A stretch of 64,000 nt of DNA from Candidatus Latescibacterota bacterium (GTDB lineage Bacteria > Latescibacterota > UBA2968): NCBI GenBank assembly GCA_965204375.1, contig OZ241986.1:1504001-1568000 (forward strand). Direction: 5' to 3'. Position numbers and translations under genes: made by a program. Of the stretch, positions 1 to 64,000 are shown piece by piece (the stretch's first letter is position 1; every line of letters starts with the position of its first letter). Below the pieces are notes generated by a model, which did not search any database, was not told where the DNA came from, and saw nothing but the letters and a program-made list of their open reading frames with translations.

Positions 1-562
1 GGCGGCAGAAGAATTGTGCAAATTCCGTTGCAACAGGTCCGCCGCCCAAGACGATCATCGATTCTGGCAATTCCCGCAGTTCAAGTGCTTCATCGCTGGT
101 GATATAGCCCGCTTCTTTCAAGCCTGGAATGGCGATGTCGGATACGGTTGATCCCGTGCTGATGATGAAACTTCGCGCGGTGATATTTTGTTTTCCCACT
201 GTGATGGTATTGCGATTGACAAACTGCGCCGTGCCGTTGATGAGAGTGAATCGAGGATTGTGCAGTTGCTCAATGCGATAATCTGCAAATTCGCTGACGA
301 GTGCGCGTTTGCGGTCGTTGATTTCGTCGAGATTTGCGCGCAAATTAGAAGCGTGCAGGCCAAATTCTCTGGCGCGACGCATTAAGGACATGATCTCGGA
401 TGAGCGCAGAATGGTTTTGGTGGGCATGCAGCCGCGCAAGATGCACAGACCACCGAGAGGCCCTTTGTCGATAATGGCAACTTTTGCGCCGAGTTCTTGT
501 GCCGTGCGCGCAGCGGCGTATCCCGCACTTCCGCCGCCTATGACGATGACGTCGTAATCCAT
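1..562 (-). CDS. Pyridine nucleotide-disulfide oxidoreductase (dihydrolipoamide dehydrogenase/mercuric reductase family), 3' end outside window
   Basis: Manual translation from ATG at 562 gives MDYDVIVIGGGSAGYAAARTAQELGAKVAIIDKGPLGGLCILRGCMPTK, with a GxGxxG FAD motif and the GGxCxxxGCxPxK redox disulfide. Absent from the ORF track because it is truncated. Confidence 0.85.
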   Translation of the reverse strand, partial: MDYDVIVIGGGSAGYAAARTAQELGAKVAIIDKGPLGGLCILRGCMPTKTILRSSEIMSLMRRAREFGLHASNLRANLDEINDRKRALVSEFADYRIEQLHNPRFTLINGTAQFVNRNTITVGKQNITARSFIISTGSTVSDIAIPGLKEAGYITSDEALELRELPESMIVLGGGPVATEFAQFFCR

Positions 563-586
563 GGTGGTTTCCTTTATGCGTTAGAG

Positions 587-699
587 GTAAGAAGTAAGAC
601 GTAAGAGGGCTACCCAACACCACCCAAAAGACGGATGCTTCATCTAACATTCTATGGGGCAGGAACTTTGACGTCTTTCGTCTCACGTTTCACGTCTTA
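587..699. repeat. Inverted pair of heptamer tandem repeats
   Basis: GTAAGAA GTAAGAC GTAAGAG (587-607) and roughly complementary CGTCTTT CGTCTCA CGTTTCA CGTCTTA (672-699). Confidence 0.7.
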
Positions 700-779
700 C
701 CTTGGGGGCGGTGGGACGGGCTGACTAACTGACAACTTAAAATGTCTCTTTGATTTGAGCAAGGAATTTGGAGGTTTTT

Positions 780-1856
780 ATGCATGAACTCGTGAATGGT
801 ATTGTGCCGATAGAGGCGAGAGAGCAGGAGCGGTTGATTCAGGTTCGCGATTTGGGAGAGACGGCGCAACGGCTATATGAAGCAGTTGGTGTGCCGAGGG
901 CAGATGCGCAGTTGATGGCCGATTTGCAAGTTGAGACAGATGTACGCGGAGTTCACTCTCACGGTACACGGGCTTTGCCAAACTACTTAAAGCGCATTCA
1001 AACTGGTCATACAAATCCAAAACCCGAAATTCGCGTTGTTCGCGAAGGACCCGCGTCTGCAACGGTAGATGGCGATGGGGGTTTGGGGCATCTGGCATCT
1101 TATCGCGCGATGCAACTGGCGATTGCAAAAGCGAATGATCTGGGAATTGCGGCGACAACAGTTATAAACAGCCGCCACTACGGCGCAGCGGCCTGTTACG
1201 CGACGATGGCATTGGAATGGGATATGATCGGTTTTTGCGTATCGAGCAGCAGTCGAGGTGTGGCGCCTTATGGCGGGATAGACCGATTGATGGGCAATCA
1301 CGCGCTGGCTTATGCGATTCCGGCGGATAGGGAATATCCCATTGTCCTGGATATGGCGACGGGACGATCCGCCTGGGGGCGAGTGGGGACTATGCGTTTG
1401 TATGGACGGAAATTAGACGGCGAGTGGGTGTTAGATGAGGATGGGCAGGTGACAGACGATCCGGCACGCGCGCACGCGCTGGTAGCTCCCGGTGGCGCGA
1501 AGGGATCGGGGCTAAATGTGGTGATGGATGTTTTGAGTGGTATTCTGCCTTTTGGCCTGGCAACGGTGAATCGGGAAGATGAATATCAAGGACAGCGGCG
1601 TGCCAGTCATTTTTTTCAGGCGATCAAGATCGAGACATTTTGCGATGTGTCAGATTTCAAACGGGAAGTTGATCGGATGATTCAGACGATTCGAGCTTCT
1701 CGTCCCAAAGAAGGTGTGGATCGTATTTACGTGCCTGGTGAGATTGAGTGGTTAAAAAAGGCGGCCTGGGAAAAGACAGGGATTCCGCTGCATAAAACCC
1801 ATGTGGAAAGTCTGGAAAAAGCGGCCGAGGAATTGGGTGTAGAGGTGGCGTTTTGA
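780..1856 (+). CDS. Ldh_2 family (malate/L-lactate/ureidoglycolate-type) oxidoreductase
   Basis: RGVHSHG, VDGDGGLG, NSRHYGAA, LDMAT, GGAKGSGL and VPGE motifs. GGAGG RBS precedes ATG 780. Confidence 0.9.
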   Translation: MHELVNGIVPIEAREQERLIQVRDLGETAQRLYEAVGVPRADAQLMADLQVETDVRGVHSHGTRALPNYLKRIQTGHTNPKPEIRVVREGPASATVDGDGGLGHLASYRAMQLAIAKANDLGIAATTVINSRHYGAAACYATMALEWDMIGFCVSSSSRGVAPYGGIDRLMGNHALAYAIPADREYPIVLDMATGRSAWGRVGTMRLYGRKLDGEWVLDEDGQVTDDPARAHALVAPGGAKGSGLNVVMDVLSGILPFGLATVNREDEYQGQRRASHFFQAIKIETFCDVSDFKREVDRMIQTIRASRPKEGVDRIYVPGEIEWLKKAAWEKTGIPLHKTHVESLEKAAEELGVEVAF

Positions 1857-2938
1857 TAGAGGAAGCCCGAGATTTTCAGATGGAAGAGAATAATAAACCA
1901 CTGGTCTCAATTATTATTCCCCATTATTTGGGAGATATTCTTTCCGAGTGTCTGGCATTTGTCTATGCGCGGACATCGGATATTTCTTTTGAAGTTATTG
2001 TAGCTGATGACCAGCCTTATCCCGACGGCAGCCTGGATAGGGCATTGGAGAAGTTTCCGGATATTCGCATTGTGAAGACGGGTGGGGGACATGGGAAGCC
2101 GAGCAAGGGGATGGGTGCCGGGTGCAACCGGGGTTTGGAGGTTGCAAAGGGGACGTATGCGATGTTGTTAAATTCGGATGTGGAGGTGGGCGAAGGGTGG
2201 TTGCCGCCGCTGATTGATGCCCTGAAATCCGATTCCGAAATTGGGGCGTGTCAGTCCAGGGTGCGGTCGTTGCATAATCGCAAAATGTTCGATTATGGCG
2301 GGGCTGCAGGCGGGCTGATGGATAAGTGGGGATTTACATTCTGTCAGGGCAGGATATTTGAGTTTGTCGAAGAAGATGTGGGGCAATACAATCACTCCCG
2401 CGATATTTTTTGGGCTATTGGAGGAGCGATGTTTTTGCGTATGGATTGCCTAAAAAAAACGGGACTGATCGATGAGGGATTTATAATGCATATGGAAGAG
2501 ATTGATTTGTCATGGCGGTTTCACCTTGCGGGGTATCGCATCGTCTATGTGCCCGATTCTCTCGTATATCACTACGGCGGATTTACTCTGGGTGCAGAGA
2601 GTTATAGAAAAGCGTATTTGAATCACCGCAATCAGCTCGTGATGTTGTTGAAAAACTTTTCCCTTTCGCGGCTGTTGTATAAATTCCCGGTTCGGGTCGC
2701 TATGGAACTGGCAAATTTGGGTTTGTTGCTAAAGGGCAATTGGAAACATCCCGTTGCGGCAATAGCTGGGCTTTTATGGGTGTTGCTGCATCCGTTCAAT
2801 ATCTTGCGGCGACGGCGAGAAGCCCAGCGGTTCAGAAGCGTGGGAGATGGTGAGATTGAACGGCGTCTTTTCAAGGGGTCAGTAGTTTATCACTATTTTA
2901 TTCGCGGTGTCAAAACCGTTTGTGAGATAGGAGCGTGA
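1853..2938 (+). CDS. Glycosyltransferase family 2
   Basis: VSIIIPHY, VIVADD, LLNSD, MEEIDLSWR and VYHYGG motifs. Confidence 0.9.
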   Translation: MIEEARDFQMEENNKPLVSIIIPHYLGDILSECLAFVYARTSDISFEVIVADDQPYPDGSLDRALEKFPDIRIVKTGGGHGKPSKGMGAGCNRGLEVAKGTYAMLLNSDVEVGEGWLPPLIDALKSDSEIGACQSRVRSLHNRKMFDYGGAAGGLMDKWGFTFCQGRIFEFVEEDVGQYNHSRDIFWAIGGAMFLRMDCLKKTGLIDEGFIMHMEEIDLSWRFHLAGYRIVYVPDSLVYHYGGFTLGAESYRKAYLNHRNQLVMLLKNFSLSRLLYKFPVRVAMELANLGLLLKGNWKHPVAAIAGLLWVLLHPFNILRRRREAQRFRSVGDGEIERRLFKGSVVYHYFIRGVKTVCEIGA

Positions 2939-2939
2939 G

Positions 2940-4118
2940 GTGAAAGCAATTGGTCTCATGTCTGGAACTTCTGCCGATGGGGTGGATGCTGCGCTTGTGG
3001 AGATTGGTGAATCTGACATGTCTCTTCTCGGATATGTCGAGATTCATTTTCCCAAAGATGTCAGAAGAGAGATTTTGTCGCTTTGTGAAAATGGACGGGT
3101 CGATGCAATATGTCGCATGGATGCCGCGCTTGGGGAATGGTTTGCAGAGGCTGCACTGCGCGTATGCGAGAAGGCCAATGTCAGCGCGGGAGAAATCGAT
3201 GTGATTGGATCGCACGGGCAGACTATTCACCATTTGCCCACGCTAGCTGTTGTTGCGGATAAAAAGGTGAGATCAACGCTGCAAATTGGCAGTCCCGCGG
3301 TAATTGCAGAGCGCACGGGAATCACGACGGTATCGGATTTTCGGTCGCGGGATATGGCTGTGGGAGGACAGGGAGCACCGCTTGTTCCGCTGGTGGATTA
3401 TCTGTTGTTTCGGTCTGAATACGTGGGTCGCGCGATGCTCAATATCGGCGGCATTGCCAATGTCAATATATTGCCCGCAAACTGTGGCGTGTCAGATATT
3501 TTTGCATTTGATACGGGGCCTGGCAATATGGTCATTGATGGGGTTGTGCAGGCAATAACACGCGGCAAACAGAGTTTCGATAGGGATGGAGAACTTGCGG
3601 ACAAAGGCCAGGTATGTGAGGATCTTTTGGATGTGCTTATGGCGCATCCTTTTTTTGATATGGAGCCGCCCAAGACAACGGGACGCGAGAATTTTGGGAT
3701 AGATATAGTTCAGAAAATTCTCGATTGGGAGGAAAAACGGGAGGATCTCGTGCGTACGGCAGTGCAGTTCACGGTGGAAAGCATTGCGCATGGGCTAAAA
3801 CGATTTGTTTTGCCCAGATGTGAAATCCACGAAGTGATTGTAAGTGGGGGCGGAACCAAAAATCCGGTTATGATGGATCTTTTGGATCGGGCTCTGGGAA
3901 ATATCGCATTCAAGCGATTGGATGATCTTGGAATGGCATCAGAAGCAAAAGAAGCTATTGCATTTGCGATCCTTGCCTGTCAGACCATGAATGGGCATCC
4001 GGGCAATGTGCCGAGTGTAACTGGTGCAGATAAACAGGTGGTGTTAGGATCTATTACACCGGGTAAGAGGGACACCCGACTACCCAATCCTGAGTTGTTG
4101 GGAACACCATTGCATTGA
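2940..4118 (+). CDS. anmK: Anhydro-N-acetylmuramic acid kinase
   Basis: IGLMSGTSADGVD, GSHGQT, GGQGAPLVP, NIGGIAN, FDTGPGN and KEAIAFA motifs. Confidence 0.95.
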   Translation: MKAIGLMSGTSADGVDAALVEIGESDMSLLGYVEIHFPKDVRREILSLCENGRVDAICRMDAALGEWFAEAALRVCEKANVSAGEIDVIGSHGQTIHHLPTLAVVADKKVRSTLQIGSPAVIAERTGITTVSDFRSRDMAVGGQGAPLVPLVDYLLFRSEYVGRAMLNIGGIANVNILPANCGVSDIFAFDTGPGNMVIDGVVQAITRGKQSFDRDGELADKGQVCEDLLDVLMAHPFFDMEPPKTTGRENFGIDIVQKILDWEEKREDLVRTAVQFTVESIAHGLKRFVLPRCEIHEVIVSGGGTKNPVMMDLLDRALGNIAFKRLDDLGMASEAKEAIAFAILACQTMNGHPGNVPSVTGADKQVVLGSITPGKRDTRLPNPELLGTPLH

Positions 4119-4201
4119 TGATACTGGCGCAGTTGTACACCGTTGCGTATATTTTCTTATTACATTGCCGATTTGCGCACGGATGATTCGAGGAAAAGGC
4201 T

Positions 4202-5026
4202 ATGATTTTTGACATCTTACTCATTGCAACAGGAGGAGCATACATCGCCAGTGCGCTGGGTTATGCTTTGCATTTTCACCAGCCCAGAGCACACTGGCGT
4301 GACTTGTGTACCTGGGGAATATGGGGGGCCTGGTGTATGCACACTGTGCTTTTGGTCGTTATTACAATTTCTGTGGGTGAGGTGCCTCTGACCAGTCAGG
4401 TTTTGCCATCGCTATGTGCGTGGTTAGTCGCGGTTGTTTATATTTATCTGGAAGTGAGTACGCGAGATCGGTCTTTGGGCGTGCTGATTGTGCCTATTGT
4501 GGTGGTTTTGCACACTTTGACACTTACAAAATTACCGGGTATTGAGGATATTCAGGTCACGGGATATAGCGGTGGGTGGTTTGAACTCCACGTACTGGCT
4601 TATGGCCTTGCTTACACGGCATTTGCAATTTCCTGTGTTGGGGGTGTGATGTATCTGATGCTTCTGGGCGAAATTCAGGCCAAGCATTTAGGTTTTTTTT
4701 ATTCCCGCCTGCCTTCACTCGAAGTGTTGAATCAGATCACTAACCGAGCTGCCACTTTTGGGTTTATCTTTTTGACGGGCGGAACTATTGCCAGTTCGGT
4801 GTGGGCATTTCAACATCTTTCGCAGTTTTCTGTATGGCGCGAGCCGGTGTTTTTACCCGTTTTGGTTGCCTGGGTTATTTATGCGGGCAATCTCGCCGCG
4901 CGGTGGTGGGGTGGTTGGCAGGGCAAACGAGCGGCTTTTCTGTCTATCATGGGTTTTGTCCTCGTGATCTTGGCATTTCCCGTGGTGGGCGTTCTCTTTT
5001 CTGGTCCCCATAATTTAGGACCTTAA
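4202..5026 (+). CDS. Cytochrome c biogenesis CcsA/HemX-like membrane protein
   Basis: About 8 TM segments, conserved His (LHV), LPSLEVL and GWQGKRAA. Typical position upstream of hemA. Confidence 0.8.
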   Translation: MIFDILLIATGGAYIASALGYALHFHQPRAHWRDLCTWGIWGAWCMHTVLLVVITISVGEVPLTSQVLPSLCAWLVAVVYIYLEVSTRDRSLGVLIVPIVVVLHTLTLTKLPGIEDIQVTGYSGGWFELHVLAYGLAYTAFAISCVGGVMYLMLLGEIQAKHLGFFYSRLPSLEVLNQITNRAATFGFIFLTGGTIASSVWAFQHLSQFSVWREPVFLPVLVAWVIYAGNLAARWWGGWQGKRAAFLSIMGFVLVILAFPVVGVLFSGPHNLGP

Positions 5027-5029
5027 GCC

Positions 5030-5653
5030 ATGCGCTATCCCATATTTTTGAAATTGGAAGATCAGTTGTGTGTTGTGGTTGGGGCGGGTCGCGTTGCCGA
5101 ACGCAGAGTGCGCGGGCTGTGCGATGCAAAGGCGCGGGTTCGAGTTGTGGGTATAACCGCGACCAAGGGCATTCTGAAATTGGCCGATGAAGGCGCGATC
5201 CATCTCGATCAGCGGGCATTTGAGCCGAGTGATTTGAACGGTAGCGCGATCGTGATTGCCGCGACTGATCACGTAGATGTCAATCGGGCAGTGCAGGCGG
5301 CGGCGAAATGCCGGGGGATTTTGTTTTGCGGTGCGGATCGACATACAGATAGCGATTTTATTGTGCCTGCGGTTGTGCGGCGTGGCGACTTACAGGTGGC
5401 GATTTCCACCGGGGGCAATAGTCCTGCTTACGCCAGGCTGTTGCGTCGAGAAATTGAGGCTTTTTGGGATGATGGGCAGTTACTGGATTTGATGGCGGAT
5501 TTAAGGCGTAGAGTTTATGCGCGATTTCCCAACGCGCCAGAACGCAGGCAAGCGTTCTGGCGACAGTTGGTGACAGATGATACGCTTGCTCTGGCGCGCA
5601 AGGGCAAGTGGGCTGAAATTGAGGAGAGGATTGAAGTATGTCTCTCGTCGTAA
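5030..5653 (+). CDS. Precorrin-2 dehydrogenase/sirohydrochlorin ferrochelatase (SirC/Met8/CysG-N)
   Basis: YPIFLKL, VVGAGRVA, AATD, DFIVPAVVRRGDL and ISTGGNSP motifs. Confidence 0.9.
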   Translation: MRYPIFLKLEDQLCVVVGAGRVAERRVRGLCDAKARVRVVGITATKGILKLADEGAIHLDQRAFEPSDLNGSAIVIAATDHVDVNRAVQAAAKCRGILFCGADRHTDSDFIVPAVVRRGDLQVAISTGGNSPAYARLLRREIEAFWDDGQLLDLMADLRRRVYARFPNAPERRQAFWRQLVTDDTLALARKGKWAEIEERIEVCLSS

Positions 5654-6930
5654 TCGGACTGAGTTATCGCACGGCACCTGTTGAAATTCGAGATGGAGTC
5701 GCGGTATTACCCCAGGCTCTGGATGCGGTTCTGCAATACTTTTCCAGCGTGCCTGAAATCGTCGAATGCGCGGTTTTATCGACGTGTAATCGTTCAGAAG
5801 TCTATTGTGTTGCGACGGATATTCACGCTGCTCGCGCGGCTGTGATCGCGGGATGGAGCGAGCAAAGTGGATTGGATGCCGACGCATTGGGACAGCATAC
5901 GGTTGTCTATCGCGATGCAGAAGCCGTGCGCCACCTTTTCAGGGTCGCCTGTGGGTTGGATTCTATGGTAATGGGTGAGCCGCAAATTGCAGGTCAGGTA
6001 AAAGAGGCCGGGGCTGCTGCACTATCTATGGGAACGAGCAAAACCGTGCTGAATCGCTTATTTCGCACTGCGACTGAGGTTTCAAAGCGGGCGCGCACGG
6101 AAACTGAGATTGCAACGGGTGCCGTTTCCGTCAGTTTTGCAGCGGTGGAACTCGCAAAGAAAATTTTTGGCAATCTCGAAGGGCATACAGCTCTGGTGCT
6201 TGGTGCTGGCGAGATGAGTGAATTGACAGCGCGGCACCTCGCCGACAATGGGGTGAAGTCTTTGCTGGTGACGAGTCGCACCTTTGAGCGAGCACAAAAT
6301 TTGGCAATGCGCGTAGGAGGTCGCGCCATTTCCTGGGACGAAGGGATAGGAAATTTGCACGGGACAGATGTTGTTATCAGTTCTACGAGCGCGGAAACTT
6401 ATGTTCTGGAACGCCACCATGTAGCAGCGGCGATGCAAAAGCGCAATAATCGCTCGATGTTTTTGATTGATATTGCCATGCCGCGCGATATTGATCCAGT
6501 AGTTGGTGATCTGTATAATGTGTTTTTGTATGATCTCGACGATCTGGAGTCCGTTGTTGGTGCGAATTTGGAGAAGCGGAAAATTGAGGCGGATAAAGTC
6601 AGTGCAATTATAGAAGAAGAGGTGGAGAATTTTTCTGCGTGGATAAATTCCCTATCGGTTGTTCCCGCTATTGTAGCTCTACGTGGGCATTTTCAATCTT
6701 TTATGGATTCGGAACTCGCGCAGGCCAGGCTCAGTGAATTTTCAGATGAGCAACGCGCTCAGGTTACCAATTTGATGCGCCGATTTATGAATAAGGTGCT
6801 GCACAAACCGGTGACGCGCCTTAGAGAGGCTGGCGAGGAGGAAGATGGTGGGGCTTATGTGGCAGCACTTTCATACTTGTTTGATCTGGTGGTTGAGGAC
6901 ATAGAGATTGAAAAGGTGCGCAATTCATGA
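5638..6930 (+). CDS. hemA: Glutamyl-tRNA reductase
   Basis: LSTCNRSE, GLDSMVMGEPQI, VLGAGEM and DIAMPRDI motifs. Confidence 0.97.
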   Translation: MSLVVIGLSYRTAPVEIRDGVAVLPQALDAVLQYFSSVPEIVECAVLSTCNRSEVYCVATDIHAARAAVIAGWSEQSGLDADALGQHTVVYRDAEAVRHLFRVACGLDSMVMGEPQIAGQVKEAGAAALSMGTSKTVLNRLFRTATEVSKRARTETEIATGAVSVSFAAVELAKKIFGNLEGHTALVLGAGEMSELTARHLADNGVKSLLVTSRTFERAQNLAMRVGGRAISWDEGIGNLHGTDVVISSTSAETYVLERHHVAAAMQKRNNRSMFLIDIAMPRDIDPVVGDLYNVFLYDLDDLESVVGANLEKRKIEADKVSAIIEEEVENFSAWINSLSVVPAIVALRGHFQSFMDSELAQARLSEFSDEQRAQVTNLMRRFMNKVLHKPVTRLREAGEEEDGGAYVAALSYLFDLVVEDIEIEKVRNS

Positions 6931-7853
6931 AGGTGGTTATTGGCAGTCGGGGAAGTGCGCTGGCTTTGTGGCAGGCCAATTGGGCAAAGAGAAAACTGGC
7001 GAGCGCATATCCCGATCTCAGTATTGAAATTGAGGTGATCAAAACAGAGGGAGACCGCCTGTCGGAAACGCCTGTGTCTCAAATTGGTGGCAAAGAGGTG
7101 TGGACAAAGGAGATCGAGCACGCGCTGCTGTCGGGCAGTATTGATCTGGCGGTTCACAGTTTGAAAGATTTGCCGACCAGGTTGCCAGAGGGATTGGTTT
7201 TGGGCGCGGTAAGTGCGCGCGAAGATGTGCGCGATGTGCTGGTCAGCAAAAATGATCGGGTGTTTTGGGATTTGCCAGAAGGCGCGACGGTTGCAACGGG
7301 CAGTTTGCGGCGACAAGCACAGTTGAAACACGTGCGACCGGATTTGAATTTTGTGGCGATTCGGGGAAATGTGGATACGCGCGTCAAAAAGCTCGAAACG
7401 GAAAATTTGGATGGCATTATTCTGGCAGCAGCGGGTTTGAAGCGGTTGGGATTGGGAGATCGCATTGCGGATTTTATTGACCCGGATATCTGTTTGCCTG
7501 CGCCCGGGCAGGCCGCGCTGGGGATAGAAATACGAGAAGGGGATGAGCGGATTACAGATCTCGTCGGCGTTTTGAATTGCGCTGAAACGCAGCAAGCCGT
7601 TACGGCAGAGCGCGCGATGCTGGCGGCATTGGGGGGGAGCTGTCGCGTTCCAATAGGTGGACACGCGGCCGTTGACAAGGCTGAAGTTTTGATACTATCG
7701 GGCATCGTTGCAACACCAGATGGACGTCAGGTGATATCGGAGAAGGCAGAAGGACAGGCATCATCTGCCGAGCAGTTGGGCGTGCGCGTTGCAAAGGGAT
7801 TGCTTGAGCAGGGAGCGGGGGATATCCTGGATCAGGATGGGAGGGTGCGGTGA
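6927..7853 (+). CDS. hemC: Hydroxymethylbilane synthase
   Basis: GSRGSALALWQA, AVHSLKD, IRGNVDTR and GGSCRVPIG motifs. Confidence 0.97.
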   Translation: MKVVIGSRGSALALWQANWAKRKLASAYPDLSIEIEVIKTEGDRLSETPVSQIGGKEVWTKEIEHALLSGSIDLAVHSLKDLPTRLPEGLVLGAVSAREDVRDVLVSKNDRVFWDLPEGATVATGSLRRQAQLKHVRPDLNFVAIRGNVDTRVKKLETENLDGIILAAAGLKRLGLGDRIADFIDPDICLPAPGQAALGIEIREGDERITDLVGVLNCAETQQAVTAERAMLAALGGSCRVPIGGHAAVDKAEVLILSGIVATPDGRQVISEKAEGQASSAEQLGVRVAKGLLEQGAGDILDQDGRVR

Positions 7854-8283
7854 GCGAAAAGGAAAATATTTTTTAATTTACGATCTGCTGGATGCCGCGG
7901 AAAGTGATGTTGCGCACACGCTACGCTGGACGCTGCGTTGCCCGAACGAGTTGCGCGAGATAGAAAATCGCACAGTTGTAAGTGCCGGTGATCCGGGTAT
8001 CAGGCTGGCACCCGCGTGGTCGGCCGCGATTCGCGATGTGGAAATCGGTTGGGGACCAGGCATGGTCCCGTTGCCCTATCAGGCAGATATGTCGGCGCAA
8101 AAGGCGCAAGTCTGCCATGTCCGGTTCGTACAGGAGATTGATGCCAGTACGCAGGCGCGATTTCTGGTGTTGATGATCTCAGGGGAATGTCAAGACGGAG
8201 CGGTTCAAGGCGAGGTTGTTGACGGTAGAATTGAGGCCAGCGTCACGGCGTGGGGAGAAACAGAGCGCATTGTTTTGAGCTGA
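7837..8283 (+). CDS. Hypothetical protein, beta-rich (weak resemblance to heparinase II/III C-terminal region)
   Basis: Fills the hemC-cobA gap. ATG 7837 overlaps the hemC end. Contains YFLIYDLL...HTLRWTLR. Confidence 0.5.
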   Translation: MGGCGERKGKYFLIYDLLDAAESDVAHTLRWTLRCPNELREIENRTVVSAGDPGIRLAPAWSAAIRDVEIGWGPGMVPLPYQADMSAQKAQVCHVRFVQEIDASTQARFLVLMISGECQDGAVQGEVVDGRIEASVTAWGETERIVLS

Positions 8284-8292
8284 GAGCTATTC

Positions 8293-9789
8293 ATGCAAAC
8301 TGGATGTGTATATCTCATAGGTGCCGGGCCGGGCGATCCGGAATTGATAACTGTGAAGGGTCTGCGCCTGATTCGGGAAGCCGATGTGATCTTGTATGAC
8401 GGGTTAGCGAATCCCGAATTTTTGAAGGAAGCGCGATGGGAATGCGAGTGTATCAATGTGGAAAAGCGCCCGGGTTTTCAGCGTGTGCAGCAAGATGAGA
8501 TTAACCAGATGATGGTCGATTTCGCCCGAAAAGGGTTGATGGTGGTGCGATTAAAAGGGGGCGATCCCATTGTTTTTGGGCGCGGTGGAGAGGAAGCTGA
8601 AGTACTTAGAAAACACAATATTTCTTTTGAGATTGTGCCGGGTATTACCAGTGCAATAGCAGCACCCGCTTATGCGGGTATTCCCGTAACCCATCGCGGT
8701 ATATCTCCCCAGGTGACGATTGTAACGGGGACAACGGCTTCACTTGAAGGAGAAGGAGAAGTTGATTGGGAGGGGTTGGCAAAAGTGGGCGGTACGCTCC
8801 TGATTTTGATGGGTACGAAAAAACGAAGTGAAATTGCCCGACGCCTCATCGCAGGGGGGCGCCCGCCTGAAACGCCCGTTGCAGCCGTACAGTGGGGGTC
8901 TTTGCCATTACAACGGACTGTGAGGACGACGTTGGGGGAGATGGGCGCTGTCGAGATGACCAATCCCGCGGTCATTGTCGTTGGAAAGGTCGCGGCAATG
9001 GATCTGGATTGGTTTGCGTCTAAGCCCTTGTTCGGAAAAACGATTGCTGTGACGCGGGCGCGCACACAGGCGAGTGAATTGGTACAACAGCTACGAGAGT
9101 TGGGCGCGCAAGTGCTGGAAGTGCCCACTATTGCATTTGCCGAACCCCAAAATTGGCGCGATGTGGATTGTGCCATTGCAGATATTCATGCATTTGATTG
9201 GCTTGTTCTGACGAGTACAAACGGAACCGATCACTTTTTTGAGCGTCTGTTTAAACAAGACCGCGATGTACGCGCATTGGGTGAGGTAAAAATTGCGACT
9301 ATTGGCGCGGCGACATCGGCACGGGTGCGCGAGTGGCGTCTCAATGTAGATCTCGAAGCGGTGAATCGCACGTCAGAAGGTTTGCTCGCGGCTTTTGGCG
9401 CAGATCTTTCGGGACAGCGCTTTTTGTTGCCTCGCCCTGAAGAATCTCGGGATGTACTCGCCAACGGGCTTCGAGAGCACGGTGCTGAAGTTTGTGAAGT
9501 TGTTGTTTACAAAACGGTTATGCCCAAGTACTTGCCAAAAAATTTTTTGCAGTTGGTAGAAAAAGAGACTATTGATCTTATCGCGTTTACGAGTTCTTCT
9601 ACGGTCTTAAATCTGGTGAATTTGCTGAAGAAGACGCGGCAAAATTGGGGATCCTTGCCAGCGGCGTGTATCGGTCCTATCACAGCCCAAACCGCAGTTG
9701 CACAGGGATTTGATGTGGTTGTGGAACTTGACGAAACATCGGTATCTATTTCTGGTCTTGTACAAGCAATTGTGACATATTTTAGATAA
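8293..9789 (+). CDS. cobA: Uroporphyrinogen-III C-methyltransferase / uroporphyrinogen-III synthase fusion (CobA-HemD)
   Basis: GAGPGDPELIT, RLKGGDP and GIPVTHRG, followed by a HemD part (PLFGKTIAVTR, FTSSSTV, CIGPITA). Confidence 0.95.
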   Translation: MQTGCVYLIGAGPGDPELITVKGLRLIREADVILYDGLANPEFLKEARWECECINVEKRPGFQRVQQDEINQMMVDFARKGLMVVRLKGGDPIVFGRGGEEAEVLRKHNISFEIVPGITSAIAAPAYAGIPVTHRGISPQVTIVTGTTASLEGEGEVDWEGLAKVGGTLLILMGTKKRSEIARRLIAGGRPPETPVAAVQWGSLPLQRTVRTTLGEMGAVEMTNPAVIVVGKVAAMDLDWFASKPLFGKTIAVTRARTQASELVQQLRELGAQVLEVPTIAFAEPQNWRDVDCAIADIHAFDWLVLTSTNGTDHFFERLFKQDRDVRALGEVKIATIGAATSARVREWRLNVDLEAVNRTSEGLLAAFGADLSGQRFLLPRPEESRDVLANGLREHGAEVCEVVVYKTVMPKYLPKNFLQLVEKETIDLIAFTSSSTVLNLVNLLKKTRQNWGSLPAACIGPITAQTAVAQGFDVVVELDETSVSISGLVQAIVTYFR

Positions 9790-9873
9790 AAAATGCGGTT
9801 GACATACCTGCTGGTAAGTAGTAAATTTATATAGATGAAGTGCAAACACTTTCATACAACAGGAGGAAGCGTC

Positions 9874-10680
9874 ATGAAACGTTTGATTATTGCGACATGT
9901 TTAGGGCTAGGACTGGTCGGCTCTGCCATTGCTGGACCCCTGACACAGGGTATAGAATTTACGGGCGGCGAGAATAGCCTGGCAGGCCTGGTGCTGCAAC
10001 GCACGCAAAATATTGTTGCCGAAGATGGCGTTTTGAAGCTGCAAGTCTCTATCAATTACGCGCAGAAATTGAAGGGTTATGGTTTTGTGCTGCAGTACGA
10101 TCAATCCAAGTATGAGTTTGTCGAAGCACGCCAAGTTGATCAAAATCTGCTCGATGCGAATAGCGGGCAACCCGCGCTATTTCTCGCGTCTAACAAGACG
10201 CCAGGGCAAGTGGCTGTTGGCGCGATGAAGGTCGATGGGCAGGCTGTCAGTGGCGATGGTGCTTTGGTCGAGTTTACGTTTAATACCACACAGACACCTC
10301 TCGCCTCTGATTTTCAGATCCTCGACGGTGTGATGGTTGATTTGGCTGGCGGTATTGATGCCATTACCAATATTGAAATTGGCTCCCTCAAGCCCATGCC
10401 CCAAGATTACGCCCTCGAACAAAATGTACCAAATCCTTTTAACCCCTCCACGACAATTGAATATCGGTTGCCCGAAGCCGGTGACGTCCAACTGGTGATC
10501 TACAATCTGCTCGGGCAAGAAGTTCGCACCCTAATTCAAGAGACGATGGATGCGGGTTTTCACTCGGTTGTTTGGGATGGCACGGATGAATTTGGCAAGC
10601 AAGTGGCCAGTGGTATTTATATTTATCGCATGTCAGTGGCTGATTTTACCCAGGTTCAGCGCATGATGTTGCTGAAGTAA
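9874..10680 (+). CDS. Secreted protein with cohesin-like domain and FlgD-Ig/T9SS-like C-terminal domain
   Basis: Signal peptide MKRLIIATCLGLG, cohesin-like KGYGFVLQYD...VSGDGALVEFTF, and C-terminal QNVPNPFNPSTTIEY...WDGTD...ASGIY...MMLLK. RBS AGGAGG. Confidence 0.8.
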   Translation: MKRLIIATCLGLGLVGSAIAGPLTQGIEFTGGENSLAGLVLQRTQNIVAEDGVLKLQVSINYAQKLKGYGFVLQYDQSKYEFVEARQVDQNLLDANSGQPALFLASNKTPGQVAVGAMKVDGQAVSGDGALVEFTFNTTQTPLASDFQILDGVMVDLAGGIDAITNIEIGSLKPMPQDYALEQNVPNPFNPSTTIEYRLPEAGDVQLVIYNLLGQEVRTLIQETMDAGFHSVVWDGTDEFGKQVASGIYIYRMSVADFTQVQRMMLLK

Positions 10681-10702
10681 TGGCGCATTCGAATTCGTTT
10701 CG

Positions 10703-10735
10703 AGGCCGCTTCTTTTGAGGCGGCCTTTCTTTTTT
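10703..10735 (+). terminator. Intrinsic terminator
   Basis: AGGCCGCTTC-TTTT-GAGGCGGCCT followed by a T tract. Confidence 0.8.
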
Positions 10736-10748
10736 GGGAGGGAGTGTC

Positions 10749-11795
10749 ATGATTCGCGTTGGACTGGTGGGCTATGGTTTGGGTGGAAAAGTCTTTCACG
10801 CACAATTGATTCAGATGGCGCCAGATCTCGAACTCTATGCGGTTTGTTCGCGTTCATTAGAAAAACGCCAGGATGCAGAGGCTGATTTCCCACAGATCGC
10901 GACGTATGACTCTTTTGACGCGCTATTGGACGATGGTAATATCGATCTCGTTGTGCTGGCGACACCTCACGATACGCATGCGCCGATGGCTATTCAGGCA
11001 ATGGACGCTGGCAAACATCTCGTAACAGATAAAATTATGTGTTTGAATGAGTCTGAAGCGCTGGCTATGATTGAAGCGTCTGAGCGCAATCAGGTGCTTT
11101 TAAGTGTGTATCAGAACCGGCGATGGGATGGCGATTTCTTGACGTTGCAACACATACTCGCAGAAGGGATACTGGGCGATATTTATACTATTGAGTCCAA
11201 TATCACAACTTATGGTGGCCCGCATGTCGGGTGGCGTGCGTGGAAAAAATACGGCGGAGGGCGTGTTCTCGATTGGGGGGCGCATCTGGTAGATCAGGCT
11301 CTCAGACTTTACGGTCCGACAGTTGAAACCGTTTTTGCCGATTTGCAATATCGCTATCCCAAGGACAAGGCCGATGTTGAGGCTCTATCTCTGATTCATC
11401 TGAGATTTGCAAATGGAGTGCGCTATTTTATTGAGTTGGGCACCGCGTGGATGTATGCCAAGCCGCGCTATCATGTGCGCGGCGCGCTCGGAAGTTTTAG
11501 AAAATATGGCATAGACCCTCAAGAAGCGGCGATGAAGTCGGGCGTTTTTGGCGTACTCGTTCCGGAAGACCCTGCGCGTTATCAGTTGCGCGTGGTCAAT
11601 GATCGCGGACAAACTGTAGAGTACCCCGTGTCGCCCCTGTTTGGCAGTTATCGCACGTATTACGATAATGTGGGCGCAGCACTTGTACGTGGGGAAGAAT
11701 TGCTGGTCAAACCAGAAGAATGTCTGGAGGCCATTCGCGTGATTGATGCAATCAGGCTCTCGGCAGAACGAGAAGAGGTCGTCAAGCTGAGATAG
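10749..11795 (+). CDS. Gfo/Idh/MocA oxidoreductase
   Basis: GLVGYGLGGKVFH, AGKHLVTDK, YQNRRWDGDF and DWGAHLVDQ motifs. Confidence 0.9.
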   Translation: MIRVGLVGYGLGGKVFHAQLIQMAPDLELYAVCSRSLEKRQDAEADFPQIATYDSFDALLDDGNIDLVVLATPHDTHAPMAIQAMDAGKHLVTDKIMCLNESEALAMIEASERNQVLLSVYQNRRWDGDFLTLQHILAEGILGDIYTIESNITTYGGPHVGWRAWKKYGGGRVLDWGAHLVDQALRLYGPTVETVFADLQYRYPKDKADVEALSLIHLRFANGVRYFIELGTAWMYAKPRYHVRGALGSFRKYGIDPQEAAMKSGVFGVLVPEDPARYQLRVVNDRGQTVEYPVSPLFGSYRTYYDNVGAALVRGEELLVKPEECLEAIRVIDAIRLSAEREEVVKLR

Positions 11796-11809
11796 AAAAG
11801 GGTATTTTT

Positions 11810-11965
11810 ATGGTGTGGGGCATTGTATTATTTATCATTTTTACGGGTTGTTATCTCGGGCAATGTGTTTCTTCTGGCCTGGGTGAAAAGCGCGGCTGGT
11901 CATTGCAGTGGATCTGTTGGCTGATCACGAGTTTGACGATTCTGATCTGCTATTTCATTGTTTAG
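11810..11965 (+). CDS. Small two-TM membrane protein (51 aa)
   Basis: Manual translation MVWGIVLFIIFTGCYLGQCVSSGLGEKRGWSLQWICWLITSLTILICYFIV, filling the gap between two + strand genes. Confidence 0.55.
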   Translation: MVWGIVLFIIFTGCYLGQCVSSGLGEKRGWSLQWICWLITSLTILICYFIV

Positions 11966-12455
11966 GACCACCATCGTGTTGTTTTGCGAATTTAAACGCC
12001 ATCTCGATAAACCCGATGAAACGTATATGTGCGATTTGGTCGCCTGCGGCACAGATTGGGTTGTCTTGTCTTATGTGTCAAACCAGGCCTGGGAAGTTGC
12101 CGGCGCCCTCTTGCCTGCTGGTTCTCAAACGCTGGCTTTTTATCAAATGGACGTCGCTCATGTTCTGTGGCGAATGTGTGCCCCTTCAGGTAATCTGAAG
12201 GGGCATTTATTTCACATTTGTCGAGATGTGCAGGTGGAAGAAGACAAGGTCAGTTATCTGGATCTGCTTTTGGATATATGGATAAGTTCAGATGGTGTTG
12301 TCGAGGTTTTAGACCGAGAGGATGTAGATGTGTGTTACAGGGAAGGCAAACTGTGTGAAGCCGACTTGAAAGCCATAGCGGCAGAAGAGAAACGAATTGT
12401 GACACACTGGCCCGTGCTGGTGCGCGAGATGGACGCGCTTTTGAGCGACCTATAA
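11958..12455 (+). CDS. DUF402 domain protein
   Basis: FHICRD...YLDLLLDIWIS...EVLDRED acidic motif. Start codon uncertain. Confidence 0.75.
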   Translation: MFRTTIVLFCEFKRHLDKPDETYMCDLVACGTDWVVLSYVSNQAWEVAGALLPAGSQTLAFYQMDVAHVLWRMCAPSGNLKGHLFHICRDVQVEEDKVSYLDLLLDIWISSDGVVEVLDREDVDVCYREGKLCEADLKAIAAEEKRIVTHWPVLVREMDALLSDL

Positions 12456-13349
12456 TGATTTCTTTTCTTCTTCGAGCAGCGGGATGAGTTCTCTGAGGTA
12501 TTTGCGAAAATCTTTGGCAATGGCCGGATGGGTGAGGGAAAAGGCCACGGAGGTTTTGAGATATGAAAGAAGATCGCCCACTGTATGCCACTCCCCTTCA
12601 ATGGCGCATGCGTAAACCGCTCGGGATTGGCTCATCAATTCAATGGCGTCGGTGAGTTGATATTCTCCATTCTCAGCAGGTTCGATCTGTTCGAGGAAGT
12701 CAAAAATTTCGGGCCCAAAGATATAGCGCCCAAGGGTTGCGAGATTTGACGGTGCTCTTGTCGGATCGGGTTTTTCAATGAGTCCCTCAACGAGATAGAC
12801 ATCGTTTATGCGGTTGCCTTTAATAACGCCATAACTACTGATGCGTTCTTGCGGCACTTCTTTAACTGCGAGGATTGAGCTGTTGTACCTGTTATAGTGC
12901 TCTATCATCTGTCCAATGCATGGGCGCTCCGAAACGACGAGGTCGTCGCCGTAAAGAACGGCAAAGGGTTCGTCGCCAATATGTTTGCGGGCTTTGAGAA
13001 CGGCGTGTCCTGTACCTAACTGGTCTTTTTGTCGCACGTAATGGATGTCGGCCAGTTGTTCGATCCGGTCCAGCGTTTCAAGCATTTTTAGATCTGCGCG
13101 TTCATGCAATGCATGGGCGATTTCGACATTGCGATCAAAGTGGTCTTCAATTGCACGCTTTCCCCGGCCCGTGATGATCAGGATGTCTTCAATACCCGAG
13201 TTGACGAGTTCCTCTATGATGTATTGAATCGCTGGCTTGTCAACAATGGGCATCATCTCTTTGGGCAGGGCTTTGGTGGCGGGCAGCATGCGACTGCCGT
13301 GCCCCGCTGCGGGGATTACTGCTTTCCGAATTTTCAACAGGACCTCCAA
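12450..13349 (-). CDS. galU: UTP--glucose-1-phosphate uridylyltransferase
   Basis: KAVIPAAGHGSRMLPATKALPKEM, RQKDQLGTGHA and IEKP motifs. Confidence 0.93.
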   Translation of the reverse strand: MEVLLKIRKAVIPAAGHGSRMLPATKALPKEMMPIVDKPAIQYIIEELVNSGIEDILIITGRGKRAIEDHFDRNVEIAHALHERADLKMLETLDRIEQLADIHYVRQKDQLGTGHAVLKARKHIGDEPFAVLYGDDLVVSERPCIGQMIEHYNRYNSSILAVKEVPQERISSYGVIKGNRINDVYLVEGLIEKPDPTRAPSNLATLGRYIFGPEIFDFLEQIEPAENGEYQLTDAIELMSQSRAVYACAIEGEWHTVGDLLSYLKTSVAFSLTHPAIAKDFRKYLRELIPLLEEEKKSL

Positions 13350-13659
13350 TACCGAGATTTGTCAAATGATCTGAATGACAAATTTCAGATCGCCAGAAAG
13401 AAATGTCAAGGATATTTTCCCACAACATATTGTCTCTCGTTACTTGACTTTATTTTTTTAAAGAGTTATTATTCTGCATCTTTTCTCCCCTTTTTCCACT
13501 TCTGTTAATTTTCCCCCTATTCAGAAGTCGTCTTCTCGCTGCCATTCAACGTTTTTCCGACAGGCAGTTGTGAATACCGAGAAATACAGACCAATTTTTT
13601 TAACTAATTTTGCCGGATTATTGTTCTCTTTATCAATTCCGGTGGGAGATACTTCAGCT

Positions 13660-14679
13660 ATGGCTTTTTGGTTTTCGAACTTGTTTTCTAATGATATTGG
13701 TATTGATCTGGGAACTGCCAACACACTGGTTTATGTCAAAGGGCAGGGCATTGTGATCAATGAACCTTCAATTGTTGCTCTTGAGCGTCATACGCGCAAA
13801 CCCTTGGCCATTGGTGCTCAGGCGAAAGAAATGCTTGGGCGCGAAAAACCGGATATAGAGGTGGTGCGCCCGCTCCGCGATGGCGTTATCGCCGATTTTG
13901 ATGTGACTGAGGAAATGCTGCGCTTTTTTATTTCCAAAGTACAAAAAAACAAACTGCTGGTCAGGCCGCGCGTTGTAATTTGTGTGCCTTCTGGTGTTAC
14001 GCCTGTTGAGATGCGAGCTGTAAGAGAAGCTGCTGATCGCGCAGGTGCCCGCGAAGTTTATTTGATCAAAGAACCCATGGCGGCTGCGATTGGCGTTGGG
14101 TTGCCCATAGAGGATGCGGTGGGGTCTATGGTCGTTGATATTGGCGGCGGAACAACTGAGATCGCTGTGATTGCACTATCTGGTATTGTGACGTCCGTAT
14201 CAATTAAAACAGCGGGCGATGAATTGACAGAAGTCATTGTACAATTTCTCAAGCGCAAACACAATCTGCTGGTAGGAAGCCGCAGCGCAGAGCAAATCAA
14301 GTGCGCTATTGGTACTGCCGTGGGGCTCGATGAAGAACTGCAACATACGTGTCGCGGCCTGGAGATGGTGCAAGCGATTCCCAGAATTATTACTGTCCAC
14401 TCGAAAGAAATCAGAGAGGCGATGGCCGGTTCGACAAATGCAATCATTAACGCTGTGCGCCGAACGCTCGAGCATACACCACCCGAATTGGCCGCCGATA
14501 TTCTCGATAATGGCATCATTTTGACGGGAGGTGGGGCACTGTTGCGCGGTCTGGATCGGCGATTGGTCAATGAGACTGGCTTACCCGTTATGGTAGCCGA
14601 TGATCCATTGACCTGTGTGGTGCGAGGTACGGGGAAAGTACTTGCAGATATCCATGGCTACAGGAATGTTTTGGAATAG
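13660..14679 (+). CDS. mreB: Rod shape-determining protein MreB
   Basis: GIDLGTANT, EPMAAAIG, DIGGGTTE and LTGGGALL motifs. Confidence 0.97.
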   Translation: MAFWFSNLFSNDIGIDLGTANTLVYVKGQGIVINEPSIVALERHTRKPLAIGAQAKEMLGREKPDIEVVRPLRDGVIADFDVTEEMLRFFISKVQKNKLLVRPRVVICVPSGVTPVEMRAVREAADRAGAREVYLIKEPMAAAIGVGLPIEDAVGSMVVDIGGGTTEIAVIALSGIVTSVSIKTAGDELTEVIVQFLKRKHNLLVGSRSAEQIKCAIGTAVGLDEELQHTCRGLEMVQAIPRIITVHSKEIREAMAGSTNAIINAVRRTLEHTPPELAADILDNGIILTGGGALLRGLDRRLVNETGLPVMVADDPLTCVVRGTGKVLADIHGYRNVLE

Positions 14680-14681
14680 CG

Positions 14682-15488
14682 ATGCAGCAAATTCATGTTT
14701 TTTTGCGTGTTCGCCGTAAGGGAGTTGTGCTGGGTGTTGCGATTTTGGCGTCGTTGATATTGATGTTGTTCGATTCCTCAATACAGACGCGATTTGCACA
14801 CAATATTGTTTTTGGATTGACATCTATTGGGCACCGTATCTTTGCCTGGCCAATGGGAGTTTCTTCGCTGCGACACGAAAATGATGCTTTGCGCGATCAG
14901 AATTTGCGTCTTTCTCTCGAATTGCTCAAACTCAGAGAGGCCCAGCTTGAAAATGCACGCCTCCATGCCTTATTGCATTTCAAGTCGCAGCAGGCGGCTG
15001 AAAAATCTTATATCGCTGCACGGGTGATTGCACGCAATCCCGCGCGAATTGCAAATACGATATTGATCGATGCCGGTACAGATGAAGGCGTACAGGCCCG
15101 TATGCCTGTTGTGACTGCGGATGGGTTGGTGGGGCGTATCGTGGAAGTACACGGCTATACTGCTATTGTACAGTTGCTTGTAGATCACAACTGTCGGGTC
15201 AGCGCTGTGGTGCAGCGACACAGCCGCATAAATGGTATTGTGTCTTTTGAAGATGGCACATTCTATTTAAAAAATGTGTCGCTTCGAGGGGATATTAAAG
15301 TTGGAGATTTGATCGTATCATCTGGTTTGGGCGAACTCTTTCCAAAAGGACTTTACGTGGGGCAGGTTGCCGAAGTAGGGGATGAAGTACAGGGTTTGTT
15401 TAGAGAGGTTATTCTGGCACCAGGCGTAAATTTCCACAATTTGGAAGAAGTCTTTGTACTGAAGACCCGTTCACCGATCAACAAATAA
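14682..15488 (+). CDS. mreC: Rod shape-determining protein MreC
   Basis: N-terminal TM, coiled coil ENARL, GLVGRI and SSGLGELFPKG. Follows mreB. Confidence 0.93.
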   Translation: MQQIHVFLRVRRKGVVLGVAILASLILMLFDSSIQTRFAHNIVFGLTSIGHRIFAWPMGVSSLRHENDALRDQNLRLSLELLKLREAQLENARLHALLHFKSQQAAEKSYIAARVIARNPARIANTILIDAGTDEGVQARMPVVTADGLVGRIVEVHGYTAIVQLLVDHNCRVSAVVQRHSRINGIVSFEDGTFYLKNVSLRGDIKVGDLIVSSGLGELFPKGLYVGQVAEVGDEVQGLFREVILAPGVNFHNLEEVFVLKTRSPINK

Positions 15489-15492
15489 AGTG

Positions 15493-16971
15493 TCACAATT
15501 GAATCGATTTTTTGAGTTCCCTGAGGGCAGTGCCTTCGGGGGATTTTTTGTAGTAGGTATCCAGTGGAAAGCATCCCGATATCATGCCATTTCGGGGGGC
15601 TGTGGTGCAGTCGCTAAAGGTTCGACAAAGTTTGCGTTTGGAAGTTTCGCCCTTTTGGAGTACATCTACGGGCAAATCGGGATAGGACAGCACCATGCGC
15701 CCCAGACCGATAAAATCTACCTTGCCATCGCGCACGAGCGTTTGGGCAACGTGGGGCAGAAATTCCTGGAGGTAGGAATAAGCCGTACCGACGATGAGCA
15801 AATCAGAAAATTGTTTTTTGATTTGTGCAGTAATGCCAACTTGACGGGCAACGCCCACGAGTGGGTCTTCGGGGGGTTGATAGCCATCAGAGGGAGGAAA
15901 ATAAGCAGGCCGCTGAATGTGGGGGTTGTAGTAAGGACTGCCTGCTGAGAGATTGACAAGCACAATATCGAGTTCGCGCAGCAATTCGAGGAAGCGACAG
16001 GTTTCGGCGATATTTGTGGCGATGGGATTGTCTTCATCAATGCCAAAACCGTACTTATAGGGTAGGTATTCGGAAAAATCTTCGGGAATGCCGGGTCCGA
16101 GTTTCTTGCCCTCGGATTGTTCGGGGTCGGGATAAAAAGGCACAAAATCGAATGCACTGAGGCGCACACCTATTTTGAGACCGGGACAATCGGTGCGAAT
16201 GCCCGCGACGATTTCGCGAAGAAATCGCGTTCGGTTTTCAAATGAGCCGCCATAAGGTCCCGGCCGGGTAAAGGCACTTAAAAATTCGTGACCGATATAA
16301 CCGTGGCAGTGTTTGACATCGACAAACTGATATCCGAGGTCATGCGCCATACGTGCGGCACTGCAATAGTCGTCAATCAGGCTTTTGATTTCGCTATCGG
16401 ATAGCAAGGGATCGTCCGAGTCAATACCAAATTTGCGGTCGAGAATCGGATGGCGATACACAATGCGGGGCTCGAGTTTGATTTTATCATTGGGTCTGCA
16501 AAAACGACCCGAGTGGGTCAGTTGAAGGCCGATGAGCAGGTCATCGGTGTTGCCGATGTGTTCCCGGTGTGCCGATAAGAGTTCTTCGCGGAGTTTGCCC
16601 AGGCCGGTTTTGGTATGTTCGGCTGCAAAGAGTTGATTGGGATTTGCGCGTCCTTCATGACGCACGGCAACGGCTTCGCCGCCCCATATTAATTTTGCAC
16701 CACTAAGGCCAAAGTTTTGCCATCTCCGGAGGGTATATTCTGAGGGATTGCCATCAATTTCGCCGTCCCAGCCCTCCATGGGGTGGATGCAAAAGCGATT
16801 GCCAATGCGAAAGCCCTGACACTCGCTTGTTTGGGCAAGCGGAGATTCTGGTGCTTTGAGAACTTCGTCATCGCAGGGTAGGTCAATCCCCAGGCTGTTG
16901 ACATGTGCTTTGAATGATTCGACGGTTTTGTGATGTCCGATGCGCTGGTATTTTGCCAGAGGCATTGGCAC
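15493..16971 (-). CDS. NADH:flavin oxidoreductase (old yellow enzyme family)
   Basis: [24 protein letters not shown] and [11 protein letters not shown] motifs. Confidence 0.9.
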
Positions 16972-17064
16972 TCCTTGGGCGAAATGGTTTGCATTATATG
17001 CCTTAGAAAGCTATGAATATACCAAAGGATGTTTTGGGAAGCAATGTTTCTGAAAGGAGTCACT

Positions 17065-18033
17065 ATGGCAGCGGAAAATTATGTTCAGATTGTCGTGCCT
17101 GGCGATGAGCCGGTACAGATTGCGGGATCACCCCATCTGGAGCGATTGGCAAGTTATGGCGATGTGACGCTTTACGATACGCGACCCGTATCATTAAAAG
17201 AAAAGGTCGAACGGGTAAGGGACGCCGATGTGATTATGAACACGCGCGGTGCTGTGACGTGGGGCGAGCAAGAGTTTAGCCAATTGCCAAAGTTGAAAAT
17301 GATTACGACGTGTTCTATTGGCACAGATATGTTCGATCTGGCGGCCGCAAAAAAGCGTGGGATTGTGATATGCAACCAGCCGGGAAGAACAGCACCGGTT
17401 GTGGCAGAGCACATGTTTGGCCTGATGTTTGCCGTTGCAAAACGCGCTGCATATTTAACCACAGAGATGAAAAAGGGAGGCTGGCCCAGGCGGGATAATG
17501 TGATGCTTCAGGGCAAAACCCTGGGGATTATTGGTGCAGGCAATATTGGTGCTGAGATGGCGCGACTTGCCCAAGCGATTGGGATGGAGGTGATTGCGTG
17601 GACATTTCATCCGTCACCTGAACGGGCGGAAAAACTCGGCGTGCGATTTGTCGAGTTGGATACACTGCTCGAAACTTCTGATGTCGTCAGTCTGCATGTG
17701 GCGTTGACAGATGATACCCAGGGGATGATCGGTAAAGCCGAATTGGAAAAGATGAAAGCAGATGCGCTATTGCTGAATGGCGCACGCGGTGCAGTGGTTG
17801 ATTCGGACGCGCTTGTCGATGCGTTAAACAGTGGGCATATCGGCGGAGCAGGTATCGATGTGTACGAAGAAGAACCGACACCACCCGATTATCCCCTTCT
17901 TGCGTGTGAACAGGTGGTGCTTACGCCGCATTGTGCAGATATGACGCCAGAAGGTGTCGATCTGCTCAATAGCGGCGCAGTTGAGAATGTGATCGCATTT
18001 TTGGAGGGACAGACGCAAAATGCGGTGACTTAG
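17065..18033 (+). CDS. D-isomer-specific 2-hydroxyacid dehydrogenase
   Basis: GIIGAGNIG, NGARG, DVYEEEP and LTPH motifs. Confidence 0.9.
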   Translation: MAAENYVQIVVPGDEPVQIAGSPHLERLASYGDVTLYDTRPVSLKEKVERVRDADVIMNTRGAVTWGEQEFSQLPKLKMITTCSIGTDMFDLAAAKKRGIVICNQPGRTAPVVAEHMFGLMFAVAKRAAYLTTEMKKGGWPRRDNVMLQGKTLGIIGAGNIGAEMARLAQAIGMEVIAWTFHPSPERAEKLGVRFVELDTLLETSDVVSLHVALTDDTQGMIGKAELEKMKADALLLNGARGAVVDSDALVDALNSGHIGGAGIDVYEEEPTPPDYPLLACEQVVLTPHCADMTPEGVDLLNSGAVENVIAFLEGQTQNAVT

Positions 18034-19112
18034 CTTTCGATATACCCCTCTCGGGTCAAGAGTTCGGCCATCAGGACAGCACCACCTGCTGCACCGCGTA
18101 CAGTATTATGGCTGAGGGCGATGAATTTGTAATCGAAGAGATTGTCTTCGCGCAAGCGACCGAGTGTAATGCCCATGCCGTTTTCCGCATCGCGGTCTGT
18201 GCGCGTCTGCGGGCGGTCATCGCCTTCGATGTACGCGAGAAATGTTTTGGGTGAGGAGGGCAGCCCTATAGCTCTGTGGTCGCCCTCAAAGCTTTGCCAG
18301 CGGGAGAGGATGTCCTTTGCCGTGGGTTTTTTGTCAAAGGATACAGATACGGCTGCCATGTGTCCATCTGTGACGGGAACCCGAACGCATTGGGCTGATA
18401 TGATCGGACTGCGTTTGGGCACAATTTCATCTTTGACGATTTTGCCCCAAATCTTGTGGGGTTCGTTTTCACTTTTGTCTTCTTCACCGCCGATATAGGG
18501 AATGATATTGTCTATCATTTCTGGCCAGGTCTCAAAGGTTTTACCCGCACCGGAAATGGCCTGATAAGTGCATATAGAGGCGCTGGAAGGCCCAAATTCT
18601 GACAATGCGTGAAAAGCCGGTACATAAGGCTGAATGGAGCAATTGGGTTTTACGGCAATAAAACCGCGTTGGGCACCCAGACGTTTGCGTTGCTCCGGAA
18701 TGATTTCGGCGTGTTCTGGATTGATTTCTGGCATAAGGATGGGTACGTCGGGGGTCCAGCGGTGCGCCGAATTATTGGAGATGACCGGGGTTTCGGCTTT
18801 TGCATAAGCTTCTTCGAGTCTGTAAATTTCCTCTTTTTCCATGTCGAGCGCGCAACAGATGAAATCGACTTGTGATGCGATAGCGTTAACCTCGCGCACA
18901 TCTTGCACGACGAGGTCGGATACTGTTGCGGGAATGGGAATATCGCGTTGCGTCCATCGGCCTTTCACAGCTTCTCGATAGGTTTTTCCGGCAGAGCGCG
19001 GGCTGGCGGCGATGGAGGCAATTTCAAAATAGGGATGATCGGCGAGCAATGTGACAAAGCGCTGCCCGACCATGCCGGTTGCTCCGAGAATTCCAACTTT
19101 GAGTTTGGACAT
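18030..19112 (-). CDS. asd: Aspartate-semialdehyde dehydrogenase
   Basis: VGILGATGMVGQ, KPNCS, QAISGAG and HNTVRGAAGG motifs. ATG at 19112. Confidence 0.95.
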   Translation of the reverse strand: MSKLKVGILGATGMVGQRFVTLLADHPYFEIASIAASPRSAGKTYREAVKGRWTQRDIPIPATVSDLVVQDVREVNAIASQVDFICCALDMEKEEIYRLEEAYAKAETPVISNNSAHRWTPDVPILMPEINPEHAEIIPEQRKRLGAQRGFIAVKPNCSIQPYVPAFHALSEFGPSSASICTYQAISGAGKTFETWPEMIDNIIPYIGGEEDKSENEPHKIWGKIVKDEIVPKRSPIISAQCVRVPVTDGHMAAVSVSFDKKPTAKDILSRWQSFEGDHRAIGLPSSPKTFLAYIEGDDRPQTRTDRDAENGMGITLGRLREDNLFDYKFIALSHNTVRGAAGGAVLMAELLTREGYIES

Positions 19113-19141
19113 CAGTTTTTCCTTTCTGCGGATCTGAAAAT

Positions 19142-19182
19142 AAAAAAACAGCCGGTTGCCAGAGTAGAAGCATGCCGACTGC
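19142..19182 (-). terminator. Riboswitch-associated terminator in the asd leader
   Basis: Minus strand CAGTCGG...CCGGCTG followed by TTTTTTT, between the aptamer and the asd start. Confidence 0.7.
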
Positions 19183-19199
19183 ATATAGCAGAGACTGCC

Positions 19200-19378
19200 C
19201 ACAAGAGAGTGCTCCACGGAAAATATCCCGTGACAGTTCAGCAGATATTATCTGCTGACCCAGCCAAATGCCCTGCGGTGGAATATTTGGCTTCGGCATC
19301 CCGACCCTTTCATCTGGCCTGTAGATCCGCTTTCTGGTGCCAGATTACTGATGACGGGACGCGCCTCTACTCTTGGTG
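19200..19378 (-). ncRNA. Lysine riboswitch (L-box)
   Basis: Minus strand shows AGAGGCGC...AGTAA...GAAAGGG...GCCGAAG...CTGGG...ACTGTCAC...GGAGCACT, the ordered lysine aptamer motifs, upstream of asd. Confidence 0.88.
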
Positions 19379-19637
19379 GGGAGAAACTTCACATATTCTT
19401 TATTTTTTGTCAACCCGAAAATGAAATATGCCGCTGTATAGGCGAATCTGCAAATCTGCGATAGTAGTTGGGTGGTTGGGCGGGGTTCGTCTATTCGTCT
19501 ATGAACTGGCCTGAGAGGCGGCCAGTTGTACACCGCTCCGTCTATTCGCCCTTTGTATTGTATTAGATACATTGCCTTTATTTTTTTATATTTCGTATAT
19601 CCTCTTAACCACGCCTAAATCACACAAGGAGAATTTT

Positions 19638-21044
19638 ATGAATATGGTGGTGATTTGTTGCGATACGTTTCGCGCCGATATTGTTGGAGCGGACAAAAAG
19701 TTTAGCCATGTGAAAACGCCTCATTTGGATCAGTTGGCTTCTGATGGCCTGATCTTTAATCGCTGTTTTGCAGAGGGTTTGCCGACGATTCCTTTTCGGC
19801 GGTGTGTGTTTACGGGTATTCCGTCTTTTCCCTGGCGGTTTGATACGCCAAATGAAGGGCTTCAGCCAGCAGGCTCTGGCTGGCATCCGATTCCGCCAGA
19901 TCAGGATACGCTCGCGGAACGCCTGCACGATGCGGGTTTTGTTACGGGTCTGGTCGCAGATACCTATCACATGTTTAAGCCGACCCAGAATTTCACGCGG
20001 GGTTTTTTGTCGTGGCGATTTATTCGCGGTCAAGAACAAGATGGATATCGCTCGGGTCCACTGTCGCGTATCGATCTGGCAGCGCATGTACGGGATGGAG
20101 ATGCAGATCCGAGGAAACATGCGGTGATTGTTCAGTATTTGCTCAATATGCTGGATCGGCAGGAGGGCGAAGAAAATTATCTCGCTGCCCAGGTGTTTCG
20201 CGAGGCATCGCAATGGGTGGAGGACAATAGGAGTAACAAGCCATTTTTCTTGTGGATTGACAGTTTTAGTCCACACGAGTTATGGGATCCGCCAAGGCAG
20301 TATGCCGATGCTTATTTTTCAGATCCTTCCGTGAAGGATTATATCCATCACAGTGTCCTGTCCATTGGCGATGTGACCGATGCGGAAATAGAGCGCACAA
20401 AAGCATTGTATATGGGCTATGTCACATTTGTGGATCGCTGGATTGGGCATTTGCTGGAAACGATTGACCGATTGAATCTGAGGGACGATACTGTGGTGAT
20501 GTTCATATCCGATCACGGCACACAATTGATGGATAGGGGGCGGTTTGGCAAGGGCGGTAATGCGCTTTTTCCATTTAATACGCAGATCAATTGGATCGTT
20601 CGCCATCCGGATGGACCGCGCGGGCAGCAGTCGGATATCTGGACACAGAATCAGGATATTACGCCGACGATTCTCAATATGCTGGGCGTTGACTATGAAG
20701 AGATGGAAGGGGTAGATGCATGGGCAGGTGTGACGGGTGCGAGTGAACCAGCTCGCGATTATATCACAACGGGTTGGGCAACGAATTTTAATGTGCGGGA
20801 TGATCGGTATAGCGTACACATGGATGTAGGGACAAGGTCCCCCGAAGCCACGGTTTACGATTTGAGTGTGGATGCCGATGAGAAAAAGCCCCTGAGTGAC
20901 CCGCCCCGTGAGGTCGTTGCACAGGCATTGGAACGGGCGCGTACTGTGATTGGAGATTTCCCCGATGTATTTAGCGCGTACAAACAAAGACACGCGGCGC
21001 GGGCGATGCGGACGTTTATGAATAAGTACGGCTTGGGGAGGTAG
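19638..21044 (+). CDS. Sulfatase-like hydrolase with atypical TxPxR motif
   Basis: CDTFRAD, TPHLDQLA, PTIPFRR, SPHELWDPP and SDHG motifs. Confidence 0.85.
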   Translation: MNMVVICCDTFRADIVGADKKFSHVKTPHLDQLASDGLIFNRCFAEGLPTIPFRRCVFTGIPSFPWRFDTPNEGLQPAGSGWHPIPPDQDTLAERLHDAGFVTGLVADTYHMFKPTQNFTRGFLSWRFIRGQEQDGYRSGPLSRIDLAAHVRDGDADPRKHAVIVQYLLNMLDRQEGEENYLAAQVFREASQWVEDNRSNKPFFLWIDSFSPHELWDPPRQYADAYFSDPSVKDYIHHSVLSIGDVTDAEIERTKALYMGYVTFVDRWIGHLLETIDRLNLRDDTVVMFISDHGTQLMDRGRFGKGGNALFPFNTQINWIVRHPDGPRGQQSDIWTQNQDITPTILNMLGVDYEEMEGVDAWAGVTGASEPARDYITTGWATNFNVRDDRYSVHMDVGTRSPEATVYDLSVDADEKKPLSDPPREVVAQALERARTVIGDFPDVFSAYKQRHAARAMRTFMNKYGLGR

Positions 21045-21054
21045 GAAGATTATC

Positions 21055-21111
21055 CACGAAGGACACGAAGGACACGAAGAAAGGCATGTAGGGGCGGGTT
21101 TGTAACCCGCC
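21055..21111. repeat. 9-mer tandem repeat plus GTAG-type REP-like palindrome
   Basis: CACGAAGGA twice plus CACGAAGAA, then GTAGGGGCGGGTTTGTAACCCGCC. Confidence 0.6.
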
Positions 21112-21135
21112 AATGATTTTCAAACGAGGAAAAAA

Positions 21136-22029
21136 TTGAACTATAGAGTTGAACAACATCCCGATCACCACCGGTTGCGTCACATCACAATTGACGGCGA
21201 TACCGCAGCGGCTTATGTGCGCGAAGTGTCAGATCTTTCGGAGCAGCGATTGACTTATGTGCCATATTTGAGATTGATCGCTGCCGATTGTCTGCAAAAT
21301 ATAGTAGGTGATGATTTTTTCGAGCATATCAATGCGATTGTTAGAGACCGTGCAACCGGGGGGTTTACCGTTGCGGCTGAAGGTGGGTTTGAGACGATGG
21401 ATCAGCGCGTTGCTTTTGGGACGGCTGTTTCGCATGCGATCGGGATTCCCAATTTTGACGATATGACGGGGAATTATTACGCCTGTTTTGAGGTGAAGGA
21501 TACGGATAATAGCGATTCGTATTTGCGTCAGGCGTATCGCCTGTTCACGCTCCATACCGATGGGACGTATGTCCGCGAGCGCACAGATTGGATTTTGATG
21601 ATGAAGATGGAGGAGCACGATGCGGTGGGGGGAGAGTCACGGCTGTTGCATCTGGATGATTGGGAAACGTTAGAGCACTTTGCCAGCCATCCACTGGCTT
21701 CTTTACCTCTGGTCTATCAGTCGCCGCCGAGTAAGAATTATCCCGTTACGATTGAAAAAACGACGTTCTACGAACAAGACGGCAAAGCGTGTGTGTGTTT
21801 TATCGATCAGTTTGTCTATCCCGAGACCATTGAGCAGGGCCGATATCTGCGCGATCTTTCCGATTCGATGGAAGCGTCGCAGGGGGTGGTTTCGCTGCCC
21901 TTGCCACCCGATCATCTCGTGGTGCTCAACAACCATTTCTGGTTGCACGGACGCGAGGCGTTTGAGAAAAATCCCAATCTCTATCGCTTGCTGATGAGGC
22001 AGAGAGGGTATTTTAGAGATAAAACTTGA
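21136..22029 (+). CDS. glaH: Glutarate 2-hydroxylase (CsiD/GlaH), Fe(II)/2OG-dependent
   Basis: DNSDSYLRQ, LHTDGTYV, LLHLDDW, NNHFWLHGR and LMRQRGYF match CsiD family motifs. Confidence 0.85.
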   Translation: MNYRVEQHPDHHRLRHITIDGDTAAAYVREVSDLSEQRLTYVPYLRLIAADCLQNIVGDDFFEHINAIVRDRATGGFTVAAEGGFETMDQRVAFGTAVSHAIGIPNFDDMTGNYYACFEVKDTDNSDSYLRQAYRLFTLHTDGTYVRERTDWILMMKMEEHDAVGGESRLLHLDDWETLEHFASHPLASLPLVYQSPPSKNYPVTIEKTTFYEQDGKACVCFIDQFVYPETIEQGRYLRDLSDSMEASQGVVSLPLPPDHLVVLNNHFWLHGREAFEKNPNLYRLLMRQRGYFRDKT

Positions 22030-22369
22030 CATATTGCACTTGAGACGTTATATGTACTTTGAAGGGCACCAAAAAAGAAGACCGCGTGTTGCACAAGGAC
22101 AAGACACACGCGGCCTTCAACGAAGTAACCCTTTTACAAGGGTGCCTACAATTTAACCCTTCCTGATTGATTTGTCAACTCGCAAAGAAAGGAGGTAGTC
22201 AAAGTCCTTAGATAGGCGACCTGAAGCCACGAAGCCAATGCAGGTACGTATCGTGTTCAACCTCATTAAAAAGGAAAGGATTTCAGTCATGGATTTGTTT
22301 AAAAAGACTGAGGAACTTTACGAAGATTATTGGCGCAAAACCAAAAGCAAAAGAGAGGAGACAAGCACA

Positions 22370-22732
22370 ATGCCTTTTTTTTTAATTCCCATTATAGTTA
22401 GTGGAGTAGTAACCTGGAAGAAGGTCGTTGAAGAAGAAGAGACGAAGCGATACGCGATCTCCGCTGAAGAGCGGAAAACCATTCACATGATCAATGTTCA
22501 GCGCGACCTGTTGATGACGCATCTCGAACGCTCCTTTGACGAACGGAGAGAGAACTTCCGGAAATTCTTCGATAGTTTAGATCGGGCAATTGACAAGGGA
22601 GATACTGTTACTGTCGCCGCGACTTTGAACTCAATCGTCGAGCTAGCGCAGTCGAGTCCCTTCAAGGACATCGCCTCTGTGAAGGATGTCCGAGAGGTCA
22701 TGGCAGATCAAGACAAAGTGTACGAAATATAA
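22370..22732 (+). CDS. Hypothetical helical protein
   Basis: ORF 22238..22732 with RBS GAGGAG before MPFFLIP (alternative start 22289), followed by a strong hairpin. Confidence 0.65.
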   Translation: MPFFLIPIIVSGVVTWKKVVEEEETKRYAISAEERKTIHMINVQRDLLMTHLERSFDERRENFRKFFDSLDRAIDKGDTVTVAATLNSIVELAQSSPFKDIASVKDVREVMADQDKVYEI

Positions 22733-22764
22733 TGGACGCTTGATCCTATCTTGATTGAGTATTG

Positions 22765-22804
22765 AAAAAAAAGGCCCGTTGATCGGTTATGATCAACGGG
22801 CCTT
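22765..22804. terminator. Hairpin terminator
   Basis: A tract then AAGGCCCGTTGATC-GGTTAT-GATCAACGGGCCTT. Confidence 0.75.
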
Positions 22805-23068
22805 AGCGTTGTACTCGAGAGGAAATAATGGATGATCGACCAATATGCAAAATACCTGATTCTCGTGATACTTGCGGGCTGGACAATTGGCGCGCGTGAA
22901 TGCGCCGCGCAACGCCTTTTACGCCTCGTCACTCGGATCTCGTGCAGGAATTCTGGCGCTGGCAAGCGGTTTTTTTGTCGAGCGAGTTCGAGTTGGGACG
23001 TTGGTTGTTTGAGATTGGGAAATCACGTCACGCATCCAATGCTTGCTCAAATGCCTCGATAAATGATG

Positions 23069-23521
23069 CTATTCGAAACTTTCCAATGTCAGAATTAGAT
23101 GCTCCGGAAAGTCAGGAGGTAAGTTTGTTCGATATCGTTTTTCGCTGGTCAACCAGATACAATCAAGTTTGTTTGCCAGGACGATATAAGTCGCATCATA
23201 AAATCCGCGATTAAAGCGGATTGCAAAATCCAAAATTGTTTGTCGATCTTGTACGCTCAAGTCACAAAATACAATTGGCAATTCAGAGAATGTTCGATAC
23301 GCTTCTATTGCTTGCTCTGTTTCGATACGCTGCCTACCACTGCGCTGTGCCCGGGTGATAATGTGACCTAATTCATACTCGAGAATATGCGGTGCATAAA
23401 AGACGATCTCTTTAGCTAAGAACCGAATGAGAAACGTCTCTGCAATATCTACCACGTCTTCGTCGTTTAAGAACCACTTAGCAGCAACTGACGCATCTAA
23501 AACGTATCTTTCATTGATCAT
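23069..23521 (-). CDS. VapC-type PIN domain toxin
   Basis: YVLDASVAAKW, YE, FYDATYIVLA and LTSEK motifs. Confidence 0.88.
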   Translation of the reverse strand: MINERYVLDASVAAKWFLNDEDVVDIAETFLIRFLAKEIVFYAPHILEYELGHIITRAQRSGRQRIETEQAIEAYRTFSELPIVFCDLSVQDRQTILDFAIRFNRGFYDATYIVLANKLDCIWLTSEKRYRTNLPPDFPEHLILTLESFE

Positions 23522-23672
23522 TTAACCGCCTTAAAATCGCACCAGAATTTACTACCACAGGACCAATAGCTTTCCGAATCTTTTTTATTCGATTAAATAA
23601 TTTTTTTTCTGATGCGTTCAGTTTGCGTATATCGCCTCGAATGAGTGGTCGTGTTGTCATCTGTTCAGGCAT
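23511..23672 (-). CDS. Putative antitoxin (53 aa)
   Basis: Manual translation MPEQMTTRPLIRGDIRKLNASEKKLFNRIKKIRKAIGPVVVNSGAILRRLNDQ. AGGAG RBS; overlaps the PIN gene start. Confidence 0.65.
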   Translation of the reverse strand: MPEQMTTRPLIRGDIRKLNASEKKLFNRIKKIRKAIGPVVVNSGAILRRLNDQ

Positions 23673-23758
23673 ATTGTTTCTCCTTTGCTTTCTACTAATT
23701 TACGGACTTTCCAATTATTCTTCAACCTGATTAACGATTGCCTATAATTCTGCGGATG

Positions 23759-26293
23759 CTAAAATTTCGGTGCTGGAAAATCTGGAAGCGGCGTGTTGCG
23801 AAATATCTCCCATTCTGTGCGGAGATCGTTGAGCCATGGGAGAAGGGTTTGGAGACGCGATTCGAGTTGGGCTTCAAAGAGCGATTCTGGCTCAACTGGG
23901 CTGCCATTGGATTCGATGACCTGGAGGGTATTTTCATTAAACGCGGCGGGATCGCCGTGTAAGCCAACGATAATGGGCTGCACAAATCGGTCGCGCGCGT
24001 CGCCCGGTCGCCAAAAATCGTAGTATCTCAGAATGCCTCGATGTTTGAAATTCCAGAGGACATAATGCTTGAGGTGATTGGGATAATTGGCGAGGGACGC
24101 GCCGCTGCCATACAGGATACCGCCATTGACGCGATCGAGTAGGCTGGCATAAGGTTGAGCACCATGGGCGTCAATGCGTTGATCTGAACGCATGTCATAA
24201 CGCCAGTACACGGTTCCGGCAGAGCGACTGTTCGTGCCCGGTCCATGCCAGTGGCCTGCGAGGTCTTCTGACAGCCCGACCCATACGCCATAACCGCCAT
24301 CGCTGGCAATAGATGAATGGCCCAGATTTCCCGCCTGTGTGACGTGGTACACAGATACTGCAGAACTCAAACTTACGCGAAGGGCGCGATTGCAATTGAT
24401 GAAGGATGTGCGCCGTATCCAGGAATTGACACATCGGTTGAGCCGGAGCAAACTCCAGCCACCATCATGAATGGCGTCTTTGTGGTGGACAAAATCATCC
24501 AGCCAGGTGCCGTGAAAGCTGATGTCTTCAACGCCGACCTCTTCAAGGTGCTGATACTCGCGCACGGTCCAGTTATGCGTGTGGTTGACATCGGTGTGCA
24601 GGGGTTCATTGAGGCGAATTCGATTGCCCTGTATTTCGGCTATACTGTGCTTTTCGCGCACTTGTATCCCGTTGGTCAGCATGGCCGTCCAGATGGATTC
24701 TGCCGAGTACGGCGCGAGAAATTCCGAGATGGCTACGGTGCTGTTCATATAGAACGTAATCCATTGGCCTGGAAAGAGTCTGGAAGCGTCTGCTACTGTG
24801 ATGTAGAAGGTCTCTCGGTCAGCGCTTTCCGTAATGGACGTCAGGGATCTATCGCTTGTATTGCGGGGTTGGAAAATGAACATATAGGGCGATGTCCACA
24901 GTTGTTCGGGATTGAGTGGCGGCATGTAGTTCACCTGGCGGATGATCGTGCCTCCGCTTCGGCTGCCGCTGCCTCTGAGGATGATATTGCTGTTGCGGAT
25001 GTAGATGGGCTGGTTGTTGTCGGCGTTGGTATTGACGAGAAATTCGCCTGGGGGAAAGAAGACAATGCCGCCGTTGTTTTGCTCGGCTGCGGCAATTGTG
25101 CGTACGATGGCTGCCTGATCGGAGAGGCCATCGTTGGGGATAGCGCCATAAGCTGTGACGTCGAATACGTCGCCCTGGATATCTGGAACGGGTTTGTCAA
25201 AGTAGTGATAGCCCGCGTAGGAAAAATCGGGCAAAATGGGTTCTGTGCCATTCTCTTTGGCCGCTACAAATTGTGTCCAGGTGTGTGCGGGACCACTCTG
25301 AGGTAAGTAAGATATCCAACTGCTTCGCGTTTGTATATAATTTGCAACCTGCGCCCAAATTGGGATAGGATGTGTACTGGAAGGATCGCGTGAGGCGAGA
25401 ATATCCCGAGGAATTGGCACGCGAATCAGAGTTGTTCCCGCTTGAATGGTCTGTGTCAACAGGGTCTGGGTTTCGGTTCCTACCGCAATACTCAATGGTT
25501 GTGTGGTGTAATTTTCAAATGTGATGGGTATGTACCACTGCGTGCCGTCAGATCCGAATCCAGCTACGAAAGTGAGAAAATCTCCAAAACCGATTTGTCC
25601 GTCAGAATTGAGATCGTAGATGGGATCATATCCCGCATCGGTCTGGGTTGCACCGAATTTTTGGGCGAAGAGTAGAAAATCAGTAAAACCAACGGCTCCA
25701 TTGCCATCAAAATCGAGATGGTCAATGGAGCCTTTTTCCTGTACTGGCGCGTCAACTTGCCAGGAAAAGGTCTGATCGACGGTTGCAATATGGTCAATGA
25801 GCAGGCGTGCATTTGAATTTGGGCCGGTTTCTGTTCTAAATGTCATGTATCGCCTGTTGTAATCGGGTTCTCTACCCCAGTTATCGTATTGGGGTTTTGA
25901 CAGTTCTATAACGGCAAGTTGCCAACCTTGAGGCGGTGTTTGTCCCTCCCAGATCGTATATACGGCTTCCATGCCGCCGACCAGGGGATAGTTGCGAACC
26001 TTGATTTTGAGGTCCCTCAGGCCACTGCCTTCTACTTTCCACCAGAAGCTCAAGCTGTGTTTTTTGGAGATGTCCTGCCCTGTGCTGAAAAAATTGTAGG
26101 TGAAAAATCCCGTCTGACCTGCAGGTAGAGAGGCTGCGATGGCAAAGCGACCCTCTGGCGCGTCTTTAGACAATTGTAAGCCACTGGACCATCCGGAAAG
26201 ATTGTCGCAATCGGTCAGGGTTTGCACCGGATCGCTGGCAAAGCAAACACAGGTCCACAGAAATACAATTGTGAAGGCGGTAATTGATCGCAT
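23759..26293 (-). CDS. Secreted modular protein: CBM-like domain, dockerin/EF-hand pair, beta-helix polysaccharide-active domain (DUF4955-like)
   Basis: Signal peptide; DFDGNGAVGFTDF...DLNSDGQIGFGDF; LPDFSYAGY, FDVTAYGAIPND, FFPPGEF and VEPESLFEAQL. Confidence 0.75.
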   Translation of the reverse strand: MRSITAFTIVFLWTCVCFASDPVQTLTDCDNLSGWSSGLQLSKDAPEGRFAIAASLPAGQTGFFTYNFFSTGQDISKKHSLSFWWKVEGSGLRDLKIKVRNYPLVGGMEAVYTIWEGQTPPQGWQLAVIELSKPQYDNWGREPDYNRRYMTFRTETGPNSNARLLIDHIATVDQTFSWQVDAPVQEKGSIDHLDFDGNGAVGFTDFLLFAQKFGATQTDAGYDPIYDLNSDGQIGFGDFLTFVAGFGSDGTQWYIPITFENYTTQPLSIAVGTETQTLLTQTIQAGTTLIRVPIPRDILASRDPSSTHPIPIWAQVANYIQTRSSWISYLPQSGPAHTWTQFVAAKENGTEPILPDFSYAGYHYFDKPVPDIQGDVFDVTAYGAIPNDGLSDQAAIVRTIAAAEQNNGGIVFFPPGEFLVNTNADNNQPIYIRNSNIILRGSGSRSGGTIIRQVNYMPPLNPEQLWTSPYMFIFQPRNTSDRSLTSITESADRETFYITVADASRLFPGQWITFYMNSTVAISEFLAPYSAESIWTAMLTNGIQVREKHSIAEIQGNRIRLNEPLHTDVNHTHNWTVREYQHLEEVGVEDISFHGTWLDDFVHHKDAIHDGGWSLLRLNRCVNSWIRRTSFINCNRALRVSLSSAVSVYHVTQAGNLGHSSIASDGGYGVWVGLSEDLAGHWHGPGTNSRSAGTVYWRYDMRSDQRIDAHGAQPYASLLDRVNGGILYGSGASLANYPNHLKHYVLWNFKHRGILRYYDFWRPGDARDRFVQPIIVGLHGDPAAFNENTLQVIESNGSPVEPESLFEAQLESRLQTLLPWLNDLRTEWEIFRNTPLPDFPAPKF

Positions 26294-26542
26294 GGTTTTT
26301 CCCGTCAACTGTTCTATTGGAGGTTTGTCTAATATACTCAATTAGCGCTTGGAGAGACAAGTCTTTCGTGCCATATTGTCTGCCTGTGGGACATGGCGAC
26401 ATATCGGTTGATGTCAAAATGGGATATTTGTGGCGATCTGACAGGTTGGGAGATGGGCGGAAATCTGAAAAAATGGTGAGGAAAATTTTTAAAATTTTTA
26501 TTTACAATATGTTATTAAAATTTTTGAGAAAACAGAAAATAG

Positions 26543-26558
26543 TGGCACGGGAGTTGCA
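26543..26558 (+). promoter_or_regulatory. Sigma-54 (-24/-12) promoter
   Basis: TGGCAC-GGGAG-TTGCA, an exact consensus about 55 nt upstream of hsp20. Confidence 0.8.
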
Positions 26559-26611
26559 ACAGAAATAGGGCGAGACGAACAAGCAACCAATAACCAATAA
26601 CAGGAGGTATT

Positions 26612-27052
26612 GTGATGGCACTTATTCGTTGGCAGCAACCCCGTGAGTCTTTCGCGCTGAATCGCGAAATCGACAATCTGGTGAGCAAGTTCTGGGGCGA
26701 CCTGGATACCTGGCACGGCACGGGCTGGAATCCCCGCGTGGATGTAGTGGAATCGGATCATGAATTTACCGTTCACGCCGAATTGCCCGGGCTGAACAAG
26801 GATGATATCAAGGTGACGCTCGAAGACAATGTGCTCACAATTGAAGGCGAGCGGAAGCGCGAAGATGAGCAGAAGGATAAGCATTTCTTCCGTCGTGAAC
26901 GTTCCTACGGGAAATTTAAGCGCGCCTTCAAGCTCGGCACAGAAGTACAAGCCGACAAAATTGCTGCGAATTACAAGGACGGGATTTTGACCCTCACTTT
27001 GCCCAAGTCTGAAGCGGCGAAACCCCGCCAAATCGATGTTGCGGTATCGTAA
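26612..27052 (+). CDS. Hsp20/alpha-crystallin small heat shock protein
   Basis: AELPG, LTIEGER, ERSYGKFKR and ANYKDGILTLTLPK motifs. Confidence 0.95.
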   Translation: MMALIRWQQPRESFALNREIDNLVSKFWGDLDTWHGTGWNPRVDVVESDHEFTVHAELPGLNKDDIKVTLEDNVLTIEGERKREDEQKDKHFFRRERSYGKFKRAFKLGTEVQADKIAANYKDGILTLTLPKSEAAKPRQIDVAVS

Positions 27053-27074
27053 TTGAGTGAGCTCGTCAATCGCC

Positions 27075-27108
27075 GGGCCATCTCGCAAGGGCGGGATGGC
27101 CCTTTTTT
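27075..27108 (+). terminator. Intrinsic terminator between hsp20 and clpB
   Basis: GGGCCATCTCGC...GCGGGATGGCCC followed by TTTTTT. Confidence 0.75.
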
Positions 27109-27122
27109 ATGGAAAAAACAAA

Positions 27123-29285
27123 ATGGATATGAACAAATTGACACAGAAATCGCAGGAGGCTTATGAGGCACTTGAAAAATACGGTGTTGATCTGGTAGCC
27201 GAGGCGCGCGCGGGCAAATTGGATCCCGTGATTGGGCGCGATGAGGAAATTCGCCGCGTGATTCGCATTTTGTCGCGCAAGACCAAAAATAACCCGGTGC
27301 TAATTGGTGAACCCGGTGTGGGCAAGACCGCGATTATCGAAGGGCTGGCGCAGCGGATTGTGCGGGGCGATGTGCCCGAATGGCTCAAAGATCGGTCGGT
27401 TTTTTCTCTGGATATGGGTGCATTGATGGCTGGTGCAAAATATCGGGGCGAATTTGAAGAGCGTTTGAAAGCTGTTTTGAATGAGATTAAACAGAGCGAC
27501 GGTCATATTTTGTTATTTATTGACGAGGTCCACACGATTGTGGGCGCGGGTAAGACGGAGGGATCTACGGACGCGGGGAATATGCTTAAACCGATGCTGG
27601 CGCGGGGTGAATTGCACTGTATTGGGGCGACAACGCTTGACGAACACCGCCAGTATCTCGAAAAAGACGCTGCTCTGGAGCGGCGCTTTCAACCCGTGAT
27701 GGTTGATGCGCCATCTGTCGAGGACTCTATTTCGATTCTGCGGGGTTTACGCGAGCGATTTGAGATTCACCACGGAGTGGGGATTCAGGATAATGCGCTG
27801 GTCAATGCCGTGGTGTTGTCAGATCGATATATTTCAGATCGTTTTTTGCCCGATAAGGCGATTGATCTGGTGGATGAGGCGTGTGCAATGGTGCGGACAG
27901 AGATCGACTCCCTGCCTTCAGAACTGGATGCTGTGACCCGTCGCGTGATGCAGTTCGAGATTGAGGAAGCCGCGTTGAAAAAAGAAAAGGATAAGTCGAG
28001 TCGGGAGCGGTTGCAGACACTTCAGAAAGAGTTGGCCGATTTGAGAGATCAAGCAGATGCGATGCGCGTGCAGTGGGAGAATGAAAAGCAGGAACTGGAT
28101 GGGGTGCGAACTTTGCGAAAGGAGATTGAGCAGACAAAACGCGAGATCGAGGAGGCAGAGCGGCAGTACGATCTCAACCGCGCCGCAGAATTGAAACACG
28201 GCACATTGCCCGATTTGGAACGGCAACTCAAAACCGCCGAAGATTCTCAATTGATGGATAATCGGTTGTTGCGCGAGGAGGTAACAGAGGAGGAAATCGC
28301 CGAGATTGCATCGCGGTGGACGGGTATTCCGGTGACGCGATTGGTCGAGGGAGAGCGCGAAAAGCTGCTGCGGTTGGACGATATTTTGCACGAGCGCGTC
28401 GTCGGGCAGGATGAGGCGGTTTCTCTGGTGGCCGATGCGGTGATTCGGGCGCGTGCGGGGATCAAGGATCCGCGTCGTCCCATCGGGTCGTTCATTTTTT
28501 TAGGCCCATCCGGCGTTGGCAAGACCGAACTTGCTCGCTCACTATCAGAAGTACTTTTTGATAGCGAAGACAGTATGATTCGCGTCGATATGAGCGAGTA
28601 TATGGAAAAACACGCAGTGTCTCGTTTGATCGGTGCCCCCCCTGGCTACATCGGGTATGACGAAGGAGGGCAGTTGACAGAAGCGGTGCGTCGTAAACCG
28701 TATTCGGTGATTTTGTTCGACGAGATTGAAAAGGCTCACAGCGATGTTTTCAATATTTTGCTTCAGTTGCTCGAGGACGGCCGCTTGACAGATGCACAAG
28801 GGCATGTCGTGGATTTTAAGAATACGGTGATAATTATGACATCAAATATCGGTTCGCCGTATTTGCTCGAGGGTGTGACTGATGATGGTGAAATCTGCGA
28901 ATCTGCACGCGATGCGGTGATGACGGAATTGAGACAGCAGTTCAGACCCGAATTTCTCAATCGTATAGATGATGTGGTGCTGTTTAAGCCGCTGTTGTTG
29001 TCGGAGATCACCAAAATTGTGGATCTGCTTATTGTGGATTTGTGTAACCGGTTGTCCAACAGGCAGATTGGCCTCACACTGACAGAGGATGCAAAGATGC
29101 TTATCGCCCGAAAAGGGTTTGATCCAGTGTTTGGCGCACGCCCCCTCAAACGGTTCTTACAGCACGAATTGGAGACGCGCATTGGGCGTGCGTTAATCAG
29201 TGGCGATATATTGGATGGCGCGCAGATTGAGGTGGATGTGTCAGACGGTGATCTGGTGATTAAAGATGCGAGAGGTGGGGAGTAA
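27123..29285 (+). CDS. clpB: Chaperone ClpB lacking the N-terminal domain
   Basis: Two Walker A motifs ([16 protein letters not shown]), a coiled-coil M domain and RPEFLNRID. Starts [13 protein letters not shown]|YEALEKYG. Confidence 0.92.
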
Positions 29286-29307
29286 GAAGGGAGAAATATA
29301 TATGATT

Positions 29308-29348
29308 AAGCCCGGGTGAGCTTCTGGAGAAGTTTATCCGGGCTTTTT
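29308..29348 (+). terminator. Intrinsic terminator
   Basis: AAGCCCGGGTGAGCTTCT...AGAAGTTTATCCGGGCTT followed by TTT. Confidence 0.75.
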
Positions 29349-29477
29349 GTTTTTTGCATCGCCTTTTTCCTCTTTACTCCTGTTATTCTCCGCTGTATCA
29401 TTTGGAACCATATCTGTTTCATCTTGCATATCACGAAATCCTGTACATCCCAGTTCAAAATATTTGAGGAGGTATTT

Positions 29478-30518
29478 ATGGCGGAAAGAGTGAAAGTGGC
29501 TGCGTTGGGGCTGGCACACGATCACGTGTGGTCAAATTTGCGCGCGCTCAAAGCGCTGGATAATGCCGATCTGGTGGCTGGTGCAGATGGCAATGCAGAG
29601 TTGCGAGAACAATTTGTTGAAGCTACGGGTTGTGAGCTGGTATATGACGATTTTGAAGCGTTGCTGGACAATGAGGAGCCGGATGCGGTGTTTGTATTTA
29701 CTCCGACAGCACATCACGCCAATGTGGTGGAATTGTGTGCGCCGCGCGGAATTCATGTGATGGTAGAAAAACCGATGGCGGCGACTTTAGAGCAAGCAGA
29801 CCGCATGTTGACGGCTGCGCGAAAGGCGGGGACGGTGTTGATGGTCAATTGGCCGACGGCGTGGAATCGCGGCATCCGCACGGCTTATCGCCTGGTGCAA
29901 GAAGGCGCGATTGGACAGGTGTGGCAACTGTTGTGGCGCGGTGGACATTGTGGACCGGATGAGTTGGGGTGTTCCGAACATTTTTGCGATTTCCTATTTG
30001 ATAGCCATCTCAATGGCGCAGGTGCTTTTAACGATTACGGGGGATATGGCGCGAGTTTGTGCGTGTTGTTTTTGGGGCGGCCAAACAGCGTGGTGGGAAT
30101 GGCGGGGCGGCTATTGAAAACGCATTTGCCCGTGGATGACAATGGGATGATGATTTTGCGCTATCCAAATGCGATGTGCCGGCTGGAGATGACATGGACA
30201 GAAGCTGTGCCGAACAAGCCGCCGCACGATTTGATGTTGCACGGGACGGAAGGGACGATTATTGCGGGAAACGATGTTGTTTTGTACACCCGCGATTGTA
30301 AAGACGGTAAAACAATTGCGCCAGATACATTGCCCGAAGGGGAAAATAATGCCTCCGAACATTTTATTTATTGTATTCAATCTGGCGCATCGCCCGGTTT
30401 TGTGACTTGCGCGGATTTGTCGCGCAATGCACAGGAAATTATGGAGGCGGGGCTTATTTCTGCGACCAATGGCAATGCCCTGGCATTGCCCATTGAAGAT
30501 CATTTGTTCAGGGAGTAG
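29478..30518 (+). CDS. Gfo/Idh/MocA oxidoreductase
   Basis: HVMVEKPMA and NGAGAFNDYGGYG motifs. Confidence 0.88.
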   Translation: MAERVKVAALGLAHDHVWSNLRALKALDNADLVAGADGNAELREQFVEATGCELVYDDFEALLDNEEPDAVFVFTPTAHHANVVELCAPRGIHVMVEKPMAATLEQADRMLTAARKAGTVLMVNWPTAWNRGIRTAYRLVQEGAIGQVWQLLWRGGHCGPDELGCSEHFCDFLFDSHLNGAGAFNDYGGYGASLCVLFLGRPNSVVGMAGRLLKTHLPVDDNGMMILRYPNAMCRLEMTWTEAVPNKPPHDLMLHGTEGTIIAGNDVVLYTRDCKDGKTIAPDTLPEGENNASEHFIYCIQSGASPGFVTCADLSRNAQEIMEAGLISATNGNALALPIEDHLFRE

Positions 30519-30521
30519 GGG

Positions 30522-32786
30522 ATGCGGTGGTTTATTCTCGTCGTATTTACCATTGTTTTCGCCGCTCAAAGCGCGGCGCAAGAGGGTGAGATTAATCGGG
30601 ACAGTCTTGCAGTTTTGTTGGCTGAAGTCCCTGTTGATACGCTGGCCGCAAAACTGGGCGATTCTCTGTTTTCACCCCCAGAGGGGAAGGCGCGTATTTT
30701 GCGCGATGCTTACGGCGTACCCCACATTTATGGGCGCACAGATGAGGATGTCGCGTTTGGTTTTGGCTATGCACAGGCAGAAGATCATCTCCTGCAGATG
30801 TTGAAGAATTTTCGTCAAGCCAGAGGGCGTTTAGCCGAAGTCGAGGGCACTTCGGCCTTAAAATTAGATGAAATGGCTTTGCAATGGCGCATCCACAGCG
30901 TTGCGGGTGAACGGTATGGGGATATTTCTGAGGAGACGCGACAATATATCGCGGCTTTTGTTGAGGGCATCAACCACTATATTGAAATTCATCGGCAGGT
31001 ATTGCCACAGTGGGTGCAGGATGTGCGGGCGGTAGATGTAGTGGCTCTTGCGCGGTGGATTTTGTTCTTGTTTGCCGAGCAGACCGGTGAATCTGAATTG
31101 GCTCGTGTGGGATTGACAACATCGGTTCCCAAATTGCCGGGGTCCAATCTGTGGGTTGTCGGACCATCCCGGTCTGGCAGCGGCGCACCTGTGCTGGCGA
31201 TGGATCTGCAATTGCCATACACAACGCCTTTTCAGCTTTGCGAAGCGCATCTGGTCAGCAATGCGGGTTTGAATGTGATGGGGGCAACATTTTTTGGACT
31301 GCCAGTTATTTTTGCCGGTCACAATGACCACATGGCCTGGTCAATGACTTCCAATGATATTGATGTTTTTGATTTGTACGAAGAGCGTCTGGATCCCCTC
31401 AATCCCAGACGCTATTTTTATGGGGATGAGAAAAGGCGCGTGGTGTCGCGGCGCGTGAAAATCCATAGCGAGGAGGGGATGCGGGAAGTTGAACGCGAAT
31501 TTCTCTATACCGATCACGGTCCAGTCTATAAGACGATTGGCAACTGGGCTTATGCTGCGCGTACGAGTGTGGCTGATCGCGTGGATGCAATGGGTCAGTT
31601 ATTGGCGATGAATCGCGCGGGGTCACTGAGCGCGTTTCAGCAGGCGCTTTCGCGTTTAGAGCTACCGGTTTTTAATGTGATATACGGCGATGTGATGGGT
31701 GAGATTTTTTACGTGTTTAATGGTCGCTGTCCCGTGCGATCAGAAAATTTCGATTGGCGCGCGCCTGTGCCGGGCTGGATGCCTGAGACAGAGTGGAGAG
31801 GTATGATCGCATTTTCTCAATTGCCGCAAGTGCACAATCCCGCTTCTGGCTCTTTGCAGAATTGCAATGTCTCGCCAGATGTGGTTGCGATTGATAGTGG
31901 TTTTAAAAGGGAAGATTTCCCTCCGTTTTTGGGGTGGGGGACACCCAATTATCGCGCACAGCGAATTGTGAACTGGTTGCTCACGCATCAAAATATCGTG
32001 GTTGGCGATATGCAGGCTTTGCTTAGAGATGATTATCTCGTTGACGCAGAAGAATATAAAGGGCTGATTTACCGCGCTTATAACCGCGCCTGGCCCGTGC
32101 TATTCGATCCCAACTGGGAGGTTGGCAAGGCTGTTCAAATTCTCAGGGCATGGGATAATCGGGCGAGTTTAGAGAGCGTTGGCACGCTTTTGTTTTCGAT
32201 CTGGAAGGCCCGATTCGATTCGTCCTTCGCACAGGTTCCACAAAAGCGAGATATTTTGGTTCGAGAAAAGGTCGCATTGGAGGCATTGCAGCAGGCGGTC
32301 GCATATATGACCGCGACTTATGGACGATTGGATGTGCCCTGGGGGCAGGTGCATTACTTGAAGAGGGGAGATCGCACTTTTCCGATGAGCGGTGCGCCTT
32401 CTGGCACAGAGGCTTTGCATCAGACACTAACGCAAATAGAAGCAGATGGGACAATGGTTATCGAAGGAGGATCGGCTTTTGGAATGGTGGTTTCGCTGGT
32501 GCAGCCAGTGCAGTCGTGGAGTGCGCTGGCTTATGGCAATAGCGAGGATCCCGAGTCTCCCCATTATGACGATCAGGCCGATTTGCAACATCGCAATACA
32601 TTTAAGAAAACGGTTTTTACAACTGGCGATTTGCAACCCGTTCTGACGGATCTTACAACAGTTCCTTATGATTCCGAAGAAGCCGAGCGTCAATCGCTGA
32701 AAGCTCTCTGGCGTAAGCAGTTGCAAATAGGTGTGGTTGCACCTGATTCTACGAATGCTGAGCCGGAGTCCTCACAAGACGATTAA
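30522..32786 (+). CDS. Penicillin acylase family Ntn-hydrolase (secreted)
   Basis: RDAYGVPHIYG, GYAQAED, GSNLWVV (nucleophile Ser) and SPHYDDQ motifs. Confidence 0.9.
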   Translation: MRWFILVVFTIVFAAQSAAQEGEINRDSLAVLLAEVPVDTLAAKLGDSLFSPPEGKARILRDAYGVPHIYGRTDEDVAFGFGYAQAEDHLLQMLKNFRQARGRLAEVEGTSALKLDEMALQWRIHSVAGERYGDISEETRQYIAAFVEGINHYIEIHRQVLPQWVQDVRAVDVVALARWILFLFAEQTGESELARVGLTTSVPKLPGSNLWVVGPSRSGSGAPVLAMDLQLPYTTPFQLCEAHLVSNAGLNVMGATFFGLPVIFAGHNDHMAWSMTSNDIDVFDLYEERLDPLNPRRYFYGDEKRRVVSRRVKIHSEEGMREVEREFLYTDHGPVYKTIGNWAYAARTSVADRVDAMGQLLAMNRAGSLSAFQQALSRLELPVFNVIYGDVMGEIFYVFNGRCPVRSENFDWRAPVPGWMPETEWRGMIAFSQLPQVHNPASGSLQNCNVSPDVVAIDSGFKREDFPPFLGWGTPNYRAQRIVNWLLTHQNIVVGDMQALLRDDYLVDAEEYKGLIYRAYNRAWPVLFDPNWEVGKAVQILRAWDNRASLESVGTLLFSIWKARFDSSFAQVPQKRDILVREKVALEALQQAVAYMTATYGRLDVPWGQVHYLKRGDRTFPMSGAPSGTEALHQTLTQIEADGTMVIEGGSAFGMVVSLVQPVQSWSALAYGNSEDPESPHYDDQADLQHRNTFKKTVFTTGDLQPVLTDLTTVPYDSEEAERQSLKALWRKQLQIGVVAPDSTNAEPESSQDD

Positions 32787-32826
32787 AAAGCCGGGATTTG
32801 TTTTTTTATCGTATCAGGAGGTGTTC

Positions 32827-35250
32827 ATGCGTTTTTGGGTATTATTTTGGGCGTTGATAGTAGTTGCTATTCCCAACCATATATATGCACAGGGTACCGT
32901 ACAACAGGTGGTGGGTGATCTCGTATATATAGAAGGGCTTTCGGCTGATCTGGATGGCAAATTGCGGGTTGCAGGCGATGATGGTGCAGTTTTGCAGGTG
33001 ATCAAGGTGTTGTCCAATGTGGTGGTTGCACGCGTGGTTGAGGAAAATGGTTCGCCGGTAAAATTCGGGGATCGGACTCAGGTAGATGATGGCACGCTTG
33101 CGGGTTCACCGCGCAGGGTGGTGCATGCAACGCGGGTTGCTGATGCGCCGCGCATTGACGGACGGTTGGACGATGCGGCTTGGCAACAGGCACAGGCCGC
33201 GGTGGGATTTGTTCAGCGCGATCCGAAATACTGGATGCCGGTGACTGAGCGGACAGTTGTGAAAATTATTTATGACAATGAGAAAATTTATTTTGGTTTT
33301 GAATGTTATGACAAAAATCCCGGTCTCATTGTTACCAATAATATGCGCCGAGATTCTCAGCTTTCCGGCGATGACAATATTCAATTGTTGCTCGATCCGT
33401 TTAATGACAAACAGAATGGGGTTTTCTTTTTTGTCAATGCACTCGGCGCGCGGACAGATATGCTTTTGTCAAATGAAGGGCGAACGACGAATGAAGATTG
33501 GGATTGTATCTGGGAAGTGCGGTGTGTACGTCACGAGAGGGGCTGGACTGCCGAAATAGCGATTCCGTTTAATCAACTCCGTTTCAATCCGTCTGATGAG
33601 ATGGAATGGGGGATTAACATGGGGCGTTATATCGGGCATAAGAATGAGGAGACCGCGTTTATTGTCGGGCGGCACACGCCCTCACCCCGGCGGCGGTATC
33701 AGATGACCGATATGGGTGTGTTGCGTGGTTTAAAGGCTGTTGAGAGAAAGCGACTTTTTCAAGTCAAGCCGTATGTGCTGCCGGGAACTTCGCGCAATTT
33801 TACAGGCGATGAAGGTGAAAATCGCACGTTTGAAGCGGGTGCAGATATGCGCTATGGCCTGACGCCCAATCTCGCGCTGGATGTGTCTTATAATACGGAT
33901 TTTGCCCAGGTCGAAGCCGATCAAGAACAGGTGAATTTGACGCAGTTTTCTCAGTTTTTTCCCGAGAAGCGCGAGTTTTTCCTGGAGGGGGCGCAATTGT
34001 TTGATTTTGGCGAGGCAGCGTCAACTCGTGGGGGCGATGTGCGCCCACCAACACTGCTGTTTTACAGCAGGAGAATCGGTCTGGATGGGGGGCAGCCCGT
34101 GCCGATTCTCGCAGGTGGCAAGTTGGCTGGCAAAGCCGGGCGCACGAGCATTGGCGCGTTAAATGTTCTGACGGATTCTGAGACGTTGGACACACAGACG
34201 CTACCGCGCAGGAATTTTTCCGTGCTTCGGATCAAACGCGATGTGTTCGCGCGGTCCAATGTGGGATTTATCTGGGTGAATAAACAAAGCGAAGTATCCG
34301 ATGGCGGGTGGGGCGACTACAATCGCGCAGGGGGGCTGGATTTCAGTTTTTCGCCTTCAACTGCGGTCAATGTGCAGGCTTTTTACGCGCGTACCTGGGA
34401 TAAGGACTCAGAAGAAGTGGATGATGCGCGGTATCTTCGCTTTTCGTATAGCGGTACCAAATACTCGGGTTCGGCAACTGTTCTGGATGTAGAAGATGAT
34501 TTTGAGCCGGAGGCGGGGTTTGTCAACCGTCGGCGTGGCATTCGGGGATTTCGGCGTTACAATGTCAATCTATCCTATTTGCCGCGGCCCAGGGTAGCCA
34601 ATATCCGCAATTTGAGATTCACGCCCGATATTCAGGTGATTGAAGACGACGAAGGCGAAGTGCCGTTCCAGCGGTTCAGACTTGACGGTGTGCTCGCACT
34701 TCAGACGGCTGACCGTTTTTTGGTGCGTGTGGAGAGGACTCGCGATGTCGTCACGCGGCCTTTTAGACCGTCGAGCAAGCGGCCCGATGTCGCCATTCCA
34801 CCGCGCGAATACACTTTTACATCGTTCAGGCTGGGACCGGATACGGCGAGCTATCGCAAATTGCAGTTGGATTTTGATTTTCTGATCGGAACCTATTATA
34901 CGGGACACCTGTATCGGGTGACGGCACAGAATGCCTATCGTCCCAATGGCAGATTGGGTATTGAGCTGATTTACGATGGCAATTGGATTCGCTTGCCACA
35001 GGCCAATCTCAATATTCAGGCGTTGAGTACGCGGTTGATTTACTCGTTTACAACCGATTTCTTTTTTAAAATTTTCGCACAGTGGAATAGTGATAGCGAA
35101 TCCGTAGGCGCAAATTTTTTGCTCAACTACCGTTTCCGCCCGGGTAGCGATATATTCTTTGTCTATGATCACGGGTTTGGAACCGCGGGCGACTTGCACC
35201 AGACTGGCCGTGCGCTACTGCTCAAGGTGTCGTATTTGATTGGGTTGTGA
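32827..35250 (+). CDS. CBM9-like plus DUF5916 outer-membrane beta-barrel protein
   Basis: PRIDGRLDDAAW, WTAEIAIPF, NTDFAQVEAD, FFPEKREFFLEG, LFYSRRIG and C-terminal KVSYL. Confidence 0.85.
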   Translation: MRFWVLFWALIVVAIPNHIYAQGTVQQVVGDLVYIEGLSADLDGKLRVAGDDGAVLQVIKVLSNVVVARVVEENGSPVKFGDRTQVDDGTLAGSPRRVVHATRVADAPRIDGRLDDAAWQQAQAAVGFVQRDPKYWMPVTERTVVKIIYDNEKIYFGFECYDKNPGLIVTNNMRRDSQLSGDDNIQLLLDPFNDKQNGVFFFVNALGARTDMLLSNEGRTTNEDWDCIWEVRCVRHERGWTAEIAIPFNQLRFNPSDEMEWGINMGRYIGHKNEETAFIVGRHTPSPRRRYQMTDMGVLRGLKAVERKRLFQVKPYVLPGTSRNFTGDEGENRTFEAGADMRYGLTPNLALDVSYNTDFAQVEADQEQVNLTQFSQFFPEKREFFLEGAQLFDFGEAASTRGGDVRPPTLLFYSRRIGLDGGQPVPILAGGKLAGKAGRTSIGALNVLTDSETLDTQTLPRRNFSVLRIKRDVFARSNVGFIWVNKQSEVSDGGWGDYNRAGGLDFSFSPSTAVNVQAFYARTWDKDSEEVDDARYLRFSYSGTKYSGSATVLDVEDDFEPEAGFVNRRRGIRGFRRYNVNLSYLPRPRVANIRNLRFTPDIQVIEDDEGEVPFQRFRLDGVLALQTADRFLVRVERTRDVVTRPFRPSSKRPDVAIPPREYTFTSFRLGPDTASYRKLQLDFDFLIGTYYTGHLYRVTAQNAYRPNGRLGIELIYDGNWIRLPQANLNIQALSTRLIYSFTTDFFFKIFAQWNSDSESVGANFLLNYRFRPGSDIFFVYDHGFGTAGDLHQTGRALLLKVSYLIGL

Positions 35251-35267
35251 GACGGGCTTTTTAACTA

Positions 35268-36512
35268 TTACTCTGGTAGCAGTTTGTCGTCGCAAAATTC
35301 CATGAGTTCAATGAGCTTACGGGCAATATCTTGTGCCAGCCGTGCTGTGCGTTCTTCTTCCTCCCATAGTGTTTTTAACTGATTGGGATCCTGGAAATCA
35401 GTTTCTGTTGTATATATCCTGAAAGGCCACCATCTATTCTTGTCGGATTTTAGTTCTATTCCATCCAGTTTCTTTTTGATTTTCTTCCGATTATAGTGTT
35501 TTAGATCAGCAGAAATGCCGTAAAATGATTGCTTATATATGCCTTGCCAATTTACGAGAAGAAGATCCTTTTCGCGAAGATCATTTTTTGTTTTTCTTAA
35601 ATCTGTCTCTATCCACTTTGTATTTCTTATGCACAATCCACCTCCAGATTCATCATATATTTTTATCTTCCAATCGGCAGGACTGCGGGAAAATGGCTCT
35701 TTGCTTTCGATTTCTTCTTTTACCTCTTGAACAAATTTCTTAACGGTTTCTTTGAAGAGGGGGTCATATTTTGAATATATCGCGTGTGCAACCTCTATAT
35801 TTTTCATCATAAGCTTTTGGATGGTCTTCTCCATTTTTTGCATTGTCAAGCCTCCTGTTAGTCCTTTAATGGCAATGATATACTGCTTTATCGTCTCTCT
35901 CAAGATAGGCAGGTCTGCACAATGCTTCTGGCAGGATTCGAGCCAGGGGAGTATATGCTCTTGATAAGAGATAGGGTGATATTTCTTCTTTGTAGAGGCT
36001 TTTTTACCCTCACGGGTCAGAAATAGTACGAGGTTGCTATCAGGCTCGTAGTTGCAATATCGGGTAATCTGATGCTCACCTTCGCCTGCCCCAATTTTGT
36101 TTTCAATTGAAATGTGTCGTGTTCCATCAGTTATGAAGATGTCTATACGCCCGCCTTTTGAATTTTCACCATCTATATGTTTTGGTCCAATGTAGTATTC
36201 CCTGTGCATCTTTGCTTTGCTTTCATCGGGACGAAGTTTACATCCGTTGGACAAACTGTCTGGTAGCAGGGGATCGACAATTTGTTCCAAAAACATCTTC
36301 AAAAACGTTGTTTGCTGGTCGTGGCTGCCTTTAGGGGCGAGCAACTCGGCTATAAAGCGCGAATGCAATTCATCTTCTTTGTATTCAATCTCCAACACGC
36401 GGAACACATTGAAGTTTTCGCCCTTGAGCCGGGCAATTTCCTCATGTTTCTCAATAATTGATCCTGTTGATTGCAGCAGTTGTTTCACTTGCCCAATGAG
36501 TGCTTGTTCCAC
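35268..36512 (-). CDS. PD-(D/E)XK nuclease family protein
   Basis: FNVFRVL, ELHSRFIAELL, GRIDI...IENKI...QITRY; visibly AT-richer than neighbours. Confidence 0.85.
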   Translation of the reverse strand: MEQALIGQVKQLLQSTGSIIEKHEEIARLKGENFNVFRVLEIEYKEDELHSRFIAELLAPKGSHDQQTTFLKMFLEQIVDPLLPDSLSNGCKLRPDESKAKMHREYYIGPKHIDGENSKGGRIDIFITDGTRHISIENKIGAGEGEHQITRYCNYEPDSNLVLFLTREGKKASTKKKYHPISYQEHILPWLESCQKHCADLPILRETIKQYIIAIKGLTGGLTMQKMEKTIQKLMMKNIEVAHAIYSKYDPLFKETVKKFVQEVKEEIESKEPFSRSPADWKIKIYDESGGGLCIRNTKWIETDLRKTKNDLREKDLLLVNWQGIYKQSFYGISADLKHYNRKKIKKKLDGIELKSDKNRWWPFRIYTTETDFQDPNQLKTLWEEEERTARLAQDIARKLIELMEFCDDKLLPE

Positions 36513-36640
36513 AAAAATAACCCTCTATTCAATCCTCGCGTATCCAACCCCACAAGAGATAATGTATCACCTGTCCATTGCAGTTCATCAATTTATAAAA
36601 AAACAGTCAAGGGGAGACCTTGCTCCCACGGTCCAATAGG

Positions 36641-36694
36641 TCAGACCTCTCGACTGTGCTGACAATTTTACTCAAAACCTATATTCACGTCAAG
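36641..36694 (-). promoter_or_regulatory. Sigma-70 promoter module, copy 1
   Basis: Minus strand TTGACG-N17-TAAAAT...GAGGTCTGA. Confidence 0.6.
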
Positions 36695-36701
36695 CGTAAT
36701 T

Positions 36702-37022
36702 TTACGAATCAGGTTGCGAAATTTCGTGTAACTTGTTGAGACGGATTGCATCTTGTGACAGGATGGCTTCCAGCCACTCGTCATTGGAGCAGTTCAGGTA
36801 TTGCCACGCCGCTTCATCGCCGGATCGGACGACAAAAAGACGGCTGCCATCGGGCAGGTATTCGCTCAGGTGATGTGCGATCATGTGAGCACTATATTCG
36901 GTCAGCACTGCCCATGTTGAATCGGTAATCTGAGCACAAGCCGCGTAACTTTGGATAGCCTCGTGGAGGGCGTCGCAATCGCCTCCCCAGACCATATCGT
37001 AAGAGATGATGTAGGCTTCCAT
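36702..37022 (-). CDS. Cas2/VapD-like small ferredoxin-fold protein
   Basis: YIISYD N-terminal motif, STWAV, RLFVV and AAW. Confidence 0.6.
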   Translation of the reverse strand: MEAYIISYDMVWGGDCDALHEAIQSYAACAQITDSTWAVLTEYSAHMIAHHLSEYLPDGSRLFVVRSGDEAAWQYLNCSNDEWLEAILSQDAIRLNKLHEISQPDS

Positions 37023-37104
37023 CGTTGTTTCTCCTTCACTTGCGCGGTCTCGTATTGGGAACCGTTGTTCTGATAACCCATTGAATAGACCTCACAAGAA
37101 TCGC

Positions 37105-37347
37105 TTACCCTTTGAAATAGGTCAGTAAACTGATAATGATAACCGCAACTGCAATGAGCAAAGACAACCATTTTATGGTTTGCCCTTCCACGCGGTTGAT
37201 ATCGCTTTTTAAGTTGGTCTCCACACGGTTGATATCGCTTTTTAAGGTGTTTTCGACGCGGTTAATATCGTTTTTTAAGGAGTTTTCCAGGCCATTGAAC
37301 CCCGCGTTCATCTGGTTGATCAGTTGCTGAAAACGGTCATCTGCCAT
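37105..37347 (-). CDS. Small coiled-coil protein with C-terminal TM (DUF1640/CCDC90-like)
   Basis: Three 11-aa repeats LK(N/S)DINRVE followed by IKWLSLLIAVAVIII. Confidence 0.7.
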   Translation of the reverse strand: MADDRFQQLINQMNAGFNGLENSLKNDINRVENTLKSDINRVETNLKSDINRVEGQTIKWLSLLIAVAVIIISLLTYFKG

Positions 37348-37402
37348 GACAATTCGTTTTCCCTTTTTATTTTAATGCCGCTGATTTGACCACCAGTACA
37401 GA

Positions 37403-37455
37403 TCAGACCTCTTGACTATGTAATAATTTTACTCAAAATCTATGCGTAAATCAAG
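37403..37455 (-). promoter_or_regulatory. Sigma-70 promoter module, copy 2
   Basis: Minus strand TTGATT-N17-TAAAAT...GAGGTCTGA, a direct repeat of 36641-36694. Confidence 0.6.
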
Positions 37456-37465
37456 GGCGATTGCG

Positions 37466-37766
37466 GTGACGACTCCCAACCGTGAACATGTTGGGCTTCT
37501 TGGCGATTAACCCCGCCAGAGTACATCGTCCTGGACTCATGGGCAATGCTGTATTACTTGTTCACTGGTGAAAGCATCCCAAAAAGGGGATGACCCCCAG
37601 GTTTTACCTACACAGGAAGGTATGTTTTGTGTAGAACCTCATACCTGTATGAGCAGCATAGTCACACGTCAGACGTATGTCAAGGTTTATATACGCTAAA
37701 GCTCAAAAAGGAAGCCCTTCGCCATGCGCCCCACGGCTAAAGCTCGTGGGTTTTACGGGCTATTAG
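37466..37766 (-). mobile_element. Non-autonomous IS200/IS605-family element (no tnpA/tnpB)
   Basis: Left-end hairpin CCCACGAGCTTTAGCCGTGGG after TTTAT; right end GAAGCCCAACATGTTCACGGTTGGGAGTCGTCAC; internal TTGACA-N17-TATGCT. Confidence 0.65.
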
Positions 37767-37768
37767 AT

Positions 37769-37803
37769 AAAAAAAAGCACCCGAATTTCGTCCGGGTGCT
37801 TTC
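37769..37803 (-). terminator. Terminator of the ExbBD-like operon
   Basis: AAAGCACCCG...CGGGTGCTTT hairpin with an A tract on the + strand. Confidence 0.8.
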
Positions 37804-37824
37804 TATTTGTTAAAAAAGGTTATT

Positions 37825-37854
37825 ATCTGCGTCTATCTGCGTTCATCTGCGGAT
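37825..37854. repeat. 10-mer tandem repeat
   Basis: ATCTGCGTCT ATCTGCGTTC ATCTGCGGAT. Confidence 0.6.
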
Positions 37855-37862
37855 GCTTCTTC

Positions 37863-39563
37863 TCACAGCGCGAGGGCAACGCCTATGCCGACGATGGGAA
37901 TGAGCAGGTATTTGAGAATCCCGCTGCGTTTCCCCTGGATGTTCCCGAGGATGGATGTTTCCAATTTTTTATTTCCTGATTTGTAATACAGGCATTCTGC
38001 ACCAGGAGTCGCGGCAATGGCAGTAACGCCGGGCCAAACGGGTTTGATGCTGCCCGTGGGATAGAGAATGATATTTTCGCGATGGCGTTTGTAATCGCCC
38101 ATTTTGACCAGAAGCGCGTATTCTCGTCCAAAAGTAACTTGATCGGGCTGAACAATAGGGCCAAGTTCGTCCCCGACGACGGTTTGCAAGAGAACCGTAT
38201 CCGACCTGGTTTTAGCGGTAGGCAACCACAGGCTGACGCGCGGTGAGATGGGTAGAAAAGTGGGGGCATCGGAAACTCGGAATGAAATGGGAATGGCCAT
38301 GTTTTGCGTATCTTTGAGCATGTAATGGCCTTTGGGAAGGGTGAGAGAAAACTCTTGCTCCCGATTGGCGATATTCTCGTTCAAGATGTGTTCGGCAAGG
38401 GTAGTGAGGCTATCGTACATGGCCTGTTCGTGCGAGGAGGTGGCCGGGGGCACGGGTGCTTCTCGCGTGAAGCGCACCTGTTCAAAGCGCAGGGTTTTGG
38501 GAGGCAGGTTGCGACTGGCGAGATAGGCCGCATTTACGTTGACATCTAATCGACCGAGGCGCGTGTGCCATTGTTCGGCAAAGCGCGTGAGATCGCCCAA
38601 GCGGGACTCGTTTTCCCCTGGAAGGGGATTGGGTTCTTGTTCAATGGGAAAAGGAGAACGCTCTCGGGCTTCTCGGAAAAGCGCGTGCGCTTCTGAGAAG
38701 CGGCGGTATTTGCCGAGCACAATACCATGGTACACATCAATTTGCGCGAGGGCGCGCAGCACGCCGATATCGCTTTGTCCCAGGCGACTCAGCGTGAGTT
38801 CTAATTCGCGCGTCTGGTGGCTATAGTATTTCAGGTCTTCGATAAAAGGCGTCAGGCGCGGGTCGCTGAGGCAGATAGACGCATTGGTTTCAACCGCGGG
38901 GACTGTTTCGCCAATGGCCAGGGCAGCGGTGAGGAGTTGCGCGCTTTCGGCGAGGTATTGGTCTGCGATATCCACGAGACCGGGGATGGACAATTCCGTG
39001 AGTGGTAGCGGATTGCGGGTAAGCCTAATTTCTATGAGTTTGCCACGCGGGGGCAGAAAGAGGTCTTGTTCGATGAGGTTAAAACCGGTTTTGCTGATTT
39101 CGAGGCGGTATTTGCCCACAAAAAGGTCTGACTCATAAGCCACATTGCCGCGTCCGATATTGATAAACCCGGTGATGGTCGTGTCTTGATCTGCAAACCG
39201 AAGGTGGATTTCTGCGCCTAAGGCCGCGAGTTGATCGGATCGTATCTCCAGATGCGCTTTCTGACGTATGAGCGCGATATGCACCGTATCTGCCAAAACG
39301 GTTGTCGTAAATGTGCGCGTCCAGGGCTGGTAGCCGTGTGCATACGCCTGAATTTTATCGCCAATATCCAGTAGCTTTTCTGTGACAAATGGCGTATAAC
39401 CCGCTTCCTGCCCATTGATGAAGACCTGGGCACCTGTGGGTTCTGAGCGAATGTGGATTTTCGTCTTGAAAAGCATCCTCGGCGCAGGCTCTGTTTCTTG
39501 AGCCTGGATGTGGAGCGGTGTGGTCAGCAGGATGCAAAATAAAATGAATCTCAGGGTGTTCAT
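37863..39563 (-). CDS. PEGA-domain exported protein with C-terminal hydrophobic anchor
   Basis: Signal peptide MNTLRFILF, PEGA motif IRSEPTGAQVFING...GYTP, GKYRLEISKTGF, and C-terminal KYLLIPIVGIGVALAL. ATGA overlap with the upstream gene. Confidence 0.8.
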   Translation of the reverse strand: MNTLRFILFCILLTTPLHIQAQETEPAPRMLFKTKIHIRSEPTGAQVFINGQEAGYTPFVTEKLLDIGDKIQAYAHGYQPWTRTFTTTVLADTVHIALIRQKAHLEIRSDQLAALGAEIHLRFADQDTTITGFINIGRGNVAYESDLFVGKYRLEISKTGFNLIEQDLFLPPRGKLIEIRLTRNPLPLTELSIPGLVDIADQYLAESAQLLTAALAIGETVPAVETNASICLSDPRLTPFIEDLKYYSHQTRELELTLSRLGQSDIGVLRALAQIDVYHGIVLGKYRRFSEAHALFREARERSPFPIEQEPNPLPGENESRLGDLTRFAEQWHTRLGRLDVNVNAAYLASRNLPPKTLRFEQVRFTREAPVPPATSSHEQAMYDSLTTLAEHILNENIANREQEFSLTLPKGHYMLKDTQNMAIPISFRVSDAPTFLPISPRVSLWLPTAKTRSDTVLLQTVVGDELGPIVQPDQVTFGREYALLVKMGDYKRHRENIILYPTGSIKPVWPGVTAIAATPGAECLYYKSGNKKLETSILGNIQGKRSGILKYLLIPIVGIGVALAL

Positions 39564-40948
39564 GGGGAGGTGTCCTGTTTTTTGCTGAGCAACGCGCTGC
39601 TGTGCTTTTCTTCGAGTTGACGCGCTTGCACATAGTTGCCCTGACTTTTGGCGATGCGATGAAATTCTTTCCAGTAGCGTTCTGGCGCAATGCGATAGGC
39701 CATTTCCGCGGCCTGGTATGCTCTCGCTCCCACATTTTGCAGGTCGGAGTTGAAATAGGCAATCGCCAGGGTGATCAGGGCTTCGCCGCGGTCTTGCCAT
39801 CCAAAGGATGTCACGGGATAAATGGTTGAAATCGCCTCGCGGTACGCGCCTTCTTTGAGTCTTACACTCGCCAAACTGAGCGAAAGCCCGCCATAGGTAT
39901 CGCACACTCTCGGTTCGTATTGGTTGTGCGCGTATGCGTACTTGGCATATTCAACGGCTCTGGGCAAGTCGTCTCGGTACGCGGTGAAGGCCATGTCGAG
40001 ATAGAGGGCGGCGCGAGAGGTGTCGGATCTCGCATAGACCAAGGCGCGTTGCATGGCGTGGATTGCGCGGTTGGCTTCTTCTTCTTTGCTGTGGCGCAAT
40101 CCCTTGAGGCGGTAGATGGCACAGCGCATGTTATAGCCGCCGTCAAAGCGCGCGGCAGCGAGCACTTGATTGAACCAGTCGGGGTTATCGCCCAAAACGC
40201 CGCGGGAAGATGCGGCGGCAATTTTGGGGATGTAAAAATCGGGTTCTATGCCTTCAAAATTGGCCTGTCCGGCGATCTCGATCAGGTTCAGGCTGTTTTC
40301 GATATAGACGCTTAAATAAGCCTGAAGGGTGTCACTCATGGTGCTGCGTTGCGGCGCGGCATAGACAATTTCCTTTTGCGTTCTGCCGAGAATCGCCATC
40401 CAAATGTCGCGCAGACCACCCTCTGCGAGATGCCATATTCGGTGCAGGGAGTCAATTGTTGCGGGTTGAAAGCGCGTGGGTATCCAGGTGCTGTCTCGCA
40501 ATACTGGCGGGGGCAAATCCAGCGGCAGAGGTTGGCGATTGTTTTCGCGCTCAAGCACGAAGTTGGCACGCGCCATCGCATATTTGACGGTGAGACGTCC
40601 CAATTCGTAGCGAATATCGGGGTCTTGCTCGCGGTCGAGCGCCGTGCGGTAGGCGTCGGCACTTTTTCTGAGCAGGTCCAATCGGTTGGGCACCTCTTGA
40701 CCCGTGTCGTAGGCACGCTCGCCTGCCGTGCCCAGCCAGATATAATAGGCACTGGTAAAGATGAGGGCCTGGTTGCACGCACGCTCAAAATGTGCGACGG
40801 CTTCAATATATCGCCCAAGCGCGTAAGCACTGCGGCCCTGCTCAAAAGACTGATAGGCGAGGCTGTCATCCTTTCCCTGCGCAAAAGAAAGGGCTGGCAA
40901 AATCAAAAAAGCGAAGATAAGGAAGATTTTTTTCATAAGCGACCTCAC
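39560..40948 (-). CDS. Exported TPR-like protein
   Basis: Signal peptide MKKIFLIFAFL (ATG 40936), then Ala/Tyr-rich helical repeats such as FEQGRSAYALGRYIEAVAHFERA. Confidence 0.75.
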   Translation of the reverse strand: MRSLMKKIFLIFAFLILPALSFAQGKDDSLAYQSFEQGRSAYALGRYIEAVAHFERACNQALIFTSAYYIWLGTAGERAYDTGQEVPNRLDLLRKSADAYRTALDREQDPDIRYELGRLTVKYAMARANFVLERENNRQPLPLDLPPPVLRDSTWIPTRFQPATIDSLHRIWHLAEGGLRDIWMAILGRTQKEIVYAAPQRSTMSDTLQAYLSVYIENSLNLIEIAGQANFEGIEPDFYIPKIAAASSRGVLGDNPDWFNQVLAAARFDGGYNMRCAIYRLKGLRHSKEEEANRAIHAMQRALVYARSDTSRAALYLDMAFTAYRDDLPRAVEYAKYAYAHNQYEPRVCDTYGGLSLSLASVRLKEGAYREAISTIYPVTSFGWQDRGEALITLAIAYFNSDLQNVGARAYQAAEMAYRIAPERYWKEFHRIAKSQGNYVQARQLEEKHSSALLSKKQDTSP

Positions 40949-42312
40949 GAATTGCTCAGGGCGCGGTTGAGAAAGCGGATGCCCCTGCGCACTTCGGTTT
41001 CTATGTGAAGGGCTTTGTCTATGCCCGAGCGTGCAAAAATCTGAATGTCGTCGAGTTGGCCCAGCCGAAATGTGAGAACAAATGCAACACCGTCGGCAAA
41101 TTGTATTCTGGCTTTGTCTGGAGCCAATGTGAGTTGGGCATTTTCATATATTCTGCTTTGAGGCGTTTTCAGGCGAGAAAGTGCGCGCTGGATACGGGTC
41201 AGGCGCACGAGTTCTGCCGAGAGACCAGCCGATGTATGAAAGTTGGAAAAACCAATGCGTCCAGCAGGCCGGTAGCCTTTGAGATCGGTGGATTCTGCTT
41301 GTTGCTCGGGCTGATCTTTGCCTGCGCTCGAGCCAGTTGATGGCAATGTGGCAGGGGCGGGCATACTCATAGTGGCGCGAGCGACATGGACTTCTGGCCG
41401 CGAACCAAAAAACGACGATGGGTTCGCACCTCTGTCCATGTTGGGTGTCGAGACGCGAGGCGGTGTTTTCAATCCACCGAGCGACATGCCGAGCGGCTTA
41501 TCGAGTTGGCGCGGGATATCGGGTAGTGATGCAAGTGCCAGTTTCGGTTTGTCCGGTAGCGCGATTTTGGGACGCGGCGCAGGCTCTGGGGCAGCCTGTA
41601 CCCGGGGTTCTGGATCCGGTTTTGTTACGCTGGCGTCCTCCCGCGTGTTTTTGCTCATGTCAAAGATGCCCTGCGCGCTAACGAGCATTTCTTCAAAATT
41701 TGTGACAATGGCTTTGAATGCCCGCCCCTCCTGAGGGGGACTGAGTGCCAATAGCAAGACGATGCCCAGTGCAAACGCACCGGCCAATGCGGGCAAAAAA
41801 CGTTGTTGTGTGCGTTGAATAGGGGCATAGGATAAGCGAATGGACTGCGGTTGAGAAGCTGGCACCTGGACAGGGACAAGGGCGATGGCGATTTCTATTT
41901 CATGTCGGCGATTGGGGTAATGCGTCCAAAGTTTGGAAAGCCCCAGATAATTCTGCTTGGTCACAAGCGCGCATGCTTCGTGGAAGATATGGCCCTTGTA
42001 GAAGCGGTTGATAATTTCGCGTGAGGGCAACTTGAAATGGCTCGATGGCGAAATCTGTCCTATGCGCTCCTCGATGCTGTCAGTTTCCGATGGAGGGACA
42101 TACCCCAGGTCTCGCAACTGTTTGAAGAGGTGTTCGATGGCCCGATGATAGTCGCTTGTAAAGTCTTCGGACGAGGGATAATTACATGCTCGGCGCGCCT
42201 CAGATAAGTTGCGAGCGCGCAGTGTGGCAGATAACACGCCAAAGAGTTTGGGATGATCCCGTCGCATGCTTTCAGCAGCACTCTGAATCAAATTTTTTTC
42301 ACGGGGAGACAT
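40945..42312 (-). CDS. TonB/TolA-like single-TM protein with extended cytoplasmic N-terminus
   Basis: About 170-aa soluble N-terminus, TM FLPALAGAFALGIVLLLAL, Pro-rich linker KPDPEPRVQAAPEPAPRPK, globular C-terminus. Follows the exbD-like gene. Confidence 0.55.
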   Translation of the reverse strand: MSPREKNLIQSAAESMRRDHPKLFGVLSATLRARNLSEARRACNYPSSEDFTSDYHRAIEHLFKQLRDLGYVPPSETDSIEERIGQISPSSHFKLPSREIINRFYKGHIFHEACALVTKQNYLGLSKLWTHYPNRRHEIEIAIALVPVQVPASQPQSIRLSYAPIQRTQQRFLPALAGAFALGIVLLLALSPPQEGRAFKAIVTNFEEMLVSAQGIFDMSKNTREDASVTKPDPEPRVQAAPEPAPRPKIALPDKPKLALASLPDIPRQLDKPLGMSLGGLKTPPRVSTPNMDRGANPSSFFGSRPEVHVARATMSMPAPATLPSTGSSAGKDQPEQQAESTDLKGYRPAGRIGFSNFHTSAGLSAELVRLTRIQRALSRLKTPQSRIYENAQLTLAPDKARIQFADGVAFVLTFRLGQLDDIQIFARSGIDKALHIETEVRRGIRFLNRALSNS

Positions 42313-42320
42313 ATTCTATT

Positions 42321-42851
42321 TTACAACTTTCTTTTTTGACTTTCAAGCCCCCATTGCACAGTCTTAAATCCGCTGTTGTTGAGGGCGTCGTACACACCAA
42401 CGGTATAAGTCACGGTTGCATCGCGTTCAAAATAGAGGCGCACCAAAATGTCATTGGGCGCAAATCCATGTTGCGCTTGTAGTGTGAGTAAAGCTTTTTT
42501 TACGGACAAAAATACAGCGCGTTCAATGCCGATCTGGTCGTTGTCTGCGCGGTCTTGAAAGACCATGTGTTCTTCGGTGGCAACGCCGCCTTTGTCAAAT
42601 TGCACATAGGACTTCCCGATGATGATCTGTAAAAATCGTTCATCTGTGGGGTGGGGAGCAGAGCCTTTTTCATCGGGTGCTTTGATAAAATTGAGTTTTT
42701 GTGCGTGAACAAAGCGGTTGTGCAAATTGGCGAGATGGGTTTGCCATACGTTCTGTATAATAAAAAATGTAAGCAACAAAAACAAGACGTCAATAAACCC
42801 TTCCCCAGTGTCTAAAAGTGCTGCCAAAGGTCGCCTATTGCGATGTCTCAC
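42321..42851 (-). CDS. ExbD/TolR family protein
   Basis: Basic N-terminus, TM with conserved Asp (FIDVLFLLLTFFII), C-terminal VGVYDALNNSGF. Confidence 0.8.
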   Translation of the reverse strand: MRHRNRRPLAALLDTGEGFIDVLFLLLTFFIIQNVWQTHLANLHNRFVHAQKLNFIKAPDEKGSAPHPTDERFLQIIIGKSYVQFDKGGVATEEHMVFQDRADNDQIGIERAVFLSVKKALLTLQAQHGFAPNDILVRLYFERDATVTYTVGVYDALNNSGFKTVQWGLESQKRKL

Positions 42852-42852
42852 G

Positions 42853-44127
42853 TCAATCTCCTATTTCTTTCTTTTCGTCTGTATCTATCTGATAAAAGTG
42901 CTGAATCAGGTTGAGCATGCGCGCCCGATGTTGCAGACTGCGGGCTTTGGTTTTGCGTATGAGGATCATGGATAGAATGCGCCCGAGAAACCCAATGGCT
43001 GTGGTAACGAGGGCAAAGTTGATATAATGCGCCATTTTGAGCTGGGTTTGAGCTGGGCCTTCACCGACTTTCATGGTGTCTTCTAAAATTTTGAAGGCGT
43101 CTATCATGCCAACAACCGTGCCCAAAAGACCCATGGAGAGCGATAAAAGCCCCAACATGCCAAATCCTTCGGATAGGCGATCTTCAATTTCATCAAAGAG
43201 AAGATAGATTTTGTCGGTGCATCGCTCGACCAATCGCGCCTGGTCAGATGCGATTTCAGATTCGACAGATGTGAGAATGGCATAGAGTTCTGTATTTTCA
43301 GACAGGGCATAATCGGCGTTGTATTGCCCGCCCCATAGCAGGTTAATGCCCTGCTTCTGAACGATTTGCGCGTCGGAATTCGTAAAGAAACGGTCGGGGG
43401 ATAAGTCGTGAGATAAGACCTGAGCATAGCGCACAACCATATAGAAGGGCAGGGCAATCAAGAGCAGGATCAAAACAGTAGAAAGTGGACCGCTGATGTT
43501 GGAGATATATCGTCCGATAGATTCGGCCAGATCACCGCCGCGAACAACTGTGGGTACGGCATTGTCGGCTGCAAACGCGATTTGGATGTCCTCAAACTTG
43601 TATTCGACCATCTGCGTATTAGGCGCAATGGGACCATCGGCTGTCTGGTCAAAGTCCATCGCATAGCTTCGGTTGTTGTACTGAAAGCTCAAATCGTCGA
43701 TCACGGCGCTGTGGCTGGCGTTGCGCGTGCGGATGACGAGGCTATCGACGGACAGGTCGGGTATTGCGATCCATTCGCGTTGCGTACCAGCGTGATAGGT
43801 CGAATCACGCCCCTGTGTGTGTACGATCACGGCGATGGGTAAAAAGCGATCTACATTCTTGAAGCGAATGTCCGCGACTGCAATTTTTTGTTCGGGATTG
43901 TCAGGTTGTTGGAATGTGACGGTAAGTGCTTTCCAAAAAGTTCCCCCCTGAAGGACTTGCCCGCCTTGCAGCCCAGTGATGGCTCCATCGAGCCAGATTG
44001 CCGCTTTTGTGCAGATATAGAGGCCGACAAAGAGGGTAGCGAGATAGAGTGCTACCTGGGCAATGGGACTTTTTTTTAGAATGGGATGATTTAGAATCTG
44101 TGCCATGTATTCTCGGTATTTGGACAT
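42853..44127 (-). CDS. MotA/TolQ/ExbB proton-channel protein with large N-terminal periplasmic domain
   Basis: GLLGTVVGMIDAF and ALVTTAIG motifs; extra TM plus about 170-aa beta-rich domain. Confidence 0.88.
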   Translation of the reverse strand: MSKYREYMAQILNHPILKKSPIAQVALYLATLFVGLYICTKAAIWLDGAITGLQGGQVLQGGTFWKALTVTFQQPDNPEQKIAVADIRFKNVDRFLPIAVIVHTQGRDSTYHAGTQREWIAIPDLSVDSLVIRTRNASHSAVIDDLSFQYNNRSYAMDFDQTADGPIAPNTQMVEYKFEDIQIAFAADNAVPTVVRGGDLAESIGRYISNISGPLSTVLILLLIALPFYMVVRYAQVLSHDLSPDRFFTNSDAQIVQKQGINLLWGGQYNADYALSENTELYAILTSVESEIASDQARLVERCTDKIYLLFDEIEDRLSEGFGMLGLLSLSMGLLGTVVGMIDAFKILEDTMKVGEGPAQTQLKMAHYINFALVTTAIGFLGRILSMILIRKTKARSLQHRARMLNLIQHFYQIDTDEKKEIGD

Positions 44128-44254
44128 TTAATAGGGAATCTCCGCGTATTAGTATTAGAAACTAATTTGCGAAATTTAAGGCTTTATTCCGAAATTATCC
44201 ACCAAAACTTTTAACCATACGGGGTGAAATTGATTCGCTTCTGACAACTGAAAG

Positions 44255-44301
44255 AAGCCCCATCTGAAATTGCTTGCACGATCTCGGATGGGGCTTTTTT
44301 T
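44255..44301. terminator. Hairpin terminator downstream of the cupin gene
   Basis: AAGCCCCATCTGA...TCGGATGGGGCTTTTTTT. Confidence 0.7.
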
Positions 44302-44318
44302 ATACTCATCATTTCTTT

Positions 44319-45050
44319 TTATGCAGCGATAATCATATAGCTCAACCATTCGCTGTGGGGATTTTTGATGTGATAGGATGTGCCGGAGGGTATGTGGACC
44401 ACGTCGCCTTCTGTGATGTGCTGTTCGCCATCGGCTGTGACGAGAATACCCTGGTTTTCGAGAATCCAGAAGCCGAGTTCTATCTCGTCGTAACATCGCT
44501 GAATACTTTGCTGGCCGGGTTGCACGGCTTCGCGGTCGATGAAGGCGATGGATTTTAAGCATCCCGTGTTTTCTTCGCCGACAGGGCCGAGTTGATGCCA
44601 GCGAATCGCGCCCGCGCCATCGCTTACGGGTAAAACGTCTTCCCAGTTGCGAATAACACATTCGCCTCCGGGTGCAGTGTCGATATTTTTGCTGAGGACG
44701 AGGTGCTCGAGCCATTCGTCATTCATGTCGTTGAACATCTGATGGTAAATATCGGCGGGCAAATACACGGCGTCGCCAGGGCGCACGGTAAAGCGGTCCT
44801 CCCCAACGAGGACTTCACCGCTGCCGCTGATGATATAATACGCCTGTTCGGTTTTGGGGTGTTTGTGGTGGTCAGAGGTTTTACGCCCTTGAAGTCCGTG
44901 TTTGACGATGCCCTGAATGTTGTGCAACTGCGGTGAGTCGTCTTCATCGTGTTTGGGTGTCGCATTTCTCTGTCTTAATCCCGGCCAGCGAATCGCGCTC
45001 AGGTGCGCCACTTCGGGTTGCTGGTCTCGCCAGTTTTTGATGTATGCCAT
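44319..45050 (-). CDS. Bicupin protein
   Basis: HKHPKTEQAYY...PGDAVYLPADIYH and a second repeat EGDVVHIPSGTSY. Confidence 0.85.
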   Translation of the reverse strand: MAYIKNWRDQQPEVAHLSAIRWPGLRQRNATPKHDEDDSPQLHNIQGIVKHGLQGRKTSDHHKHPKTEQAYYIISGSGEVLVGEDRFTVRPGDAVYLPADIYHQMFNDMNDEWLEHLVLSKNIDTAPGGECVIRNWEDVLPVSDGAGAIRWHQLGPVGEENTGCLKSIAFIDREAVQPGQQSIQRCYDEIELGFWILENQGILVTADGEQHITEGDVVHIPSGTSYHIKNPHSEWLSYMIIAA

Positions 45051-45148
45051 ACTTGCCTCTCATAAGATTGGAAGGATTTGCGGGCTACTTAAGTTAATAC
45101 GATTGTCTTATGTCGCAATTTAAAAATTTGCACAGGAGGAGATTGACG

Positions 45149-46609
45149 ATGCATGATCCCTATTCACTGATTGGCGTACGTTCATTTATCAATTGCTGTG
45201 GTACGCGAACAATTCACGGAGGGACGCTGATGTTGCCGCAGGTGCGCGAAGCGATGATGGCTGCTTCGCGTTTTTTTGTCAATATGGATGAACTCATGGC
45301 GGGGGCAGGTAAGCGTTTATCCACGCTCACGGGAGCGGAGTGGGGGATGGTAGCCTCAGGCGCGGCGGCATGCCTGTGTCACGCAACAGCGGCCTGTGTG
45401 ACGGGTGGTGATCCTGAGTTGATGTTTCGGTTGCCCAATACGAGTGGGATGAAGCGCGAGGTCGTCATACCCAGAGAAAGTCGATTTACCTATGATCACG
45501 CCATTCGTTCGGTGGGCGTGACAATCGTAGAGGTGGATAATCTCAAGGAAATGGACGCGGCACTCGATCGAGAACAGGTGGCTATGGTTGCTTTGTTGGG
45601 GACCTGGGAAGCGGATATGACGCTCGAAGCGATTGTTGACATGGCGCGCCCGAGAGGTATCCCCGTGCTGGTCGATGCAGCGTCGGAGCATCTCCAATCT
45701 CCTGAACCATATACCAGTCGCGGGGCGAATTTGGTCGCTTATAGTGGGGGCAAATACCTGCGCGGACCTCAGCCTACGGGATTGTTATTAGGCGATCGCG
45801 ACCTCGTCGAGGCCGCCTGGGTACACGCTGCACCGCATCACACGCTTGGGCGCGCGATGAAGATCGGCAAAGAGGAGGTTATGGGCATTTTGGCGGCTGT
45901 GGAATATCTGCTGGCGGAACGCGATCTCGAGCGGGAACTGGAGGGCTGGATTGCCGATCTCGAGATGATTGCGCGGCATGTGATGCGCGTATCGGGTGTA
46001 GAAGCTGAAATTCTCGCACCTGATCAGTTAGATGTTCCCCGGTTGGAAATCCGTTGGGATGGAGATCGCATTGGTCTGACAGGTCTTGAATTGCGCGAAC
46101 AACTTTTGTGTGGTGATCCACGCATTGTGCTGGATGATCGCGGGGCAACGAATACATCTATTTTTATTTTGCCGTTTTCGCTACAACCCGAGGAAGCAGA
46201 TATTGTTGGCAGACACATTCGCGACGCGTTATCCCACGCGCCTTTGCCCTCAAAAGAAAAGGCGCGAAAATCCGTTGATGTGTCGGGTGCATGGGAAATT
46301 GAAATTGCGCTGGTGAGAAAAACAGCGCGTCATCGCGTGGATATCGAGGAGCTTGCTGGCGTTTTAACGGGTACTCACCAGACGCGATGGCTAAAAAATT
46401 CGCTGAACGGCTCGGTGAATGGAGATGAAATCGCATTTACGAGCCAGCATCGTTTTGAGGGAACCCATCTATCTTATCGATTTGTGGGAACAGTGTCGGG
46501 TGACGAAATGCGCGGCGAAGTTGAAATGGGCAGTTCGGGGCAGTCTGCCCCCGGGCCGTTGAATCAGCGGGAATATGGCACTGCGAGATGGCGGGCGGTG
46601 AAGCGATAG
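45149..46609 (+). CDS. SelA/DgaE-like PLP-dependent enzyme with extra C-terminal beta domain
   Basis: INCCGTRTIHGG, LVDAASE, YSGGKYLRGPQ and GRAMKIGKEE motifs. Confidence 0.8.
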   Translation: MHDPYSLIGVRSFINCCGTRTIHGGTLMLPQVREAMMAASRFFVNMDELMAGAGKRLSTLTGAEWGMVASGAAACLCHATAACVTGGDPELMFRLPNTSGMKREVVIPRESRFTYDHAIRSVGVTIVEVDNLKEMDAALDREQVAMVALLGTWEADMTLEAIVDMARPRGIPVLVDAASEHLQSPEPYTSRGANLVAYSGGKYLRGPQPTGLLLGDRDLVEAAWVHAAPHHTLGRAMKIGKEEVMGILAAVEYLLAERDLERELEGWIADLEMIARHVMRVSGVEAEILAPDQLDVPRLEIRWDGDRIGLTGLELREQLLCGDPRIVLDDRGATNTSIFILPFSLQPEEADIVGRHIRDALSHAPLPSKEKARKSVDVSGAWEIEIALVRKTARHRVDIEELAGVLTGTHQTRWLKNSLNGSVNGDEIAFTSQHRFEGTHLSYRFVGTVSGDEMRGEVEMGSSGQSAPGPLNQREYGTARWRAVKR

Positions 46610-46627
46610 GCCACTTGAGGACTGGGG

Positions 46628-47620
46628 TTATCTGGAAACAGATACGGTTTTCCCAGTTTTACCCGATTCCATTGCCGCAAAAATGAGTGCCATTGTTTTG
46701 CGTACATCACGAGCTGATGCTTGCGCGAGGGGGCGGTTGTCGCAGATGGCGGTGAGAAATTCGAGGTGAATAGTGGGTTCGCCAGCAAGGTGAACGGTTT
46801 CGGGTATGTGCTGTTCTTTGCCATTGAGCAATAAAGGTCCGCTGGTGCTGTTGAGGTGAATGACGCCTTCATCGCCCATTACGGTCCATTCCGTGCCTGC
46901 ACGATGATGAAATGAGAGGGCGCAGTTGAGGATGGCATTACTTTCTGTTGTGGCGATGAGGGAGACTTCGTCTTCGATGTCGATATCGGGGTGTGGATCG
47001 ATATTTTGCACGATTGCCGAGACGGATACGGCTTTTTCATCCATCCACCACAAGAGTACATCGAGCGAGTGAACGCCAATGCCGGGGAGAATGCCGCCCG
47101 ACAATTCCTGGCGCGCAAACCAGCTATTTTCGTCGCCGCCGCGTCCCGACCCAAGTCTGCGGTGGATGACGTGGCGAATTTTTCCCACAGCTTTTTCTTC
47201 GAGGAGCTTTTTGACCTGTCGAATCGCTGTTGAAAAACGCTGGCTCTGTCCAGACATGAGCAATTTGCCTCTGGCTTCGGCTGTAGCGATCATGTCATCG
47301 ACATCTGCGAGGGTAAGCGCCATGGGTTTTTCAATGAGGGTGTGCAATCCCTTTTCCAGACAGGCAATGGTGTAATCGCGGTGCAGGAAGTTGGGTACGG
47401 CAATGATTGCAGCATCTGCTTCCACGTTTGTAAGCGCGTCGTCGAGGCTGTCAAAGGTAGTTGACACACCATATTGGGTTTTTAGATTATTGCGTGCGTC
47501 TTCGGATGAATCAACACCGGCGACAATGATGCCGAGTTCTCCCAGGGATTCTAAACCGCTGGCATGGCCCAAAGCCATGCGTCCGCAACCGACGAGCAAA
47601 ATGCGAATAGGGGTTTTCAT
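46628..47620 (-). CDS. Gfo/Idh/MocA oxidoreductase
   Basis: VGCGRMA, IEKPMA and GGILPGIGVHSLD motifs. Confidence 0.9.
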   Translation of the reverse strand: MKTPIRILLVGCGRMALGHASGLESLGELGIIVAGVDSSEDARNNLKTQYGVSTTFDSLDDALTNVEADAAIIAVPNFLHRDYTIACLEKGLHTLIEKPMALTLADVDDMIATAEARGKLLMSGQSQRFSTAIRQVKKLLEEKAVGKIRHVIHRRLGSGRGGDENSWFARQELSGGILPGIGVHSLDVLLWWMDEKAVSVSAIVQNIDPHPDIDIEDEVSLIATTESNAILNCALSFHHRAGTEWTVMGDEGVIHLNSTSGPLLLNGKEQHIPETVHLAGEPTIHLEFLTAICDNRPLAQASARDVRKTMALIFAAMESGKTGKTVSVSR

Positions 47621-47648
47621 CGCGTTCTCCGTTTACTGAATGGGTTGA

Positions 47649-48161
47649 TCAGGTGTCTTCGGTTTTTGGAGTGATGCGAAAGCCCAGGCGTTTGTAGAGG
47701 CGCACGGCGGGTTCACGCCAGAGGGCTGTATTGAGATAGGCGTCGGCATATCCTCGGGCAACGAGTTCTTTGAGGGCGCGGAGTGAGATGACATAACCGA
47801 GCCCATTTCCCCGGTATTTGGGATCGGTGCCAACCCAGTGTATGAGGCCAACTGCTTTTCCTCCGTAATGGGCTTCCCACGCACTGGCGGTTGCGACCAT
47901 AAAATCTCCTTTGAGCGCGACAAAAATGCGCTTGTAATCGCAGCACGGTTCACGGGTAAATGTGGCGTGAAAATTGTCGATGGTCCAGGGTTTTCCGCCT
48001 TCTTCGCCAAAAGCCTCATTTTTCATGCGAATCCATTCTTCTTCTTCGCCGGGCTGAAGCGTGCGAATTGTGAAGCCTTCAGGAACTTTGTATTCGGGAA
48101 GCGGATCGCTGAGAGAGCGGTGCATGCGGATGCTGCTTGTGCGATTAGGTGCAGTATTCAT
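47649..48161 (-). CDS. GNAT N-acetyltransferase
   Basis: VGTDPKYRGNGLG and AVRLYKRLGF motifs. Confidence 0.9.
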   Translation of the reverse strand: MNTAPNRTSSIRMHRSLSDPLPEYKVPEGFTIRTLQPGEEEEWIRMKNEAFGEEGGKPWTIDNFHATFTREPCCDYKRIFVALKGDFMVATASAWEAHYGGKAVGLIHWVGTDPKYRGNGLGYVISLRALKELVARGYADAYLNTALWREPAVRLYKRLGFRITPKTEDT

Positions 48162-48164
48162 AGT

Positions 48165-49175
48165 CTAAAAATCCAGAAAGACAGTTGCCGGACGATTGTT
48201 TTCAATGGATTCGATTATGGCACAGCATACGGCGACGGACCGCGCACCATCAACCGCGTCGATCAGCGGTTTTTCGCCGCGTTCAATGCAGGTCAAAAAG
48301 TGGTCGAGTTCCTGGGGACACGTATGGTCTTCTGCGCGAATTTCAATTGGGAGTTCAGACCATTCTTCGACGTGGGGCATACCGCCGATGAAGAGTTTGT
48401 TGTTGTGAATGGAGCCTCTGGTGCCGTGGTAGCTGAAGTTGAGATTATAGGGAATTTCTGCGCCACAGGAGACCAGGCATTTGCCCAGGGCGCCGGATTC
48501 AAATTTTAAGCCTGCGATAACCGTGTCGTACCAGGGGGCATCGGGAATATTTTTGTTTGTGCCATACGCGCTGACTTCAACGATTTCTCCGGCGAGCCAT
48601 CGCATGAGGTCCAGGGGATGGCAGGCCCCGCCGATAATGGGCAGTTGGCCTTCTTTTTCCGTGTCCATCCACCAGTCGTGACCGGGCAGTGGCAGGAAGG
48701 GTTTGAGGTCGTGGATGTAGTCGCCTTCCACAAAACAGGCTTCTCCCAGCGTGCCGTTGAGAACGAGGTGGTAAATGGTTTCAAATATGTTGCTGAATCG
48801 CGCGCCGTGACCAACCATGACTTGTCGCCCGGATCGTTTGGCTGCATCGACGATTTTTTGACAGTCTTCAACTGTAACCGCGAGGGGTTTTTCCACAAAG
48901 ACGTGCTTGCCCGCGCCGAGCGCGTCGATGGCTTGATCTACGTGTTGTGAGTTGGGCGTGCAGAGATAAATGATGTCGATTTCGGAGTCGGATAGGACGC
49001 TATCGTACTCTGTCGATATTTTATCTGCGCCATATGTCACTTGCAAATCTCTCGCTATCTGTTCGCTGCGCGGCGTTGTACATATCGTTCGCAAATGTGC
49101 ATTGGGATGCGCTGAGATGGCTTTGATGTGCTCGCCACCGATATAGCCCGTTCCTATCACGGCAATCGCGTTCAT
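48165..49175 (-). CDS. Gfo/Idh/MocA oxidoreductase
   Basis: IGTGYIG, GKHVFVEKP and CHPLDL motifs. Confidence 0.9.
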   Translation of the reverse strand: MNAIAVIGTGYIGGEHIKAISAHPNAHLRTICTTPRSEQIARDLQVTYGADKISTEYDSVLSDSEIDIIYLCTPNSQHVDQAIDALGAGKHVFVEKPLAVTVEDCQKIVDAAKRSGRQVMVGHGARFSNIFETIYHLVLNGTLGEACFVEGDYIHDLKPFLPLPGHDWWMDTEKEGQLPIIGGACHPLDLMRWLAGEIVEVSAYGTNKNIPDAPWYDTVIAGLKFESGALGKCLVSCGAEIPYNLNFSYHGTRGSIHNNKLFIGGMPHVEEWSELPIEIRAEDHTCPQELDHFLTCIERGEKPLIDAVDGARSVAVCCAIIESIENNRPATVFLDF

Positions 49176-49288
49176 CGGAGGACCTCCTGTAGTTTGTCCA
49201 ACAAGGCGCAAAAATGTAAGATTGAAAATGTAAAATAAAAAATTAAAAATTGGGTGGTATGTTAAACTAATATGCGAGAGGTGAGACT

Positions 49289-50665
49289 ATGGTACAAGAA
49301 AATCGGTCAAATGTGTTGTTCATTTCGTTTGATGATTTAAATCACTATGTGGGATTTTTGGATCGTGCCCCAAATGCTGTGACCCCTCATTTTAATCGGT
49401 TGGCCGAGCGATGTACAGTATTTGAACGCGCGTATTGTCAGGCGCCGATTTGCAATCCGTCGCGGGCGAGTTTAATGAGTGGGTTGCGACCATCCACTAC
49501 GGGTGTTTATAACAATCGACAGCCGCTCAGATTTTCGGAAGCGGGAAAAAATTGCGTGACACTGCCGCAGCACTTTCGACAAAATGGCTATTTCACAACG
49601 GGCAGTGGCAAGGTATATCACGGAAAATTTCCCGATCCAATGTCGTGGGATTCTTATGTGCCGAGTTTGTTTAATCAATCGCATTCCGGCGCAGGGCCAG
49701 ATCATCATCCCGTAAATGGCATGGCGGGTATGGGCAATCTGGACTGGGGACCGATGGATGTTGCCGATGAAGATATGCAGGATTACAAGGCTGTGAGTTA
49801 TTGTGTTGAGCAATTGCAGGCAAGTCATGAAAAACCCTTCTTCTTGACGTGTGGATTTAAGCTGCCGCATCTGATGTGGCATGTGCCGAGGAAATATATA
49901 GAGGCTTATGATCTGAATGATTTCCATCTGCCCGAGACGTTGGCAAATGATCTGGACGATGTTCCCGAGGTCGCACAACGATGGGCGAATCAAAAGCCGC
50001 ATGCGCGTATCGTAGAAGGAGGTCAATGGAAGGAAGCGATTCGGTGTTATCTGGCGTGTATCAGTTTTGTCGATACGCAAATTGGGCGATTGATAGATGC
50101 ACTGGATGCAAGTGCTTATGCAGAGGATACAGCAATTGTTTTGTGGGCAGATCACGGGTGGCATTTGGGCGAAAAAAGTCACTGGAAAAAGAGTACGTTG
50201 TGGGAAGAAGCCACGCGCGTGCCCTTGCTTATTTCAGCACCGGGTTATTCGCCCGGCACCTGTTCAAAGCCTGTGGGATTGATCGATATTTATCCCACGC
50301 TAATTGCGTTGTGCGGTCTGCCTGGTCGCAGTGGATTGGAAGGACGAAGCCTGGTACCTTTAATGGAAAATCCCAATCGCAACTGGCCCTTTCCCGCAAT
50401 CACCACACACGGGCGAGGCAATCATGCCATACGGTCTGAGCGATGGCGATATATCCGTTATGCAGATGGATCAGAAGAGCTTTACGATCACAGACATGAC
50501 GAGATGGAATGGGACAATCTGGCGCATAGCCCAGAACAGCACGAGGTCAAAGAACTTCTGGCACAATGGTTGCCCGAAAACAATGCGCCGGATGCTGAGA
50601 TTGTCGAATGGCCTGAAGAGAATGAGAGTTATCGGGCGAGGATAGAGGCGATGATGGAAGTGTGA
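49289..50665 (+). CDS. Sulfatase (Cys-type, iduronate/choline sulfatase-like)
   Basis: DDLN, CNPSRASLMSG, GKVYH and DHGWHLGEK motifs. Confidence 0.92.
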   Translation: MVQENRSNVLFISFDDLNHYVGFLDRAPNAVTPHFNRLAERCTVFERAYCQAPICNPSRASLMSGLRPSTTGVYNNRQPLRFSEAGKNCVTLPQHFRQNGYFTTGSGKVYHGKFPDPMSWDSYVPSLFNQSHSGAGPDHHPVNGMAGMGNLDWGPMDVADEDMQDYKAVSYCVEQLQASHEKPFFLTCGFKLPHLMWHVPRKYIEAYDLNDFHLPETLANDLDDVPEVAQRWANQKPHARIVEGGQWKEAIRCYLACISFVDTQIGRLIDALDASAYAEDTAIVLWADHGWHLGEKSHWKKSTLWEEATRVPLLISAPGYSPGTCSKPVGLIDIYPTLIALCGLPGRSGLEGRSLVPLMENPNRNWPFPAITTHGRGNHAIRSERWRYIRYADGSEELYDHRHDEMEWDNLAHSPEQHEVKELLAQWLPENNAPDAEIVEWPEENESYRARIEAMMEV

Positions 50666-50762
50666 AGGATGAAGTGTGAAGGATGAAGTGTGAAGTGTGA
50701 AGAAGTACCCGTCTTGGGGTGGTTGAGTGGGGCCTTCTTACTTCTTACTTCTCACTTCTTTT
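50657..50762. repeat. Inverted pair of heptamer tandem repeats between convergent genes
   Basis: (G/A)TGAAG(G/T) about six times, then CTTCTTA CTTCTTA CTTCTCA CTTCTTT. Confidence 0.7.
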
Positions 50763-52741
50763 CACCATCCATGCACAATATGGCCTGCGTCGGGAAACCA
50801 GATGGCATCAACGCCTGTAGAGATGCCAACGCCAAGCAAGTAGCCGATCATGAGGCCGTACCAGAAGGGCAGAGATTTGCGATAGAGTGCGACACCGCCA
50901 AAGCGCATGATAAGTGCTTTGGTCGCCCATACAACGAGCAGGCTAAAACCATAGCGGCGGGTGGGAAAGGCGATGGCTACGGGATTAAAGGGCCACCATG
51001 AAAAGCGCGTGCGTATGTAAGTCAAAAAACCGGCTATCGCAAATCCCCAGAGCCACACACCCAATTTTTCGATGTCGAAGTAGAGTATTGTCGAGCCTTC
51101 TACATAAGGCACCAGGCGCACGAGATGGTTCCAGTCGCCCAAATAGAGTGGTCCGTTCATTCCGCCGTCCATGTAGCTGCGATACAGCGAATCGGTCGCA
51201 GTTGTGATACAGCCAGTGATGTAGGCGATGGGGATAATGGCCCAGACCATGGGATGTCGCTTGAAGTGGTTGCCCAGCATGCGAAAGTAGTGGGGAACAG
51301 ACATGGTGCCGGTGAGGCGAATGGGCATGCCGGCAAAGCCATTGCGGTTGATCATCCAGATTGTCGTGAGTGTTCCGGGCGACATGTTGGCCGTGCCACC
51401 CATCTGCATCCACACATTGCCTCCCTTATCGGCACCCAGACCGCCGGTACTTCCGGGGGATAAAAAGGTGAATCCGGTTGCTGCGGCGTATTTGGCAACG
51501 CCGAATAGCGCGATAAACATCAAGATGAGCTGCACTATGGTTGCCCACAATTCCATGCCTGCTGCCAGACACCAGCCCGCGAGGAATATGGCCGAAGCCG
51601 CGAGGCCGAGCCAGGCTGTTCGATAGGTGACCGGTGTTCCATCGTCTGAGGCGCGGTTGCTCATCAGCGCACATTCGAGGGTGTTTTTGAGGTGGTTGCG
51701 CGATACCCATAATGACCAGGCCACGAGAAAAACGAGTGCGCCGTGGGATTCGAAGCTGAGTATTTCTGCCGGTGTTGCTTGTTGTCCCTGTAACCCCACT
51801 GTAATGCCAGTCTGGTTCATCAGACCTTCTTTGAGGATGTTGAGGACATTGTAAAACCAGAAGCTGAAGAGCAAGTCGAGCGGGCATAAATAGGCCAGGC
51901 CCATTATCAGGGGTTGCATGCGTAAAAAATATCTCGGATAGTGATAGCCGATGTTTATAGCCATTTGTCCAGCGAGGTCGTAGATGGGAATATGGGGCAG
52001 GGTGTGGACAAAATAACCCGCGATATTCCAGCATATTACAAAGACCGAAATGCCAAATCCCACCCAAAATAGGGGGGCGTGAAAGACGACAGGCAGGCGA
52101 TAGCCGGGTTCTTCGCGCAACATTTCGGTGGGGAAGGTGGCCATCGGAAAGGTGAGACGCTCTTTTTCGTGCCACTGTTTAAAGAATAAGACACTACAAA
52201 AAAAACCAGCCATGACCACGGATAAGCAGGCGGCGGTCCACCAGAAGAGAGGGCGGATCCACGGTTGCCAGGGAATAGCTGTGTTGGGTTCTAATCCCCC
52301 GTAGAGTTGTCCGATGACCACGGGCGATTTTTGCATAAAGAGCCAGTCTGGCAGAAAGGGGGCAATGACATCGCCCACGCGGTTTTCCGGCGATGCGAGG
52401 TGTACCGGGGCAGAAATGTTGGCCAGAAGATAGCCCGCCCAACCCGTGGTGGGCAGGTTGCCCACGAGCCAGACCATGAAGAAGATGGTCAACATTTCCG
52501 TGCGCGATAAGGCGCGTTTTGGCGCGACGAGTTTGAGTATGGCATTGATGCCGACCCAGGCGACAAAGGGAATCAGAGCCGATACGGGCATGTAGTTTTT
52601 GATCATATTCCACGCAAAATGCGTGATGTAGATCGTCATGAGGGCAATGGTCAAGATACCGAGCATGACCGCGCGTACCGTGATCCCTCGATCCTGCACA
52701 TCGGGATGGGTTTCAGGAGATATGTCTGTTTGTATGGCCAT
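50762..52741 (-). CDS. Multi-pass membrane protein, putative OPT-like/DUF6785 transporter
   Basis: Many TM segments; ITVRAV, IPWQPW, QWHEKERLTFP, WWPFNP and KALIMRFGG. Confidence 0.7.
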   Translation of the reverse strand: MAIQTDISPETHPDVQDRGITVRAVMLGILTIALMTIYITHFAWNMIKNYMPVSALIPFVAWVGINAILKLVAPKRALSRTEMLTIFFMVWLVGNLPTTGWAGYLLANISAPVHLASPENRVGDVIAPFLPDWLFMQKSPVVIGQLYGGLEPNTAIPWQPWIRPLFWWTAACLSVVMAGFFCSVLFFKQWHEKERLTFPMATFPTEMLREEPGYRLPVVFHAPLFWVGFGISVFVICWNIAGYFVHTLPHIPIYDLAGQMAINIGYHYPRYFLRMQPLIMGLAYLCPLDLLFSFWFYNVLNILKEGLMNQTGITVGLQGQQATPAEILSFESHGALVFLVAWSLWVSRNHLKNTLECALMSNRASDDGTPVTYRTAWLGLAASAIFLAGWCLAAGMELWATIVQLILMFIALFGVAKYAAATGFTFLSPGSTGGLGADKGGNVWMQMGGTANMSPGTLTTIWMINRNGFAGMPIRLTGTMSVPHYFRMLGNHFKRHPMVWAIIPIAYITGCITTATDSLYRSYMDGGMNGPLYLGDWNHLVRLVPYVEGSTILYFDIEKLGVWLWGFAIAGFLTYIRTRFSWWPFNPVAIAFPTRRYGFSLLVVWATKALIMRFGGVALYRKSLPFWYGLMIGYLLGVGISTGVDAIWFPDAGHIVHGW

Positions 52742-52765
52742 TTGTAAAATCGGAACGAATGTTTG

Positions 52766-54265
52766 TCAGTCCCGAACTTCGTAACCCAGTGATCTGAGTT
52801 TGTCTTCCTGTCCTACGGGTGTATGCAAGGTAGTGTAGAATTTGTCGAGCAGTGCTTTGGGTTGTTGGGGTGTGGATAGGCTTACGATAATGGTGAGGAG
52901 TACACCCGTACTGAGATACCAGACCACCTGGTCCATGAACTCCAGATGGAAATAGTTGCGGGTAATCCACCACACGAGGGCAGAACCGATCAGGCCAGCC
53001 CACGCGCCGTACCCATTGCACCGTCGCCACAAGATACCTCCCCATACTGCGATGCCCCAGAAGGCGGGGAGTGCCGAGAGAAAGCGCCACAATTCGACCA
53101 CGCTGCCAAAAATTTCCGTCACGACAATGCCTGCGATGACCATGAGGATGCCCATAATCCGTCCCGCATTGAGATAGTGGTGGTCGTCTTTTTCTCTCGC
53201 AAAATAGGGTTTGTAAATATTTTCGACAAAGAGTGCCGATCCGGCGACCATAAACGAGTCGCAAGAAGACATAACGGCGGCGAGCATAGATGCCAGCATG
53301 ACACCGACGAGGCCAACGGGTAGCAGGTCGCGTGTTGCCATGCCAAAGACGAGTTCGGGATCGTCTATGTTGGGATAGATAACCATGGCACCCACGCCGA
53401 TGAACGCCCAAGCAATGGTGCAAAAGCGTTTGATCATGTTGCCATAGGTAAATCCTACACGGCCTTCCCATTCTGTTTTGCCAGATCCGCCCATTTCCAT
53501 GCAGTGGGGTTGTCCGGGGATGTTGAACAGGGTATTGATAGTGAGTATAATGACAAATGCGAGGGAGATGCGGTCATAGCCAGGCGGCGGATCATCTGGC
53601 GCGGTGAGTCCAAACACATCCTGTGGTAGTGTTTGATGCAGCCCGGTAAAGCCACCGACTTGATCGAGCAGAAATGGGCAGAGCAGAAAAGACAGAACAA
53701 TGACGAATATGCCCTGGATAAAGTCCGTGATTACAGCCGCTTGCAGGCCGCCTAACAGACCATAGGATACAAATAAAATTGTCATGACAATGATGCAGGT
53801 TTCCGTACTGAGCACACCGCCGGTAATCCCGCTTGCCATTTTTCCCGTGCCTTCGAGCATAATACCCATGGCGAGCACGTAAAAGATGACGCCAAAGATC
53901 GTATATGCCGGGCCGAGGCCTTTGCCAAAACGCTCGTCAAAAAAGTCGCCCGTGGTGATATAGCGCATGCGCCGAAAAAGGGGCATCATGATCCAGTAAA
54001 ACGGGGTGCAAAACAGGGGTAGCCACGCATACCATATCCCGCGCATCCCCATTTTGTAAGAGGCACCGACGACATTAACGGCTGCGTCGGTATGGGTTCC
54101 AGTGCCAAAGGCATGCATGATGAGCACGGCTTTGCCAAATTTGCGCCCGCCCATAAAATAATCGAGTGTGCCTTTGACTCCTCGAGATGCAACGAGGCCA
54201 ATGGTGGTGATGCCCACGAGATAAATGCCAAGTGTGATCACGTCGTAGATGTGCAGACCAAACAT
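52766..54265 (-). CDS. Sodium:solute symporter
   Basis: DYFMGGRKFG, VITDFIQG and LAAVMSS motifs; about 13 TM segments. Confidence 0.9.
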   Translation of the reverse strand: MFGLHIYDVITLGIYLVGITTIGLVASRGVKGTLDYFMGGRKFGKAVLIMHAFGTGTHTDAAVNVVGASYKMGMRGIWYAWLPLFCTPFYWIMMPLFRRMRYITTGDFFDERFGKGLGPAYTIFGVIFYVLAMGIMLEGTGKMASGITGGVLSTETCIIVMTILFVSYGLLGGLQAAVITDFIQGIFVIVLSFLLCPFLLDQVGGFTGLHQTLPQDVFGLTAPDDPPPGYDRISLAFVIILTINTLFNIPGQPHCMEMGGSGKTEWEGRVGFTYGNMIKRFCTIAWAFIGVGAMVIYPNIDDPELVFGMATRDLLPVGLVGVMLASMLAAVMSSCDSFMVAGSALFVENIYKPYFAREKDDHHYLNAGRIMGILMVIAGIVVTEIFGSVVELWRFLSALPAFWGIAVWGGILWRRCNGYGAWAGLIGSALVWWITRNYFHLEFMDQVVWYLSTGVLLTIIVSLSTPQQPKALLDKFYTTLHTPVGQEDKLRSLGYEVRD

Positions 54266-54374
54266 GAATCCTCCAGTGAAAAGCATTTTTATGACGGGGC
54301 AAAATAGGGCGAAGGTTTGAAAATTTCAACTTAAAATTTATATATTTTCTGGTGAATCTAGAAAGGAGGCTGTT

Positions 54375-55232
54375 ATGGACATTTATGAGAAGTATTTTTT
54401 TGATGTAAATGGATATCTGGTTGTGGAGGATATTTTGTCTGCCGAGCAAGTCGCAGCACTCAACGAGGCGATTGATCACAATCGGGATAGGGTTCGAATT
54501 CGAGAAGGGGAGGAGAGGTTGTCGGGTGGTGCGGGTGCCGGTGAGGTTTCTGTTGCACTGGAAGGCACACATGGGCGAGGGGATATCGGGAGTATTTTGA
54601 GATGGCCGAAACCGTGGTGTCAACCCTTCCGCGATTTGTTATCTCATTTGCCAACGATGCACTATATGCTCGATATGATCGGGAATGGGTTCCGCTATGG
54701 CAATGCCAATGGGATTAGCATGACCAGAGGGGCAGAAGGGCATTTGCTTCACGGTGGGGGCGGATTTTTAGGCGGGCATATGTATTTTTGCAAAGACGGG
54801 AAGATGTGGAATAATCTGATTGCCGTGTGTTACCAGCTTGCCGATGTCAATCCCGGCGAAGGTGGGTTTGTGTGTATTCCCGGCAGTCACAAGGCAAATT
54901 TTGAATGTCCGACGGATGTGCGCCGAATGGAACGAGATTTGGGGTGTTTTAAGCATATTCCCATGAAGGCGGGTTCTGCAGTGATTTTTACCGAGGCACT
55001 GACGCATGGCGCGATGCCGTGGACCGCAGATCACGAGCGACGGACCCTGTTGTATCGCTATGCCGCGGGGGGATATGTCAACCCACCCAGTGGCAATGAT
55101 CCCGCGAAATACGCGCCATTTATGGATGAGTTGACACCACTTCAGCAGGCTATTATGCAACCCCCGCACAATGCGGGGCGCCTGGATGTCGCCGCGCTGA
55201 TCAAGGCGGAGGAAAAAGCAAGTGTAAAATAG
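54375..55232 (+). CDS. PhyH-family Fe(II)/2OG oxygenase, copy 1
   Basis: FFDVNGYLVVEDIL, LHGG, IPGSHKA, FTEALTHG and ERRTLL motifs. Confidence 0.88.
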   Translation: MDIYEKYFFDVNGYLVVEDILSAEQVAALNEAIDHNRDRVRIREGEERLSGGAGAGEVSVALEGTHGRGDIGSILRWPKPWCQPFRDLLSHLPTMHYMLDMIGNGFRYGNANGISMTRGAEGHLLHGGGGFLGGHMYFCKDGKMWNNLIAVCYQLADVNPGEGGFVCIPGSHKANFECPTDVRRMERDLGCFKHIPMKAGSAVIFTEALTHGAMPWTADHERRTLLYRYAAGGYVNPPSGNDPAKYAPFMDELTPLQQAIMQPPHNAGRLDVAALIKAEEKASVK

Positions 55233-55405
55233 TGGGCACGTCGTAGGTGTGCAGGTCAAACATGAATCCTCCTGAGCAAAGCGTTTTAATGAGGGAAGAA
55301 ATAGAGTGAAGGCAGAATATTTTCAACCCATAATTCGCTTGACAGAGTGTTTTTTCCTGTCTATATGTTCAATGATACATTTATAGACCAAAGGAGACTA
55401 TAAAC

Positions 55406-55672
55406 ATGGCAAACACGATCAAACTATCTGTGGAATTTCCCGAGTCCTTAGTCGCGGACCTTTGGATAGATGAGGCTACAGTTTCTGCAAAAATGAAAGA
55501 AGCCGTGGTGCTAGATCTTTTTCGCCAAAAGCGCATCTCGATTCGCAAAGGTGCCGAACTATTGGGTCTCTCCTATCGCGAATTTTTGGATCTCCTCTCC
55601 CGTCGCCAAGTCCCGGTCACTGATTACGAAGAGGGTGAGATTGATTGCGATTTGCTTCAACGCGCTATATGA
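55406..55672 (+). CDS. UPF0175 family protein (antitoxin-like HTH)
   Basis: LFRQKRISIRKGAELLGLSYREFLDLL motif. Confidence 0.85.
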   Translation: MANTIKLSVEFPESLVADLWIDEATVSAKMKEAVVLDLFRQKRISIRKGAELLGLSYREFLDLLSRRQVPVTDYEEGEIDCDLLQRAI

Positions 55673-55695
55673 ACTTGTAAATACGTTGTGTAGCG

Positions 55696-55794
55696 GATGG
55701 GTGGTATTGATAGGGTATTGGAGGATCGAAAGGAATACAAAACGAGTAATTAGACAGGAGGAGGTTTTATGAATACAAATTTCTCCCGCGAGGC
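55696..55794 (+). pseudogene. Duplicated leader and first codons of the 2Fe-2S subunit gene
   Basis: Near copy of 57940-58037, including GGAGG and ATGAATACAAATTT (MNTNFS). Confidence 0.75.
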
Positions 55795-55800
55795 GGTAAT

Positions 55801-55837
55801 GGTAGGCGCGGTGGATTAGTTATCCATCGCGCCTACC
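55801..55837. repeat. GTAG-type REP-like palindrome
   Basis: GGTAGGCGCGGTGGAT-TAGTT-ATCCATCGCGCCTACC. Confidence 0.65.
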
Positions 55838-55943
55838 TATTTTTAATGCGAGGCAAATAGGGCGGAAATGAGATATTTGCAACTTTAAATTTGCGCTGTC
55901 ATTTTTCAATGCATCCACGGGATAATCCTGTAAGGAGGTTGTG

Positions 55944-56801
55944 ATGGACATTTATGAGAAGTATTTTTTTGATGTAAATGGATATCTGGTTGTGGAGGAT
56001 ATTTTGTCTGCCGAGCAAGTCGCAGCACTCAACGAGGCGATTGATCACAATCGGGATAGGGTTCGAATTCGAGAAGGGGAGGAGAGGTTGTCGGGTGGTG
56101 CGGGTGCCGGTGAGGTTTCTGTTGCACTGGAAGGCACACATGGGCGAGGGGATATCGGGAGTATTTTGAGATGGCCGAAAACGTGGTGTCAACCCTTCCG
56201 CGATTTGTTATCTCATTTGCCAACGATGCGCTATATGCTCGATATGATCGGCAATGGGTTCCGCTATGGCAATGCCAATGGAATTAGCATGACCAAAGGC
56301 GCAGAAGGCTGTTTGCTTCATGGTGGCGGTGGATTTTTGGGTGGTCATATGTATTTTTGCAGGGATGGAAAGATGTGGAATAATCTGATTGCCGTGTGTT
56401 ATCAACTCGCCGACGTCAATCCCGGCGACGGTGGATTTGTATGTATTCCCGGCAGTCATAAGGCAAATTTTGAATGTCCGACGGATGTGCGCCGAATGGA
56501 GCGGGATTTGGGGTGTTTTAAGCATATTCCCCTGAAGGCGGGATCAGCGGTGATATTTACCGAGGCACTGACGCATGGCGCGATGCCGTGGACTGCGGAT
56601 CACGAGCGACGAACCCTGTTGTATCGCTATGCCGCGGGGGGATATGTCAACCCGCCCAGTGGCAATGATCCCACAAAGTACGCGCCATTTATGGATGAGT
56701 TGACACCACTTCAGCAGGCTATTATGCAACCCCCGCACAATGCGGGGCGCCTGGATGTCGCCGCGTTGATTGAAGCGGAGGAAAAAACAGGTGTTCAATA
56801 A
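55944..56801 (+). CDS. PhyH-family Fe(II)/2OG oxygenase, copy 2
   Basis: Near-identical paralog of 54375..55232. Confidence 0.88.
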   Translation: MDIYEKYFFDVNGYLVVEDILSAEQVAALNEAIDHNRDRVRIREGEERLSGGAGAGEVSVALEGTHGRGDIGSILRWPKTWCQPFRDLLSHLPTMRYMLDMIGNGFRYGNANGISMTKGAEGCLLHGGGGFLGGHMYFCRDGKMWNNLIAVCYQLADVNPGDGGFVCIPGSHKANFECPTDVRRMERDLGCFKHIPLKAGSAVIFTEALTHGAMPWTADHERRTLLYRYAAGGYVNPPSGNDPTKYAPFMDELTPLQQAIMQPPHNAGRLDVAALIEAEEKTGVQ

Positions 56802-56872
56802 ATGCCAGACAAGGGTGCAAAAGCGTTTGATTTACAGGATTTTCTGTTGACAGGCTGTTTTTTTCTATCTAT

Positions 56873-57021
56873 CCTGAATAATTCATGAATTTGCTAAAAA
56901 TTTTCATAATTTTTTGCAGAACAATCAGTTATGTCATGAGTGCCAAAAATTTTTGTTTTGGGGCAATAACTGAAAAGTCCAGTATTTACACAGATTTCTC
57001 AGATTTTATGAATTAGTCGGG
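56873..57021. mobile_element. MITE with IS1380-like terminal inverted repeats
   Basis: Imperfect TIRs CCTGAATAATTCATGAAT and ATTTTATGAATTAGTCGGG, flanked by a 4-bp direct repeat CTAT. Confidence 0.75.
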
Positions 57022-57070
57022 CTATATGTTTAATGTAGATTTGACAATGGTCTATCAATGAAAGAAAAGA

Positions 57071-57940
57071 ATGCAAAAATTGCTGTTTAGTGACAAAGAA
57101 GAACCCTTAAAGGCGGTCAACGTCGCCTCGGTTCCTCAGCGCAGTCCATTTCGATATCCCGGAGGTAAGACATGGTTTGTGCCTCGTCTTCGAGAATGGC
57201 TCATCTCGCAACCAAAACGCCCCAGGCTCATGGTTGAGCCTTTTGTTGGAGGCGGTATTATTTCTTTAACAGCAATTTTTGAGAGCCTGGTCAAAACTGC
57301 GTTGATGGTTGAACTCGATGAGGATGTCGCGGCTGTATGGCAGACGATTATTGATGGTGATGCAGAATGGCTTGCTAAGAGAATACTAAACTTTGAAATG
57401 TCGAGGGAAAACGCTATTGCCGAGATCAATATCCATAGAAGATTAACCAAAGAAAAAGCATTTCAAACTATCATAAAAAACCGCACGTTTCACAGTGGAA
57501 TTTTGGCGGCGGGAGCCGGATTTCTGAAGAATGGCGAATCGGGCAAAGGTGTGCTCTCTCGCTGGTATCCCACCACACTTGCCAAGCGTCTGCGAGCTAT
57601 TAACCTGATGCGAGACAAATTGCGTTTCGAGCATGGTGATGCGTTTGATGTATTGGAGCGATACAAAAATGATGAAGAGGTGGTGTTTTTTATTGATCCC
57701 CCTTATACTGCTGGTGGCAAGAAAGCAGGTAGTCGCCTTTATACGCACTTTGAATTAGACCACGAAGCTCTTTTTGCGGCCTGTAGAAGTCTAAAAGGCG
57801 ACTTTATAATGACTTATGACAATGCTGAAGAAGTTAAAAATCTTGCGCGAAAGCATCATTTAATGGCTAAGCCTATACCCATGAAGAATACACACCACGC
57901 CGCAATGACAGAGCTTGTTATTGGAAGGGACCTGTCGTAG
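57071..57940 (+). CDS. DNA adenine methyltransferase (Dam/D12 class), orphan
   Basis: RYPGGK, EPFVGGG and IDPPY motifs. Confidence 0.9.
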   Translation: MQKLLFSDKEEPLKAVNVASVPQRSPFRYPGGKTWFVPRLREWLISQPKRPRLMVEPFVGGGIISLTAIFESLVKTALMVELDEDVAAVWQTIIDGDAEWLAKRILNFEMSRENAIAEINIHRRLTKEKAFQTIIKNRTFHSGILAAGAGFLKNGESGKGVLSRWYPTTLAKRLRAINLMRDKLRFEHGDAFDVLERYKNDEEVVFFIDPPYTAGGKKAGSRLYTHFELDHEALFAACRSLKGDFIMTYDNAEEVKNLARKHHLMAKPIPMKNTHHAAMTELVIGRDLS

Positions 57941-58012
57941 ATGCGTGGCGTTGATAGGGTGTTGGAGGATCGAAGGGAATACAAAACGAGTAATTGATCA
58001 GGAGGAGGTTTT

Positions 58013-58657
58013 ATGAATACAAATTTTTCCCAAGAGGTCGTTTTTTCAGATGACGCGGCAATGGGGCGGGCGGGGATGTCGAGGCGCGATTTTATCAAAG
58101 GGATTATTGCCACTGGCGCGTCTATTTCTGCAATGGGATATGTGTTTGGAGGCTGTGCGGGTGATATGGGTAGCGCGCCGGGCGCGGTTGAGCGGCTCAT
58201 TTCTCTAAATGTAAATGGTCGCGTGCGTCGCGTTGATGTTTTGCCACAGGAAACACTGGCGATGACGTTGCGGTATAAGCTGGGGCTTACGGGCACAAAG
58301 CTGGGATGCGATCGGGGTGAATGCGGTGCGTGTACGGTGCTGGTTGACGATGTGGCGATGTATTCGTGTTCGACTTTAACCCACCGCGTACGGGGCCGTT
58401 CGGTTGTGACTGTTGAGGGCCTTGAAGGTGAAGATGGCGCGCTACATCCGGTGCAGCGAGCATTTATTGAAGAACTGGGGCCTCAGTGCGGATTTTGCAC
58501 GCCGGGGCAGGTGATGTCTGCTGTAGCGCTGCTCAAGATCAACCCGAGTCCAACCCGCGAAGAAGCGAGGGTTGCCATGTCTGGAAACCTTTGTCGCTGT
58601 GGTGCTTACGACAATTATCTAAACTCAGTGATGCGCGCAGCAAAGGAGGCTTCTTAA
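58013..58657 (+). CDS. 2Fe-2S subunit of molybdenum hydroxylase with Tat signal (PaoA-like)
   Basis: SRRDFIK, GCDRGECGAC, QCGFCTPG and GNLCRC motifs. Confidence 0.92.
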   Translation: MNTNFSQEVVFSDDAAMGRAGMSRRDFIKGIIATGASISAMGYVFGGCAGDMGSAPGAVERLISLNVNGRVRRVDVLPQETLAMTLRYKLGLTGTKLGCDRGECGACTVLVDDVAMYSCSTLTHRVRGRSVVTVEGLEGEDGALHPVQRAFIEELGPQCGFCTPGQVMSAVALLKINPSPTREEARVAMSGNLCRCGAYDNYLNSVMRAAKEAS

Positions 58658-61054
58658 ATGGCATATCAATTGATTGGCAAGGATTTTACGCCGCCAGATG
58701 TGGCGGCAAAGGTTACGGGTAAGGCAAAATACGCCGAGGATTTTCGCGCTGAGGGCATGGTGTTTTGTCGCTTGCTTTTGAGTACAATGCCCCATGCGCG
58801 CGTTCGCAACATCGATATGTCTGAAGCGATGATGATGGAAGGCGTTTTGGGTATTTTGACGGCTGATGAGGTGCCCGAGCAAAGAGCGCCGAACAATCCC
58901 ATTTTGACAAATAATCCCCATTATGTGGGGGATCCGATTCTGGCGGTTGCCGCGCTCGACGAGCAGACTGCACAGGATGCGATTGACAAAATTGCGATTG
59001 ATTATGAACCCCTGCCCTTTACGCTCGATCCCCTGGAGAGTCTTTATCCCGGTGGCACAAATGCCCGAGAAGAAGGCAATATTCGCAACCGGCGTTCGGG
59101 AAGCGAGACAATCAAATGGACTGCTGGAGATTTTGTCGATAAGGATGTGTGTCCAACGGGCAAACCCGCAACTGAGTGGTCTTATGGCGAGGTTGATCGG
59201 GGGTTTGAAAATGCAAAATTGATCGTGGATGAGAGCTTTGTCACGGCAAATAATCCGCATCATTCGATGGAACCCCGGTCATGCATGGCTTTATGGCAAA
59301 ACGGCAAGTGTTTCGTGTATGGTGCAACGCAAAGCCAGAGCCGTCCCACGCGCGACCTGGCCCGTCTCCTGGGGATGGATTCTGAAAATCTGGTTTATAT
59401 CGCGGAATACTGCGGAGGCGGTTTTGGTTCCAAAGGCACGGCGTATCCCGTGATGGCTATTCCGCCGCTTATGTCCAAAAAAGTCGGACGCCCCGTGATG
59501 ATGCGTATCAGTCGCGCGGAAGAGTATTTTATCGGGTCTGCGCGTCACGGCTTTCAGGGGCGAATAAAAATTGGTTTTCGCGACAATGGGCGGATCAGTG
59601 CGCTGGATATGTACATAATTCAGGAGAATGGCGCCTATCGCGGCGGTGGTGATTGGACCGCTGCTGGCGATGCGGTTTCGCTGGTTTATACACCCGAGGC
59701 GATGCGCTTTCGAGGAATTCCCGTATATACCAATACACCAATCAGGGGGGCACAGCGTGGTCCCGGACAAAATCAGATCGCCTGTGTGGTCGAGCCTTTG
59801 CTCGACAAGGCAGCCGAGGAATTGGGCATTGATCAACTGGCGATTCGGCGCACCAATGCACCCGATAACGATTCGAAATACGGGCGCAGACAAGGACCTG
59901 TTACGAGCGTTTATATGCGCGAGGCACTGGAGAAAGGCGGCAGAGCTTTTGATTGGGCAGGGAAAAAGCAAAAAAGCCGTCAGAAGAGTGGCTCAAAGGT
60001 TATTGGTGTGGGGATTGGACAGGCTTATCACTCGGCGGGTTCAAGTAAGTTTGATGGTCTGGTGCGCTTGACGCCAGAGGGCAAGTTGCACATTCATTCG
60101 GGCGTTGGCAATCTCGGCACGTTTTCGCACACTGCAACCTCTCTCGCAGCCGCCGAAGTGTTGACGTGTAAATGGGAAAATTGCGTGATTGAGCGGGGCG
60201 ATAGCCGCCGTCATTTGCCGTGGAACCACGCACAGTGGGGGAGCAATACCTCGTTTACGATGACGCGCACGAATTATGTTGCGGCTGTAGATGCGAAGAA
60301 CAAATTGCTGGAGATTGCGGCAAAGGACCTGGGTGGCTCTCCCGGTGATTACGATCTGGCTGATGAGCGTGTTGTGCATAGAACGGACAAATCTAAAAGT
60401 ATGGGATTTGCAGATGCTGCAAAACGCGCAATTGAACTGGGGGGCAAGTACGATGGACATGAAGCCCCTGAGGATATTCACGACATGACAAAAACCGCGG
60501 TTGCCGCGCTGGCGGGCACGGGTTTGATCGGTGTTGCGAAAGACAATCTGAAGCACGAGGGCGTTGTGCCGGCCATGGCTGTTGGATTTATCGAGATTGA
60601 ATTGGATACCGAAACCGGAAAGTACGAGATTTTGGATTACGTGGGAGTTGCAGAATGCGGTACGGTGCTACATCCACAGGGATTGGAGACGCAGATCAAA
60701 GGCGGAGCAGTTATGGGATTTGGTCTGGCTGCGCTGGAGCGATACGTATATGATCCGCAAAACGGCCTTCCCGCAAATATGGGACTTTATCAGTGCAAGC
60801 CGCCGTCTTATCTCGATGTTCCATCTGAGATGAAAACAGAGGTGGTCGATATCGCTGATCCTCAAAATCCAGTCGGTGCTAAGGGGATTGGTGAGCCTGT
60901 GCAAGGGTGTGCCGCTGCCGCACTTTTGTGCGCGATTTCAGATGCGCTGGGCGGGCATTATTTTAATCGCATGCCTGTGACGACTGATCATATTGTCAAT
61001 GCAGCCGCAGGACGCGAGCAGTCGTATAAGGCGCTGCAGGTGAATACGGTATGA
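58658..61054 (+). CDS. Xanthine dehydrogenase family molybdopterin-binding subunit
   Basis: KVTGKAKY, GGGFGSK, RGPG and GAKGIGEP motifs. Confidence 0.93.
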   Translation: MAYQLIGKDFTPPDVAAKVTGKAKYAEDFRAEGMVFCRLLLSTMPHARVRNIDMSEAMMMEGVLGILTADEVPEQRAPNNPILTNNPHYVGDPILAVAALDEQTAQDAIDKIAIDYEPLPFTLDPLESLYPGGTNAREEGNIRNRRSGSETIKWTAGDFVDKDVCPTGKPATEWSYGEVDRGFENAKLIVDESFVTANNPHHSMEPRSCMALWQNGKCFVYGATQSQSRPTRDLARLLGMDSENLVYIAEYCGGGFGSKGTAYPVMAIPPLMSKKVGRPVMMRISRAEEYFIGSARHGFQGRIKIGFRDNGRISALDMYIIQENGAYRGGGDWTAAGDAVSLVYTPEAMRFRGIPVYTNTPIRGAQRGPGQNQIACVVEPLLDKAAEELGIDQLAIRRTNAPDNDSKYGRRQGPVTSVYMREALEKGGRAFDWAGKKQKSRQKSGSKVIGVGIGQAYHSAGSSKFDGLVRLTPEGKLHIHSGVGNLGTFSHTATSLAAAEVLTCKWENCVIERGDSRRHLPWNHAQWGSNTSFTMTRTNYVAAVDAKNKLLEIAAKDLGGSPGDYDLADERVVHRTDKSKSMGFADAAKRAIELGGKYDGHEAPEDIHDMTKTAVAALAGTGLIGVAKDNLKHEGVVPAMAVGFIEIELDTETGKYEILDYVGVAECGTVLHPQGLETQIKGGAVMGFGLAALERYVYDPQNGLPANMGLYQCKPPSYLDVPSEMKTEVVDIADPQNPVGAKGIGEPVQGCAAAALLCAISDALGGHYFNRMPVTTDHIVNAAAGREQSYKALQVNTV

Positions 61055-61069
61055 GTAGGGGGAAATAAG

Positions 61070-62059
61070 ATGCTCAGAGATATGATGGCTAATTTTGAAT
61101 TGTACCAGCCCACGGCGATAGACCACGCGCTGAATTTAATGGATCGCTATGGCGATGATGGTTGGGTTCTGGCAGGCGGTCAGGATAGTTTTGACTGGTT
61201 TAAGGACCGCGCCAAGAAACCCCAAGCAGTTATCGATATTAATGGTATTGATGATTTGCATGGGATTCGCGAAACAGCCGATGGGGTTGAGATTGGTGCG
61301 CTGACCACGCTGACAGAGATTGAGACAAGTGCGCTGATTAAAGAGAAATACGGCGTGTTGGCCGATGCTGCACGGCATGTTGCAAGCCCGCAAATTCGCA
61401 ATGTGGGAACGATTGGGGGCAATGTCTGTCAGGATGCACGGTGCTGGTATTATCGGTATGGACTGGATTGTTATCGCGCGGGTGGAAATACGTGTTATGC
61501 CGATACGCCCGAGGGAATTGACCGCGAACATTGCCTTTTTGGGGCGGATCGGTGTATTGCCGTGTCGCCTTCAGATACCGCACCCGCACTTGTTGCCCTC
61601 GATGCGCGTATGGTGGTTGTAAATAGCGATGGGGAAAAAGAGGTGCAGGCAGAGGACTTTTTCATTGGTCCAGATGTGGATATTATGCGCATGACGATTT
61701 TGCAACCGGGTGATTTGCTCAAGTCGATTGTGATTCCCAACACCTGGGCAGGTGCACGTTTTTATTTTGAAAAGGTGGCCGAAAGGAACACCTGGGATTT
61801 CGCGCTGGTCAATATTGCCTCTGCGATGAAGGTGGATAACGACGCGATTGCCGATATCCGAATAGCATGCGGCAGTGTTGCCTGTGTGCCGCTGCGCTTG
61901 ACGGTTGTGGAAGAGGTGGTCAAGGGCAGTCCCCAAAATGGTGCGTCTGCCGATCTCGCTGCGAGTGCGGCAACCCGGGGCGCCACACCGCTGAATTACA
62001 ATGGGTTTAAAATTCCCCTTATGGAAAGTCTGGTCAAACGGGCAATACGAGAGAGTTGA
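61070..62059 (+). CDS. FAD-binding subunit (PaoB-like, with Cys-rich insert)
   Basis: AGGQD, ASPQIRNVGTIGGNVCQDARCWYYR, and C...C...PSD. Confidence 0.92.
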   Translation: MLRDMMANFELYQPTAIDHALNLMDRYGDDGWVLAGGQDSFDWFKDRAKKPQAVIDINGIDDLHGIRETADGVEIGALTTLTEIETSALIKEKYGVLADAARHVASPQIRNVGTIGGNVCQDARCWYYRYGLDCYRAGGNTCYADTPEGIDREHCLFGADRCIAVSPSDTAPALVALDARMVVVNSDGEKEVQAEDFFIGPDVDIMRMTILQPGDLLKSIVIPNTWAGARFYFEKVAERNTWDFALVNIASAMKVDNDAIADIRIACGSVACVPLRLTVVEEVVKGSPQNGASADLAASAATRGATPLNYNGFKIPLMESLVKRAIRES

Positions 62060-62214
62060 TGGATATTTTTCGATATACCAGCGATGCCTGGGGACAGCGG
62101 GTTTTAGAAGGTCTTTCGTGGGATTTGATCGGGTATTTTGTAGGTGCTGGCGTTGTGTTTATTGTTTTGCATGCGGGTTATATGCACTTTTTGGTGAAAA
62201 AAAACGGTCAATGA
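62059..62214 (+). CDS. Small membrane protein (51 aa), possibly the N-terminal part of the cytochrome b
   Basis: Manual translation MDIFRYTSDAWGQRVLEGLSWDLIGYFVGAGVVFIVLHAGYMHFLVKKNGQ, with TGATG and ATGA overlaps on either side. Confidence 0.7.
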   Translation: MDIFRYTSDAWGQRVLEGLSWDLIGYFVGAGVVFIVLHAGYMHFLVKKNGQ

Positions 62215-62834
62215 ATGCTCTGCTGAGACATACGCTCGCTACCCGAATCAATCACTGGTTGATGGCTGCGTGTATGATTGCCCTGTTGTTGACTGGTTTT
62301 TTGCCAATTTTGGGAATCAAGTTTGCATGGGTGACGCTGCACTGGGTTTCTGGGGTGATTTTTACTGCTTCTGTTTTGTTTCACATTATTTACGCCCTGA
62401 CCCGACAAGACTGGCGGTCTATGTGGATTGCGCGAGGAGAATTTGCAGATGTTCTTTCCTCGCTGTCGGGTTCGATCAAGGCTTTGAAAGTGTCCCCCGG
62501 CAAATACTGGCTGATGCAAAAGGTTTATCACCATATCGTGGCGATTATGAGTCTGGTTGCTATTGTGACGGGTATTTTGATGTTGCTTAAAATTGATTCG
62601 CCTTTCTGGACGCGCGATCCTTATGTTTTTTCAGGCAAGAGCTGGGGGATTATTTATGTTTTGCACGATTTTTCGGGTCTGTGTTTTATTCCACTGATTA
62701 TGATGCATGTTTATTTTGCAATACGGCCGGAGAAACTTTTTTATACGCGCTCGATGATTAAAGGGTGGATTACAGACGAGGAATATCGCGCACATCACGA
62801 TCCAGAGAAGTGGGTTGTAAAAAGAAAGGGCTGA
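62211..62834 (+). CDS. Di-heme cytochrome b (FdnI/Ni-hydrogenase cytochrome b-like)
   Basis: RINHW, LHW, GKY..MQK, VLHD and MMHVY; four TM segments. Confidence 0.85.
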   Translation: MNALLRHTLATRINHWLMAACMIALLLTGFLPILGIKFAWVTLHWVSGVIFTASVLFHIIYALTRQDWRSMWIARGEFADVLSSLSGSIKALKVSPGKYWLMQKVYHHIVAIMSLVAIVTGILMLLKIDSPFWTRDPYVFSGKSWGIIYVLHDFSGLCFIPLIMMHVYFAIRPEKLFYTRSMIKGWITDEEYRAHHDPEKWVVKRKG

Positions 62835-62841
62835 TCAACGA

Positions 62842-63222
62842 ATGGCAGATGTTTTCTCAGAGTGGGCACAACATATTGAAGCGATAGAGTCGGGCTATGA
62901 ATTGATGCTGGCTTATGCCGCGCAGGGTATAGAAGGAGATGACGCGCCAGACTCTCAGATTCGACACGCGCTAAAAGAGATGAATAACGCACTCGATAAT
63001 CTGGGAGAATCTGCAGCACTTATCGCAAGAGAAAAGGGACTTGCGGATTATCGAGATTTTTTGGACGCAATGAATGCCGATGCGAAAAGAGCACAGGCGG
63101 GCATTCATCTCGTGCTGGGCAAGTCCGCCCTCAGTTCCCAGTTGATCGATAACTTAAATGCCTCTATCCATTTACGCGCACTGCTGACCGATTTGTTTTT
63201 GATTGATGAGGCTTTGAAATGA
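62842..63222 (+). CDS. Hypothetical helical protein in the Mo-hydroxylase operon
   Basis: 126-aa ORF 7 bp after cytochrome b; IESGYELMLAYAAQG and IDNLNASIHLRALLTDLFL. Confidence 0.75.
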   Translation: MADVFSEWAQHIEAIESGYELMLAYAAQGIEGDDAPDSQIRHALKEMNNALDNLGESAALIAREKGLADYRDFLDAMNADAKRAQAGIHLVLGKSALSSQLIDNLNASIHLRALLTDLFLIDEALK

Positions 63223-63247
63223 GATTGTAGATTTTATGTTTTGTATC

Positions 63248-63280
63248 AAAAGGTCGTGAATATGACTCACGGCCTTTTTT
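63248..63280. terminator. Bidirectional terminator
   Basis: AAAAGGTCGTGA...TCACGGCCTTTTTT between convergent genes. Confidence 0.75.
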
Positions 63281-63292
63281 GAGTATTACGTA

Positions 63293-64000
63293 TCAGGGAC
63301 ACTCGCCGCGTGTAAGTCTGCTCTGGATGTCGTCCAATACAGCCGGTACATCCCAGATACCATCGACGACATAGTGTGCGCCAGACTGATGCATGCGCTG
63401 ATATACAGCCTCGAGTTGTGTTTGCAGTACTTCGGGATCAAGGCGGTTGATTTCTTCTTCGTTTAGACCGATTTCATTTCCCGTTTTTGCAAGTCCAATA
63501 GTCCACATGCCTGCATTGAGACCTTCTTCGATGCCGGGGATCGTGTCATCGACTTTGACACAGGCTGAAAAGGGGTACACGCCCAGTTGCATGGCATTTT
63601 GCACACACATCCACGGTGCTGGACGGCCTTCGGGAACGTCGGTTGCACATACAGTTGCATCGGGTTCATAACCGCGCTTTTTGGCTTCTTCCTGCAAGAG
63701 TGCCATCATTTCACCTGTATATCCGGTGGTTGATCCTATTTTTAATCCGCGCTTGCGAAACTCGGCAACGGCTTCCAGTGTACCGGGAATCAAATCGGCG
63801 TATTCAGCCAGGCAACTCAGTTGAAGGGGCACAAATGCTTCAAACATCGCATCGATATCCGATTCCTGCGGCGGTCGATTGTAGGTCTCTTCCCAGCGCT
63901 GGTGTACAGATGCGATTTGAGATATCTTGCGGATGTGGACTTTTTTATGCGCTCCCATTGGCGCACGCGCCTCGGCCATGCTGATGGGTACTCGCATGCG
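63293..64000 (-). CDS. phnX: Phosphonoacetaldehyde hydrolase (5' end outside window)
   Basis: EARAPMGAHKKVHI, IGSTTGY, GRPAPWM, VKVDDT..GIEEG and TGNE motifs. Confidence 0.92.
   Translation of the reverse strand, partial: RMRVPISMAEARAPMGAHKKVHIRKISQIASVHQRWEETYNRPPQESDIDAMFEAFVPLQLSCLAEYADLIPGTLEAVAEFRKRGLKIGSTTGYTGEMMALLQEEAKKRGYEPDATVCATDVPEGRPAPWMCVQNAMQLGVYPFSACVKVDDTIPGIEEGLNAGMWTIGLAKTGNEIGLNEEEINRLDPEVLQTQLEAVYQRMHQSGAHYVVDGIWDVPAVLDDIQSRLTRGECP

Follow-up and report, generated by a model that had tools for sequence, protein, structure and literature searches.

The window, a stretch of 64,000 nucleotides from a Candidatus Latescibacterota bacterium, carries a five-gene operon that combines a very divergent ExbB/ExbD-type motor with three partners lacking known relatives, and so is probably a hitherto undescribed variation on the Ton/Tol envelope machines. 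It is best read as an ion-driven force-transducing or signalling module. More specifically, we see about an even chance that the operon encodes an accessory, lineage-restricted ion-driven envelope motor of the ExbBD/TolQR ('generic ion transporter') class with its own partners. Synteny suggests that g3, g4 and g5 would work with the motor pair g1 and g2; the module would use the PMF, and its output might be transport, motility, secretion or sensing. The features are as follows.

37863-44127, minus strand: five-gene operon g1-g2-g3-g4-g5 (ORF list)
42853..44127, minus strand: g1, ExbB/TolQ/MotA-family stator A-subunit, 424 aa (Pfam, PDB profile match, hydropathy, AF2)
42321..42851, minus strand: g2, ExbD/TolR-like B-subunit, 176 aa (Pfam below cut-off, hhalign, invariant D21)
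40945..42312, minus strand: g3, bitopic protein without a family, 455 aa (AF2, hydropathy)
39560..40948, minus strand: g4, exported helical protein, 462 aa (weak TPR-like motif, signal-like segment)
37863..39563, minus strand: g5, exported PEGA protein, 566 aa (Pfam PEGA, hydropathy, alignment)
37772..37804, minus strand: intrinsic terminator after g5 (14-bp stem with 6 GC pairs, then a T-run)
44128..44318, minus strand: intergenic region upstream of g1, 191 bp (sequence and fold)

The ORF coordinates confirm the tight packing given in a preliminary description of this DNA (five minus-strand genes with gaps of 1-8 bp or 4-bp overlaps), g1 and g2 being 1 bp apart, g2 and g3 8 bp, and the two remaining junctions overlapping by 4 bp each. 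The longest ORF of g5 starts at 39905, but the start shared with orthologues, MNTLRF, is at 39563. Terminators had been placed at 37769 and 44255. The first was recovered as a strong one, a 14-bp stem with a T-run at 37804-37772. The second is a real hairpin (~44295-44250), but its U tract is weak (UUCUUUC) and the terminator scanner did not call it; it ends the cupin gene that lies upstream of the operon. The 191-bp upstream region folds with an MFE of -46.3 kcal/mol (z -2.87) and would presumably hold the operon promoter; a sigma-70 consensus scan found no site within 44128..44318.

g1 matches Pfam MotA_ExbB (E 6.3e-11, 42.6 bits against a cut-off of 22.9). The chain begins with TM1 (~22-44), a periplasmic beta-sandwich of ~150 aa (~57-196) and TM2 (~214-232), followed by cytoplasmic helices, TM3 (~324-345, GLLGTVVGM) and TM4 (~372-390, ALVTTAIG). 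Both motifs, from which an ExbB/TolQ-like stator had initially been recognized, are invariant in 7/7 g1 relatives. A PDB profile search matches the TM hairpin to TolQ TM2-TM3, with the GT and TT/AT positions kept, and TM4 bears a Phe where E. coli ExbB, E. coli TolQ and two canonical paralogues have Glu. A tree places the g1 clade outside the canonical ExbB/TolQ sequences sampled (support 98/97, stem 2.57). The NCBIfam tolQ model gives g1 24.5 bits, while the canonical paralogues in this genome reach 97.7 and 88.6; across the exbB and tolQ models its scores are 17.6-24.5 bits, against 64.7-97.7 for the canonical copies. AF2 models the beta-sandwich at pLDDT 70-90 and the membrane part at low confidence (pLDDT <50 from residue 198). 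Foldseek likens the beta-sandwich to lectin/CBM32-like jelly rolls with a probability of 0.91-0.99 at an E of only 0.014-0.04. Among 5.8 billion proteins, relatives of this insert are confined to its own small family of 10 clusters.

The second subunit is ExbD-like with a TM Asp, as described earlier: Asp21 is invariant in 7/7 sequences, and Pfam ExbD matches below its cut-off (E 6.6e-4, 20.2 bits against 25.4). In hhalign, g2 aligns weakly, end to end, with E. coli ExbD (residues 21-168 paired with 22-130; 29% identity, E 0.0037, a probability of only 8.9). Its periplasmic domain is ~35 aa longer than that of E. coli ExbD.

g3 comprises a cytoplasmic helical domain (1-145), a TM (~172-190), a disordered Pro-rich linker (~215-342) and an alpha/beta C-domain (345-455). 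Hydropathy shows a single hydrophobic TM at 172-190, and Pro makes up 12-18% of residues 150-350, in agreement with the single-TM, Pro-rich protein first noted. AF2 folds the N-domain at pLDDT ~90 and the C-domain at 80-90. The protein has no family in Pfam or NCBIfam, no PDB sequence match and no PDB fold at E<=0.001 in Foldseek, TonB and TolA being absent among the matches; homologues at E<=1e-3 number only 9 representatives among 1.84 billion proteins. The C-domain is predicted from the model to adopt a novel alpha/beta fold. In the alignment the TM is without the conserved His/SHLS motif through which TonB, TolA and vWA transducers contact the motor, so g3 may dock on the stator differently from TonB.

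Several features are shared with Ton (ExbB-ExbD-TonB) and Tol (TolQ-TolR-TolA). The genes are packed into one operon with a TPR-like gene nearby, g1 is of the MotA/TolQ/ExbB family with GxxGTVxG and TT/AT helices, g2 is ExbD-like with the TM Asp, and the third gene encodes a TM, a Pro-rich linker and a globular C-domain. By contrast, g1 has an extra N-terminal TM, the periplasmic beta-sandwich and low exbB/tolQ scores; g3 lacks TonB_C, TolA domain III and the TM His and has a 145-aa cytoplasmic domain; and the operon lacks a receptor, TolB and Pal. Pfam and NCBIfam scans of all five proteins found no TonB-dependent receptor, TolB, Pal or OmpA/MotB domain, upholding the original account on this point. 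Its 'TonB-like partner' stands as a description of layout only: TonB_C is absent, and the large cytoplasmic domain had gone unnoticed. Its view that the system differs from Ton and Tol is supported, with g1 outside the sampled canonical clades and a partner without TonB_C.

Elsewhere, the genome carries a cluster TPR-ExbB-ExbD-ExbD-TonB-TPR and a cluster TonB-like-ExbB-ExbD. A 202-aa ORF, ECF sigma-like by eye, follows a second ExbB-ExbD cluster of the genome. An ordinary, fast-evolving extra Ton system, in which g3 would be a very divergent TonB energizing receptors encoded elsewhere, could draw on the 20 TonB-dependent receptor-barrel matches outside the operon and on several TonB paralogues, and an ExbB-ExbD-(TM/Pro-rich/C-domain) set with a TPR-like neighbour is a common Ton layout that recurs in the genome's canonical cluster. 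We nevertheless consider it improbable. All 13 Pfam TonB_C matches of the genome lie outside the operon. The genome's own TonB has the TM His that g3 does not conserve, and hhalign relates the two proteins with a probability of 0.5. The Foldseek matches of g3 include neither TonB nor TolA, its cytoplasmic domain is absent from TonB, and g1 bears the extra TM and periplasmic domain. Identification of g3 as TonB was rejected on the missing TonB_C, TM His and PDB fold match and on the 145-aa cytoplasmic domain.

Two published classes resemble the accessory motor that we favour. In Williams-Jones et al. 2025 (PMC12204202), vWA-type periplasmic force transducers adjoin TolQR-like motors, as proteins with a TMH, a Pro-rich segment and a non-TonB C-terminal domain beside an uncharacterised TPR gene. 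The operon shares the TolQR-like motor, the TMH/Pro-rich-linker/non-TonB C-domain protein and the TPR gene. It differs in that their proteins have a vWA C-domain and an SHLS/His motif, neither of which is found in g3, while g3 adds a cytoplasmic domain and the operon a PEGA protein. The 'generic ion transporter' A-subunits described in PMC12505986 are ExbB-like and carry extra N-terminal domains, DUF2341 and DUF3450 among them. g1 likewise joins an ExbB-like core to an added N-terminal domain, but has no Pfam DUF2341 or DUF3450 match at E<=1, and its insert has relatives only in its own family.

The N-terminal cytoplasmic domain of g3 is confidently folded and, in the alignment, conserved across all lineages. 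A different reading makes g3 an anti-sigma-type membrane-spanning regulator whose periplasmic arm senses the state of g4/g5 while its cytoplasmic domain holds or releases a sigma factor, with g1/g2 supplying energy as in TonB-dependent cell-surface signalling. Besides that large domain, it draws on the most divergent lineage (L035), in which a 221-aa ORF lies between g2 and g3, 30 bp upstream of g3, and matches the ECF sigma-70 superfamily model TIGR02937 from end to end (positions 7-165 of 165; E 1.5e-10, 41 bits with a cut-off of 42.9). This is the classic sigma-then-anti-sigma gene order, and the sigma-like ORF after the second ExbB-ExbD cluster points the same way. Still, we hold such motor-assisted trans-envelope signalling to be unlikely. 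The sigma-like gene occurs in 1/4 lineages examined; tblastn with it reached no better than E 0.38 across the window and the other 17 loci, and found no match in the window's genome at E<=0.01; and metagenome contig L059 passes straight from g2 to g3. Moreover, the g3 N-domain has no anti-sigma family in Pfam/NCBIfam and no PDB fold, and hhalign of g3 against the sigma-like ORF returned a probability of 0.09.

g4 had been called an exported TPR protein. It has an N-terminal signal-like segment and is helical, but its own TPR signal is sub-threshold: one weak TPR-like motif at 35-58, with Pfam TPR_2 at 0.0077 (16.7 bits against 27). A PDB profile search returned designed TPRs only, over residues 18-105 (best E 6.8e-4). 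Its homologues form 21 clusters, none with a functional name, and precomputed TPR Pfam matches exist in 3/21 of them (36-38% identity). g5 agrees with its earlier description as an exported PEGA protein with a C-terminal anchor: Pfam PEGA matches at 35-88 (1.6e-7, 31.5 bits against a cut-off of 20.8), and a hydrophobic segment ends the protein (548-566). Between them lie a conserved helical middle (GKYRRFSEAH block) and a beta-rich C-region. g5 has no PDB sequence match; its ESM Atlas look-alikes, at feature scores of 0.85-0.90 (a lead only), are exported PEGA/TPR proteins of Myxococcota and Krumholzibacteriota that share PEGA and TPR-like helices. These measure 243-348 aa against 566 aa, g5 adds the beta-rich C-region and terminal anchor, and the likeness is by feature score, not alignment.

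The Agl-Glt machine of Myxococcus has a TolQR-type motor with bitopic Pro-rich proteins bearing cytoplasmic domains (GltG/GltJ) and TPR-rich periplasmic Glt proteins. By this analogy, which the preliminary description drew, the operon might be a cut-down Agl-Glt/Nfs-type machine for gliding or surface transport, to which its TolQR-like motor, bitopic Pro-rich protein with a cytoplasmic domain and TPR-like periplasmic proteins would correspond. We judge this very improbable: the operon has five genes against more than ten, no Glt-type outer-membrane components and no detectable sequence relation to Agl-Glt, and no outer-membrane barrel, adhesin or MglA-type partner lies in or beside it. Protein database searches found no sequence match outside a few Latescibacterota lineages.

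For the ion-driven envelope motor, we propose the following scheme. g1 and g2 would form a membrane stator, presumably a 5:2 assembly as in solved ExbBD, TolQR and MotAB, with ions passing the invariant Asp21 of g2 and the Thr-bearing TM3/TM4 of g1. Five lectin-like beta-sandwiches fused to g1 would then ring the periplasmic face. Stator work would pass to g3, which reproduces the layout of TonB/TolA in its TM, Pro-rich linker and novel C-domain while being non-homologous. The C-domain could act on, or be held by, the exported g4 (helical, TPR-like) and g5 (PEGA, helical and beta regions), the latter membrane-anchored through its last 19 residues. Through its conserved 145-aa domain on the cytoplasmic side, g3 might give the machine an input or output there, perhaps a regulatory one. 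Judging by the beta-sandwich and PEGA domains, the ligand may be a glycan or part of the cell wall or surface layer rather than a TonB-dependent receptor. Counting against the scheme are the Phe in TM4 of g1, the low-confidence membrane model and modest Foldseek E values of g1, the sub-cut-off ExbD score of g2, the missing TM His of g3 and a genome (G079, below) that has the partners but no g1-type motor.

The gene order g1-g2-g3-g4-g5, proposed at the outset as a check, is kept at 18/18 genome loci and on 3 metagenome contigs, down to 33-58% identity. At locus L035, g1 to g5 are 58, 67, 33, 53 and 37% identical; the order persists there without the flanking cupin gene. As far as their genes reach, metagenome contigs L057 and L059 agree with it. 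Purifying selection acts on all five genes (dN/dS against L031 of 0.09, 0.085, 0.29, 0.19 and 0.28 for g1 to g5).

Within Latescibacterota, the system is patchy, accessory and lineage-restricted, being present in 22/168 genomes. It occurs in 19/20 other genomes of the genus, 0/10 from other genera of the family, 2/3 of a second family and 0/134 in the rest of the phylum. One genus member (G001, 97% complete) keeps the cupin gene and has other genes in the operon's place. A Tol-Pal equivalent for outer-membrane tethering or division would account for TolB_N not being found in the genome at E<=0.001, and g4 could replace CpoB. Yet the operon has no Pal/OmpA domain and is missing from G001 and from 146/168 phylum genomes, as a housekeeping system would not be, which makes this the most far-fetched of the explanations weighed. 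Another genome, G079, carries in a row a g3-like gene (short N-end), a g4-like gene and the start of a g5-like gene (no PEGA). By eye, the ORF just before this triad does not resemble g2, and the g1 profile finds at best a 20.8-bit match in that genome. Since the triad occurs there without a g1-type motor, the partners may not strictly need it.

We found nothing in the literature on this five-gene family, and source names on g1 and g4 homologues read 'hypothetical protein' or a generic ExbB/TolQ label. The earlier suggestion of an undescribed system therefore holds for the family, but the wider class is in print (PMC12204202, PMC12505986). Metatranscriptome contigs from four runs in three studies (coral, sponge) cover 23-27 of 30 bins of the operon. 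This coverage is consistent with expression, with DNA carry-over possible and a contig not being a single transcript. Each of the four gene junctions is spanned by RNA-library contigs, among them X8 (41719-43299) and X17 (40891-41231).

The region 37863–44127 of the window, part of a genome that forms a single contig of 6.34 Mb, carries five minus-strand open reading frames (ORFs), g1 to g5, separated in order by 1 bp, 8 bp, a 4-bp overlap and another 4-bp overlap. This bears out the tightly packed operon of the preliminary description.

Genes of the operon and its boundaries (window positions)
42853–44127 (−): g1, 424 aa, ExbB-like
42321–42851 (−): g2, 176 aa, ExbD-like
40945–42312 (−): g3, 455 aa, TonB-like layout
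39560–40948 (−): g4, 462 aa, helical
37863–39563 (−): g5, 566 aa, PEGA domain
37804–37772: terminator 3′ of g5, 14-bp stem and T-run
~44295–44250: hairpin in the 191-bp spacer upstream of g1

The longest ORF for g5 starts at 39905, within g4; its orthologues all align from MNTLRF at 39563. The five products are real, constrained genes, as dN/dS against an orthologous locus (63–87% identity) is 0.09, 0.085, 0.29, 0.19 and 0.28 for g1 to g5, indicating purifying selection throughout. Of the two terminators proposed at the operon ends, the one 3′ of g5 holds; the other, at 44255, is a real hairpin, but it has a weak U tract and ends the adjoining cupin gene, the neighbour upstream of g1.

The first gene encodes an ExbB/TolQ-like stator, as initially read. 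Residues 321–403 of g1, covering its last two transmembrane (TM) helices, match Pfam MotA_ExbB (PF01618) at 42.6 bits against a gathering score of 22.9, and the orthologue in L035, the most divergent operon, scores 45.1 bits. A g1-family profile aligns this TM hairpin with TM2–TM3 of TolQ in solved structures, placing GLLGTVVGM on GLFGTVWGI of TolQ and ExbB, and ALVTTAIG on ALIATAIG; both of these Thr-bearing g1 motifs are invariant in 7/7 relatives. The g2 protein has a single N-terminal TM of the ExbD type, in which GFIDVLFLLL is matched by PFIDVMLVLL in E. coli ExbD. Its ExbD-like assignment is sustained by the TM aspartate, Asp21 (invariant in 7/7), but at the level of Pfam it is only sub-threshold (ExbD/TolR, PF02472, 20.2 bits against a cut-off of 25.4, E 6.6e-4). 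NCBIfam gave no match for g2, and hhalign aligned it weakly, end to end, with E. coli ExbD (29% identity over 107 columns, E 0.0037, probability 8.9).

Whereas canonical ExbB and TolQ have three TM helices and a short periplasmic N-terminus, g1 has four hydrophobic segments by hydropathy and a periplasmic insert of ~150 aa. An AlphaFold2 (AF2) model, a monomer built from a seven-row alignment and of low confidence in its membrane part, predicts a β-sandwich at residues 57–196 (pLDDT 70–90), between the first two hydrophobic segments. Together, hydropathy and model make g1 a three-TM ExbB-like core that follows an additional TM and a domain in the periplasm. Foldseek against the PDB gave no match at E ≤ 0.001; the best local matches in structure were lectin, CBM32 and F-type-lectin jelly rolls (probability 0.91–0.99, E 0.014–0.04), and a search of the ESM Atlas with residues 48–212 gave no usable match. 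A lectin-like fold of the insert is thus a lead from modelling, not a finding. The last-TM glutamate of ExbB and TolQ is functionally important; in our alignment ExbB and TolQ of E. coli have it, as do the two canonical paralogues in this genome, whereas g1 has phenylalanine. Uncharacterised N-terminal appendages, such as DUF2341 and DUF3450, are noted for other ExbB-like subunits in PMC12505986.

On the NCBIfam models, g1 scores 17.6 bits for exbB (TIGR02797, cut-off 206.2) and 24.5 bits for tolQ (TIGR02796, cut-off 221). As a control, the canonical copies of the same genome score 69.7/97.7 and 64.7/88.6 bits (exbB/tolQ) and likewise fall short, so that the cut-off alone is too strict for this phylum; g1 is nonetheless about four times weaker than these copies. 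A tree of 13 rows (six g1-family proteins, four paralogues from this genome, and E. coli TolQ, ExbB and MotA, with AglR, ZorA and GldL left out) groups the g1 family as one clade (98/97) on a stem of 2.57 substitutions per site, outside the E. coli trio. The same tree gives the clade no settled position among the genome's own paralogues and carries a long-branch warning.

The third protein resembles a transducer, with a TM, a proline-rich linker and a globular C-terminal domain, encoded beside motor genes.

Regions of g3 (residues; AF2 model from a ten-row alignment)
1–145: helical domain, cytoplasmic by topology (pLDDT ~90)
~172–190: TM helix
~215–342: disordered linker, 12–18% Pro (pLDDT <50)
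345–455: strand, short helices, five strands, long helix (pLDDT 80–90)

This likeness to TonB and TolA is one of layout, not homology. The single TM and proline-rich architecture attributed to the TonB-like partner are present; TonB ancestry is what the searches fail to support. Neither Pfam (E ≤ 1) nor NCBIfam assigns g3 to a family, TonB_C (PF03544) and TolA domain III included, and the N-terminal domain alone retrieves 0 NCBIfam families at E ≤ 10. Foldseek against the PDB yielded 0 matches at E ≤ 0.001, and the 50 matches listed included neither TonB nor TolA; a PDB sequence-profile search returned only a chance spidroin match (E 0.36).

Could the operon merely be a divergent Ton system? 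We consider this improbable. Pfam TonB_C has 13 matches in the genome and 0 in the operon, and hhalign between g3 and the genome's own 215-aa TonB gave a probability of 0.5. The TM columns of g3 hold no conserved His or Ser across nine full-length rows, a His occurring only in L035/P0013; the genome's own TonB has the TM His. PMC12204202 describes a SHLS/His motif as the signature by which TonB, TolA and the new vWA transducers contact the motor. The latter carry a vWA domain at the C-terminus, which differs from the strand-and-helix order of the g3 C-domain, and Pfam found no vWA domain in g3. As first noted, g1–g5 include no receptor, TolB or Pal; TonB_C is absent too. Elsewhere in the genome there are 20 matches to the TonB-dependent receptor barrel; TolB_N was not found in it.

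The remaining two genes encode exported partners. The N-terminus of g4 is signal-like, in keeping with the proposed exported TPR protein, but its TPR character is sub-threshold (best Pfam match TPR_2, 16.7 bits against 27). A PDB profile search with g4 retrieved only designed TPRs, over the first ~100 residues (best E 6.8e-4). Its relatives among 5.8 billion proteins number 21; 0/21 carry a functional name and 3/21 (at 36–38% identity) have precomputed TPR domains, making a degenerate TPR fold likely at the sequence level. For g5, an export signal, a PEGA domain and a C-terminal hydrophobic anchor are confirmed: PEGA (PF08308) scores 31.5 bits against a gathering score of 20.8, and the last 19 residues are hydrophobic and follow basic residues. 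A conserved helical middle and a β-rich C-terminal region make up further parts, and the L035 orthologue has PEGA in two stretches (47.5 bits). A PDB sequence-profile search with g5 found nothing at E ≤ 10. In the ESM Atlas it resembles PEGA/TPR proteins from Myxococcota and Krumholzibacteriota that are shorter than g5 (scores 0.85–0.90), a lead only.

The operon has a very narrow distribution. The g1 family comprises 10 clusters among 5.8 billion proteins, and g3 has nine representatives at E ≤ 1e-3 among 1.84 billion. Database names of g1 and g4 relatives are only ‘hypothetical’ or a generic ExbB/TolQ label, and g3, g4, most of g5 and the g1 insert have no relatives beyond a few uncultured Latescibacterota lineages, which turn up in metagenome and metatranscriptome runs from coral and sponge. 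All 18 loci on genome contigs belong to Latescibacterota, and all 18 keep the order g1-g2-g3-g4-g5; two metagenome contigs, L057 (g1-g2-g3-g4) and L059 (the end of g2, then g3-g4-g5), are consistent with it. L035 keeps the order at 58/67/33/53/37% identity for g1 to g5 although the flanking cupin gene is gone, which argues that g1–g5 move together as a unit.

In the phylum at large, a g3 profile matched 22/168 genomes: 19/20 other genomes of the genus, 0/10 in other genera of the family, 0/22 in the sister family, 2/3 in a family of another order and 0/112 in eleven further families. Within the genus, G001 (97% complete) retains the cupin gene, with unrelated genes at the operon site. In L030, the locus of genome G009, an insertion of ~870 bp separates g1 from g2 (9236–10124) and g3 is broken into two frames of 329 aa and 196 aa that overlap (10663–12025), changes that may represent operon decay. 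On this evidence the system is accessory and patchy, by loss or transfer. At another locus, L032, the g2–g3 spacer is enlarged to ~550 bp (9967–10514) and holds consecutive short repeats of the CCTTTTGTG type, along with a palindrome flanked by A/T.

A partial arrangement occurs in genome G079 (95% complete), where locus L056 (G079:C539:1-3275) has in a row a g3-like gene (341 aa, short N-terminus), a second gene that resembles g4 (470 aa) and the beginning of a third, g5-like but without PEGA. The ORF directly upstream of the g3-like gene is unlike g2 by eye, and the g1 profile finds only a 20.8-bit match in this genome. This points to a conserved periplasmic module made up of the g3 C-domain, g4 and the g5 core. 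To judge from these sequences, the dedicated motor and extra domains look like additions to, or losses from, that module.

L035 also contains a 221-aa ORF between g2 and g3 (L035:10012-10677, +), 30 bp before g3. Over its whole length it matches the ECF sigma-70 superfamily (TIGR02937) at E 1.5e-10, with 41 bits against a cut-off of 42.9. Its homologues form only one 97%-identical cluster in 5.8 billion proteins, and a search of the window's genome with this query did not find it. Sigma followed by anti-sigma is the usual gene order, and the arrangement in L035 hints that the cytoplasmic domain of g3 is regulatory. That g3 serves as the regulator of a sigma/anti-sigma pair is nevertheless rather unlikely: g3 matches no anti-sigma family in Pfam or NCBIfam, and the sigma-like gene stands directly upstream of g3 in the L035 lineage only, g3 in L059 being without it. 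A by-eye likeness of g3 residues ~20–70 to sigma region 4 was dropped (hhalign probability 0.09 against the sigma-like ORF).

Solved ExbBD, TolQR and MotAB complexes are 5:2 motors, and by analogy g1 and g2 would form an ion-driven 5:2 stator. Such a 5:2 motor is also stated in PMC12204202. Judging by layout and synteny, g3 would draw work from the stator and apply it to, or sense, a g4/g5 complex; the g1 β-sandwich and the g5 PEGA domain would contact glycan or wall polymer; and the cytoplasmic domain of g3 would link to a cytoplasmic partner, suggesting two-way coupling. We give an even chance to the reading that g1–g5 constitute a general force-transducing or signalling module. Gliding (Agl-Glt) or Tol-like roles are less probable still than a divergent Ton system; against gliding, envelope genes other than g1–g5 are absent from the operon. 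A replacement for Tol-Pal was rejected, given the distribution of the operon across the phylum. A Zorya-like (ZorAB) defence system was rejected for lack of support from PADLOC: four of the five proteins had no match to its models at E ≤ 0.1, and a weak Cas8b match of g4 (0.0057, 13.7 bits) was taken as chance.

A bolder form of the force-transducing or signalling module is a long shot. Here the ion-driven motor would pull, through the non-TonB g3, on a PEGA/TPR complex bound to envelope glycan, and g3 itself would report to the cytoplasm, its new 145-aa domain controlling a sigma factor, as self-contained mechano-signalling with a periplasmic lectin-like ring and, in one lineage, the sigma factor in cis. 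If true, this would be energised cell-surface signalling without TonB or a TonB-dependent receptor.

The preliminary description singled out an undescribed system. Full-text searches gave no account of this operon, although the supplements of PMC12204202 and PMC12505986 might list related loci; its wider kind is already in print in both papers. In PMC12204202, TolQR-like motors adjoin non-TonB transducers and TPR genes. ExbBD/TolQR-type motors are increasingly seen as a general envelope power source, past iron uptake and division, and every new partner set is another use of inner-membrane ion flow. If its parts assemble as proposed, the operon would offer a five-gene model of how a non-TonB arm docks without the His/SHLS motif, and a candidate symbiosis-linked envelope function. 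Tests would need heterologous expression, as the organisms are uncultured.

Four metatranscriptome libraries from three studies, labelled coral and sponge metagenomes, provided contigs on 23–27 of 30 bins at 90–99% identity. All gene junctions are bridged by contigs of these RNA libraries (sets X8, X16, X17 and X18): g3/g2/g1 by X8 (41719–43299), g4/g3 by X17 (40891–41231), and g5/g4 by X8, X16, X17 and X18. This is consistent with expression in host-associated communities and no more, as the contigs may include DNA carry-over and need not represent one transcript.

Other motor genes lie elsewhere in the genome, including a TPR-ExbB-ExbD-ExbD-TonB-TPR cluster. At L014 (G000:C1:3881771-3885133, in the window's genome), a 202-aa ORF, ECF-sigma-like by eye, comes directly after genes for a TonB-like protein, ExbB and ExbD; this would be a second motor–sigma adjacency in the genome. 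Two orphan MotA_ExbB-family genes could, from their sequences, belong to further uncharacterised motor systems: one at L016 (G000:C1:318468-321779; 261 aa, Pfam 41.8 bits), whose flanking ORFs, by eye, include some that are FHA-like and one that carries a DxSGS motif of vWA type, and one at L017 (G000:C1:518493-521732; 253 aa, 29.5 bits), followed by a small single-TM ORF.

Just 3′ of the g5 stop, at 37825–37855 (+), lies a 31-nt element of three ~10-nt units (ATCTGCGTYY ... ATCTGCGGAT). At ≤3 mismatches it has 49 copies in the genome (31 forward, 18 reverse), one of them in the window, against 0 for a reversed-pattern control. RNA-library contigs stack and break at its edges (X8, depth 577, loose ends at 37823/37858), and it resembles a dispersed intergenic repeat of the REP type. 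Downstream of the operon, the stretch 35268–37347 is retained by only some genus members; at 37105–37347 (−) it contains an 80-aa ORF with tandem ~11-residue repeats (NRVEN/TxLKSDI, ~4 copies) and a C-terminal hydrophobic segment.
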